This document shows, one piece after another, positions 1 through 32,000 of a stretch of 32,000 nt of DNA; within the stretch, counting starts at the first letter, position 1, and each line of letters opens with the position of its first letter. The notes under the pieces were generated by a model that did not search any database, had not been told where the DNA came from, and was given only the letters and a program-made list of their open reading frames with translations. The translations under genes and the position numbers were made by a program. Source of the DNA: Nitratidesulfovibrio vulgaris str. Hildenborough. GTDB taxonomy: Bacteria > Desulfobacterota > Desulfovibrionia > Desulfovibrionales > Desulfovibrionaceae. The stretch spans positions 2,760,001-2,792,000 of the forward strand of contig NC_002937.3 in the NCBI RefSeq assembly GCF_000195755.1, given 5' to 3'.

Positions 1-1
1 C

Positions 2-385
2 ATCGAACGCATGAAGGCGCTTCTCGGTGATGCCGTCGAAGACGTACGCATCTCTCACCGCCTTGCCGACAGCCCTGCGTGCCTCGTACAACCCGGTGGT
101 GCCTCCACGTCGTCCATGGACAGGCTTCTGCGGGTGCTGCACAAGGACGAGTCGGTGCCGCGCAAGGTGTTCGAGGTCAACCGCGACCATCCCATCCTGC
201 GCAACCTGCTCAAGGTCTTCACCAGCGACGCATCCGACCCGCTTGTGGAAGACACGACCCGACAGTTGTTCGCCACCAGCCTCATGCTTGACGGCTACCT
301 CAAGGACCCGCATGAACTTGCGGCCATGATGCATCGACTCATGGAGAAGTCCGGAGACTGGTACAAGGCGGTACGGGGCCTCTAA
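2..385 (+). CDS. htpG: Molecular chaperone HtpG (Hsp90 family), C-terminal fragment; the 5' part lies upstream of the window
   Basis: The frame is open to the window edge. The translated tail (RISHRLADSPACLV...MDRLLRVLHKDE...FEVNRDHPILRNLL...LMLDGYLKDPHEL) matches the conserved HtpG C-terminal region. TAA at 383-385 is followed by a hairpin plus T run. Confidence 0.9.
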   Translation: MERMKALLGDAVEDVRISHRLADSPACLVQPGGASTSSMDRLLRVLHKDESVPRKVFEVNRDHPILRNLLKVFTSDASDPLVEDTTRQLFATSLMLDGYLKDPHELAAMMHRLMEKSGDWYKAVRGL

Positions 386-414
386 CCTCTGTTCCTGACC
401 CGTCATCCATCACG

Positions 415-447
415 AAACGGCCCCGGTATAGAACCGGGGCCGTTTTC
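415..447 (+). terminator. Rho-independent terminator of htpG
   Basis: AAACGGCCCCGG (415-426) pairs with CCGGGGCCGTTT (434-445) around loop TATAGAA. A T run at 443-446 sits 30 nt after the htpG stop. Confidence 0.7.
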
Positions 448-456
448 GCTCACATG

Positions 457-505
457 CCGATGACCAAAAGGAAGCGGAGGCTACTGCCTCCGCGACATGA
501 CGCAC
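457..505. repeat. Solo copy of the hairpin module that also forms the core of the 169-bp tandem repeat at 5035-5640
   Basis: GCCGATGACCAAAAGGAAGCGGAGGC-TACT-GCCTCCGCGACATGACGCAC aligns with GCCAATGACAAGAAGAAGCGGAGGC-TGGT-GCCTCCGCGACATGACGCAC of the array. The 8-bp stem GCGGAGGC/GCCTCCGC is at 474-481/486-493. On the minus strand the hairpin is followed by TTCCTTTTGGTCAT. Confidence 0.75.
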
Positions 506-652
506 ACACGCCAAGCGAACCATGCCACTCGGCGAATGTCTATGGGTGCATGGGCCGGGGCAGGCAGTGGCCCCATGTTCCGGTCGTTTCATGGTCCTTC
601 AGGTTCGTGACGACCCGAAGCAGCCTGCGGTCTGACAGGGCGAAAGCCCTGC

Positions 653-680
653 GTCATGCGTCATGCCTCATGCCTCAAGG
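653..680. repeat. 7-bp microsatellite (GTCATGC GTCATGC CTCATGC CTCAAGG)
   Basis: Direct reading of 653-680. It is immediately preceded by a CAGGGC-GAAA-GCCCTG tetraloop hairpin. Confidence 0.7.
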
Positions 681-783
681 AAGGGGCGGCCCTGCCTTCG
701 GCAAAACGGGGTGTGCTCCCCGAAAATCAAGACACCGTAAGGGCCCGGCGTTCGCATGGATGCTCGCCACGTAAGGGGCAGGC

Positions 784-1455
784 TCAAGGATGGGGCATCA
801 TGTCCGTACCCCAGCGGGCCATTCGCCTGCCAGAGTCCACATAGTGGTTGCGGATGGTGCTTTCGATGAACACCGGGTCGCGTGTGAGCATGGCCTCGAG
901 TACGACCTTGTGACGCCGGAGAACCTCTTCAGGGGTGAATGCCGTGCGCCAGTAACGGAACAGCAGGAATTTGGAGATGCCCTGACAGGCGCGACGCGAA
1001 AGTTCGACCAGAAGCTGGTTGTCCGTGCGCGAAAAGATGACGTCGTGGAAGGCCGTGTCGAGTGTCGCAAGTTCGTCCATGTCACCATCACGGGCCACAC
1101 AGTCTGCCATGCTGTCGACAACGGCCTTGAGTCTGGCGAAGTCGTCATCCGTAAACATGTGGATGGTGGAGGCAGCCGCAGCCCCTTCCAGCACACCACC
1201 CGTGAAATAGCTGTTGCGTATCTCTTTCGATGTCAACGTGGCGATGGACTTGCCGCGCTGTGGTGTGGAAACGATGAGGCCTTCCTGTACGAGGAGTTGT
1301 AACGCTTCACGGATGGGCGCACGGCTGATTGAAAGGCGCGAGGCGAGAAGCACTTCGTTGACCTTGTCACCCGGTGCGAATTCGCCAGCGAGGATGCGCT
1401 CCTTGATATATTCGGTAATCTGGTGCGAATAGGTCTGTTTGGTGATGCCCTGCAT
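784..1455 (-). CDS. GntR/FadR-family transcriptional regulator (winged HTH plus FCD-type C-terminal domain)
   Basis: The N-terminus has EVLLASRLSISRAPIREALQLLVQEGLI, typical of a GntR wHTH, followed by a helical C-terminal domain. I chose the ATG at 1455 (MQGITKQ...) because AGAGGAA lies 4 nt upstream. The tracked ORF start at 1527 adds an implausible N-extension. Confidence 0.85.
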   Translation of the reverse strand: MQGITKQTYSHQITEYIKERILAGEFAPGDKVNEVLLASRLSISRAPIREALQLLVQEGLIVSTPQRGKSIATLTSKEIRNSYFTGGVLEGAAAASTIHMFTDDDFARLKAVVDSMADCVARDGDMDELATLDTAFHDVIFSRTDNQLLVELSRRACQGISKFLLFRYWRTAFTPEEVLRRHKVVLEAMLTRDPVFIESTIRNHYVDSGRRMARWGTDMMPHP

Positions 1456-1533
1456 GCGTTCCTCTGTGCTGTTGTTCTTCGTGCTGATATCGGCACACCA
1501 GACCTGGGTCAAGCCGTGTGGCTGCATGACCCA

Positions 1534-1572
1534 ATATGAAAGGAGGCTGCCTCATGCAGCCTCCTTTCATAT
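1534..1572. other. Perfect 17-bp hairpin between the nhaC-like stop and the gntR-like start (possible terminator or processing site)
   Basis: ATATGAAAGGAGGCTGC (1534-1550), loop CTCAT, GCAGCCTCCTTTCATAT (1556-1572). It shares the GGAGGC/GCCTCC core with the repeat-family hairpins. No clean U run follows on either strand. Confidence 0.4.
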
Positions 1573-1598
1573 CGAGCGGTGGGGGGAGGCGCGAGCGG

Positions 1599-2999
1599 CT
1601 AGGCCGCTTCCGAGAGGGGTTCGGCATTGCCACCGAGCTTGCGGTTCCAGCCCGTGTAGGCCGAGAAGACCAGTACGGCGAGCAGTGCCCATGAATACGG
1701 GTTGTACAGGGCGGCACTGATGGGGGGAACGCTGATGCCGTAGGCTTCACCCGCACTCACCACGGCGGCGTACCATGCCGCGACGACAATATGCCACGGC
1801 AGCATGAAGAACACGGTGCAGACGGCGCAGTCCATGAGGTTGGCCCTGCGCGCAGGGGCCAGGTCGAACTTCTCGCCGACAGGGCGCACGAGCGAGGGAC
1901 CCACGAGAAGTTCCGCAGGCGCGTTGGCCGATATCGGAACGGAGGCGACGACGGTGACGCCGATGATGAAGAACTCCGCCTGCCTGACAGAGCGCACGAT
2001 GGCTCCCTCTGCGGCGTTGAGGATGCGCTTCATGATGCCTGTCTCGACGAGTATCTGCGTCACGGCGAGGATGAGGATGGCGAAGATGATGGCACCCACG
2101 ACACTGTTGATGCCATCTTCGATGATGCCGGTGGAAATGCCGCGCTTGGCAGGTATGCTGAACAACGTCTGAAGCGTCAGGTTGCCCGTGACCATGCCGA
2201 TGACGGCAGCACTCACGTTGCCGTAGATGAGTGACTCGATGATATGCCGCCCTGACAGGGCCGCGGCCACGACGACGACAAGGGCAAGCAGCATGAACGC
2301 ACCCAGCGGGTTCATGCGTGCCTGTATCTCGGGCAGGGGTTGCAGTGCTCCGCCCCCCCCGAAGACGAGGAACACGCCAGCCGCGATGGTGGCGGCTGCC
2401 ATGGCAAGCGGGAAGCGGCTGCGGACAACATCACGCATCGTCGCCCCTTGTGTGTAGGCGGAGACGATGGTGGTGTCGGAGATGGGTGCGAGGTTGTCGC
2501 CGAACGCCGCCCCCGACAGAATGGCGAGGCCCAGCATGGCCGGGTCTGCCCCGAGGAAGTGCCCGGCAGGATAGAGAACCGGAGTCAGGGCTATGCAGGT
2601 GCCCGTACTCGTACCGGTGCCAAGGGCAAAGAGCATGGCGGCCACGAACACCATGAGTGTGAATACGGCACCCTGTGCGCCTGTGGTCATGCCCATCCAG
2701 AGCAGGCCGTCCACAAGCCCCCCTGCGACCATGAGCTTGCCGAACACTCCGGCGAAAAGCCACGCAGTGACGATGACGATACCAGTCTTGTCGCCGATGC
2801 CACGCATGGCGGCCTTGCAGTAATCGGCTTTGTTGCGGGCAAAGAACAGCCCCAGTGTTATGGCAATCCATGCACACGCCCAGAAGGGTTTCGTGCCTCC
2901 ACGCTCCGCTACGGACAGCCATACAAGCCCACCAACGAGCGTGATGAGCGGAACGAGTCCCCCCAGTATGCCACCGTGCATTTCAAGGCGCTTTTCCAT
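1599..2999 (-). CDS. NhaC-family (Na+/H+ antiporter-type) polytopic membrane transporter
   Basis: 466 aa and hydrophobic throughout, with Gly-rich helices resembling the NhaC/C4-type transporter family as I recall it. ATG at 2999 has GAAGGAG 7 nt upstream. Confidence 0.75.
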   Translation of the reverse strand: MEKRLEMHGGILGGLVPLITLVGGLVWLSVAERGGTKPFWACAWIAITLGLFFARNKADYCKAAMRGIGDKTGIVIVTAWLFAGVFGKLMVAGGLVDGLLWMGMTTGAQGAVFTLMVFVAAMLFALGTGTSTGTCIALTPVLYPAGHFLGADPAMLGLAILSGAAFGDNLAPISDTTIVSAYTQGATMRDVVRSRFPLAMAAATIAAGVFLVFGGGGALQPLPEIQARMNPLGAFMLLALVVVVAAALSGRHIIESLIYGNVSAAVIGMVTGNLTLQTLFSIPAKRGISTGIIEDGINSVVGAIIFAILILAVTQILVETGIMKRILNAAEGAIVRSVRQAEFFIIGVTVVASVPISANAPAELLVGPSLVRPVGEKFDLAPARRANLMDCAVCTVFFMLPWHIVVAAWYAAVVSAGEAYGISVPPISAALYNPYSWALLAVLVFSAYTGWNRKLGGNAEPLSEAA

Positions 3000-3030
3000 G
3001 ATGTGCTCCTTCTATGCGAACCGTGATGTG

Positions 3031-3056
3031 AAAAGGGCACCACGCATGTGGTGCCC
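3031..3056 (-). terminator. Intra-operon intrinsic terminator/attenuator between the desulfhydrase gene and the transporter gene
   Basis: On the minus strand GGGCACCAC-ATGC-GTGGTGCCC (9-bp stem, 3035-3056) is followed by TTTT (3031-3034). It starts 5 nt after the upstream TAA stop and lies about 30 nt before the transporter RBS. Confidence 0.5.
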
Positions 3057-3061
3057 GGGGG

Positions 3062-4060
3062 TTACTTGAACGTATCGAGGTAGGCGTAAAGCGCTGGCGA
3101 TCCACCGGTGTGCAGGAAAAGCACATTCGAACCTTCGGCAAAGTAGCCGCTACGCACGAGGTCCACAAGACCGGCCATGGCCTTGCCCGAGTACACCGGG
3201 TCGAGCAGTATGCCTTCGGTCTGGGCCAGAAGACGCACGGCTTCGACCATGCTCTCGGTGGGCAGCGAATAGCCGGGGCCCACATAACCGTCAAAGCAGG
3301 TCACCGCTTCATCGGGGAACTCGCCACTCATGCCCACGCGCTGCGCCGTCTCGCGGGCCAGCTTGCGCACCAGTGCCTCCTGGTCGGCCTTGGTGCGGCT
3401 CACGTTGATGCCGGAGACAGGGATGTTGGCGTTGTTGCCCACCATGCCGACGACGATGCCGGCATGGGTCCCGGCGCTACCGCTGGGAACCACCATGTGA
3501 TCCACCTTGAGTCCCATGTCGAAGAGTTGCTGGAGGGTCTCCTGCGCGCAAGAGACATAGCCGGTGGCCCCGATGGGGTTCGATGCTCCACCGGGGATGA
3601 TGTAGGGAGTACGCCCTGCTTCCTTGAGGCGTGCAGCGAGTGCTTCCATTTCCCCCATCATGTTGGAACCGCCGGGCACGACGGTGATGCTCTTCACACC
3701 CATGAGCTTGAACAGGAAGTTGTTGCCCGAAGCTTCGGGCTTGTAGCTGCCCTTGACACGCTCCTCAAGGACGAGATGGCAGTCGAGCCCTTCCTTGACA
3801 GCCCACGACAGGGTCAGGCGGCAATGGTTGGACTGCACGGCCCCGCAGGTGATGATGGTGTCAGCGCCCTTGGCGAGGGCATCCGCCATGCAGAAGTCCA
3901 GCTTGCGGGTCTTGTTGCCCCCGGCGCAGCCGGGCAGCAGGTCATCACGCTTGATGAAGATGTTGACCTTGCCGCCCAGAGCCTTCGAAAAAGCCGGACA
4001 CGATTCGATGGGGGTGGGGTCCTTGACATAGCCACGTCTGGGAAAAACAGCGAGATTCAT
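3062..4060 (-). CDS. dcyD: PLP-dependent D-cysteine desulfhydrase / ACC-deaminase family enzyme (same fold family as L-cysteate sulfo-lyase CuyA)
   Basis: 332 aa. The N-terminal FIKRDDLLPGCAGGNKTRKLDF contains the family PLP-lysine motif (GGNKxRKL). ITCGAVQSNH and GGS...NPIG segments are present. GGAG lies upstream of the ATG at 4060. The substrate cannot be decided from sequence. Confidence 0.8.
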   Translation of the reverse strand: MNLAVFPRRGYVKDPTPIESCPAFSKALGGKVNIFIKRDDLLPGCAGGNKTRKLDFCMADALAKGADTIITCGAVQSNHCRLTLSWAVKEGLDCHLVLEERVKGSYKPEASGNNFLFKLMGVKSITVVPGGSNMMGEMEALAARLKEAGRTPYIIPGGASNPIGATGYVSCAQETLQQLFDMGLKVDHMVVPSGSAGTHAGIVVGMVGNNANIPVSGINVSRTKADQEALVRKLARETAQRVGMSGEFPDEAVTCFDGYVGPGYSLPTESMVEAVRLLAQTEGILLDPVYSGKAMAGLVDLVRSGYFAEGSNVLFLHTGGSPALYAYLDTFK

Positions 4061-4109
4061 GGTGTCTCCGTGTGTCGGTTGTATTGAATGGTGCGGCCTT
4101 ATGGCGCAC

Positions 4110-4499
4110 CTAGCCTTCGAGGGCGAAGATGGCTTCTACTTCGATGGTTCCTCCAAGGGGCAGGGCTGCCACCTGAATGGCACTGCGCGCCGGGAACGGG
4201 GTTGCGAAGTACTGTGCGTAGACGGCGTTGACAGCCTTGAAGTCCGCAAGGTCCGCCATGAAAACCGTGGTCTTGACGGCATGGTCGAGCGTGATGCCCG
4301 CAGCTTCTGCAATGGCCCGAAGATTGGTGAAGACCTGATGCGCTGCCGCTTCGATATCGTCCTTGATGAGAGTGCCGGTGGCGGGGTCGATGGGCAGTTG
4401 CCCTGAGACGAAGAGAAGACCTTGGGCACTGATGGCCTGAGAATAGGGGCCGATGGCGGCGGGTGCCTTTGTGGTGCTGATGGATTTTTTGGCTGTCAT
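4110..4499 (-). CDS. ridA: RidA/YjgF/UK114-family reactive enamine/imine deaminase
   Basis: MTAKKSISTTKAPAAIGPYSQAI...LFVSGQLPIDP...VKTTVFMADLADF..VN.VY...FPARSAIQVAALPLG..IEVEAI is a textbook RidA sequence. The ATG at 4499 has GGAG upstream. The tracked start at 4550 was rejected. Confidence 0.9.
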   Translation of the reverse strand: MTAKKSISTTKAPAAIGPYSQAISAQGLLFVSGQLPIDPATGTLIKDDIEAAAHQVFTNLRAIAEAAGITLDHAVKTTVFMADLADFKAVNAVYAQYFATPFPARSAIQVAALPLGGTIEVEAIFALEG

Positions 4500-4514
4500 G
4501 GCTACTCCGTTTTT

Positions 4515-4537
4515 TGTCGACTGTATAAATGTCGACA
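4515..4537. promoter_or_regulatory. Two GntR-type operator boxes (TGTCGAC-T and the perfect palindrome TGTCGACA) overlapping the likely ridA-operon promoter
   Basis: TTGTCGACTGTATAAATGTCGACA. Box 1 is at 4515-4522 and box 2 at 4530-4537. Both fit the GntR/FadR consensus (GT-Nx-AC palindrome). On the minus strand TTGTGA-N17-TTTATA overlaps the boxes, 15-40 nt upstream of ridA. Confidence 0.5.
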
Positions 4538-5034
4538 TTTTTAACGTCACAAGTCCGCCTTACGTGATTTGCTTCACAAGTGTCAACGGAAAAACTTCGA
4601 TGCGGCATCAGCGCGATGGCATGAGCCCTCAAGAAAAGGGCTCGTGCCCGACCTCGGTCAGTGTACCGACGACACCTTCAGGGTTGTGCCCGCAGTATTT
4701 CACTGTCTCTGCCGCCGGACGACTCTGGACGAGGCCCAAGGCAGCGTTCGGTCTGGCAGGCGTGGTGCCTGCCACAGCGTATCCATGACCTCCCGGCTTT
4801 TCCTTTATGACAAGGTCATCTGGCTTTCAGGCCCTTGTCACCGGGAGCTACTGGCCTCTTCACATGCCCCTGTCCTCGGCTTGCCGACGGGATGAAGACT
4901 GCGGTCGTTACGAAGCGAGAGCTCAACGTGCCACGGCTTTGCCTCGCCCCTGCCCCCCGGTACAATGAACTCAATGATCCGAATTTATGTAAAATACGGC
5001 AGAGTGAGCATTCTTCAAAAGCAGCACGCGCCCC

Positions 5035-5640
5035 GCTTCCGGCAGCGGTGAACCCTGCCGGCTCACTGTGCCGGGTCACTGCCTGCGCCAATGACAAGAA
5101 GAAGCGGAGGCTGGTGCCTCCGCGACATGACGCACTCGCGCAGGACGAATGAGCCCGGACGCCAATGACGATATCTCCGGCGCAGAGAACACGGCAGGCG
5201 TTCGCTTCAGGCAGGGGTGACCCCTGCCGGCTCACTGTGCCGGGTCACTGGCTGCGCCAATGACAAGAAGAAGCGGAGGCTGGTGCTCCGCGACATGACG
5301 CACTCGCGCAGGACGAATGAGCCCGGACGCCAATGACGGTATCTCCGGCGCAGAGAACAGGGCAGGCGTTCGCTTCCGGCAGGGGTGAACCCTGCCGGCT
5401 CACTGTGCCGGGTCACTGGCTGCGCCAATGACAAAAAGAAGCGGAGGCTGGTGCCTCCGCGACATGACGCACTCGCGCAGGACGAATGAGCCCGGACGCC
5501 AATGACGGTATCTCCGGTGCAAAGGACACGGCAGGCGTTCGCTTCCGGCAGGGGTGAACCCTGCCGACTCACTGTGCCTGGTCACTGGCTGCGCCAATGA
5601 CAAAAAGAAGCGGAGGCTGGTGCCTCCGCTTCTTTTTGCG
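5035..5640. repeat. Noncoding tandem repeat: 169-bp unit, three full copies plus a partial fourth ending in a perfect terminator
   Basis: The anchor CTGCCGG recurs at 5055, 5224, 5392 and 5561 (periods 169, 168, 169). Units differ by a handful of substitutions and one 1-nt deletion (GGTGCTCCGC at about 5281-5290). Each unit has two hairpins: CCGGCAGGG-GTGAA-CCCTGCCGG and GCGGAGGC-TGGT-GCCTCCGC. Confidence 0.95.
5602..5637. terminator. Bidirectional rho-independent terminator (last repeat copy), terminating the 5697-6248 gene on the minus strand
   Basis: AAAAAGAAGCGGAGGC (5602-5617), loop TGGT, GCCTCCGCTTCTTTTT (5622-5637). This is a perfect 16-nt inverted repeat with an A tract on one side and a T tract on the other, 60 nt downstream of the stop at 5697. 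Confidence 0.8.
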
Positions 5641-5696
5641 GGGATGGTCCGAGGAGTCCGGACGCCGCATTGCGGCTACGACGTACCGGAAAATAT

Positions 5697-6248
5697 CTAC
5701 GCCACGCGCTCTTCAAGGCGCACGCGGTCGAGGTCTACGACTACAGGGTCGATGAGGGTGAAACCGGAGGGGTTCGACCAGTTGAACTCATCCGCGGCAC
5801 GCCCTGCGTAGGTCACGTCACTCAGGGCGCTGAACCCTTCCGTCAGACACGGTGACAGGTCGAGTACACGTGCGGCAAAGGCATTGGCATCGAAGGAATC
5901 GACATTGCGCCACACCCATCTGTAGGTACAACGTTCGTCGGTGAAACCCATGACAGCCATGAACCGGGCACGCGAACCAAGGAAGAGTTCAGGATTCAGC
6001 GTCGTTCCCGTTGCCATCAGAGCCTTGGTGTCAAAAGGTACCGGCTGACCATCCACGGTCAGCTGAACAGTTGTCGCTGCATCGATACGCATACCGAAAT
6101 TCCGAGTGTTGCCCCGGCGCCACCAGTTCATGTACTTCTGTGAGTATATCTTGCGGCCGTTGGTGCGGATGTTTTCCGCAGTACGTGACGAGACGGGATG
6201 CAGAGCCAGGTCGCAGCTGCTACCGGTGAAAGTAAGGACGATATCCAT
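5697..6248 (-). CDS. Hypothetical protein, 183 aa, paralog of the 6824-7405 product (orphan family)
   Basis: MDIVLTFTGSSCDLALHPVS... shares blocks with the neighbour: SCD[LI]ALHPVS, YMNWWR[RK]GNTR.FGMR, SRA[RK][FY][ML]AV[ML]G, NPSGFTLIDP[VI]V[VI]DL. The ATG at 6248 has GAGAGG 7 nt upstream. No signal peptide or TM segment. Confidence 0.75.
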   Translation of the reverse strand: MDIVLTFTGSSCDLALHPVSSRTAENIRTNGRKIYSQKYMNWWRRGNTRNFGMRIDAATTVQLTVDGQPVPFDTKALMATGTTLNPELFLGSRARFMAVMGFTDERCTYRWVWRNVDSFDANAFAARVLDLSPCLTEGFSALSDVTYAGRAADEFNWSNPSGFTLIDPVVVDLDRVRLEERVA

Positions 6249-6713
6249 TGATTGACCTCTCAAACAACACATGATCTCTAAAAAAATCCTGCACTGAGGC
6301 AAGATTTGCCAGGCCTTGCGAGTGAGAGCCTCCGGTGAACAGCCACATGCGTCGGTTGCAACGACGCTACAACATCAGGTACGGCACGGCTCAGCTTTCG
6401 CAGGTTGGTCACCCAACCAAGACGCCCTCACTTTGCCTCAGTCGGCACAAACAGTCAACAGGATTGTAGCAGAAAGTCGATTTTACGAAGCACCCAACAT
6501 TGATTGCGCACATAGTTGTGAAAAAATTGATCAAGCCGGTCGAAGCCTCCTTTCCCGTTCCCGCCGCGCCTTTTCGCAACCAGCGACAGATCGCCAATGC
6601 ATGGCGGATATCCAGATATGACATGCTGCATTCACATCGTTTTCAAACCTTGCCATTACCATCGGCGACCAGAAACACCTGCAACGCTGCGCCGCGCGAT
6701 GGGGCCAGCACAT

Positions 6714-6756
6714 ACCAAAAAAAGGCGGAGAGCGACGTGTGGTCGTCGCTCTCCGG
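6714..6756 (-). terminator. Rho-independent terminator of the 6824-7405 gene
   Basis: On the minus strand CGGAGAGCGACG-ACCACA-CGTCGCTCTCCG (12-bp stem, 6726-6755) is followed by a T7 run (A7 on plus at 6717-6723). Confidence 0.8.
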
Positions 6757-6823
6757 GGGAAGGGAGGATCATTGAAGACTGGGAAGGGAGGGTATGCAGT
6801 CAGGCGAATGCCTGTTCATGCCA

Positions 6824-7405
6824 TCAGGCAGGTACCTTCGAAGAAGATCGCGACTCGGCTTCGACCTCACGCCGCACCTCGGCGAGGTCGATAACAATGG
6901 GGTCGATGAGGGTGAACCCGCTGGGATTGCACCACGAATCATCATCGGCGCATCTGCCATTGTAGAAGACGGAGTCGACGACATTGTAGCCTTCTGTCCG
7001 GAGAACGCGATCCCAGTTGAGAACCTGAAAGCGGAAGTTCTTCGGGTCGAAGTCCTGAACATCATTCCATATCCACTTGAAATTGCACCACTCATCGTCA
7101 TATCCAAGAACAGCGAGATACTTGGCGCGGCTTTCCAGATACATCCGGCGACGCACGGCATGCACATCGCGGTAAAGAAGCTGGTCGTCGAACGGGGTCT
7201 GCTTTCCGTCAACGTACAGGCGCACCATGCTGTCCGGCCCGACGCGCATGCCGAAGGTGCGAGTGTTACCCTTGCGCCACCAGTTCATATACTTTTCCGC
7301 GTAAATCGCCCGCCCGCGCTTACGTATGGTCTCGGCGGTCTGCGGAGAAACGGGATGAAGAGCGATGTCACAGCTTTGACCAGTGATTTCAAAGATGATG
7401 TTCAT
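6824..7405 (-). CDS. Hypothetical protein, 193 aa, paralog of the 5697-6248 product (orphan family)
   Basis: MNIIFEITGQSCDIALHPVS... The ATG at 7405 has GAGAGGGA upstream. Paralogy to the neighbouring gene supports this strand over the 257-aa antisense ORF 6794-7567. Confidence 0.8.
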   Translation of the reverse strand: MNIIFEITGQSCDIALHPVSPQTAETIRKRGRAIYAEKYMNWWRKGNTRTFGMRVGPDSMVRLYVDGKQTPFDDQLLYRDVHAVRRRMYLESRAKYLAVLGYDDEWCNFKWIWNDVQDFDPKNFRFQVLNWDRVLRTEGYNVVDSVFYNGRCADDDSWCNPSGFTLIDPIVIDLAEVRREVEAESRSSSKVPA

Positions 7406-7487
7406 GGATTCCCTCTCGTACTACAGATTGTTTCCGCCGGGCCTGCAAGGCTGCGTCATGTTGAACCAGCTATTCTGCCCGTAAGTG

Positions 7488-7505
7488 AGCATACACTGTG
7501 CCATT
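7488..7505 (-). promoter_or_regulatory. Candidate sigma-54 (-24/-12) promoter for the 6824-7405 gene
   Basis: The minus strand reads AATGGCACAGTGTATGCT, that is TGGCAC-N5-ATGCT against the consensus TGGCAC-N5-TTGCW. GG-to-GC spacing is correct (12 nt, G to G). It lies about 85 nt upstream of the ATG. Confidence 0.5.
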
Positions 7506-7817
7506 GCGTAATAAGGGATCGCGCATCTGCCAGCACATCCCCGCACTCGCTTGCGAACAAAGCATAGTTATTTTTTTCACAACCTGTCAAGCGTCGCCAC
7601 CTGTTCCGTGCAATACCCAGTCTGCGGGAAATTGCGCGGTTACGCCCCACCAAAGCTCATATTCTTCGCGAAAGACATAGCATGGTGCATGCGCTTTTTC
7701 GCAATTATCACCCTGCCAGCCTTCAGACCGGAGGACACAGGCGCATGGTAGTGCGCTCGCCGTATGAGCCCTTCATGATGATGGACGGTCCAGACGTCGC
7801 ATCATCCGGAAGGCACG

Positions 7818-7866
7818 ACGACAAGACGGGATAGAAGAAGGTCGCTGGTGCCTCGTCATACCGCAA
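7818..7866. repeat. Decayed relic of the hairpin repeat module
   Basis: ACGACAAGA...AGAAGAAGGTCGCTGGTGCCTCGTCATACCGCA versus the canonical ATGACAAGAAGAAGCGGAGGCTGGTGCCTCCGCGACATGACGCA. An exact 11-mer (GCTGGTGCCTC) and an exact 8-mer (AGAAGAAG) sit in the right order. The left hairpin arm is mutated. Confidence 0.4.
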
Positions 7867-8361
7867 GCCCATTCCCTCTCGTCTCCATTCGACCATGCTC
7901 ACTGCCGGTCATGCCCATCAATGCACTACAACTGTTGCGTCCAGAGAAAAACAGTCGGCAAACATCCACAGTTCGATACTGCATCGAACGGCTACACCCC
8001 TCTTCCCAAAAGGGTTTCGCAGCCCCTGCCCGCATCGCGCATGCCCACCGGACAAGCTCGAAAAACTCTAAAAAAAGTCAAACATCAAGACTGATTGGGC
8101 TTTGAGAAGATCATCGTCGGACTTCTGCAACCTCACACCACGAAACTGCAGAACAGGACCATTTCCATGCAACAGTCCCATCGACCTGGCGGGTATTCCT
8201 TCACCGTACAGCCGCGCCAGCATACATGCCCGCCGATGACGGACCATGAACCGTTTTTTTCTTGTCAGCACACAGGCGGTGCAGTAAGGTCGGCATGTTC
8301 AAGTCAGTTCACAACCACGCAACCCCTATCCTCAAGCTGCTACCTTGCACCGAGAGGCAGA

Positions 8362-9687
8362 ATGGCACACCAGAGCATCCCCGGACATGGCAAACGCTTT
8401 CCCGGCCAGCTAGGCATCGTCCTTCTGGTGCTGACTTTCGTTGTGGCAAGCGTCTGCGGGGCACATGCCTCCGAAAGGCTCAATGTGGTATCGGCGTTCC
8501 TGATAGACCAGAACAGCCGACGTGTGCTCTTCGAACAGAACGCTGACGCGCAGATTCCTCCCGCTTCGCTCACCAAGGTCATATCGATGTATGTGGCCCT
8601 CGACCATATCAGGGCCGGAAAGGCCTCTCTCGCAGACAAGGTCAAGATCAGCGCCCGTGCGGCCCGAACAGGCGGTTCTCGCATGTTTCTCACCCGCGGA
8701 GAGACTGTATCGCTTGACGAACTGCTTATGGGCATGGCTGTATCCTCTGGCAATGACGCCAGTGTTGCAGTGGCTGAGCATATCGCGGGCAGTACCGACC
8801 GGTTCGTACAACTGATGAACGCCAAGGCACGTGCACTGGGGATGACGGAAACGACATTCCGCAACGTCAACGGACTGCCTGCAGCGGGGCAGAAGACGAC
8901 AGCGCGAGACATGGGCAAGCTGGCAGTCAGCTATCTCACTGCCCATCCGCAGGCACTGCGCTACCATTCAACGCGCTTCATCAGACACAACAAGGTCATC
9001 ACGACCAACAAGAATCCCATGCTCGGCAACTGCGAAGGGGCCGACGGCCTCAAGACCGGCTGGGTATGCGCGTCGGGCTACAACCTCATATCCACTGTCA
9101 AACGGGGCAACACCCGCCTTGTTGCTGTCGTCCTCGGCGCGGAGAACAGTCAGGTTCGCGGTCAGGAGATGAACAGGCTCATCGACGCAGGCTACAGGTC
9201 GTTACGGGGTGAGGGGCCTTCAGTGGCTGCCGTCCTGCCCCGCCTCTCGCCTGCCGATTATCGGATCGACCTGCACAAGACCAACTCTCTCGCCTATGCC
9301 GAAGTGAGCAAACACAAGAAGAAGATCGCAGCCCGCAAAGGCAAACTGCGGGCAGGCAAGACTGGCTCCAAGCAGCACGCCTCGGCGCAGGTCAGCAAGT
9401 CCTCCAAATCATCCAAGGCCGTCAAAGGCAAATCTCCGGACAAGTCTGCAGCTACATCCAAGGCTGTCGCCACAGTGCGGCGAGAGAAAGCCAAGGCGGT
9501 TCCTTCGAACAAGTCTGTCCGGGCTACCAAGGTGCAGCAGGCCCGCAAGGCTGCCGTCGCCCGCAAGACAGAGACGAAAACGACCGTGAAACGGTCCAAG
9601 CCCGCCACCGCCGCTTCGACCAAGAAGACGGCAGCACCGCCTCGTACTCCCGTACAGCGCGCCGAACGCACAGACAAACGGGGCTAG
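8362..9687 (+). CDS. Serine-type D-Ala-D-Ala carboxypeptidase (PBP5/6, peptidase S11) with a Lys/Ala/Ser-rich C-terminal tail
   Basis: Signal peptide MAHQSIPGHGKRFPGQLGIVLLVLTFVVASVCGAHA. Motifs SLTK (SxxK), SGND (SxN) and KTGW (KTG) are in the correct order. The ATG at 8362 has GAGAGG upstream. The tracked start at 8095 was rejected. Confidence 0.85.
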   Translation: MAHQSIPGHGKRFPGQLGIVLLVLTFVVASVCGAHASERLNVVSAFLIDQNSRRVLFEQNADAQIPPASLTKVISMYVALDHIRAGKASLADKVKISARAARTGGSRMFLTRGETVSLDELLMGMAVSSGNDASVAVAEHIAGSTDRFVQLMNAKARALGMTETTFRNVNGLPAAGQKTTARDMGKLAVSYLTAHPQALRYHSTRFIRHNKVITTNKNPMLGNCEGADGLKTGWVCASGYNLISTVKRGNTRLVAVVLGAENSQVRGQEMNRLIDAGYRSLRGEGPSVAAVLPRLSPADYRIDLHKTNSLAYAEVSKHKKKIAARKGKLRAGKTGSKQHASAQVSKSSKSSKAVKGKSPDKSAATSKAVATVRREKAKAVPSNKSVRATKVQQARKAAVARKTETKTTVKRSKPATAASTKKTAAPPRTPVQRAERTDKRG

Positions 9688-9957
9688 GCGGGGGGCGGAA
9701 CACGCCCCGGCCCGCACGATGTCTTCTCTTTTCTCTCTCCCGGTCAGCCTGATGTCCATTCACGCTCTTCCGCACTTCATGGCAGCCTCGTAGCGGTCAT
9801 GCCCCACGCTTTGCGTGCTGGTGCAGGCTTACATCTCGATGGTGCCGCCTCTCCTCCACTCCATGCTTCTTGCCCGAAGAACGCCTCGGGCGCCTGCCCT
9901 TCAGCAAGGTTGAGTCTCAGCCCCCCTGTCGTGCGAACAAGGCGACAGCGGCAACAA

Positions 9958-9999
9958 GACACGACAGCCCCGGCGCGCAATCGCCGGGGCTGTCGTGTC
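9958..9999. terminator. 18-bp perfect hairpin between the convergent dac and queD genes (probable terminator)
   Basis: GACACGACAGCCCCGGCG (9958-9975), loop CGCAAT, CGCCGGGGCTGTCGTGTC (9982-9999). It lies 45 nt beyond the queD stop. On the minus strand the T-rich stretch TTGTTGCC follows. There is no clean U run. Confidence 0.45.
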
Positions 10000-10044
10000 A
10001 TTCACCCATGGATACCAGCAGGGCAAACATCTGTCTGCGGGGTG

Positions 10045-10407
10045 TCAGGCGGAATGCCCCCTATAGACGGCACCCGATGTGGGACTCTCGCGCACGACGA
10101 CCTTGGAAAGCAGCGGGAGGGATGTCACAAGGCGTTCCCACAGCCAGCGGGCGATGTTCTCGCTTGTGGGGTTCTCGAGTCCTTCAATATCATTCAGGTA
10201 GGCATGGTCTAGCTGGTCCACGACCGGGCGCGCCACGCGCTTGACGTCTCCGAAATCCATCACCCAGCCGTTGTCTCCGTCGAGAGGCCCGGCAAGGTGG
10301 ACTTCAACACTGAAGGTATGCCCGTGCAGGTTGCCGCACTTGTGCCCCTTCGGAACACAAGGCAGACGATGTGCCGCGTCGAACGACAACGTGACGAAAA
10401 GTTCCAT
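10045..10407 (-). CDS. queD: 6-carboxy-5,6,7,8-tetrahydropterin synthase
   Basis: MELFVTLSFDAAHRLP...GHKCGNLHGHTF.VEV...G.VMDFGD.K is the QueD/PTPS signature with Zn-binding His residues. The ATG at 10407 has GGAG upstream. Confidence 0.9.
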   Translation of the reverse strand: MELFVTLSFDAAHRLPCVPKGHKCGNLHGHTFSVEVHLAGPLDGDNGWVMDFGDVKRVARPVVDQLDHAYLNDIEGLENPTSENIARWLWERLVTSLPLLSKVVVRESPTSGAVYRGHSA

Positions 10408-10669
10408 GACGACTCCTGACGTATGATATCGGTCGAACCGGGCGACCGGATTGATGGATTTCCACCCGGGAAAACAGCGTGCCATCTCAGAAGGCTGCGC
10501 ACTCTGATTGCCTGAGGACGAACAGACATGGCCCATGACAGGGCATCGTCTATCCGGCATGGGATGCTTCTGGCGGCATTATCACGTGCCGATGCCGCGG
10601 GATGGGACACCCCGCCTGACCATTGTCCGTACCGGATACCATGCACCGGGACGGTTGAAAACGCCCCGG

Positions 10670-11320
10670 CTAGGGGATTCCGAGGTACTTGTGCGTCTGG
10701 AGGCAAAGTCGCCATCTGGGATGTGCAAGGCACCACCGCACAGCCTCCGACTCTGCATCGCCTCTGCCTGCATCCCCAAGTCCGTCTCTAGGCTGCATGA
10801 GAAGGTAGGTGAAAGCGAGAGATTCGTACGATTCAGGGCAAATGCCCTGCTGCGGCCAGACGAGTTTGAGCTCATCCCCGGAGGTGACGGCAAGCCGGGT
10901 TCCGGCCTTCGGGCTCACGGTCACCCAGTCTATGCCCTCCGGCAGGCGAACGGTGCCGTTGGTCTCGATAGCGACTTCACAGCCGTGGGCATGGAGGATG
11001 TCGATCAGGGGACGGTCGAGTTGCAAGGCAGGTTCGCCGCCGGTGAAGACGACATACGGACGGTATCCTTCTCCGGTCTTGTAGGGAAAGGCGGCGAGGA
11101 TGGCTGCGGCGAGCGTCGCGGCATCTTCGAAGACGCCCCCGCCCGGACCATCGGTACCCACGAAATCAGTATCGCAGAAGGGGCACACGGCAGCGGGCCT
11201 GTCCTGCGCCCACCCCGTCCACAGGTTGCAACCCGAGAAACGGCAGAACACGGCGGCACGCCCTGCGCGCATCCCCTCGCCCTGCAACGTGTGGAAAATC
11301 TCTTTGACACGATACGTCAT
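10670..11320 (-). CDS. queE: 7-carboxy-7-deazaguanine synthase (radical SAM)
   Basis: [32 protein letters not shown]...CPFCDTDF is a QueE-type N-terminus with Cys cluster. GGEP and ETNG blocks are present. Confidence 0.9.
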
Positions 11321-12045
11321 CGCCCTTCCCCATGGACCGCATGACCGGCGACGTACGCATCCCAGCCTGCGCGCCGCAGTTCACAGGCGGGGCATGTGCC
11401 GCACCCGTACCCCCACGGATGCCGGACATCGCGCACACCCTTGTAGCAGGTATGGGAACGCTCGAGCACCAGTTCGACGAAATCCTGCCCGCCCTCATCA
11501 CGCGCCATGTCCCACGTCTGCGCCTTGGTCAGCCACATGAGCGGCGTGTGCACCACAAAGCGGGACTCCATACCCAGATTCAGGGCCACCTGCATCGCCT
11601 TCATGGCATCGTCACGGCAATCGGGGTACCCGGAGAAATCCGTCTCGCACACACCAAGGACAAGATGCCTGATGCCCTGCCTGTAGGCACATGCTGCCGC
11701 AGCCGTCAGGAACATGAGGTTGCGCCCCGGCACGAATGTGGAGGGCAGCCCGTTGCGACCCATCTCGATGGCCACGTCATGCGTCAGTGCCGTCTCGCCC
11801 AGTTCGCGGAAGAGCCCCATCTCGACGACGGTGTCCGTGCCGAGATGCGCTTTCCATCCGGGGCGGACGTCGCCGATGGCGGCAAGAACGTCCTGCCTGC
11901 ACTGCATCTCCACATCATGCCGTTGCCCATAATGAAAGCCGATGGTGGCCACGGTGCGGAAACGGTTGAGGGCCCAGCCGAGACACGTCGTGGAATCCTG
12001 CCCACCGGAAAAGATGACAAGGGCATTGCCGTCGCAAGAAGGCAT
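11317..12045 (-). CDS. queC: 7-cyano-7-deazaguanine synthase
   Basis: [14 protein letters not shown] (PP-loop SGGxDS) and C-terminal CYKG....[16 protein letters not shown] (Zn-binding Cys cluster). The ATG at 12045 has GGAGAA upstream. ATGA overlap with queE. Confidence 0.9.
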
Positions 12046-12422
12046 CTTGGTTCTCCAGTATCGATGAATTGTATGTATGATGTTACGCCGGTGGAAGATG
12101 CGGGCCATACGGTGGAAGCACAGACCTGACAAACGGACCGGAGTCGCTTTCCGCCTTCCGCTGCCCTACGAGGCATGACAATGTCACCGGACGCACGTTT
12201 CGCATCTGGCTATACCGCCATGAAGGACTTGTAAAGCCACACATGCCGATGTGATACTCTTGTACCGACGCAACGCGAACTCACTCCAAATGCCTGTCGT
12301 TCTTGCATTGTCAAACAAAACGACCTATGCAATGACTCACGTTTGAGGCCCCATGACGCACCAAGGCGCAACGGGTGCCACGGTCAGGCGCAGACATGCC
12401 ACTTCGACCACGGGAGAAGGCG

Positions 12423-13988
12423 ATGCCCCCTCGCATACTTCACCGCCGCGACATCCTGCGTTACGGGCTTGCCGGACTCCTTTCTCTCGCAACGCATCCT
12501 CTTGCCTGGGCGGTCGCATCCGAACGCCTCCCCGTCACCGGATTCGGGGCACGCACCTTCGACACCCCTGTCCCCTTGCACGGTACACCCGACGGGCCTG
12601 CCATGCTCGAAGCCTGCCAGCCGCTTGCCGTCTCCATCGGCCCCGGGGCCCCGGGCGGCAACGCAGCGCCCTTCGCCTTCACGATGGCCCGCAACACTGC
12701 CGCGGCCCTTGAAGAGAGCAGTCATCCGGGCTCTCCGCTTCTGCGTCTCCAGTCCGGCTGCACATTCCGCGCCCGTGTCAGCAACAAACTCACCACACCC
12801 TGCACCCCCTTCTGGCGGGGCCTGTTGGCAGACTGGCAGACGCCCCTGCCCGCCAGCCCTCTCGAATCCGGCGCAGAGCATACCTATGCCGCCACCGTGC
12901 GAAACAGGGCGGGTACGCTTCTCTATCAGGCACTGACCCCCGGCATGGCCGCCCCGCAAGTACAACTGGGGCTGTGCGGCCTGATGCTCGTCGAAGACGC
13001 CACCGAACGCCTTTTCGCCCGCCAGTACGACCTGCACCTCGGCACTACCGACCTCCCGCTGCTCATCCACGACTGCACTCTGGACGGGCTGGGCGCATAC
13101 GCGACGACGCAAGCGGCCTTCGGCAACGCCCTGCTGGTCAACGGAGTCATAGGCGGAGTCATCGACGTACCTGCCGCCTTCGTCCGGCTACGGCTTGCCA
13201 ACGGCTGCGCGTCACGCATTCTCGATGTCGCCCTGCAACATGCCGGAAAAGACCTGCCGGTGACGCTCATCGGCACGGACTGCGGACTGCTTCCCTTCAC
13301 TGAACGAGTCGAAGGATCGTTTCTCGGCCCCGGAGAAAGGGTTGAATACCTCGCAGACCTCAGGGACATCCCTGCCGGGACCGACATCTACATCGTCAGT
13401 CGCGCCTTTCCGTCCTCCTATTTTCCTGGCAGGACAGCCATACCGCCTGAAGGGACACCCTTCGCGCTCTTGCGCCTCCGGGTCGGCGCACCGACCGGGT
13501 CCCGCATCACCACGCCAGCACCGATGCGACTTGCGGAACCCTTCGCCCCTCTACCGGCCCCGGGCGGCCCGGCCCGCAGGGTCTCCATCGTCTGGCCCCA
13601 CGGCCTTCATGCCATCGACGGTCAGGCATGGACCGACACTCCCCTGCAACTGCCCCATCGACAGCGCGAAACATGGGAGTTCAGCAACGCCGCAGACGGC
13701 GTTCCCTACCCGCTGTACTGCGGCGGCCTTGCCTTCCGTGTCCTGACGCGTCGCGGCGGACCACCAGCGGTACAGGCGCGTGCCACGCACCCGGAAGGGA
13801 GACACCCTGCGGATGAGGGACTCAAGGACACCGTCATCATATGGCCCGGCGAAACGGTCCGCATCTCGCTCGATTTCAGCGTCCGCCGTGCGCCGGCGGC
13901 CATTCCCCTCGTCTTCGGGGCAGCACGCCTCGACGCATTCGACGCAGGGCAACGGCGCACCATCGTCCTGCCGCCTCTCACTCGTTGA
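12423..13988 (+). CDS. Tat-exported multicopper-oxidase-fold (three-cupredoxin) protein lacking the copper ligands (SufI/FtsP-like)
   Basis: Twin-arginine signal MPPRILHRRDILRYGLAGLLSLATHPLAWA. MCO-like blocks are present with the His residues replaced: TPFWRGL (for HWHG), GTLLYQAL (for WYHxH), YPLYCGG (for HPxHxHG), LVFGAARLDAFDAGQ (for HCHxxxHxxxGM). The ATG at 12423 has GGGAGAAGG upstream. Confidence 0.7.
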   Translation: MPPRILHRRDILRYGLAGLLSLATHPLAWAVASERLPVTGFGARTFDTPVPLHGTPDGPAMLEACQPLAVSIGPGAPGGNAAPFAFTMARNTAAALEESSHPGSPLLRLQSGCTFRARVSNKLTTPCTPFWRGLLADWQTPLPASPLESGAEHTYAATVRNRAGTLLYQALTPGMAAPQVQLGLCGLMLVEDATERLFARQYDLHLGTTDLPLLIHDCTLDGLGAYATTQAAFGNALLVNGVIGGVIDVPAAFVRLRLANGCASRILDVALQHAGKDLPVTLIGTDCGLLPFTERVEGSFLGPGERVEYLADLRDIPAGTDIYIVSRAFPSSYFPGRTAIPPEGTPFALLRLRVGAPTGSRITTPAPMRLAEPFAPLPAPGGPARRVSIVWPHGLHAIDGQAWTDTPLQLPHRQRETWEFSNAADGVPYPLYCGGLAFRVLTRRGGPPAVQARATHPEGRHPADEGLKDTVIIWPGETVRISLDFSVRRAPAAIPLVFGAARLDAFDAGQRRTIVLPPLTR

Positions 13989-14161
13989 CAGCACGAACAC
14001 TGCCCCCTACTCTCATGAGATACCTACATGTGCCACATGCCGCCGCAGGCATCACCTCCAGCAAGACGGAGAAGCGGCCCCCCTCGCCGGAGACAGGACG
14101 GCCAGACACTGCGCGCCGATTTAAGAAAGACATCGTGGAACACCACAACAGGCAGAGTATC

Positions 14162-14899
14162 ATGCGCCGTGCGTTCACCCTGATCATCATGACCTTCGTA
14201 CTGACGATGCCCCGTACAGGCGTCGCTCAGCCGCTTGTGTTCTTCGACACGGTGAACCCACCCTTCATGTACGAATACAATGGCACGGTCACAGGCATCT
14301 ACCCTCGTCTCATCGGGGAGGCCTTCTCCATCATCGGGGGCACACCGAAAGTGGCCGCACTCCCATGGGGCAGACTATATGCAGAACTCACGGCTGGCCG
14401 GGGCTGCGTCGGCGGTCTCTACTACACCCGCGAACGTGACAGCCGCTTCCTGCTGACCAAGGCCTATTTCCACGAAGAACTGCTGGCGGTCTTTTCCGCC
14501 GAATCCGGACGTGAAGCCAGGACCATGGAAGACCTTGCGGGGCTTCGCGTCGGGCTGGTCAGCAACTGGAGTTACGGCGACCTTTTCGATGAAGCGAGAC
14601 GTCGCGGGCTGTTCCGGCCCGAATTCGCAGGAAGCGAAGAACAGAACCTGCTGAAGGTGGCTGGCGGCAGGCTCGATTGTACCATCGTGGCGCGCGCTTC
14701 GGCCATCTGGCTAGGAGAACGACTGGGCATAACGCGCAAACTCCACATAGGCCCGACGCTGGACAGACGTGCCATTCACATGGCCCTGCCCCGCAGCATA
14801 GAGAACGTGCACCTTCGAGACAGGCTTAACGACGCCATCGACCTTCTCTTCAAGGCCAACCGTCAGGACGCCATCGCCGCCGAAGAGGTCATGCGCTGA
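14162..14899 (+). CDS. Periplasmic solute-binding protein, family 3 (amino-acid ABC type), orphan
   Basis: Signal peptide MRRAFTLIIMTFVLTMPRTGVAQ followed by an SBP_bac_3-like sequence (PPFMY...G..TGIYP.L..EAF...G......LPW.R). No permease or ATPase gene is adjacent. The tracked start at 13841 was rejected. Confidence 0.7.
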   Translation: MRRAFTLIIMTFVLTMPRTGVAQPLVFFDTVNPPFMYEYNGTVTGIYPRLIGEAFSIIGGTPKVAALPWGRLYAELTAGRGCVGGLYYTRERDSRFLLTKAYFHEELLAVFSAESGREARTMEDLAGLRVGLVSNWSYGDLFDEARRRGLFRPEFAGSEEQNLLKVAGGRLDCTIVARASAIWLGERLGITRKLHIGPTLDRRAIHMALPRSIENVHLRDRLNDAIDLLFKANRQDAIAAEEVMR

Positions 14900-14923
14900 C
14901 GGGCGACGCACCGCCGCACGGGC

Positions 14924-15400
14924 TCAACACCGGAGTGTCGCCACCAGCCTGCCGTGCTCAAGCAGCAGGTCGAGCCCATCGTTGATGTCACGGACAGCGA
15001 CCTGTGCGGCGACCAACGTGCCTACGGCAACACCTTCATCCCCCATCACAGCCACGGACAGGGCGGCGTCGCGCAGCATGAGTTCGTCGTTGCGCCCGTT
15101 GCCCATGGCGACACACGTGCCAGCCCCGCACCGCATGAGGGCTTCGAGCTTGGCCTTGTCCTGTGCCCCTTCACACCCTTCGAGGACCTCCACGTCAACG
15201 GGCAGTGCCGCCATCTCCCTGCGCACGGTCCCGTGTGTGTCCGCGGTGAGCACCACAACGCGCAAGTCCCCGGCAAGACGGCCGATACGTTCGGCGACGC
15301 CGGGCACAAGCCGTCCGTCGCGTGCAATGGTGCCGTTATAGTCGAGGAGCAGTGTCTCAAGGCGTAACGTTTTCACACCGGGAATGACATATTCAAGCAT
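14924..15400 (-). CDS. HAD-superfamily protein (soluble P-type-ATPase-like, COG4087 type)
   Basis: LLLDYNGT (DxxGT-type motif I variant), VVVLTADT, and MGNGRNDELML (GDGxND-type motif III). The ATG at 15400 has GAGGA 6 nt upstream and lies 2 nt after the pstB TGA. A TTG at 15406 is an alternative start (TTGA overlap). Confidence 0.7.
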   Translation of the reverse strand: MLEYVIPGVKTLRLETLLLDYNGTIARDGRLVPGVAERIGRLAGDLRVVVLTADTHGTVRREMAALPVDVEVLEGCEGAQDKAKLEALMRCGAGTCVAMGNGRNDELMLRDAALSVAVMGDEGVAVGTLVAAQVAVRDINDGLDLLLEHGRLVATLRC

Positions 15401-15402
15401 CT

Positions 15403-16269
15403 TCAATCCTCAAGATGGTGTTCGAGTTCAGCCACATCAGGAAGTCCCGCACCGTGACGGTTCCAAACACGGACGACACGCCCCGCATCGACGAGGACAA
15501 GATTGTCCGCAAGGCGCAACGCCTGCCGCAACCCGTGGGAGACCATGACCACGGTGCGCGTGTGACCGAGAGACGTGATGCGCTCCTCGATCGCCCGTGC
15601 AGACGCGATGTCCAGAGACGCCGTAGGTTCGTCGAGCAGCAGGAAGGCCGGGCGAAGTGCCAGCGCCCGTGCGAGGCACAGCCGTTGCTGCTGCCCGCCA
15701 GACAGGCCAAGGGCGTTCTCGTCCAGCCTGTCATGCACCTCATCCCATAATGCCGCCTCGCGCAACGCCTCCTCCATGCGAGGGGCGACCTCCGTCTCGG
15801 GAAGGCAGAGGACATGACGCAAGGTCATGTCCATGTTGCGCCGGATGGAAAGCGGCAGCACATCGGGGGACTGGAAGACCATCCCCATACGCGCACGCAG
15901 CCATGACGGGTCGCCCACGGCACCGGAATAGGCGTCGACAACCCGCCCGTCCAGCCGTAGCAGGACACGCCCCGTCGTCGTGCATCCCGGCAGGCATTCG
16001 TTGAGACGTTGCAACACCCGGAGAAGGGTCGACTTGCCGGACCCGGAACGCCCGATGAGCACCGTGGTCATGCCGGACGGCACGTCGAGGTGCACATCAT
16101 GCAACACCTGCCGCGTACCGAACGCCACCCGCACCCCGGCGAGTCGTGCCGCGAGGCCTTCCGGCAGCGCACACGCCGCAGACTGTTCCGCGGGGCTGCG
16201 TCCATTGACACGCCCAGAGGTCGCCCGCTGCAGAACACCTCGAACGGCACGCATGATGCTATCCTTCAT
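15403..16269 (-). CDS. pstB: Phosphate ABC transporter ATP-binding protein
   Basis: Walker A GRSGSGKST, the PstB-typical signature LSGGQQQRLCLARA, and Walker B LLLDEPTASLD. The ATG at 16269 has GGGGAGGA upstream. It carries an N-terminal extension of about 35 aa. Confidence 0.85.
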   Translation of the reverse strand: MKDSIMRAVRGVLQRATSGRVNGRSPAEQSAACALPEGLAARLAGVRVAFGTRQVLHDVHLDVPSGMTTVLIGRSGSGKSTLLRVLQRLNECLPGCTTTGRVLLRLDGRVVDAYSGAVGDPSWLRARMGMVFQSPDVLPLSIRRNMDMTLRHVLCLPETEVAPRMEEALREAALWDEVHDRLDENALGLSGGQQQRLCLARALALRPAFLLLDEPTASLDIASARAIEERITSLGHTRTVVMVSHGLRQALRLADNLVLVDAGRVVRVWNRHGAGLPDVAELEHHLED

Positions 16270-16300
16270 GGCCTATCCTCCCCTGATACTCGCCTGATAC

Positions 16301-17224
16301 TCACCTGATGTCCTCTGATGTTCCCTGACAGGGTGACACAGGGAGCACGCCCCGCCATTTCCGTTCAAGAACCCGCTGCAACAGCCATGCACCTGCCAGC
16401 AACGTCAGCGACAGCACGAGCAGCACCGTTGCCGCCCCGAAACCTCGCTGGAGTTCGACGGCATCACGGTACTGCGACGACAGATAGAAGATGGTGAAGG
16501 GCAGGGCCTCAAAACGCTCCCCAAGACCGGCGGGCAAGCCCACGCTGGCGACCACCCCCGTGAGCATGATGACGGCGGTGTCTTCGGCAGCGCGCCCGGC
16601 AGCCAGCAGCACGCCCCCCAGGATGCCCCGCCCGGCGGCGGGCAGCAGCAGATGCCGCAGCCTCCCCCACGTATCGAGCCCAAGCGCCGCCCCGGTGAGT
16701 CTCAACTGCGCAGGCAACGCCTCCAGTGCGCCTCGCGTGGTCACCACCAGCACAGGCAACACCAAGAGCGCCAGACACACCGAGGCAAGCAGGAGGCCTG
16801 TCGAGGCGTCAGGCGCGACAGTGCGCCGCAAGGCAAGCAACAACGTGAATCCGAACAGCCCCATGACGATGGATGGCACCCCCGCCAGCAGGTCGACGGC
16901 AAGTCCCAGCAGGACTCGCGTGCGAGGGCTTGCAAACAGCGCGAGGTGGATGCCGCAGCCTATTCCCGGCAACACGGCAAGGCCAAGTGCCACCATGAGC
17001 AGGGCGAAGGTTCCGGCACATGCGGGCCAGATGCCATCCCATACCGGAACGGCCCCGGTCATCGCAGCCAGCGGCGACACGTCACCGAACAGCAATGCCG
17101 GTCCCAGTGCAGGCAGGCCACGCATGAGTACGACGCCCAGCAAGGCCGCAACGCCCACCAGCGTGACAGTCATGGATACCATCACGAAGATGCGCCATAA
17201 CGCAAGATTCGCGCAACGCCTCAA
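16301..17224 (-). CDS. pstA: Phosphate ABC transporter permease PstA (start uncertain)
   Basis: Polytopic permease downstream of pstC. The tracked ORF begins at a GTG at 17308, 88 nt inside pstC. A TTG at 17224 gives a TTGA overlap with the pstC stop and keeps the first TM segment (LALWRIFVMVSMTVTLVGVAALL). The ATG at 17182 would truncate that TM. Confidence 0.75.
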   Translation of the reverse strand: MRRCANLALWRIFVMVSMTVTLVGVAALLGVVLMRGLPALGPALLFGDVSPLAAMTGAVPVWDGIWPACAGTFALLMVALGLAVLPGIGCGIHLALFASPRTRVLLGLAVDLLAGVPSIVMGLFGFTLLLALRRTVAPDASTGLLLASVCLALLVLPVLVVTTRGALEALPAQLRLTGAALGLDTWGRLRHLLLPAAGRGILGGVLLAAGRAAEDTAVIMLTGVVASVGLPAGLGERFEALPFTIFYLSSQYRDAVELQRGFGAATVLLVLSLTLLAGAWLLQRVLERKWRGVLPVSPCQGTSEDIR

Positions 17225-18096
17225 GTTCGCCCCCTGAATTGCGCTCCCGATCGCGCAAGAACACGCAAGACGAGCTGCACGGCGAGATTCAGAAGCAACA
17301 GAAGACACCCGGCCACGAACAACGAACCGTAGGTTCCACTGCGGCTATCCGTCGCAAGGACGAGTGCGATGTGGGCGGTAAGTGTCCGGACGCTTTCCAG
17401 AGGTGACCCCGGTGACTGCACCGCGTTACCGGCAAGCATGAGAGGCAGCAGCGTGTCCCCCATCGCCCTGCCAAAGCCAAGCGCCGCTGCACCAGCCATA
17501 TGCCGCCAACACAGAGGCAGCACCATGTGCACCATGACCTGTCCGCGATTGAGCCCCATGGCCGCCCCCGTGAGACGCACCCGTTCAACTGTCGGCCCCA
17601 TGCCCGCCTCCATGACAAGCACCATGGTCGGCACCACCAGCAGGGCAAGCACCAGAGAAGCCGTAAGCCAGCATAGCCCCGTACCACGTCCCGCAGCCTC
17701 GCGCACGAGTGGCACAAGAAGGAACAGGGCGGCGAAACCGTAGACGACGGTCGGGACGGCGGTCAGGCAACGCACCAGCCCCCTGAACATCTGCCCCACA
17801 CCACTGGGGGCAAGACCGTTCATGCCGCAGCAGATTCCCAATGAAAGAGGAAATCCGATGACAAGAGCGATTCCGGCCACCCCCATCGAAGCCTGAAGCA
17901 TGGGGAGAACGCCATAGGAGCCTGTGGCGGGCTTCCAGTCACCCGCTATGACGGCAAAACCCTGCCCGTCCATGAAGACGGGCAGGGCGAAGAGACACAG
18001 GAAGGCGAAGATGGCGACAAGAGCCAGTGCGACCGAGGCGGCGCAGAGCGCACACACGGTCGTGACCACGCCGCCCTTCCAGCGGCGGAGCATCAC
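17221..18096 (-). CDS. pstC: Phosphate ABC transporter permease PstC
   Basis: Polytopic permease with a MetI-like core. The start is either GTG at 18096 or ATG at 18093; both overlap the pstS stop (GTGATG). Confidence 0.8.
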   Translation of the reverse strand: MMLRRWKGGVVTTVCALCAASVALALVAIFAFLCLFALPVFMDGQGFAVIAGDWKPATGSYGVLPMLQASMGVAGIALVIGFPLSLGICCGMNGLAPSGVGQMFRGLVRCLTAVPTVVYGFAALFLLVPLVREAAGRGTGLCWLTASLVLALLVVPTMVLVMEAGMGPTVERVRLTGAAMGLNRGQVMVHMVLPLCWRHMAGAAALGFGRAMGDTLLPLMLAGNAVQSPGSPLESVRTLTAHIALVLATDSRSGTYGSLFVAGCLLLLLNLAVQLVLRVLARSGAQFRGRT

Positions 18097-18971
18097 CGGC
18101 CTGTGGGGATGTAGCCGCTGGCGCGGATGATATCGGCACCTTCGTCGGTGAACAGATAGTCGATGAAGGCGCGGACAAGTCCGGTGGGCTGACCCTTGGT
18201 GTTCATGTAGAGCTTGCGGGTGACCGTATAACTGCCGTTGGCGGCGTTCTCCTGCGTAGCCACCATGCCGTCGAGCACCGGGGCCTTCACCGAAGTGTCG
18301 ATGTGGCCGATGCCCACATAGCCTATGGCCCCGGCATCCTGCGCCACGGCGGTCTTCATCGCGCCATTGGAGGGCACGACATTGGCCGAGGCTGCGACGG
18401 CGCCCTTGGCAAGCAGCTTGCCGTCGAACACCTCGCGCGTGCCGCTGGCCTCGTCACGCGTATAGAGGGTGATGGCCCTGTCCGCACCGCCGAGTGCCTT
18501 CCAGTTGGTCACCTTGCCCGCGTAGATGTCGCGTACCTGTGCCGCAGTGAGCGCGCCGACAGGGTTGGCGGGGTTCACAACCACGGCCACGCCGTCGATG
18601 GCGAAGGGGAACGAGACGAGACCGTACTTGGCGACCTCGGCCTCCGAAAGCGCACGCCCGGTGTTGCCGATGGCCACAAGGCCCTCGCCCACCTGCTGGA
18701 CCCCGACGCCGGACCCGCCGCCCGCGACGGAAATCCGGATGGCGGCATTCTGCGTCATGATGCGCTTCGCGGCCTCTTTCATGACGGGGATGTGCGCCGT
18801 ACCTCCGGCGATATCGAGATTGCCGGACATGCCCTTGAAGGCTTCCAGCGGTGAGGCGGCATGGGCAACCTGCGCAAGGACGACGAAGGCGCAGACGACG
18901 AAGGCGTGGCCCGCGGCACGAACGAGACGGTCGCGGTACGTGGAGAGACGGGTGGAGATGACGCGTGACAT
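18093..18971 (-). CDS. pstS: Phosphate-binding periplasmic protein PstS family
   Basis: Signal/anchor segment, then ISVAGGGSGVGV...GNTGR.LS..E....L..FP.A.DGVAVVVN..NPV..LT..QVRDIY.GK.TNWK..GG, typical of PBP_like_2/PstS. The ATG at 18971 has AAGGAG upstream. Confidence 0.85.
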   Translation of the reverse strand: MSRVISTRLSTYRDRLVRAAGHAFVVCAFVVLAQVAHAASPLEAFKGMSGNLDIAGGTAHIPVMKEAAKRIMTQNAAIRISVAGGGSGVGVQQVGEGLVAIGNTGRALSEAEVAKYGLVSFPFAIDGVAVVVNPANPVGALTAAQVRDIYAGKVTNWKALGGADRAITLYTRDEASGTREVFDGKLLAKGAVAASANVVPSNGAMKTAVAQDAGAIGYVGIGHIDTSVKAPVLDGMVATQENAANGSYTVTRKLYMNTKGQPTGLVRAFIDYLFTDEGADIIRASGYIPTGR

Positions 18972-19416
18972 GACGACTCCTTATCGCGTTACAGCCCTGC
19001 GGGCAGCTTTGATGGTGGGTACAGGCAGGGACAGTACCCGCTCACCGACAGCATGGACAAATCGAAAGACTCTATGATCGAAGCGGTCAACGATAGCCAC
19101 GGGCTATAAGGCGCGCCGAAAGCGCACGGGGTGCCGTCACGCGGGACGGCCAAGGCGCCCCGGCGCCTCCTCGGCGTGCGACCTCACCCCGATCTCTTCG
19201 CAGTGCATACAGGCCGTGCCTCGCCGGGCTAGAGCCCCCGGCCTTCTCACGCCCCATCAGGAGGGGGCAGGCAGTGTCGTGCATCTGGACAGCGGCCCCG
19301 TCGGGGGATAGTGTGCGACCACCCGCCAAGGCTCGCCATTACTGGCGTAGCGGCGAACAGGCCCTCCCCCCCCCCGCGGGGCAACGGGCGAACAACATCC
19401 CTCATCCGGAGGCATC

Positions 19417-20784
19417 ATGGCGTCAACGACAGGCGCTCTCATACTGGCAGCGGGCAAAGGCACCCGCATGCATTCCGACAAGCCGAAGGTCTTGCAGACT
19501 ATCCTTGGCGAACCGATGCTTCGCTTCGTCATGGATGCACTGGCCCCCGTTTTCGGCGACCGGGTCTGGACGGTGGTCGGCCATCGGGCCGACATGATAT
19601 ACGCGGCATTCGCAGGCGAAGACGCGCGCTTCGTGGTGCAGGAACAGCAGCTTGGCACGGGCCACGCCCTGCAGATGGCTTGGGAGTCGCTGCGCGCAGC
19701 CGGTCTCGACCGCGTCGTGGTCGTCAACGGCGACACGCCGCTGCTTGCCACCGAGACCATCGACTTCTTCCTCAAGGAAAGCGCCGAGGCGGACATCGCC
19801 TTCATGACGCTCACCCTGCCCGACCCGGGTGCCTATGGTCGAGTGGTGCGCCACAACGGCCACGTCGCTGCCATCGTCGAGGCCAAGGATTACGACGAGG
19901 CCCTCTACGGCCCCGAACCCAGTGAGATCAACACCGGCATCTACGCCCTCAGGCTCGACGCCGTCGAATCGCTCCTGCCGCGTCTCACCAACGCCAACCG
20001 CAGTGGCGAATACTACATCACGGACCTTGTGGGACTGGCTGTGGCAGAGCGCATGAACGTGCTCGGCATCCAGTGCGGTGAAGACCCCAACCTGCTTGGC
20101 GTGAACAACCCTGCCGAACTCATCCGTTCCGAGGCGTTGCTCCGCACCCGCCTCGTCATCGGACACATCGAGGGAGGCGTACTCATCCACGCCCCCGAGA
20201 CGGTACGCATCAGCCCCCGCGCCACCATCGAACCCGGTGCGGAGATATACGGCCCATGTGAAATCTACGGCACCAGCCGCATCGCCCGCGGTGCCGTGGT
20301 GCATTCGCACTGCTGGCTGCGCAATGCCGAGGTGGAATCAGGCAGCGAGGTCAAGTCGTTCAGCCACCTTGAAGGCGCCACGGTGGGAAAGGGTTGCAGC
20401 GTGGGCCCCTTCGCACGGCTTCGGCCCGGTGCCGTCCTTGACGAAGAGGCGCGCGTGGGCAACTTCGTGGAGATGAAGAAGGCACGTCTGCACAAGGGTG
20501 CCAAGGCCGGACACCTCACCTACCTCGGCGATGCCGACGTGGGGGCGGGAGCCAACATCGGCGCAGGGACCATCACCTGCAACTATGACGGAAAGAACAA
20601 GCATCGCACGGTGATAGGCGCAGGCGCCTTCATCGGCAGCAATACGGCACTGGTTGCCCCGGTCACGGTGGGCGACGGCAGTCTCGTGGGGGCCGGGTCG
20701 GTCATCACCAAGGACGTTCCCGAAGCCAGCCTCGCCATTGCCAGAGGCCGCCAGACCAACCTTCCGCGCAAGCCCAAAGCTTGA
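19417..20784 (+). CDS. glmU: Bifunctional UDP-N-acetylglucosamine pyrophosphorylase / glucosamine-1-phosphate N-acetyltransferase
   Basis: N-terminal LILAAGKGTRMHSDKPKVL (nucleotidyltransferase G-loop), and C-terminal left-handed beta-helix hexapeptide repeats ending ...ARGRQTN. GGAGG upstream. Confidence 0.95.
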   Translation: MASTTGALILAAGKGTRMHSDKPKVLQTILGEPMLRFVMDALAPVFGDRVWTVVGHRADMIYAAFAGEDARFVVQEQQLGTGHALQMAWESLRAAGLDRVVVVNGDTPLLATETIDFFLKESAEADIAFMTLTLPDPGAYGRVVRHNGHVAAIVEAKDYDEALYGPEPSEINTGIYALRLDAVESLLPRLTNANRSGEYYITDLVGLAVAERMNVLGIQCGEDPNLLGVNNPAELIRSEALLRTRLVIGHIEGGVLIHAPETVRISPRATIEPGAEIYGPCEIYGTSRIARGAVVHSHCWLRNAEVESGSEVKSFSHLEGATVGKGCSVGPFARLRPGAVLDEEARVGNFVEMKKARLHKGAKAGHLTYLGDADVGAGANIGAGTITCNYDGKNKHRTVIGAGAFIGSNTALVAPVTVGDGSLVGAGSVITKDVPEASLAIARGRQTNLPRKPKA

Positions 20785-20815
20785 TTTCGCGCCCTGAAAG
20801 GGCTAGGGAATACTC

Positions 20816-21052
20816 ATGGAACTGCTAGACCTGCTAGAAAACCGCGTCACGTCGCTTCTTGCGCAGCTCGAATCCCTGCGCGAGGAAAACCGCACCCTCC
20901 GAGAAGAGGTTGACAATGGCCTTGCGGCGTTGGCCGAAGAGAATCGTACCCTCAAGGAAGCCCTTGAGCAGGAACGCAGCGTCAAGGATGCCGTCCTCGG
21001 ACGCATCGACTCGTTGCTGACAACGCTCAAGGACAAAACTGGCGACGCCTAG
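20816..21052 (+). CDS. zapB: ZapB-like coiled-coil cell-division protein
   Basis: 78 aa, all heptad coiled coil. LDLLENRVTSLLAQLESLREENRTLREE parallels the E. coli ZapB N-terminus. It lies directly upstream of zapA. Confidence 0.65.
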   Translation: MELLDLLENRVTSLLAQLESLREENRTLREEVDNGLAALAEENRTLKEALEQERSVKDAVLGRIDSLLTTLKDKTGDA

Positions 21053-21071
21053 GGCGCGCCAGCGGGTCCGA

Positions 21072-21335
21072 ATGCGCAGCTTCAACCTCACCGTTCTGGG
21101 GCTAGAGGTCTCCTTCAAGGCGGAGGCCGACCCCAAGCGCGTTGAAAGCGCCAAGGCCCTTGTTGAAGAACGGTTCGACAGGCTCAAGTTTCATGGAAGA
21201 CAGCTGAGCAAGGAGAAGCTGCTGACCTTTCTGGTTCTGGGACTGGCCGACGACCTGTTGCAAGCTAACCGGCGCAACGACGAGACGCGCGAGCGCATCG
21301 CCGCTGTGCTGGCCAAGATAGAAGAATTGGCGTGA
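21072..21335 (+). CDS. zapA: Cell division protein ZapA
   Basis: 87 aa. FNLTVLGLEVSFKAEADPKRVESAKALVEERFDRL......S.EKLL.FLVLGLADDLL fits the ZapA pattern (beta strand, then a long helix). Confidence 0.75.
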   Translation: MRSFNLTVLGLEVSFKAEADPKRVESAKALVEERFDRLKFHGRQLSKEKLLTFLVLGLADDLLQANRRNDETRERIAAVLAKIEELA

Positions 21336-21360
21336 TTCCCGTCGCGCCTTGGCATCAGTA

Positions 21361-21548
21361 CCCCTGGAGTGTGCGTGATAGATATGCCATCGCTGACCTC
21401 ACAAGCTTGAAATAGGGCATCGGTACGGTGGACCGGTGTGCACGCCCGGCATGACCGGGTAGCCTGAAGGCCCGCCCGAGAAGCCCCCCTGGTCAACACC
21501 AGGTCCTGCTTTGGTATGTCACACGGCTCTCCGGGGCCACTGGCCCCT
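21361..21548 (+). ncRNA. ssrS: Candidate 6S RNA
   Basis: It lies in the 390-nt noncoding gap after zapA, the classic ssrS neighbourhood. The 5' CCCC-U-GGAG-UGUG...GAUAUGCC pairs with the 3' GGUAUGUC-ACAC-GG-CUCC-GGGG (21361-21388 with 21513-21536), giving a long interrupted closing helix of about 176 nt. Internal hairpins are CCCGG-CAUGA-CCGGG (21445-21459) and CCUGG-UCAACA-CCAGG (21488-21503). GGGGCC-ACU-GGCCCC follows at the 3' end. Confidence 0.6.
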
Positions 21549-21726
21549 TCGCCGCAGGTCACGACGCCCGACAGCATCCGCGTTTGCATATGAGTGCGCG
21601 GAGCGGCCCGGAGCGACGCGGCAGCACCTTGCCTGAATCCCGTCTTCCGTCTTCGGGGTACGGTCGGCATATTGCCGGTCGACTTCAACCGGACGCACGT
21701 CCGACACCATAACGGGAGTTCGAGGT

Positions 21727-23286
21727 ATGGGGCTCATGATTTTCGCATATATCGCCATCGGCGCGGTGCTTGGCGCAGGTACGGGTTACCTGCTGCACAG
21801 GTATGTCAGCGCAAAGCGCATCGGTGACGCCAACGAACTGGCAAAGCGCATCGTCGAAGAGGCCCGCAAGGAGGCCCAGGCCCAGAAGAAGGAGATACTC
21901 CTTCAGGGGCAGGACGAGATATTCAACCAGAAGCGCGAGCTGGAGAACGAGTTCAAGGAACGCGAACGCGAGCTCAAGGCCCGCGACCGCAAACTCGAAG
22001 AGCAGGGCGAACGTCTTGAGGAGAAGCTCGAAAAGGCCACCCAGAAGGAACATGAGGTGCTGGCCATAGAAAAGGAGCTCACCCGCAAGGAGCGTCGTCT
22101 CGCCACGCTCGAAGAGGAACTCGAAGGCAAGATCGCCGAACAGGACCACCGCCTCGAAGAAGTCTCCGGCCTCACCGCCGAAGAGGCACGGGCGCGCATC
22201 ATGGAGGAGGTCGAGGCCCGTACACGCCACGAATCCGCCAAGATGATACGCGTCATCGAGATGGAAGCCCGCGAGACCGCAGACCGCAAGGCCAAGGAAA
22301 TCCTCGCCAGTGCCATCCAGCGCTACGCGGGCGACTACGTCGGTGAACAGACCGTCACCGCCGTGACCCTGCCCAGCGAGGACATGAAGGGCCGCATCAT
22401 CGGTCGCGAAGGGCGCAACATCCGCGCGCTGGAAGCCGCCACCGGGGTCGACCTCATCATCGACGACACCCCCGAGACGGTCATCCTCTCCGCATACAGC
22501 CCCCTGCGCCGTCAGGTCGCCAAGATGGCCCTCGAACGCCTCATCCAGGACGGACGCATCCACCCTGCCCGCATCGAGGACATCGTCCGCAAATGTGAGC
22601 AGGAACTCGAAGTGCAGGTTCGCGAAGTCGGCGAACAGGCCACCTTCGACGCGGGTGTGCACGGCATCCACCCCGATATCATCAAGCTGCTCGGCCAGTT
22701 GCGCTACCGCACAAGCTTCTCGCAGAACGTCCTGCAACACTCCCTCGAAGTGTCAGCCCTGTGCGGCATGATGGCCGCCGAACTTGGCATGGACATCAAG
22801 AAGGCCAAGCGCGCAGGTCTGCTGCATGACATCGGCAAGGCCGTCGACCATGAGGTCGAAGGTCCGCACGCCCTCATCGGCGCCGACATCGCCAAGAAGT
22901 ACGGCGAAGGCAAGGACATCATCCACGCCATCGCCGCGCACCATGAGGACCAGCCCCCCAAGACCGCGCTGGCGGTTCTGGTCCAGGCCGCCGACTCCAT
23001 CTCCGGAGCGCGTCCCGGGGCCCGCAAGGAACTGCTCGAGAACTACGTGAAGCGTCTCGAAGACCTCGAGAACATCGCCACGGGCTTCGAAGGCGTCTCC
23101 AAGGTCTACGCCATTCAGGCGGGCCGCGAGATACGGGTCATGGTCAACTCCGAGAACGTCGACGACGACCAGACCTACATGCTCTGCAAGGACATCGCCG
23201 CCAAGATAGAGAAGAACCTCACCTACCCCGGCCAGATACGCGTCACGGTCATCCGCGAACGCAGGGCCGTGGGGTACGCCAAGTAA
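21727..23286 (+). CDS. rny: Ribonuclease Y
   Basis: N-terminal TM helix, a long charged coiled coil, a KH domain ([15 protein letters not shown]), and an HD domain (LLHDIGKA...AHH). 519 aa. Confidence 0.95.
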
Positions 23287-23311
23287 CGGCCGTCCCTGAG
23301 AATGCGCGACA

Positions 23312-23341
23312 AGAGCCCGGCCATCAGGCCGGGCTCTTTCC
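23312..23341 (+). terminator. Rho-independent terminator of rny
   Basis: AGAGCCCGGCC-ATCA-GGCCGGGCTCT followed by TTCC, 26 nt after the stop. Confidence 0.65.
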
Positions 23342-23383
23342 ATAACGAAGCCCCAACAGCCCCCGACGGCAGACGGATAGCCC

Positions 23384-24007
23384 ATGCAGGACATGCTGTA
23401 CGCCCTTGACATCTTCGGTACGTTCGCCTTCGCCGTGGCAGGGGCGCTGAAGGCAGCACGCCACGAACTCGACGCACTGGGCGTCCTTGTGCTGGCTACG
23501 GTCACAGGAGTGGGCGGAGGCATGGTACGCGACATGATGCTCGCCTACGGCCCTCCGGCGGTGTTCCACAACGACGCCTACCTGCTGGTGTGCCTCGCCG
23601 GGGGACTGCTGGTGTTCTTCTTCGCGCGCGGTGTCGCGGCACGGCGCAACCTCGTGCGTTATGCCGACGCGGTGGGGCTTGGCGTCTTCACCGCCATCGG
23701 TGGTGCGAAGGCCATGGCCTTCGGCCTCGGCGGACTCCCCGTGGTCTTTCTCGCCGTGCTCACCGCCACGGGCGGCGGCGTCATCCGTGATGTGCTCGTG
23801 GGAGAAGTGCCCGCCGTGTTGCGCACGGATTTCTATGCCACGGCGTCCATCCTCGGCGCAGTGGCGCTGCTTGGGCTGGCAGCACTGGGCAGACCCCCTC
23901 TGGAACAACTCGCCGGAAGCGCCGCTGTCACGACCGGGCTGCGACTCATGGCCATATGGCTGCGCATGAGGCTTCCGCGCATCCCGCGCGTCGATGACGA
24001 CGACTGA
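23384..24007 (+). CDS. UPF0126 / TRIC-type (YadS/YicG-like) inner-membrane protein
   Basis: Two internal repeats each carry the Gly-rich helix motif (TGVGGGMVRDML and TATGGGVIRDVL). 207 aa with about 7 hydrophobic segments. Confidence 0.75.
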   Translation: MQDMLYALDIFGTFAFAVAGALKAARHELDALGVLVLATVTGVGGGMVRDMMLAYGPPAVFHNDAYLLVCLAGGLLVFFFARGVAARRNLVRYADAVGLGVFTAIGGAKAMAFGLGGLPVVFLAVLTATGGGVIRDVLVGEVPAVLRTDFYATASILGAVALLGLAALGRPPLEQLAGSAAVTTGLRLMAIWLRMRLPRIPRVDDDD

Positions 24008-24562
24008 CCGGCACCACACGCCGCTGCCTCCCCAAACGGGGACGACGCGCGGCGCATTCCAGACACCACCGTCCCATTCCAGCCCTCTCCCCCGCCACCA
24101 TCACCCCGCCGGGGCACATGGGGGCAGCCTCCGATGTCACCAGTGCAGACAACCCGACCCGCGCGAGGCCCGACGACTGGCACCATTTCCGGTGAGTCTG
24201 GGGTCACCGCAGTATCCTGTGGGCCGGGGCACCTCCTCCACTCGCCACCCTGCACGCACCTCCGACACACGGCTTTCATCGCACGGCATTCGGACATACA
24301 CCGGCGTCGCGCACAGCGCCGCGTACGCCACCGTTTTTCATGCAACGGACACAGCTTGCAGCGTCCCTACTACGTCCCTTGCCCCCCCGCCACCTCGTCG
24401 ACGCAGCATCACCGCACGTTCAGTGCCGGGCCATCACATGCCGGGGTACGCGGTGGGCATTCACGCCAGCAGCCGCACAACATGCCGTCCGGTTTCATCT
24501 TCCTGTGGCGATGCCCGCCCCACCGTGGTAGAAGGTCCTAAATCATCCATGGAGTCTTACGC

Positions 24563-25732
24563 ATGGAACATATCGCCATCATAGGCGGTGGTGGCACTGC
24601 CGCCGCCCTCGCCCACGACCTCGTGCTGCGGGGCTTCGCCGTCAGTCTCTTCGAACGTGGGGAGTTCTTCTCCGGGGCCACCGGCAGGCATCATGGCCTG
24701 CTGCACAGCGGAGGCCGCTATGCCGTCAACGACAAGGAAGCGGCCCGCGAGTGCATCGAAGAGAACAGGTTGCTGCGGACCCTCGTACCCGAAGCCATCG
24801 AACAGAACGGCGGACTCTTCGTCGCCATGGACGACGAAGACATGGACTACCTTCCCGTGTTCGTCGAAAGCTGCGCCGAATGCGGTATCCCCACTCGCCA
24901 GATGAGCGGGGACGCCGCCCGTGAGCTTGAACCGGCCCTCTCCGCATCCGTACGTGCCGCCGTGCAGGTGCCGGACGCCACCTTCGATGCATGGCGGCTT
25001 CCGCTGCCCTTCCTCGCCACGGCGCGCGCCAACGGGGCACAGACCCATCATTTCACCGAAGTCGTCGGCGTCCATACCCGTGCCGGGGCCGTGCACGGGC
25101 TGCGGGTACGCGACATCCGACTCGGCACGGAACGCGATGTGGCAGCTGATGTCGTCATCAACGCCGCAGGGGCATGGGCCGGGAACATCGCGGCACTGGC
25201 AGGCATCGAAGTCCCCATCCAGCCGGGGCCGGGTGTTCTGGTCGCCATCGAGGGCCGTGTCACGGAGATGGTCATCAACCGACTGCGCCGCCCCGGTGAA
25301 GGCGACATCATCGTGCCGCAGCGCATCCTCTCGGTGCTTGGCACGTCGCTATGGCTTGCGGACGCCCCCGACCGGCTGTCCATCCCCGAGGAACACGTAC
25401 AGCGCATGGTCGACAACTGTTCGCACATGGTACCAGCCTGTGCCGACAGGCCCAGACGCTCTGCATGGAGTGCCGCGCGTCCGCTCATCCGCGACCCCGG
25501 TGCCTCCCGACTGCAGGACATCAGCCGCACCTTCGACTGCTACGACCACGGCAAACGCGACGGCGTACGCGGGTTCTTCTCCATCATCGGGGGGAAGGCC
25601 ATGACCCTGCGCGCCATGGCGGAGAAGACCGCCGACGTCATCTGCGCCAGTCTCGGCCTCGATGCCGGAGCGCATCCATGCCGCACGCGTACCACGCCCC
25701 TCCTGCCCTACAGGGCCTTCTACAGGAGTTGA
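24563..25732 (+). CDS. FAD-dependent oxidoreductase, DAO/GlpA (glycerol-3-phosphate dehydrogenase-like) family
   Basis: N-terminal dinucleotide fold IAIIGGGGTAAALAHDLVLRGFAVSLFE, then SGATGRHHGLLHSGGRY as in GlpA/GlpD. VINAAGAWA is present. It is shorter than GlpA (no C-terminal BFD/Fe-S domain). GGAG upstream. Confidence 0.75.
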   Translation: MEHIAIIGGGGTAAALAHDLVLRGFAVSLFERGEFFSGATGRHHGLLHSGGRYAVNDKEAARECIEENRLLRTLVPEAIEQNGGLFVAMDDEDMDYLPVFVESCAECGIPTRQMSGDAARELEPALSASVRAAVQVPDATFDAWRLPLPFLATARANGAQTHHFTEVVGVHTRAGAVHGLRVRDIRLGTERDVAADVVINAAGAWAGNIAALAGIEVPIQPGPGVLVAIEGRVTEMVINRLRRPGEGDIIVPQRILSVLGTSLWLADAPDRLSIPEEHVQRMVDNCSHMVPACADRPRRSAWSAARPLIRDPGASRLQDISRTFDCYDHGKRDGVRGFFSIIGGKAMTLRAMAEKTADVICASLGLDAGAHPCRTRTTPLLPYRAFYRS

Positions 25733-25733
25733 C

Positions 25734-26453
25734 ATGCCCGACACCCCGGTAACCTTCAAGGTCTTCCGTTGCGCCCCCGGTGGCGAAGCCTCACGTTTCG
25801 ACACCTTCGAGGTCGCCGTCCCCGGTCACGCCTCCGTGCTTGACGCACTAGACGCCATCCGCGTGGATATCGACCCCACGCTCGTCTACCGCCACTCATG
25901 CCACCACTCCAGTTGCGGGACATGTGCCATGCGCATCAACGGGCGCGACCGTCTTGCCTGCATAACCCCGGCCCACGAAGCCGCAGCGGAGTCGTCCGTG
26001 CAAGGCACGGTCACGCTGGAACCCTTGCGGGGCCTCCCCCTGCAAGGCGACCTCATGGTGGACATGCGCGCCTTCTATAGGCACTTCGACGAGCACTGGA
26101 GCACCCTGCGTCCTTCAGAAGGACGGGCACAGGCTGCCTTGCCCGCCGGAATCGAGCGGTTCACGCGTCTTGAGAACTGCATCGAATGTGGTTGCTGTGT
26201 CTCGGCCTGCCCTGTCACCGGCACAGAGACCGGCGACGGAACGTCTTTCGCCGGGCCTGCCGTACTCGCCGCCGTGCGCAGGGAAATGGGGCGCGGGCCG
26301 GATGTGCCCGAGGGACTGGCGGCCCTTGCCTTCGGCCCCCATGGTGAACAGCACTGCCAGCGGCATCTCGCCTGCAGCAGGGCCTGTCCCAACGGCGTCT
26401 ATCCCGCACGCGCCATCATGGACTTGCGGCGCATGCGGGAACGCAAGGAATGA
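25734..26453 (+). CDS. Succinate dehydrogenase/fumarate reductase-type iron-sulfur subunit (SdhB/FrdB-like)
   Basis: A 2Fe-2S pattern (CHHSSCGTCAMRINGRDRLAC), a 4Fe-4S pattern (CIECGCCVSACP), and a third cluster (CQRHLACSRACP). The ATG at 25734 lies 1 nt after the upstream TGA, with CAGGAG upstream. Confidence 0.8.
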   Translation: MPDTPVTFKVFRCAPGGEASRFDTFEVAVPGHASVLDALDAIRVDIDPTLVYRHSCHHSSCGTCAMRINGRDRLACITPAHEAAAESSVQGTVTLEPLRGLPLQGDLMVDMRAFYRHFDEHWSTLRPSEGRAQAALPAGIERFTRLENCIECGCCVSACPVTGTETGDGTSFAGPAVLAAVRREMGRGPDVPEGLAALAFGPHGEQHCQRHLACSRACPNGVYPARAIMDLRRMRERKE

Positions 26454-26674
26454 CGTAAAAGAGGAGGAGAGAAGCCGGACTGCCATCCCGAAAGGGGACC
26501 GCATGGGCCGCAACGTGTCGCTGCTGCCTCGCGCCAAGGAGGGGCGCAGCGAGGATGTATCCGGCCCGACTGTCGATGCGCTGTGTCGGCAACGCCAGCC
26601 CCAAGCGGCCCATGCTCTGGGGTTTCACGTGTCGTACACGAAGGCCGACAGCGTTGCGGCAAGCGCGCCTTGCG

Positions 26675-27427
26675 TCACCCTTTTTCCACAAGGTGGTCCC
26701 GCAGCCGTAACGGCAAACCCTGCCGCTGGGCGAACGCCCTCACTTCCGCAGCGCTGTGCAGACCAAGCTTCGCCATGAAGTTGGCACGGTGCTTTTCCAC
26801 CGTCTTTTCGCTCACCACCAGAAGGTCTGCAATCTCCCGGTTACGGAATCCTTCGGCCACGTAATGCAACACTTCGCGCTCACGCGGGGTGAGTGCCTCC
26901 CACCCGCCGGTCCGCCTGTCTTCAAGGGCCCACCCCTGTCTGCACCGTGTGGCCAGTCGCCCCGCCACCGAAGGACTCACGAAAAAACCACCTGCGAGGA
27001 CACTGCGCACTGCGAAGCGCACCTCTTCGTGGTCCGCCTCCTTGAGCAACAGACCATCCGCCCCTGCCGCGACAGCAGGGTCGAGGCAGTCGCCGCCATG
27101 CCCGCACAGGATGAGTACACGTTCGCCCCCCCCGCGGGCCCTGATGAGGCGGGCGAGAAGGACACCATCCTTCTCCGGCAGGCAACAGTCGAGCAGCAGA
27201 AGGTCAGGGCGCGCCCTGTCACACACAGTGAGGACGCCACCCCCGCTGGACACCTCGGCAACCACGGACACCCCGTCCATCACGCCGAATAACGCCTTGA
27301 GCCCCTCGCGCACCAGCGGCTGCGCGTCCGCGACCAGAATCCTGCCTCCCGGTTCCACACTTTCCCCCGTTACGATGGACAATACGACCCATGCACCGTC
27401 TTGTACGGTGCGCCAACGCGCCGACAT
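26675..27427 (-). CDS. Response regulator, NarL/FixJ (LuxR-type HTH) family, with an atypical receiver
   Basis: The receiver has ILVADAQPL...LLLLDCCLP...LLLKEAD. The C-terminal LTPREREVLHYVAEGFRNREIADLLVVSEKTVEKHRANFMAKLGL is a LuxR HTH. The start is the ATG at 27427, or the GTG at 27358, which has a better RBS (GGGGGAAA). Confidence 0.85.
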   Translation of the reverse strand: MSARWRTVQDGAWVVLSIVTGESVEPGGRILVADAQPLVREGLKALFGVMDGVSVVAEVSSGGGVLTVCDRARPDLLLLDCCLPEKDGVLLARLIRARGGGERVLILCGHGGDCLDPAVAAGADGLLLKEADHEEVRFAVRSVLAGGFFVSPSVAGRLATRCRQGWALEDRRTGGWEALTPREREVLHYVAEGFRNREIADLLVVSEKTVEKHRANFMAKLGLHSAAEVRAFAQRQGLPLRLRDHLVEKG

Positions 27428-27608
27428 GAACGCCTGTCAGATATAGGTATCAACCTACCACAAAAATACTGTCTACGCCAACCATCATCTACTTACAGCG
27501 GCCCGTTTACATGGGTCCGCGATCCATGCTTGTAGATATAATAGGAAAAGCCCTCGTCGCGGGGCGATCAAACGCTGCCAGCTGCATTACAACCGATGGG
27601 AGGGTATC

Positions 27609-27875
27609 ATGCGGCAGTCGATCACGAGCATCACACAGTCCATGGTCCTTGGCGCGCGTCAATCGAAGAAGATCGCAGAATGTATAGGAAAACCCTATCC
27701 GACCATGATGCGCGAGCTCAACCCCTTCGACCACAGTGCGAAACTAGGGGCAGAGACCTTGCTGGAAATCATGAAGGTGACACGCAACGTTGCCGCGCTC
27801 GAATACATGGCCCGCGAACTGGGGTACAAGGTGACCCCGTGCGAGGGTGACGGACAGTTGCGCCATTGCGACTGA
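27609..27875 (+). CDS. Small HTH protein resembling phage regulatory protein CII (P2/186 CP76-type)
   Basis: 88 aa with a strong RBS (GGGAGGG, 5 nt spacer). SKKIAECIGKPYPTMMRELNPFDHSAKLGAETLLEIMKVT parallels 186 CII AKLAERAGMNVQTLRNKLNPEQPHQFTPPELWLLTDLT as I recall it. The family call is tentative. Confidence 0.55.
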   Translation: MRQSITSITQSMVLGARQSKKIAECIGKPYPTMMRELNPFDHSAKLGAETLLEIMKVTRNVAALEYMARELGYKVTPCEGDGQLRHCD

Positions 27876-28002
27876 CCCGGTTGTCCGCCATGCCGCCTGT
27901 CTTCGCCGGGGGCTACGGCCTCCGGCGAAGACAGGTCTTGCAAACCCGGCCTTTTTGAAGCAACCTTGCGCCGTTCCAACGCCACCATGCAAGGGTCGCC
28001 TC

Positions 28003-29466
28003 ATGTCGTCACCACGCATACTCATCGTCGAAGACAGCCCCTCTACGCTGCGCGAGTTGCGTCGCGCCCTCGAAACCGAACTGGGGTTCACCGTGCTGAC
28101 TGCGGGCTCACTCGCCGAAGCGCGTAGTGTGCTCGATCATCACGGGCCCGACTTCTTTCTCGCCGTTCTCGACCTTGTGCTTCCCGACGCATCCGACGGC
28201 GAAATCGTGGCCGCCGTACGCGCCTATGACATCCCGGTGGTGGTCTTCACCTCGCAATTCGACGAAGCGACACGGCACTCCATCCTCGCGCAAGACGTCA
28301 TCGACTATTTCATCAAGAACGAATGCGCCATCGGCGACCTTACGGCAGCCGTCTCGCGCCTGTGGCGCAACCGGAACACCCGGATTCTGGTGGTGGACGA
28401 CTCGACCTCGATGCGCACGTTCCTGAAGGACGAACTGCGACGCTACATGTTTCAGGTCTTCGAGGCATCGAGCGGGGCCACGGCCTTGCGACTGCTCGAA
28501 CGCAACCCTGACATCGCCGTGGTCATCACCGACTATCTCATGCCCGGCATGGACGGTCTTGAGCTCACGCGCCGCATCCGCAACCGTTGGGGACGCGAGA
28601 CCGTAGCCGTCATCGGGGTCTCGGTGCAGTCCGAGATGCCCCTGACCGTGAGCTTCATCAAGAACGGGGCCAACGACTTTCTCACCAAGCCCTTCCACCG
28701 TGAAGAACTCTACTGCCGTACCGTGATGAACGTGGAGATGGTCGAACGCTCGCGCAGCCTCATCGAGCTCAACGACCTCAAGAACCGGTTCCTCGGCATG
28801 GCGGCCCATGACCTGCGCAACCCCATCAACGGCATCAGGGGCTTCACGCGGATGCTGCTCGACGGCATCCTCGGCCCGCTCAACACCGACCAGCGCGGCA
28901 TCCTCTCCACGGTGCACGAGGCGAGCAATGACATGCTCCTCCTCGTCAACGACCTGCTCGACGTCACTGTCATCGAAAGCGGCACCCTCGAACTCGACAT
29001 CGTACCCGGCCCCTTGCAGGAACTGGTGCGCGAGCGCATCTCGTTCGCGGTGCTGGCAGCCGGGGCCAAGAACATCCAGATCATCCAGAACATCGACGAC
29101 ATCGAAGGCTGCGCCTACGACAACCGGCGCATGGCACAGGTGTTCGACAACCTGCTGTCCAACGCCATCAAGTTCACTCCCGCCGACAGTGCCGTCCGGG
29201 TCGCACTGCACAGGGAGGGAGACAAGGCAGTCTTCAGCGTGTCCGACGAAGGGCCGGGCATCAAGGCCGAGGAACGCGAGTTGCTCTTCGAGTCGTTCCG
29301 CAAGCTTTCCGCACGGCCCACCGGCGGCGAATCGAGCACGGGCCTCGGGCTTACCATCGTCAACCGCATCGTCACCGCCCATGGCGGTTCGGTATGGGTG
29401 GACGACGCCCCCGCCTCCGGTGCCACCTTCCATGTCTCGCTTCCGCTGACGCCATCTCCCGCATGA
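28003..29466 (+). CDS. Cytoplasmic REC-REC-HisKA-HATPase sensor kinase (two N-terminal receiver domains, no sensor or TM domain)
   Basis: REC1 has ILIVEDSP...VLDLVLPD. REC2 has ILVVDDST...VITDYLMPGMDG...TKP. H-box is FLGMAAHDLRNPINGI. N box is DNLLSNAIKFT. G boxes are SDEGPGI and GLGLTIV. ATG at 28003. Confidence 0.85.
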   Translation: MSSPRILIVEDSPSTLRELRRALETELGFTVLTAGSLAEARSVLDHHGPDFFLAVLDLVLPDASDGEIVAAVRAYDIPVVVFTSQFDEATRHSILAQDVIDYFIKNECAIGDLTAAVSRLWRNRNTRILVVDDSTSMRTFLKDELRRYMFQVFEASSGATALRLLERNPDIAVVITDYLMPGMDGLELTRRIRNRWGRETVAVIGVSVQSEMPLTVSFIKNGANDFLTKPFHREELYCRTVMNVEMVERSRSLIELNDLKNRFLGMAAHDLRNPINGIRGFTRMLLDGILGPLNTDQRGILSTVHEASNDMLLLVNDLLDVTVIESGTLELDIVPGPLQELVRERISFAVLAAGAKNIQIIQNIDDIEGCAYDNRRMAQVFDNLLSNAIKFTPADSAVRVALHREGDKAVFSVSDEGPGIKAEERELLFESFRKLSARPTGGESSTGLGLTIVNRIVTAHGGSVWVDDAPASGATFHVSLPLTPSPA

Positions 29467-30665
29467 CGCACGACGCCCGTCGCATCACCATCGCACCGGA
29501 CGACGCGGGTCGACGCCTCGATGCCGTTCTCGCGCCTCTGTGCCCCGGCATGGGACTGCGCGGCAGACGCAGGCTGTGCGACGAAGGGCTTGTTCTGGTG
29601 AATGGGCACCCCCGCCGCCCCGGACATCATGTGGCCACCGGTGACGAGGTCGTGCTGGTCGACGCCGCAGACGGCACGACCGGGCAAGGCAAGGCCGGGC
29701 CGAGTACGACCGGGCCGAGTACGACCGGGACAGATACGGCCGAAGCAGCCATGGCAGCCCGCACCTCGGCGGGCACGACATCGCCGGAGGGGACTGCGTG
29801 TGACGCAGAAGCCCTCCTACCCGCACCCGGCCCCGTTGCCGACCCGACAGGTCACCCGAAAGGCGAAGACCCGCTCGCCCCCCTTCGCCCCGGAGGAGAG
29901 GCCCACGCTGCGGGACTCCGCCTCATCCTCCCCCTTGACGGTGCGACAGACTCTCCTCCCCCCACGGGCGGGGTTCCCCGTCTGGTGGCCGTGTACAAGC
30001 CGGGGGGGCTGCACTCTGCCGCACTCGCGGGAGGGCGTGCGCCGAATGCCGAGAACCTGCTGCCAGCCCTGAAGCTTCTCAACAGGCTAGACGGCCCCAC
30101 GTCCGGCATCCTCATGCTGGCGGGCGACACTGCGGGTGAACGTCAATGGCGGAAAGCGGAGGATGAGGGCGGAACACGCAAGACCTACCTTGCCGTCTGC
30201 ACAGGGCGGCTTGAGAGGGGCACGGTCGTCCGCGCCGCGCTGGACACGGCACGCCGCACCGTGACGCGGGTCCGGCCCTGCGACACGGACGACAGGCTGC
30301 GCCACACCGAGGTCGTGCCGCTTGCCCACTTCAGGCTGGGCGACCTCGCGAACCTCATCACCGACGACACAGCAGGTGCACCGGCATGCGATGAGACCGT
30401 CACGCTGGTGTGCTGCCGCATCCGCAAGGGCGCACGCCACCAGATTCGTGCCCACATGGCTCACATCGGCCACCCCCTGCTGGGCGACGACGTGTATGCG
30501 GCCCCGGCATCGCCCCCTCCGGGGCGGATGCCCCTGTTCCTGCATCACAGCCGCATCACCCTGCCGGGATTCTCGGCGGCATGCCTTCCTTCATGGCTGG
30601 AATGCCTGCCCGACGCCGCAGCGGCTGCCGCCCGGCGCATCCTCCTCGACGACGAGAGGCCCTGA
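29463..30665 (+). CDS. RluA-family pseudouridine synthase with an S4 domain and a low-complexity insertion of about 100 aa
   Basis: An S4-like N-terminus (GRRLDAVL...LVLVNG..RRPGHHVATGDEVVL), the catalytic motif NRLDGPTSGILML, KTYLAVCTG, and GARHQIRAHMAHIGHPLLGDDVY. ATGA overlap with the upstream kinase stop. Confidence 0.8.
   Translation: MTHDARRITIAPDDAGRRLDAVLAPLCPGMGLRGRRRLCDEGLVLVNGHPRRPGHHVATGDEVVLVDAADGTTGQGKAGPSTTGPSTTGTDTAEAAMAARTSAGTTSPEGTACDAEALLPAPGPVADPTGHPKGEDPLAPLRPGGEAHAAGLRLILPLDGATDSPPPTGGVPRLVAVYKPGGLHSAALAGGRAPNAENLLPALKLLNRLDGPTSGILMLAGDTAGERQWRKAEDEGGTRKTYLAVCTGRLERGTVVRAALDTARRTVTRVRPCDTDDRLRHTEVVPLAHFRLGDLANLITDDTAGAPACDETVTLVCCRIRKGARHQIRAHMAHIGHPLLGDDVYAAPASPPPGRMPLFLHHSRITLPGFSAACLPSWLECLPDAAAAAARRILLDDERP
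29696..29730 (+). repeat. 15-bp in-frame tandem duplication (CGGGCCGAGTACGAC x2.3) encoding GPSTT-GPSTT-G
   Basis: Direct reading: units at 29696-29710 and 29711-29725, then a partial unit. Confidence 0.85.
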
Positions 30666-30678
30666 CCCCGCTGCCGCA

Positions 30679-32000
30679 TCAGGGCATGGCTGCCGCCAGA
30701 CGCAACAGCACCCGCTCCAGTTCGCCCAGTTCGATGGGTTTGGGGATGTAGGCGCTCATGCCTGCCGCGAGAAAGCGCTCGCGGTCGCCCTCCATGGCGT
30801 GGGCCGTGAGCGCCACCACCGGCGGCAACGCACGCGCCTGTTCGCCGGCTTCGGCGCGAATGCGCGCGAGGGCCTCCAGTCCGTCCAGTTCGGGCATCTG
30901 GATGTCCATGAGTACGCAGTCGAAACGGCCCTCCCGCAGGGCTTCGACGGCTTCCAGCCCGTTGGTGACGCAGACGGCCTCATGTCCCAGATGATGCAGG
31001 CAACGGCTGAGGGTCATTCTGTTGACCGCCTCGTCCTCGGCGACAAGCACCTTGAGAGGGCGACGCAGCGCAGGGGTGCTGTCCATGACGTCGCAGGTCA
31101 CCCCGCCACCGGAGGGAAGCCTGAACGGCAGGCAGACATGCACCGCCGTGCCCTCTCCCAGAGCGCTCTCGACGTTGAGCCCCCCGCCCATGAGATGCAC
31201 GAGGCGGCGTACGATGCCAAGCCCGAGCCCCGTCCCCGAATATCTGCGCGTCGTCGAACCGTCGAGTTGCGTGAAAGGCTCGAAGATGGACATGAGCCGG
31301 TCGTGGGGAATCCCTATGCCGGTATCGGATACGGAGAACAACAGCCGCACGCTCTCTTCCGTACGCCTCACGGCGCACACCTCGACCCCCACAGTCCCCT
31401 CGTGCGTGAACTTCATGGCATTGCCGAGCAGATTGAAGAGTATCTGCCGCAGCCTGGTACCGTCTCCCCACACCTCGCAGGGCAGTTCGTCACAACGCCA
31501 CCGCAGGCGAAGCCCCCTGATGCGCGCGTCCTGCGCGAACATGTCGTACACCTGCCGCACTGCCTCTTCAGGTGAAAAGCGGTCGTGCCGCAATTCCATG
31601 CGTCCGGCTTCGATGCGCGACAGGTCGAGGATGTCGCTGAGAACCCGCAGAAGCGTGCGCCCCGAATCGAGGGCGATGTGCACAAGTTCGTTCTGGTCAC
31701 GGTCGAGGTCGCCCGCCTCCAGCAACTGGAGCATCCCCAGCATGCCGTTCAACGGTGTCCGCAGTTCGTGACTCATGTTGGCAAGGAACTCGCTCTTGGC
31801 CCTGTTGGCCGATTCCGCATGCTCCTTGGCGAGTGACAGCCTGTGCAACGAGCGACGACGTTCGAGGTGTTCGAGCATCCCGCGCATGAGCAGGTCGAGT
31901 TGTTTGATGTCGGCACGGGTGAAGGGAGTAGGCTTGTCGAGCAATACGGCCACAGCCCCAAGTCTGCCGTCGAGCCTGACCGGGACGGCAAGATGCCGGG
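30679..32000 (-). CDS. Hybrid sensor histidine kinase/response regulator (end of a GAF-like domain, HisKA, HATPase, REC); the N-terminus lies beyond the window
   Basis: H-box [21 protein letters not shown] box [12 protein letters not shown] boxes SDTGIGI and GTGLGLGIV, and C-terminal [15 protein letters not shown]...[12 protein letters not shown]...PKP. I checked that the frame stays open from 31953 to the window edge ([23 protein letters not shown]). Confidence 0.85.

Follow-up and report, generated by a model that had tools for sequence, protein, structure and literature searches.

A 169 bp minisatellite of Desulfovibrio vulgaris with a probable origin in the intrinsic terminator of a neighbouring gene

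The MIRU-VNTR loci of Mycobacterium tuberculosis are intergenic repeats of tens to hundreds of base pairs, arranged head to tail, with a copy number that varies among strains and with no demonstrated product. Their units are kept alike by unequal recombination or replication slippage. Tandem terminators such as rrnB T1–T2 consist of GC-rich hairpins with U tracts that succeed one another on the strand carrying the upstream gene; bidirectional terminators are symmetric and carry both A and T tracts. The small RNA arrays NsiR1 of Nostoc/Anabaena, LhrC1-5 of Listeria and PrrF1/2 of Pseudomonas are intergenic direct repeats of ∼100–200 bp that end in a terminator hairpin. In these arrays the repeats carry individual promoters and conserved RNA bodies, and their transcripts have been demonstrated. 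REP/BIME, ERIC, Correia-type and other MITE-like repeats are imperfect intergenic palindromes found near gene ends.

A 169 bp tandem repeat of Desulfovibrio (Nitratidesulfovibrio) vulgaris Hildenborough resembles each of these in part. It lies in a 32,000-nucleotide stretch of contig NC_002937.3 (positions 2,760,001–2,792,000), here called the window, whose numbering is used below. As in the MIRU-VNTR loci, the repeats are head to tail, intergenic and variable in number, but the unit is long, is traced to a gene terminator, and is present at a single locus plus one severed copy rather than as a dispersed family. In contrast to rrnB T1–T2, the extra terminators are whole-unit duplications, variable in number and in some cases damaged. 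Unlike the NsiR1, LhrC and PrrF arrays, the D. vulgaris repeat has no detectable promoter, and its putative RNA body is not conserved in the closest relative, L015. REP/BIME, ERIC and Correia elements occur as scattered copies, tens to hundreds in number, whereas the present unit was found at two neighbouring sites in the DNA searched; it also lacks the terminal inverted repeats and target duplications of MITE-like elements.

The array is situated between a gene encoding a 183-amino-acid protein and the gene for RidA. Tandem Repeats Finder delimits it at positions 5034–5629, with a period of 169, 3.5 copies, 96% matches and a score of 1094. Together with a repeat-family search, unit alignment and nhmmer, this places the array at 5034–5640 on the minus strand. 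In our own alignment the units are at 5034–5202, 5203–5370 (168 nt), 5371–5539 and 5540–5640 (partial). They differ from one another by a few substitutions, and the 1 nt deletion of copy 2 falls within the second hairpin of the unit (GCGGAGGCTGGTG-CTCCGC). The original prediction, made from the letters of the DNA, of a tandem 169 bp repeat with near-identical units, few substitutions and a 1 nt deletion in copy 2 is thus confirmed by alignment, and nearly all of its other specific structural claims were correct or close to correct where checked. As head-to-tail direct repeats, the units form a VNTR or minisatellite. The biological reading direction is that of the minus strand, from 5640 towards 5034. 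The minus-strand unit contains a long imperfect palindrome around hairpin 2 and folds more stably than shuffled sequences (z −4.6; z −3.1 for the plus strand). The 50 nt that precede each internal hairpin on its 5′ side (columns 33–84 of the minus-strand unit) have one variable site among 18 distinct units, where about six are expected (rough Poisson p about 0.02), which hints at constraint or recent homogenization.

At its upstream end on the minus strand the array begins with T0 (5600–5639), the predicted intrinsic terminator of the 183-amino-acid gene, located 57 nt past the stop of that gene at 5697. T0 has a perfect stem of 18 bp (AAAAAGAAGCGGAGGC / GCCTCCGCTTCTTTTT) and a 4 nt loop, and two folds give −35.1 kcal/mol (z −6.6) and −32 kcal/mol (z −9.9). 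An extended 16 nt stem with flanking A and T tracts had been assigned to this last copy; the tracts are present, and the stem measures 18 bp. As T0 is symmetric, it is potentially bidirectional. Exact matches to GCGGAGGC-N4-GCCTCCGC start at 5104, 5441, 5610 and 474 (four, where 0.09 are expected). The internal copies of hairpin 2, all on the minus strand, are shorter than T0. In unit 3 (5441–5460) an 8 bp stem is followed by TTCTTTTTGT (−17.6 kcal/mol), in unit 1 (5104–5123) an 8 bp stem is followed by TTCTTCTTGT, and in unit 2 (5273–5291) the 1 nt deletion leaves six pairs and a 7 nt loop (−10.5 kcal/mol, z −1.4). A minus-strand terminator scan called a hairpin with a T tract in units 1–3 and in a solo copy described below, in agreement with the T-rich tract noted earlier behind hairpin 2 on that strand. 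The anatomy of an intrinsic terminator, a GC-rich stem-loop followed by a T/U tract, is therefore present in T0 and in the internal copies, that of unit 2 being weakened. Placement behind a stop codon, conserved at orthologous loci, is a property of T0 only; the internal copies follow no gene. The deletion variant of unit 2 recurs in units of strains L001, L002, L003 and L006; the hairpin-weakening deletion persists in units of five assemblies.

The other features of the unit are less constant. A 9 bp stem had been ascribed to hairpin 1 (CCGGCAGGG-GTGAA-CCCTGCCGG) in every unit. It is perfect in unit 3 (5376–5398, strand unassigned, −19.8 kcal/mol) only; the copies that start near 5039, 5208 and 5545 have a mismatch or variant. 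Hairpin 1 is degenerate in L015 and is thus not conserved. The motif GCCAATGAC is repeated as reported, with seven occurrences in the window, all within the array, against 0.39 expected; as all are copies of one repeat, this enrichment is not a set of independent events. A short plus-strand open reading frame of 25 codons is intact in copies 1 and 3, as had been described, but in copy 2 it runs for only 12 codons before a stop, and in the solo copy its frame is off by 1 nt. As the frame is broken and 169 is not a multiple of three, the array is non-coding, and a protein-coding role was ruled out. The translated 121-amino-acid frame of the array, searched for spurious gene calls on diverged copies elsewhere, gave no protein match. 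A CRISPR, iterons and integron attC sites were likewise rejected on anatomical grounds, as unique spacers, cassettes and an integrase are absent and the unit is too long.

Copy number differs among strains. The distance from the stop of the 183-amino-acid gene to the start of RidA is 691, 860–862, 1029 or 1197 nt, depending on the assembly, in steps of 168–169 nt. Among 13 assemblies the array ranges from 0.5 to at least 3.5 copies, and in 11 assemblies the half unit is accompanied by 0, 1, 2 or 3 full units. Short-read or metagenome assemblies, in which a repeat of this kind can be collapsed, account for most of these values; in L002 the array is interrupted by a gap of 100 Ns, and the contigs of L013 and L014 end within it. 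Two finished genomes nevertheless differ, with 2.5 copies in CP000527.1 (strain DP4) and 3.5 in CP116246.1, as in the window. These two genomes and the length steps support the earlier suggestion of a VNTR whose copy number is liable to change. The order of the unit variants a, b and b-del differs from strain to strain. Of the two histories proposed for the near-identity of the copies, concerted evolution fits better than recent expansion, because the array appears to predate both a presumed 4.5 kb insertion and the split of lineages discussed below.

Further copies were sought widely. In the window, in the 20 kb loci of 10 strains and in JGI metagenome matches, unit copies were found only at the array and the solo copy. 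A metagenome scan returned two contigs, both with these same two sites, although the scan missed the JGI contig of L001. Distant-mode BLASTN of the array against phage and plasmid collections gave no match, and a hairpin scan of viral contigs gave nothing. The pattern ATGTCGCGGAGGC-N4-GCCTCCGC returned two chance matches in 185,579 species genomes, a search that did not return D. vulgaris itself; one match is in a Lachnospiraceae genome and the other in a Pirellulales genome. At the gathering threshold, an Rfam search of the whole window left the array unmatched and found only a 6S RNA elsewhere in the window; a permissive scan of 4500–5700 gave only sub-threshold chance hairpin matches to T0 (E ≥ 0.11). 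The literature on DVU264x locus tags, D. vulgaris small RNAs and tandem repeats contains no account of the locus within the coverage of the search.

The 183-amino-acid gene (5697–6248, minus strand, present in the open reading frame list and the gene calls and with homologues) encodes a conserved hypothetical protein without a Pfam family, and the array is downstream of it on the minus strand. The description of this neighbour as an orphan does not hold, since its family numbers more than 100 in Desulfovibrionaceae. A paralogue is found at 6824–7405, also on the minus strand. Behind the orthologous gene, which encodes 183 or 184 amino acids, a GCGGAGG...CCTCCGC hairpin is present in five other lineages of related Desulfovibrionaceae (L015, L026, L021, L025 and L022). 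The loops are all different (ACCA, TTAC, GAAA, GCAA and ATAT among the lineages), and in L021 three stem pairs are changed on both sides, i.e. are compensatory. Overall, 85.5% of cells are paired, versus 45–62% with the partners slid. Hairpin 2 is thus the orthologous terminator of this gene, which supports, as regards origin, the view that the repeats are terminator modules downstream of the gene. From the same comparison, T0 is taken to be the founder copy of hairpin 2.

The array as such is seen only in D. vulgaris. The close relative L015 has a diverged version of 1.5 copies, arranged T0-Y-M*-T, and no RidA block. In L015, L016 and L017 T0 stands behind the 184-amino-acid gene; ∼150 nt further on there is a second hairpin, with htpG directly after it. 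T0 and the next 60 nt of L015 align with the unit, but the segment between the two hairpins fails to align with segment M. When a profile of all units was compared with the loci of relatives by nhmmer, only T0 and the first 60 nt were found, in L015 and L026. Immediately behind T0, L015 and L026 retain the sequence GTCATTGGCGC, of which L022 has kept a part. The two-hairpin arrangement of 1.5 copies has been retained in two lineages, a possible sign that the second module brings some benefit.

Between the array and the solo copy is a block of ∼4.5 kb (565–5033, minus strand) which is absent from every relative examined; L021, L022 and L026 carry other cargo at its position. By Pfam matches the block encodes RidA (4110–4499), a PLP enzyme of the D-cysteine desulfhydrase type (3062–4060), an NhaC-type transporter (1599–2999) and a GntR/FCD regulator (784–1527). 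Its remaining 534 nt (4500–5033), which adjoin the array, are non-coding and are the most variable part of the locus (pi = 0.029 vs 0.001–0.006 in the genes). A palindrome in this stretch, TGTCGACA at 4515–4537, is likely to be the operator of the local GntR regulator.

Beyond the block is the solo copy (455–564, minus strand), a partial unit made up of segment M′, hairpin 2 and the T tract, which nhmmer matches to unit positions 53–165 (E = 6.6e-9). A solo copy had been reported at 457–505; it exists, but is longer. It aligns to two-thirds of one unit, has a terminator-like call at 493–474 on the minus strand, and is conserved in all strains with a change in the loop only. Outside the hairpin it is ∼70% identical to the unit. 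Its homology to the unit begins at unit position 4, precisely where the array stops, and on this basis the solo copy is read as the severed distal unit of an old array. It is now the last hairpin ahead of the convergent htpG terminator (421–445).

The most satisfactory explanation, and one held to be somewhat more probable than all others together, is that the array is a lineage-specific minisatellite that grew from the intrinsic terminator of the minus-strand 183-amino-acid gene. An old duplication would have put a second terminator hairpin ∼165–169 nt beyond the first on the downstream side. As direct repeats, the two would then have been a substrate for unequal homologous recombination or replication slippage, by which whole 169 bp units may have been gained and lost while being kept ∼96% alike. 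In the D. vulgaris lineage, the four-gene block of 4.5 kb would have been inserted later at a unit boundary, cutting off the distal unit, which now stands alone beside htpG and would have drifted to its present identity. The array is a real and fairly ordinary bacterial minisatellite, with no evidence of an RNA or protein of its own. As each intact unit has a moderate hairpin and U tract on the minus strand, the array may at most be a series of back-up terminators between the 183-amino-acid gene and the promoter of the RidA operon. Nothing shows a need for these internal terminators, given the great strength of T0. It is probable that the units are nearly neutral, although the almost invariant 50 nt, the stable minus-strand fold and the long-kept 1.5 copies of two lineages count against this view. 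Low constraint is also seen in the persistence of the damaged hairpin, in the lack of conservation of hairpin 1 and segment M in L015, and in the high variability of the adjoining 534 nt.

It had also been suggested that the array consists of small RNA modules. Each unit would have its own minus-strand promoter and produce an RNA of ∼75 nt (an invariant GUCAUUGGCGUCC...CAUGUC body, hairpin 2 and U tract), its dose would follow from the number of units, and the solo copy would represent a paralogue. In agreement with this, a terminator-like hairpin with a T tract closes every unit, and likewise the solo copy, on the minus strand, as in the known arrays, the 18 unit variants hardly differ in the 50 nt ahead of the hairpin, and the minus-strand fold is stable (see z above). 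GCCTGCC and TGCACC blocks, common to the solo copy and type-a units, have the spacing of a sigma-54 −24/−12 promoter and are located ∼12 nt ahead of the invariant stretch. These sites were nevertheless rejected as sigma-54 promoters: they have three mismatches, among them a GC where the essential −24 GG should be, and matches of this quality are at chance frequency (60 found vs 62 expected). Type-b units, moreover, alter the −12 block. A consensus scan, which unusual promoters could escape, found no sigma-70-like site inside the units on either strand. A sigma-28 promoter was also rejected; GCCGATGA and GCCAATGA resemble its −10 element by eye, but there is no TAAA at −35. The putative RNA body is unrecognizable in L015 and only ∼70% conserved in the solo copy, damage to the terminator hairpin has not been purged from several units, there is no Rfam match, and the D. 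vulgaris small RNA literature covered does not mention the locus. Thus each repeat has a terminator-like end, but neither a promoter per repeat nor a conserved body was found, and a small RNA array is considered unlikely. Its fullest form, in which every unit is an independent gene of ∼75 nt with an unusual, sigma-54-like-spaced promoter shared with the solo copy, an invariant 50 nt body and its own terminator, with dosage varied from 1 to at least 4 among D. vulgaris strains by unequal recombination, is less likely still. Transcription of the other strand was also considered, in the form of a long structured RNA that starts at ∼4973–5000, ends at the bidirectional terminator at 5600–5639 and acts as a sponge or scaffold, the repeated hairpins and GGA-containing loops being its working parts and copy number its valency. 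A sigma-70-like site (TTGCCT-16-TACAAT, 4939–4966, plus strand) points into the array, all strains share a TAAAAT/TAAGAT box near 4990, the symmetric T0 could stop such transcripts, and the plus-strand fold (z −3.1) is also compatible with it. The site at 4939–4966, however, is intact in only three of 11 strains, the other eight having CACAAT with a 15 nt spacer; it lies in the most variable region of the locus and is probably not functional. Alleles of 0.5 copies exist, hairpin 1 is not conserved in relatives and no known RNA family is matched, so that a plus-strand RNA seems very improbable.

The remaining alternatives do not involve an RNA. The array and the solo copy flank the 4.5 kb block as direct repeats and the site just past T0 holds different cargo in each lineage, as might be expected if the hairpin-2 module were a target of site-specific or hairpin-directed insertion and the two sites were the decayed left and right junction repeats of an inserted island. 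However, the block has no integrase, transposase or mobility gene, and the flanking repeats are of ∼110 nt at ∼70% identity instead of a short exact core. L015 has two hairpins without an insert, and the cargo of L021 lacks a second flanking hairpin. Such an attachment-site scar would also account for the solo copy but not for tandem amplification, and is improbable. A protein-binding array on ATGAC sites (ATGAC / GTCATTGGCG), serving as operator or decoy, had been proposed from the repeated pentamers. It draws on the seven occurrences of GCCAATGAC, confined to the array, and on the conservation of GTCATTGGCGC after T0. The motifs are direct rather than palindromic, their spacings of 36–38 and 95 nt show no helical phasing, and their enrichment reflects copies of one repeat; the likely GntR operator is a different palindrome, and alleles with 0.5 copies again exist. 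This proposal is not upheld and has very little likelihood. That the number of repeats is an assembly error has the slightest probability of all: the breaks in L013 and L014 and the gap in L002 could be taken as signs of it, but the units carry diagnostic substitutions and are consistently joined, and the array is present in the finished CP000527.1 and CP116246.1 and in more than 10 independent assemblies.

In this minisatellite the functional element of origin is clear: a terminator would have been duplicated, amplified and homogenized, and one unit, severed by the later insertion of the gene block, would have diverged. The contrast between this diverged unit and the homogenized array would be an internal demonstration of concerted evolution. 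Were the small RNA reading true, the locus would be an example of regulator dosage that varies by VNTR, which current evidence does not favour. In practical terms, the locus is a ready typing marker for D. vulgaris, as PCR across 4900–5750 should give a ladder of 169 bp steps, and in short-read and metagenome assemblies the array is a cause, at a known position, of broken contigs and gapped scaffolds. The site just downstream of T0 is plastic, with other cargo in each lineage: in D. vulgaris the RidA block, elsewhere a gene for a pentapeptide-repeat protein or for a solute-binding protein, or AT-rich foreign DNA, which in L026 begins ∼16 nt past the T tract.

The array is located in a 1.2-kb gap that separates two minus-strand genes. 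One encodes a conserved hypothetical protein of 183 amino acids (5697–6248); the other encodes RidA (4110–4499) and is the first of a four-gene run, followed by genes for a D-cysteine-desulfhydrase-type PLP enzyme, an NhaC-type transporter and a GntR/FCD regulator. A solo copy is found downstream of the GntR gene, adjoining the terminator of the convergent htpG (1–385). From these positions relative to minus-strand genes, the minus strand is the one relevant for biology.

Tandem Repeats Finder detects one strong array in the window (5034–5629; period 169, 3.5 copies, 96% matches), and alignment places the units at 5034–5202, 5203–5370 (168 nt) and 5371–5539, with a partial fourth from 5540. 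The original prediction, a 169-bp repeat in 3.5 copies, is accurate in its description of the array. Units differ by a handful of substitutions, and the 1-nt deletion it noticed in copy 2 lies within hairpin 2. As had been stated, the 25-codon plus-strand open reading frame is disrupted in unit 2 and carries a frameshift in the solo copy. The latter, first placed at 457–505, is present but larger, comprising two-thirds of a unit at 455–564 (nhmmer, E = 6.6e-9). Hairpin 2, GCGGAGGC-N4-GCCTCCGC, has exact matches at 5104, 5441, 5610 and 474 (4 found versus 0.09 expected). All 7 occurrences of GCCAATGAC are inside the array, and a perfect copy of hairpin 1 is in unit 3 only. The interval from the GntR gene to the solo copy contains a heptamer run, GCGTCAT GCGTCAT GCCTCAT GCCTCA (650–676, plus strand), which has in common with every unit the GCGTCAT motif preceding hairpin 2.

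Hairpin 2 is the predicted terminator of the 183-aa gene. The copy at 5600–5639, termed T0, displays a perfect 18-bp stem with A and T tracts on its flanks (−35 kcal/mol, z −6.6). The extended stem and tracts earlier ascribed to a last copy are thus present, but on the minus strand this is the first element after the stop of the 183-aa gene. Internal copies have moderate stability (−17.6 kcal/mol). The variant with the deletion folds weakly (−10.5 kcal/mol, z −1.4), yet it is still present in five assemblies. Orthologous loci were retrieved via the protein family of the 183-aa gene. The hairpin is found behind the gene in L015, a close relative's locus retrieved via a 96%-identical 193-aa paralogue (AAAAAGAAGCGGAGGC-TTAC-GCCTCCGCTTCTTTTT), and in L026 (protein 86% identical to the 183-aa product; loop GAAA), L021 (79%; CATGAAGCGGAGGTC-GCAA-GACCTCCGCTTCATG), L025 (69%; loop ATAT) and L022 (62%; GGCGGAGG-TTTTT-CCTCCGCC with a T tract). 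It is not found in L027 (55%), which has an unrelated terminator instead. Loops are free to vary, the stem is 85.5% paired versus 45–62% with partners slid, and three pairs are changed on both sides; together these features point to selection on the structure. The orthologue comparison also identifies T0 as the founder of the repeat.

In the close relative (L015, L016 and L017), a 184-aa gene is followed by T0, ∼60 nt homologous to the Y segment of the unit, 55 unalignable nt, a second hairpin-2 copy and, immediately beyond it, the htpG terminator; the RidA–GntR block is absent. Elsewhere the position after the terminator is occupied by a pentapeptide-repeat gene (L021), a solute-binding-protein gene with htpG inverted (L022), or AT-rich, foreign-looking DNA from ∼16 nt past the T tract (L026). 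The stretch from the 184-aa gene terminator to htpG (window 386–5696) is a hot spot where gene content differs between lineages, with the RidA block in D. vulgaris and no inserted genes at all in L015. Homology of the D. vulgaris solo copy to the unit starts at unit position 4, precisely the array's end across the block. The simplest account is that the array, with 1.5 copies or more, was in place before the D. vulgaris and relative lineages split, that D. vulgaris ancestors then acquired a ∼4.5-kb block (565–5033) by insertion at the boundary of a unit, and that the severed distal unit drifted to ∼70% identity outside the hairpin while units kept together stayed ∼96% alike. The difference between severed and joined units argues for concerted evolution; of the two origins first proposed for the near-identity, recent expansion fits less well with an array older than the insertion and the lineage split.

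The array is probably a terminator-derived minisatellite maintained by unequal recombination, and the variable-number reading put forward originally is borne out. Depending on the assembly, 691, 860–862, 1029 or 1197 nt separate the stop of the 183-aa gene from the start of RidA, equivalent to 0, 1, 2 or 3 full units beyond a half unit. The three unit variants (a, b, and b with the hairpin deletion) differ in order among strains, a pattern expected of unequal crossing-over or gene conversion. An assembly artefact is scarcely credible: the finished chromosome CP000527 of strain DP4 has 2.5 copies, and CP116246.1 and the window have 3.5. Short-read copy numbers call for caution, given a 100-N scaffold gap within the array of L002 (11944–12043; possibly 4.5 copies or more), a 13-nt internal duplication in the first half unit of L001 (11830–11856; GGCACAGTGAGCC GGCACAATGAGCC) and the contigs L013 and L014, which stop within the array. 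As to function, the minisatellite would at most be a stack of putative back-up terminators insulating the RidA operon.

The nearly invariant 50 nt preceding each internal hairpin (18 unit variants) and the unusually good minus-strand fold around hairpin 2 (z −4.6) count against a picture of no product or activity. The small-RNA modules proposed originally nevertheless fail to gain support, as the units have no sigma-70-like site on either strand, the array has no Rfam match and its translation finds no protein; an array of sRNA genes is unlikely. Two sigma-54-like matches, one in a type-a unit and the other in the solo copy, have three mismatches each and lack the −24 GG, and matches of this kind occur at chance frequency (60 found versus 62 expected). 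A structured RNA read from the plus strand is more doubtful still: just 3 of 11 strains retain the upstream plus-strand promoter-like site (4939–4966) intact. A protein-binding array is very improbable, and the scar of a recombination site is an improbable reading. No copies of the array were found in phages, plasmids or viral contigs.

The non-coding 534 nt adjoining the array (4500–5033) are the most diverse of the locus (pi = 0.029 versus 0.001–0.006 in genes), with 37 segregating sites in 537 columns among 11 strains, ∼5–20 times the diversity of neighbouring genes. This segment also has a conserved hairpin, GGCACGAGCCC-N9-GGGCTC(G/A)TGCC, near 4618–4650. Two GTCGACA boxes with a spacing of 15 nt (aaTGTCGACAtttatacaGTCGACAaaa; 4515–4537, minus strand) closely precede the start of RidA (4499). 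The first is a perfect palindrome, TGTCGACA, with a T-GT-N-AC-A pattern. Operators of this pattern are used by FadR-like GntR regulators, and the boxes are a likely operator of the GntR/FCD regulator (784–1527) that ends the same gene run.

The 183-aa protein and its paralogue of 193 aa (6824–7405, minus strand) belong to no Pfam family and are ∼51% identical, as judged via a 96%-identical homologue (P0001). The 193-aa protein is encoded identically on CP000527.1, CP116246.1 and many contigs from metagenomes that share this order of genes. The family is widespread in Desulfovibrionaceae, and fusion of an N-terminal NifU-like domain (PF01592) in ∼10 members suggests that the family is connected with Fe-S cluster assembly. 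Elsewhere in the window, tandem repeats are found within long open reading frames at 29676–29742 (15 nt, 4.5 copies) and 8978–9012 (18 nt, 1.9 copies; Tandem Repeats Finder), and a full-length 6S RNA (SsrS) gene is located at 21358–21541 on the plus strand (Rfam RF00013, 64.2 bits versus a gathering score of 46.4).

Follow-up and report, generated by a model that had tools for sequence, protein, structure and literature searches.

Two described sigma-54 circuits of Desulfovibrio (Nitratidesulfovibrio) vulgaris Hildenborough offer the nearest regulatory comparisons for the locus treated here. The orp operons combine a sigma-54 promoter with IHF and with OrpR, a PAS-domain activator that senses redox through a [4Fe-4S] cluster with the signature C52/E54/C61/C65, and OrpR ChIP-seq in D. 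vulgaris found only the orp operons bound, not the DVU2652 locus (PMC8359166). The DVU0151-DVU0150 regulon has sigma-54 promoters with upstream TTTTCGCG/ATCGCGCAA-type sites, and its published targets are membrane or transport proteins (DVU0150, TauE, DUF4881) (Kazakov 2015, PMC4641369). The same regulome lists 23 sigma-54 operons without an activator, DVU2652 among them; its Additional file 6 gives for DVU2652 the same 19-mer promoter that we report below, with no regulator assigned (Kazakov 2015, PMC4641369). Here, we describe DVU2652 and its neighbour DVU2650 (famA and famB), the protein family to which they belong, and the activators and gene neighbourhoods that accompany this family in related genomes.

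Gene pair and protein family

The window, the whole 32-kb stretch of D. vulgaris Hildenborough DNA that was analysed, carries DVU2652 and DVU2650 as two adjacent minus-strand genes (Table 1). Their identity was settled by exact protein sequence matches and fits the chromosome positions given in the Trotter 2023 supplement. Both open reading frames were found at the originally predicted sizes. The famB frame runs further upstream, to a TTG at 6302; the ATG start is preceded by GAGAGG at 8-13 nt, and the homolog alignment begins there. Current annotation calls both products hypothetical, and public annotations are inconsistent on the length of famB (201, 183 or 131 aa). In the literature, no main-text mention was found for DVU2650, DVU2651 or DVU2652.

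Table 1. Features of the DVU2652/DVU2650 locus, in window positions
Feature	Position	Strand	Basis and remarks
famA = DVU2652, 193 aa	6824-7405	minus	ORF; exact match AAS97124.1/Q728F1
famB = DVU2650, 183 aa from ATG 6248	5697-6248	minus	ORF, homolog alignment
famA sigma-54 promoter AATGGCACAGTGTATGCTC	7487-7505	minus	Predicted -24/-12 element TGGCACAGTGTATGC at 7503-7489; -24 GG and -12 GC present
Predicted enhancer (UAS) of famA, five DVU0151-type sites	7547-7708		PWM
DVU0151-type site TTTTTCGCAATTAT	7695-7708	+	PWM prediction
DVU0151-type palindrome TCTTTCGCGAAGAA	7662-7675	both	PWM prediction, counted once per strand
DVU0151-type site TTTTTCACAACCTG	7573-7586	+	PWM prediction
DVU0151-type site TTGTTCGCAAGCGA	7560-7547	minus	PWM prediction
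CGCGCAA, additional occurrence in predicted enhancer	7638-7632	minus	
famA intrinsic terminator	6716-6755 (stem 6726-6755)	minus	12-bp stem, 9 GC pairs, T7
famB leader/promoter region	6249-6715	minus	Conserved block in Nitratidesulfovibrio alignment
famB terminator, perfect 18-bp hairpin	5610-5638	minus	-32.6 kcal/mol, z = -8.8
Tandem repeat array, 169-nt unit, 3.5 copies	5034-5629		Downstream of famB only

The two proteins are paralogs, 51% identical over 180 aa (E = 2e-70; estimated by eye at about 45% in the original prediction); every conserved block quoted for them is present in both, and the predicted absence of a transmembrane segment agrees with a highest 19-residue hydropathy of 0.95. 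They belong to an undescribed family of soluble, mixed alpha/beta proteins of ~190 aa that is restricted to Desulfovibrionaceae. Far from being orphans, as had been supposed, they have relatives in 113 homolog clusters at 90% identity, all from Desulfovibrionaceae, with 77 genomic loci in about ten genera of that family; an exhaustive search of 1.84 billion representatives with the family profile returned only 37 matches. Residues C12, D13, H17, P18 and C107 are invariant among 67 aligned sequences, and in the family alignment R44 is invariant and D103 and E105 are nearly so. Extra cysteines (C11, C49, C51) occur in the copies tied to an OrpR-type activator or to coo genes, and P0128, a divergent homolog, has the blocks that form the fold but none of C12, H17 and C107. 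Though famB evolves faster (55% identity to its ortholog in Nitratidesulfovibrio sp. HK-II, versus 77% for famA), it retains the invariant Cys/Asp/His residues.

Profile and structure searches matched no characterised family, in keeping with the view that the proteins fit none. The best Pfam-A match for either protein has E = 0.15 and fails the cut-off, NCBIfam, PHROGs and PADLOC gave zero matches for DVU2652 and DVU2650, and the family profile reached only E = 0.12 against PDB sequences. Foldseek comparison of an AF2 model of famA (pLDDT 88.5, pTM 0.79) with the PDB reached E = 0.06 at best (TM <=0.15), leaving the family with no solved-structure relative.

Promoters, terminators and repeats

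The predicted -24/-12 element of famA (TGGCAC-N5-ATGC) lies 83 nt ahead of the ATG and is unchanged across seven aligned genomes (the window and six other Nitratidesulfovibrio), which bears out the claim that one gene of the pair stands behind a sigma-54 promoter. Beyond this promoter, which was already known as a prediction lacking an activator (Kazakov 2015), predicted sigma-54 control emerges here as a family-wide trait. When the element was sought 15-200 nt upstream of each family gene, matches of at least 8/10 were present for 61% of 83 family genes versus 4.6% of random windows, and matches of at least 9/10 for 34% versus 0.36%. As regards its sequence elements, DVU2652 is a monocistronic sigma-54 gene, with a predicted promoter, an upstream cluster of putative activator sites and its own terminator.

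One hairpin terminator follows each gene, supporting separate transcription units rather than an operon. The famA terminator folds at -24.5 kcal/mol (z = -4.6), and Nitratidesulfovibrio genomes have a hairpin and T-run at the same position with a different stem sequence. The famB terminator hairpin doubles as the first hairpin of the repeat array. A leader of about 570 nt had been assigned to famB; the gene does have its own leader, measuring ~477 nt from the famA terminator. Within it, a block conserved from TTGACT at 6458-6453 through GTGACCAACC near 6400 leads us to propose that DVU2650 is transcribed separately from a non-sigma-54 upstream region. No -24/-12 match of at least 7/10 was found upstream of famB, and a sigma-54 promoter for this gene was rejected, the best candidate scoring 6/10 and being out of register in orthologs. 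Neither spacer contains an Rfam RNA family at gathering or E-value thresholds; the sole Rfam match, a chance miRNA on the terminator hairpin, was discarded.

The 169-nt repeat array is not part of the gene pair, and its copy number differs between D. vulgaris assemblies. When the repeat unit was compared with the window by BLAST, no copy turned up upstream of famA and the sole other fragment lay at 456-511, so that the repeats do not bracket the pair as had been described.

OrpR-type activators beside family genes

At about 25-26 loci, a divergent PAS-AAA+-HTH_8 activator is encoded 90-260 nt upstream of the family gene. Twenty of the 22 activators examined carry the motif C-x-[DE]-x6-C-x3-C, and one further has Gln at the acidic position; the motif corresponds to the C52/E54/C61/C65 signature of OrpR. 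These ~25 family loci with a divergent OrpR-type activator, bearing what appears to be the cysteine signature of a [4Fe-4S]-PAS domain, are new here. The enhancer site of the OrpR-type loci, GGACGCAnAnTTCGTCC, is exact in 17/25 and similar to the OrpR site GGGCGYRTTTTGCGCCC.

Like the OrpR-orp system, the family loci have a divergent activator of the same domain order in ~25 genomes, with the signature in nearly all 22, and an enhancer in the form of a 17-nt palindrome whose centre is AT-rich. They differ from it in their target, which is the DVU2652 family and not the orp genes, in the half-site (GGACG versus GGGCG), in that the [4Fe-4S] cluster of the family-linked activators is predicted, and in that the D. 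vulgaris pair has no such neighbour. For D. vulgaris, OrpR was rejected as the activator of DVU2652 because the published ChIP-seq finds it at the orp operons only. A homolog search with the PAS domain alone, from the adjacent activators toward DVU2106, returned only fragments. An HcpR/CRP-type reading of TGTGA-N6-TCACA was considered and set aside: the exact palindrome occurs in 6 loci only, each linked to an OrpR-type activator. The same block in D. vulgaris scores as a DVU0151-type site by position weight matrix (PWM).

DVU0151 as a candidate activator of DVU2652

Nine Mari- and Pseudodesulfovibrio loci encode a different activator, of ~837 aa, no more than about 3 kb away from the family gene; in eight of them the two genes are direct neighbours. 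Read by eye, the activator sequence shows two hydrophobic stretches of TM-like character and a C-terminus resembling a winged helix. Its D. vulgaris homolog is DVU0151 (36% identity, 85% of the query covered), an identity confirmed by the divergent neighbour of DVU0151, which carries Pfam PF28216 'DVU0150'; at only 36% identity, the activators may be paralogs of DVU0151 rather than orthologs.

We scanned for DVU0151-type sites with a PWM made from nine published sites, themselves computational predictions. Five sites of at least 11 bits were predicted in the 297 nt upstream of DVU2652 (Table 1), where shuffled sequence gave a mean of 0.29 and 0/300 shuffles reached five, and this region holds five of the ten top matches in the whole window. 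Four other intergenic regions yielded 0 matches. The ATCGCGCAAC motif is common to the DVU2652 upstream region and the DVU0150 promoter region. The block containing the predicted site at 7573 is kept in 7/7 aligned genomes; the other six Nitratidesulfovibrio genomes have weaker PWM matches (0-3 per locus). At least one match was found at 15 of the 27 loci without an OrpR-type activator, versus 3 of the 25 with one. The famB leader contains two PWM matches, at 6570-6583(+) and 6525-6512(-). The former is the top-scoring match in the window, yet the leader overall is not significant (shuffle p ~0.08), and on inspection both positions appear unconserved in the Nitratidesulfovibrio alignment.

From these observations, we infer as candidate activator of DVU2652 the membrane-bound winged-helix enhancer-binding protein DVU0151, or a protein that shares its DNA specificity. 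Both the DVU0151-type activator beside the Mari- and Pseudodesulfovibrio loci and the cluster of predicted DVU0151-type sites upstream of DVU2652 are new here. The locus resembles the DVU0151-DVU0150 regulon in pairing a sigma-54 promoter with upstream sites of the same type, and DVU0151 homologs are encoded next to family genes in Mari- and Pseudodesulfovibrio; it differs in that DVU2652 lies 2.6 Mb away from DVU0151 and in that its sites are predictions, and the targets published for the regulon are membrane or transport proteins.

Gene context and fusions in relatives

Ten of the 113 clusters are fused at the C-terminus to a NifU_N domain; in the three that were scanned, this domain scored 31-42 bits, above the cut-off of 22. 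The fused domain retains IscU Cys37, Asp39, Cys63 and Cys106 (the three ligand cysteines and Asp39), and the fusion suggests a pathway shared with the IscU/NifU_N scaffolds. DVU2652 and DVU2650 themselves have no NifU_N domain, and differ from these scaffolds in having neither sequence nor fold similarity to IscU. An AF2 model of one NifU_N fusion protein shows no confident domain interface (pTM 0.54, disordered linker), so that contact between the domains is neither supported nor refuted.

Other members follow cooH-hypA-cooF in a group-4 membrane [NiFe] hydrogenase operon (nine loci, with tandem copies in one) or lie directly behind cooH (two further loci); the copies immediately behind cooF have no good sigma-54 element. 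Bilophila-type copies sit after a SlyD-like FKBP gene, and TusA-DsrE-TusA/OsmC lies directly downstream of the family gene in eight distinct loci. These associations, like the IscU/NifU_N fusions, are new here. Similar to HypA, SlyD and CooT/CooJ, the family members are small cytoplasmic Cys/His proteins near hydrogenase, hypA, cooF or FKBP genes, a comparison of how the proteins may work only: no homology was found, and the D. vulgaris copies are not beside hydrogenase genes. In relatives, the gene neighbourhoods favour a part in the handling of iron-sulfur, nickel or sulfur over a foreign or phage-derived islet.

Proposed function and alternatives

Our best guess, tentative and short of an even chance, is that DVU2652 and its relatives are metal, Fe-S or sulfur-handling accessory proteins made on demand. 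Judged from gene context, Cys12/Asp13/His17 together with Cys107 would hold a metal, an Fe-S cluster or persulfide sulfur, and the protein would cooperate with an IscU-type scaffold or the Ni/Fe-S maturation machinery and help build or repair the metal centres of redox enzymes. It would be produced only when a dedicated sensor signals need; in some genera this sensor would be an OrpR-like [4Fe-4S]-PAS activator, and other genera would use a membrane sensor of the DVU0151 type. Several points count against a metal-related role: the universal residues are only C12, H17 and C107, which falls short of a classical four-cysteine cluster site in one monomer; gene contexts are heterogeneous, and the D. 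vulgaris pair adjoins no metallocentre gene; and both genes tolerate disruption, DVU2652 being non-essential with many transposon insertions and DVU2650 tolerating insertions too (Trotter 2023 supplement). A more specific proposal is possible but doubtful, namely that the family is a new-fold, Desulfovibrionaceae-specific Fe-S or persulfide carrier that partners an IscU-type scaffold and is the output of sigma-54 circuits sensing Fe-S/redox state (OrpR-like) or an envelope signal (DVU0151-like).

The invariant C12, D13, H17, R44 and C107 and the near-invariant D103 and E105 would fit an active site equally well. The family might instead be a Cys-His-Asp type hydrolase or transferase, with a triad of Cys12 or Cys107, His17, and Asp13 or Asp103, that acts on a small molecule or a protein and is unrelated to metal-centre assembly. 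Its compact, confidently predicted fold would suit an enzyme, and P0128, with its fold blocks but without C12, H17 and C107, shows the pattern expected for a functional and not a structural site. However, neither the sequence searches nor the structure search (the PDB Foldseek comparison above) found similarity to a hydrolase or transferase, and an enzyme would leave the IscU fusion, the class-specific extra cysteines and the hypA/SlyD/TusA neighbours unexplained; we consider it unlikely.

It is harder still to credit that the family protein serves its own sigma-54 activator as a partner or feedback modulator, in the fashion of PspA on PspF, and is not a metabolic effector. Single-gene regulons with an adjoining activator often encode such activator partners, and ~35 loci have the family gene as the immediate, and often sole, sigma-54 target next to a dedicated activator. 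Yet no activator lies close to the copies that close coo operons, to those behind FKBP in Bilophila or to the IscU fusions, none adjoins the D. vulgaris pair, and the same partner would have to serve two unrelated activator types, OrpR-like and DVU0151-like.

Composition and inheritance of the locus

The original prediction saw the pair as a compositionally foreign islet. GC is indeed lower (0.53-0.56 across 6000-8500, versus 0.627 for the whole window). Two long non-coding spacers (GC 0.534 and 0.540) account for most of this dip, and the two genes themselves have GC contents of 0.553 and 0.574, versus 0.575-0.665 in neighbouring genes, with GC3 of 0.68 and 0.66 versus 0.69-0.78; the GntR gene in the window has an overall GC of 0.575. 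Because the genes are close to their neighbours in GC and GC3 and the spacers cause most of the dip, we regard it as mild and probably not foreign. The pair is surrounded by genes for RidA, a PLP-dependent enzyme, NhaC, GntR, an S11 peptidase and queCDE, and no mobility genes, tRNA or flanking direct repeats were found among these window neighbours. Six other Nitratidesulfovibrio genomes share this site, with the order queC-queE-queD-S11 peptidase followed by famA-famB, making the locus largely a core, syntenic one within the genus. The A and B copies from the window and the other Nitratidesulfovibrio form separate groups in a crude NJ tree, consistent with a duplication that predates the split of those species. 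DVU2652 and DVU2650 are vertically inherited paralogs.

Sequence gives no support to a role in defence or phage biology. PADLOC and PHROGs were empty and no family member occurs among 2.9 million viral contigs of IMG/VR, and the sole link is a fold resemblance of the famA model to five uncharacterized Caudovirales proteins in BFVD (A0A6J5LGW5, A0A6J5T6J3, A0A6J5LUA2, A0A218MMX5, A0A6J5T0V2; Foldseek E 1e-6 to 2e-4, TM 0.54-0.56, probability 1.00). The likeness is one of fold only, at ~11% identity and with no sequence-level link to the family. Neither PHROGs nor a set of 50,697 phage genomes contained a match to two remote low-GC homologs, P0143 and P0145; P0143 occurs on one contig only, 1 kb long.

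That the pair forms a horizontally acquired islet with stress-, envelope- or phage-related effectors is largely refuted and very improbable, since against a GC 6-9 points under the window mean, the fold resemblance and the adjoining repeat array stand the synteny and the separate A/B groups of an old duplication, GC3 near that of the neighbours, the lack of any integrase, transposase or tRNA nearby, the one-sidedness of the repeats and the empty defence and viral searches. Of the original prediction, the paralogy, the separate terminators, the sigma-54 promoter and the lack of a known family stand, and the orphan, foreign, bracketed and phage-related descriptions prove wrong or unsupported.

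Significance

D. vulgaris Hildenborough is the model organism for the genetics of sulfate reducers, yet its DVU2652 and DVU2650 are still annotated as hypothetical. This analysis gives them a defined family with invariant residues, two candidate sensor-activator types and a specific candidate assignment of DVU0151 to DVU2652, together with convergent context clues (the IscU fusion, coo-hypA-cooF, the SlyD-like FKBP and TusA/DsrE) that point toward the handling of Fe-S, Ni or sulfur. A carrier of the kind proposed would be an on-demand branch of metal-centre assembly or repair in strict anaerobes, and DVU0151 would be the long-missing activator of DVU2652. Should the metal-related role not hold, the family would still be a well-delimited one without a solved-structure relative; if it does, these proteins would be a lineage-specific component of metal-centre biogenesis in anaerobes, the gut pathobiont Bilophila included.

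Description

DVU2652 and DVU2650 are annotated hypotheticals of the model organism Desulfovibrio (Nitratidesulfovibrio) vulgaris Hildenborough, and we are highly confident of their identity and of the family description that follows. Their chromosome coordinates set the window at about 2,760,001-2,792,000. Every sequence block that the original prediction quoted for the two proteins was recovered, and they share 51% identity across 180 residues (E = 2e-70). Public records conflict on the start of DVU2650, giving 201 aa (TTG 6302), 183 aa (ATG 6248) or 131 aa (internal Met, RefSeq). The ATG is the credible start because a GAGAGG ribosome-binding site precedes it and all homologs begin there; the RefSeq version would drop the invariant residues C12, D13 and H17. 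Neither protein shows a hydrophobic segment, and a literature search for either gene found no expression or biochemical results.

Positions of the gene pair and associated features (window coordinates)
Feature	Position	Strand	Detail
DVU2652	6824-7405	-	193-aa product identical to AAS97124.1/Q728F1; chromosome 2766824-2767405 (Trotter 2023 supplement)
DVU2650	5697-6302 from TTG, ATG at 6248	-	AAS97122.1, ORF downstream of DVU2652; chromosome 2765697-2766302 (Trotter 2023 supplement)
DVU2652 sigma-54 element	7503-7489	-	TGGCACAGTGTATGC
DVU2652 terminator	6726-6755	-	12-bp stem and T-run, z = -4.6
DVU2650 terminator	5610-5638	-	perfect 18-bp stem, z = -8.8
169-nt tandem repeat array	5034-5629		3.5 copies, downstream of DVU2650 only
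Sigma-70-like match	7561-7590	-	TTGACA-18-TATGCT, 10/12 positions
DVU0151-type match in spacer	6570-6583	+	17.0 bits, top match of the window
DVU0151-type match in spacer	6512-6525	-	among the top 10 of the window
6S RNA (SsrS) gene	21358-21541	+	Rfam RF00013, 64.2 bits

The pair had been left outside any known family, and profile searches of Pfam, NCBIfam, PHROGs and PADLOC likewise gave no matches, nor did PDB sequences searched with the family profile. The proteins are not orphans: homologs fall into 113 clusters of ~185-205 aa, all named ones from Desulfovibrionaceae, and a scan of species-representative genomes found 77 loci in Nitratidesulfovibrio, Bilophila, Humidesulfovibrio, Desulfocurvus and Pseudo-, Mari-, Fundi- and Solidesulfovibrio. 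When 1.84 billion cluster representatives were searched exhaustively with a profile, only 37 matched, most of them as fragments; judged by these searches, the family is real but narrow. One metagenomic match (P0130, 597 aa), in which about nine EYWRRGNARSF repeats match the family WWRRGNTRNF block, is probably translated repeat DNA. AlphaFold gives a confident model (pLDDT 88.5, pTM 0.79), with a predicted core of two long beta-hairpins (residues 3-19 and 96-113). Foldseek found no relative among solved structures (top match E = 0.06, TM <= 0.15) and a fold-level match to five uncharacterized Caudovirales proteins in BFVD (E 1e-6 to 2e-4, TM ~0.55); a scan of 2.9 million viral contigs found no family member. 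Columns invariant in 67 sequences include C12, D13, H17, P18, W43, R44 and C107.

The region had been described as a foreign, lower-GC islet bracketed by repeats. The dip in GC is present (0.53-0.56 vs a window mean of 0.627) but is owed mainly to two long spacers (GC 0.534 and 0.540); the two genes have GC 0.553 and 0.574 and GC3 0.68 and 0.66, close to the GC3 of 0.69-0.78 in adjoining genes. A search of the window found no repeat copy upstream of DVU2652, and the array lies on the downstream flank alone (a further fragment is at 456-511), so the region is not bracketed. The repeat unit holds a terminator-like hairpin, GCGGAGGC-ACCA-GCCTCCGC, with a T-run, and a second hairpin, CCGGCAGGGGTGAACCCTGCCGG; it matches no Rfam family, varies from ~1.5 to 4.5 copies across D. 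vulgaris assemblies (L078-L081), and is not present at the equivalent locus of other Nitratidesulfovibrio genomes.

Foreign origin is further contradicted by inheritance, since the tandem pair recurs with an 870-950-nt spacer in six other Nitratidesulfovibrio genomes, the upstream queC-queE-queD genes and divergent S11 peptidase are also kept there, and no tRNA, integrase or transposase lies near the pair. In a crude neighbour-joining tree, DVU2650-type copies form a separate, long-branched clade beside the DVU2652/Bilophila clade, with ortholog identity of 55% vs 77%. Together with the conserved synteny, this points to an old duplication after which DVU2650 evolved faster, retaining all invariant residues. 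At one locus of a Desulfovibrio MAG (L019, 6990-8558), two tandem copies ~450 nt apart after cooH-hypA-cooF look like a second, independent tandem duplication. The separate terminators proposed for the two genes are real; other Nitratidesulfovibrio genomes carry a hairpin and T-run of different stem sequence at the equivalent place after DVU2652, so separate transcription would be conserved.

The sigma-54 promoter proposed for one gene of the pair was located before DVU2652 and was already published, as Kazakov et al. (2015, PMC4641369) give the identical 19-mer, with function unknown and no regulator, and list DVU2652 among 23 sigma-54 operons for which they found no enhancer. Within 15-200 nt upstream of 83 family genes, a -24/-12 match of at least 8/10 occurs in 61% (vs 4.6% of random windows) and of at least 9/10 in 34% (vs 0.36%), and sigma-54 control is thus predicted to be a family-wide trait. 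The sigma-70-like match lies 60-90 nt upstream of the DVU2652 element and overlaps a conserved block, TTGTGAAAAAAA; its -35 hexamer varies in other Nitratidesulfovibrio genomes.

Two activator types accompany the family. At 26 loci, a divergent PAS-AAA+-HTH_8 activator lies 90-260 nt upstream, and 20 of the 22 examined carry C-x-[DE]-x6-C-x3-C (in one other, Gln takes the place of the acidic residue), a spacing shared with C52/E54/C61/C65, by which the redox sensor OrpR binds its [4Fe-4S] cluster (PMC8359166). The enhancer of these loci, GGACGCAnAnTTCGTCC, is exact at 17/25 and resembles the OrpR binding site GGGCGYRTTTTGCGCCC. The D. vulgaris locus has no OrpR-type neighbour, and OrpR itself is ruled out as the DVU2652 activator by ChIP-seq (PMC8359166).

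At least one (C/T)GCGCAA lies upstream at 20 of 27 loci lacking an OrpR-type neighbour, vs 11% of background windows. Nine Mari-/Pseudodesulfovibrio loci encode a ~837-aa activator no more than ~3 kb away, at eight of them right beside the family gene; inspected by eye, it has two hydrophobic stretches that resemble TM segments and a C-terminus like a winged helix. In D. vulgaris the homolog is DVU0151 (36% identity over 85% of the query), identified by a divergent neighbour with Pfam family 'DVU0150', then TauE and DUF4881. DVU0151 falls in a ~830-960-aa group of unusual, putatively membrane-anchored sigma-54 activators (L090 3258-5771; L052, L053, L059, L066, L075, L032, L033, L070, L058; L094 3001-5874). 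In this group the winged-helix-like C-terminus, again by eye alongside two hydrophobic TM-like stretches, replaces a Fis-type HTH; one distant relative matches dCache_1.

When the entire 32-kb window is scored with a PWM derived from nine DVU0151 sites in the literature, five of the ten best matches lie within 7547-7708, directly upstream of the DVU2652 promoter (dinucleotide shuffles: mean 0.29, 0/300 reaching 5), and four other intergenic regions have none. The TTGTGAAAAAAA block is one predicted site, conserved in 7/7 aligned genomes; ATCGCGCAACA is present in the DVU0150 promoter region, and the common core ATCGCGCAACATC occurs upstream of the family genes at loci L028 and L042. Given the site cluster, the adjacent homologous activators and the motif shared with the DVU0150 promoter, we lean slightly towards DVU0151, or an activator of equal specificity, driving DVU2652. 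DVU2650 has no sigma-54 element upstream, and a conserved block running from TTGACT through GTGACCAACC lies ~150-210 nt before its ATG. The two PWM matches in the spacer are statistically non-significant, have no sigma-54 promoter downstream, and look unconserved in the Nitratidesulfovibrio alignment.

Four independent classes of gene context point in one direction. A C-terminal NifU_N domain is fused in 10/113 clusters (the three that were scanned all exceed the Pfam cut-off) and retains IscU Cys37, Asp39, Cys63 and Cys106. Nine loci have the family gene behind the cooH-hypA-cooF genes of a group-4 membrane [NiFe] hydrogenase operon (as two tandem copies at one locus), and two more have it directly behind cooH; where the gene comes immediately after cooF, no good sigma-54 element precedes it, suggesting co-transcription with the hydrogenase operon. 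Bilophila-type copies lie 51-136 nt after a SlyD-like FKBP gene, and eight distinct OrpR-type-activator loci run on into TusA-DsrE-TusA/OsmC. Copies tied to OrpR-type activators or coo carry C11, C49 and C51 beyond the universal C12, H17 and C107. The most economical reading from gene context, which we hold tentatively, is a helper: a small cytoplasmic protein, made on demand, that would bind a metal, cluster or persulfide and would cooperate with scaffold or maturation proteins. Counting against a helper of this kind, the contexts are highly varied and no such gene adjoins the D. vulgaris pair, universal candidate ligands number only three, the predicted fusion-protein model gives no confident interface (pTM 0.54), and both genes are dispensable under rich conditions (Trotter 2023 supplement).

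The observation behind the original prediction was largely real, and its interpretation only partly right. The family-level picture, with its two dedicated activator types, IscU fusion, hydrogenase, SlyD and TusA contexts, invariant Cys/Asp/His residues and absence of a solved-structure relative, appears undescribed in the literature searched, and makes DVU2652 and DVU2650 a directly testable lead.
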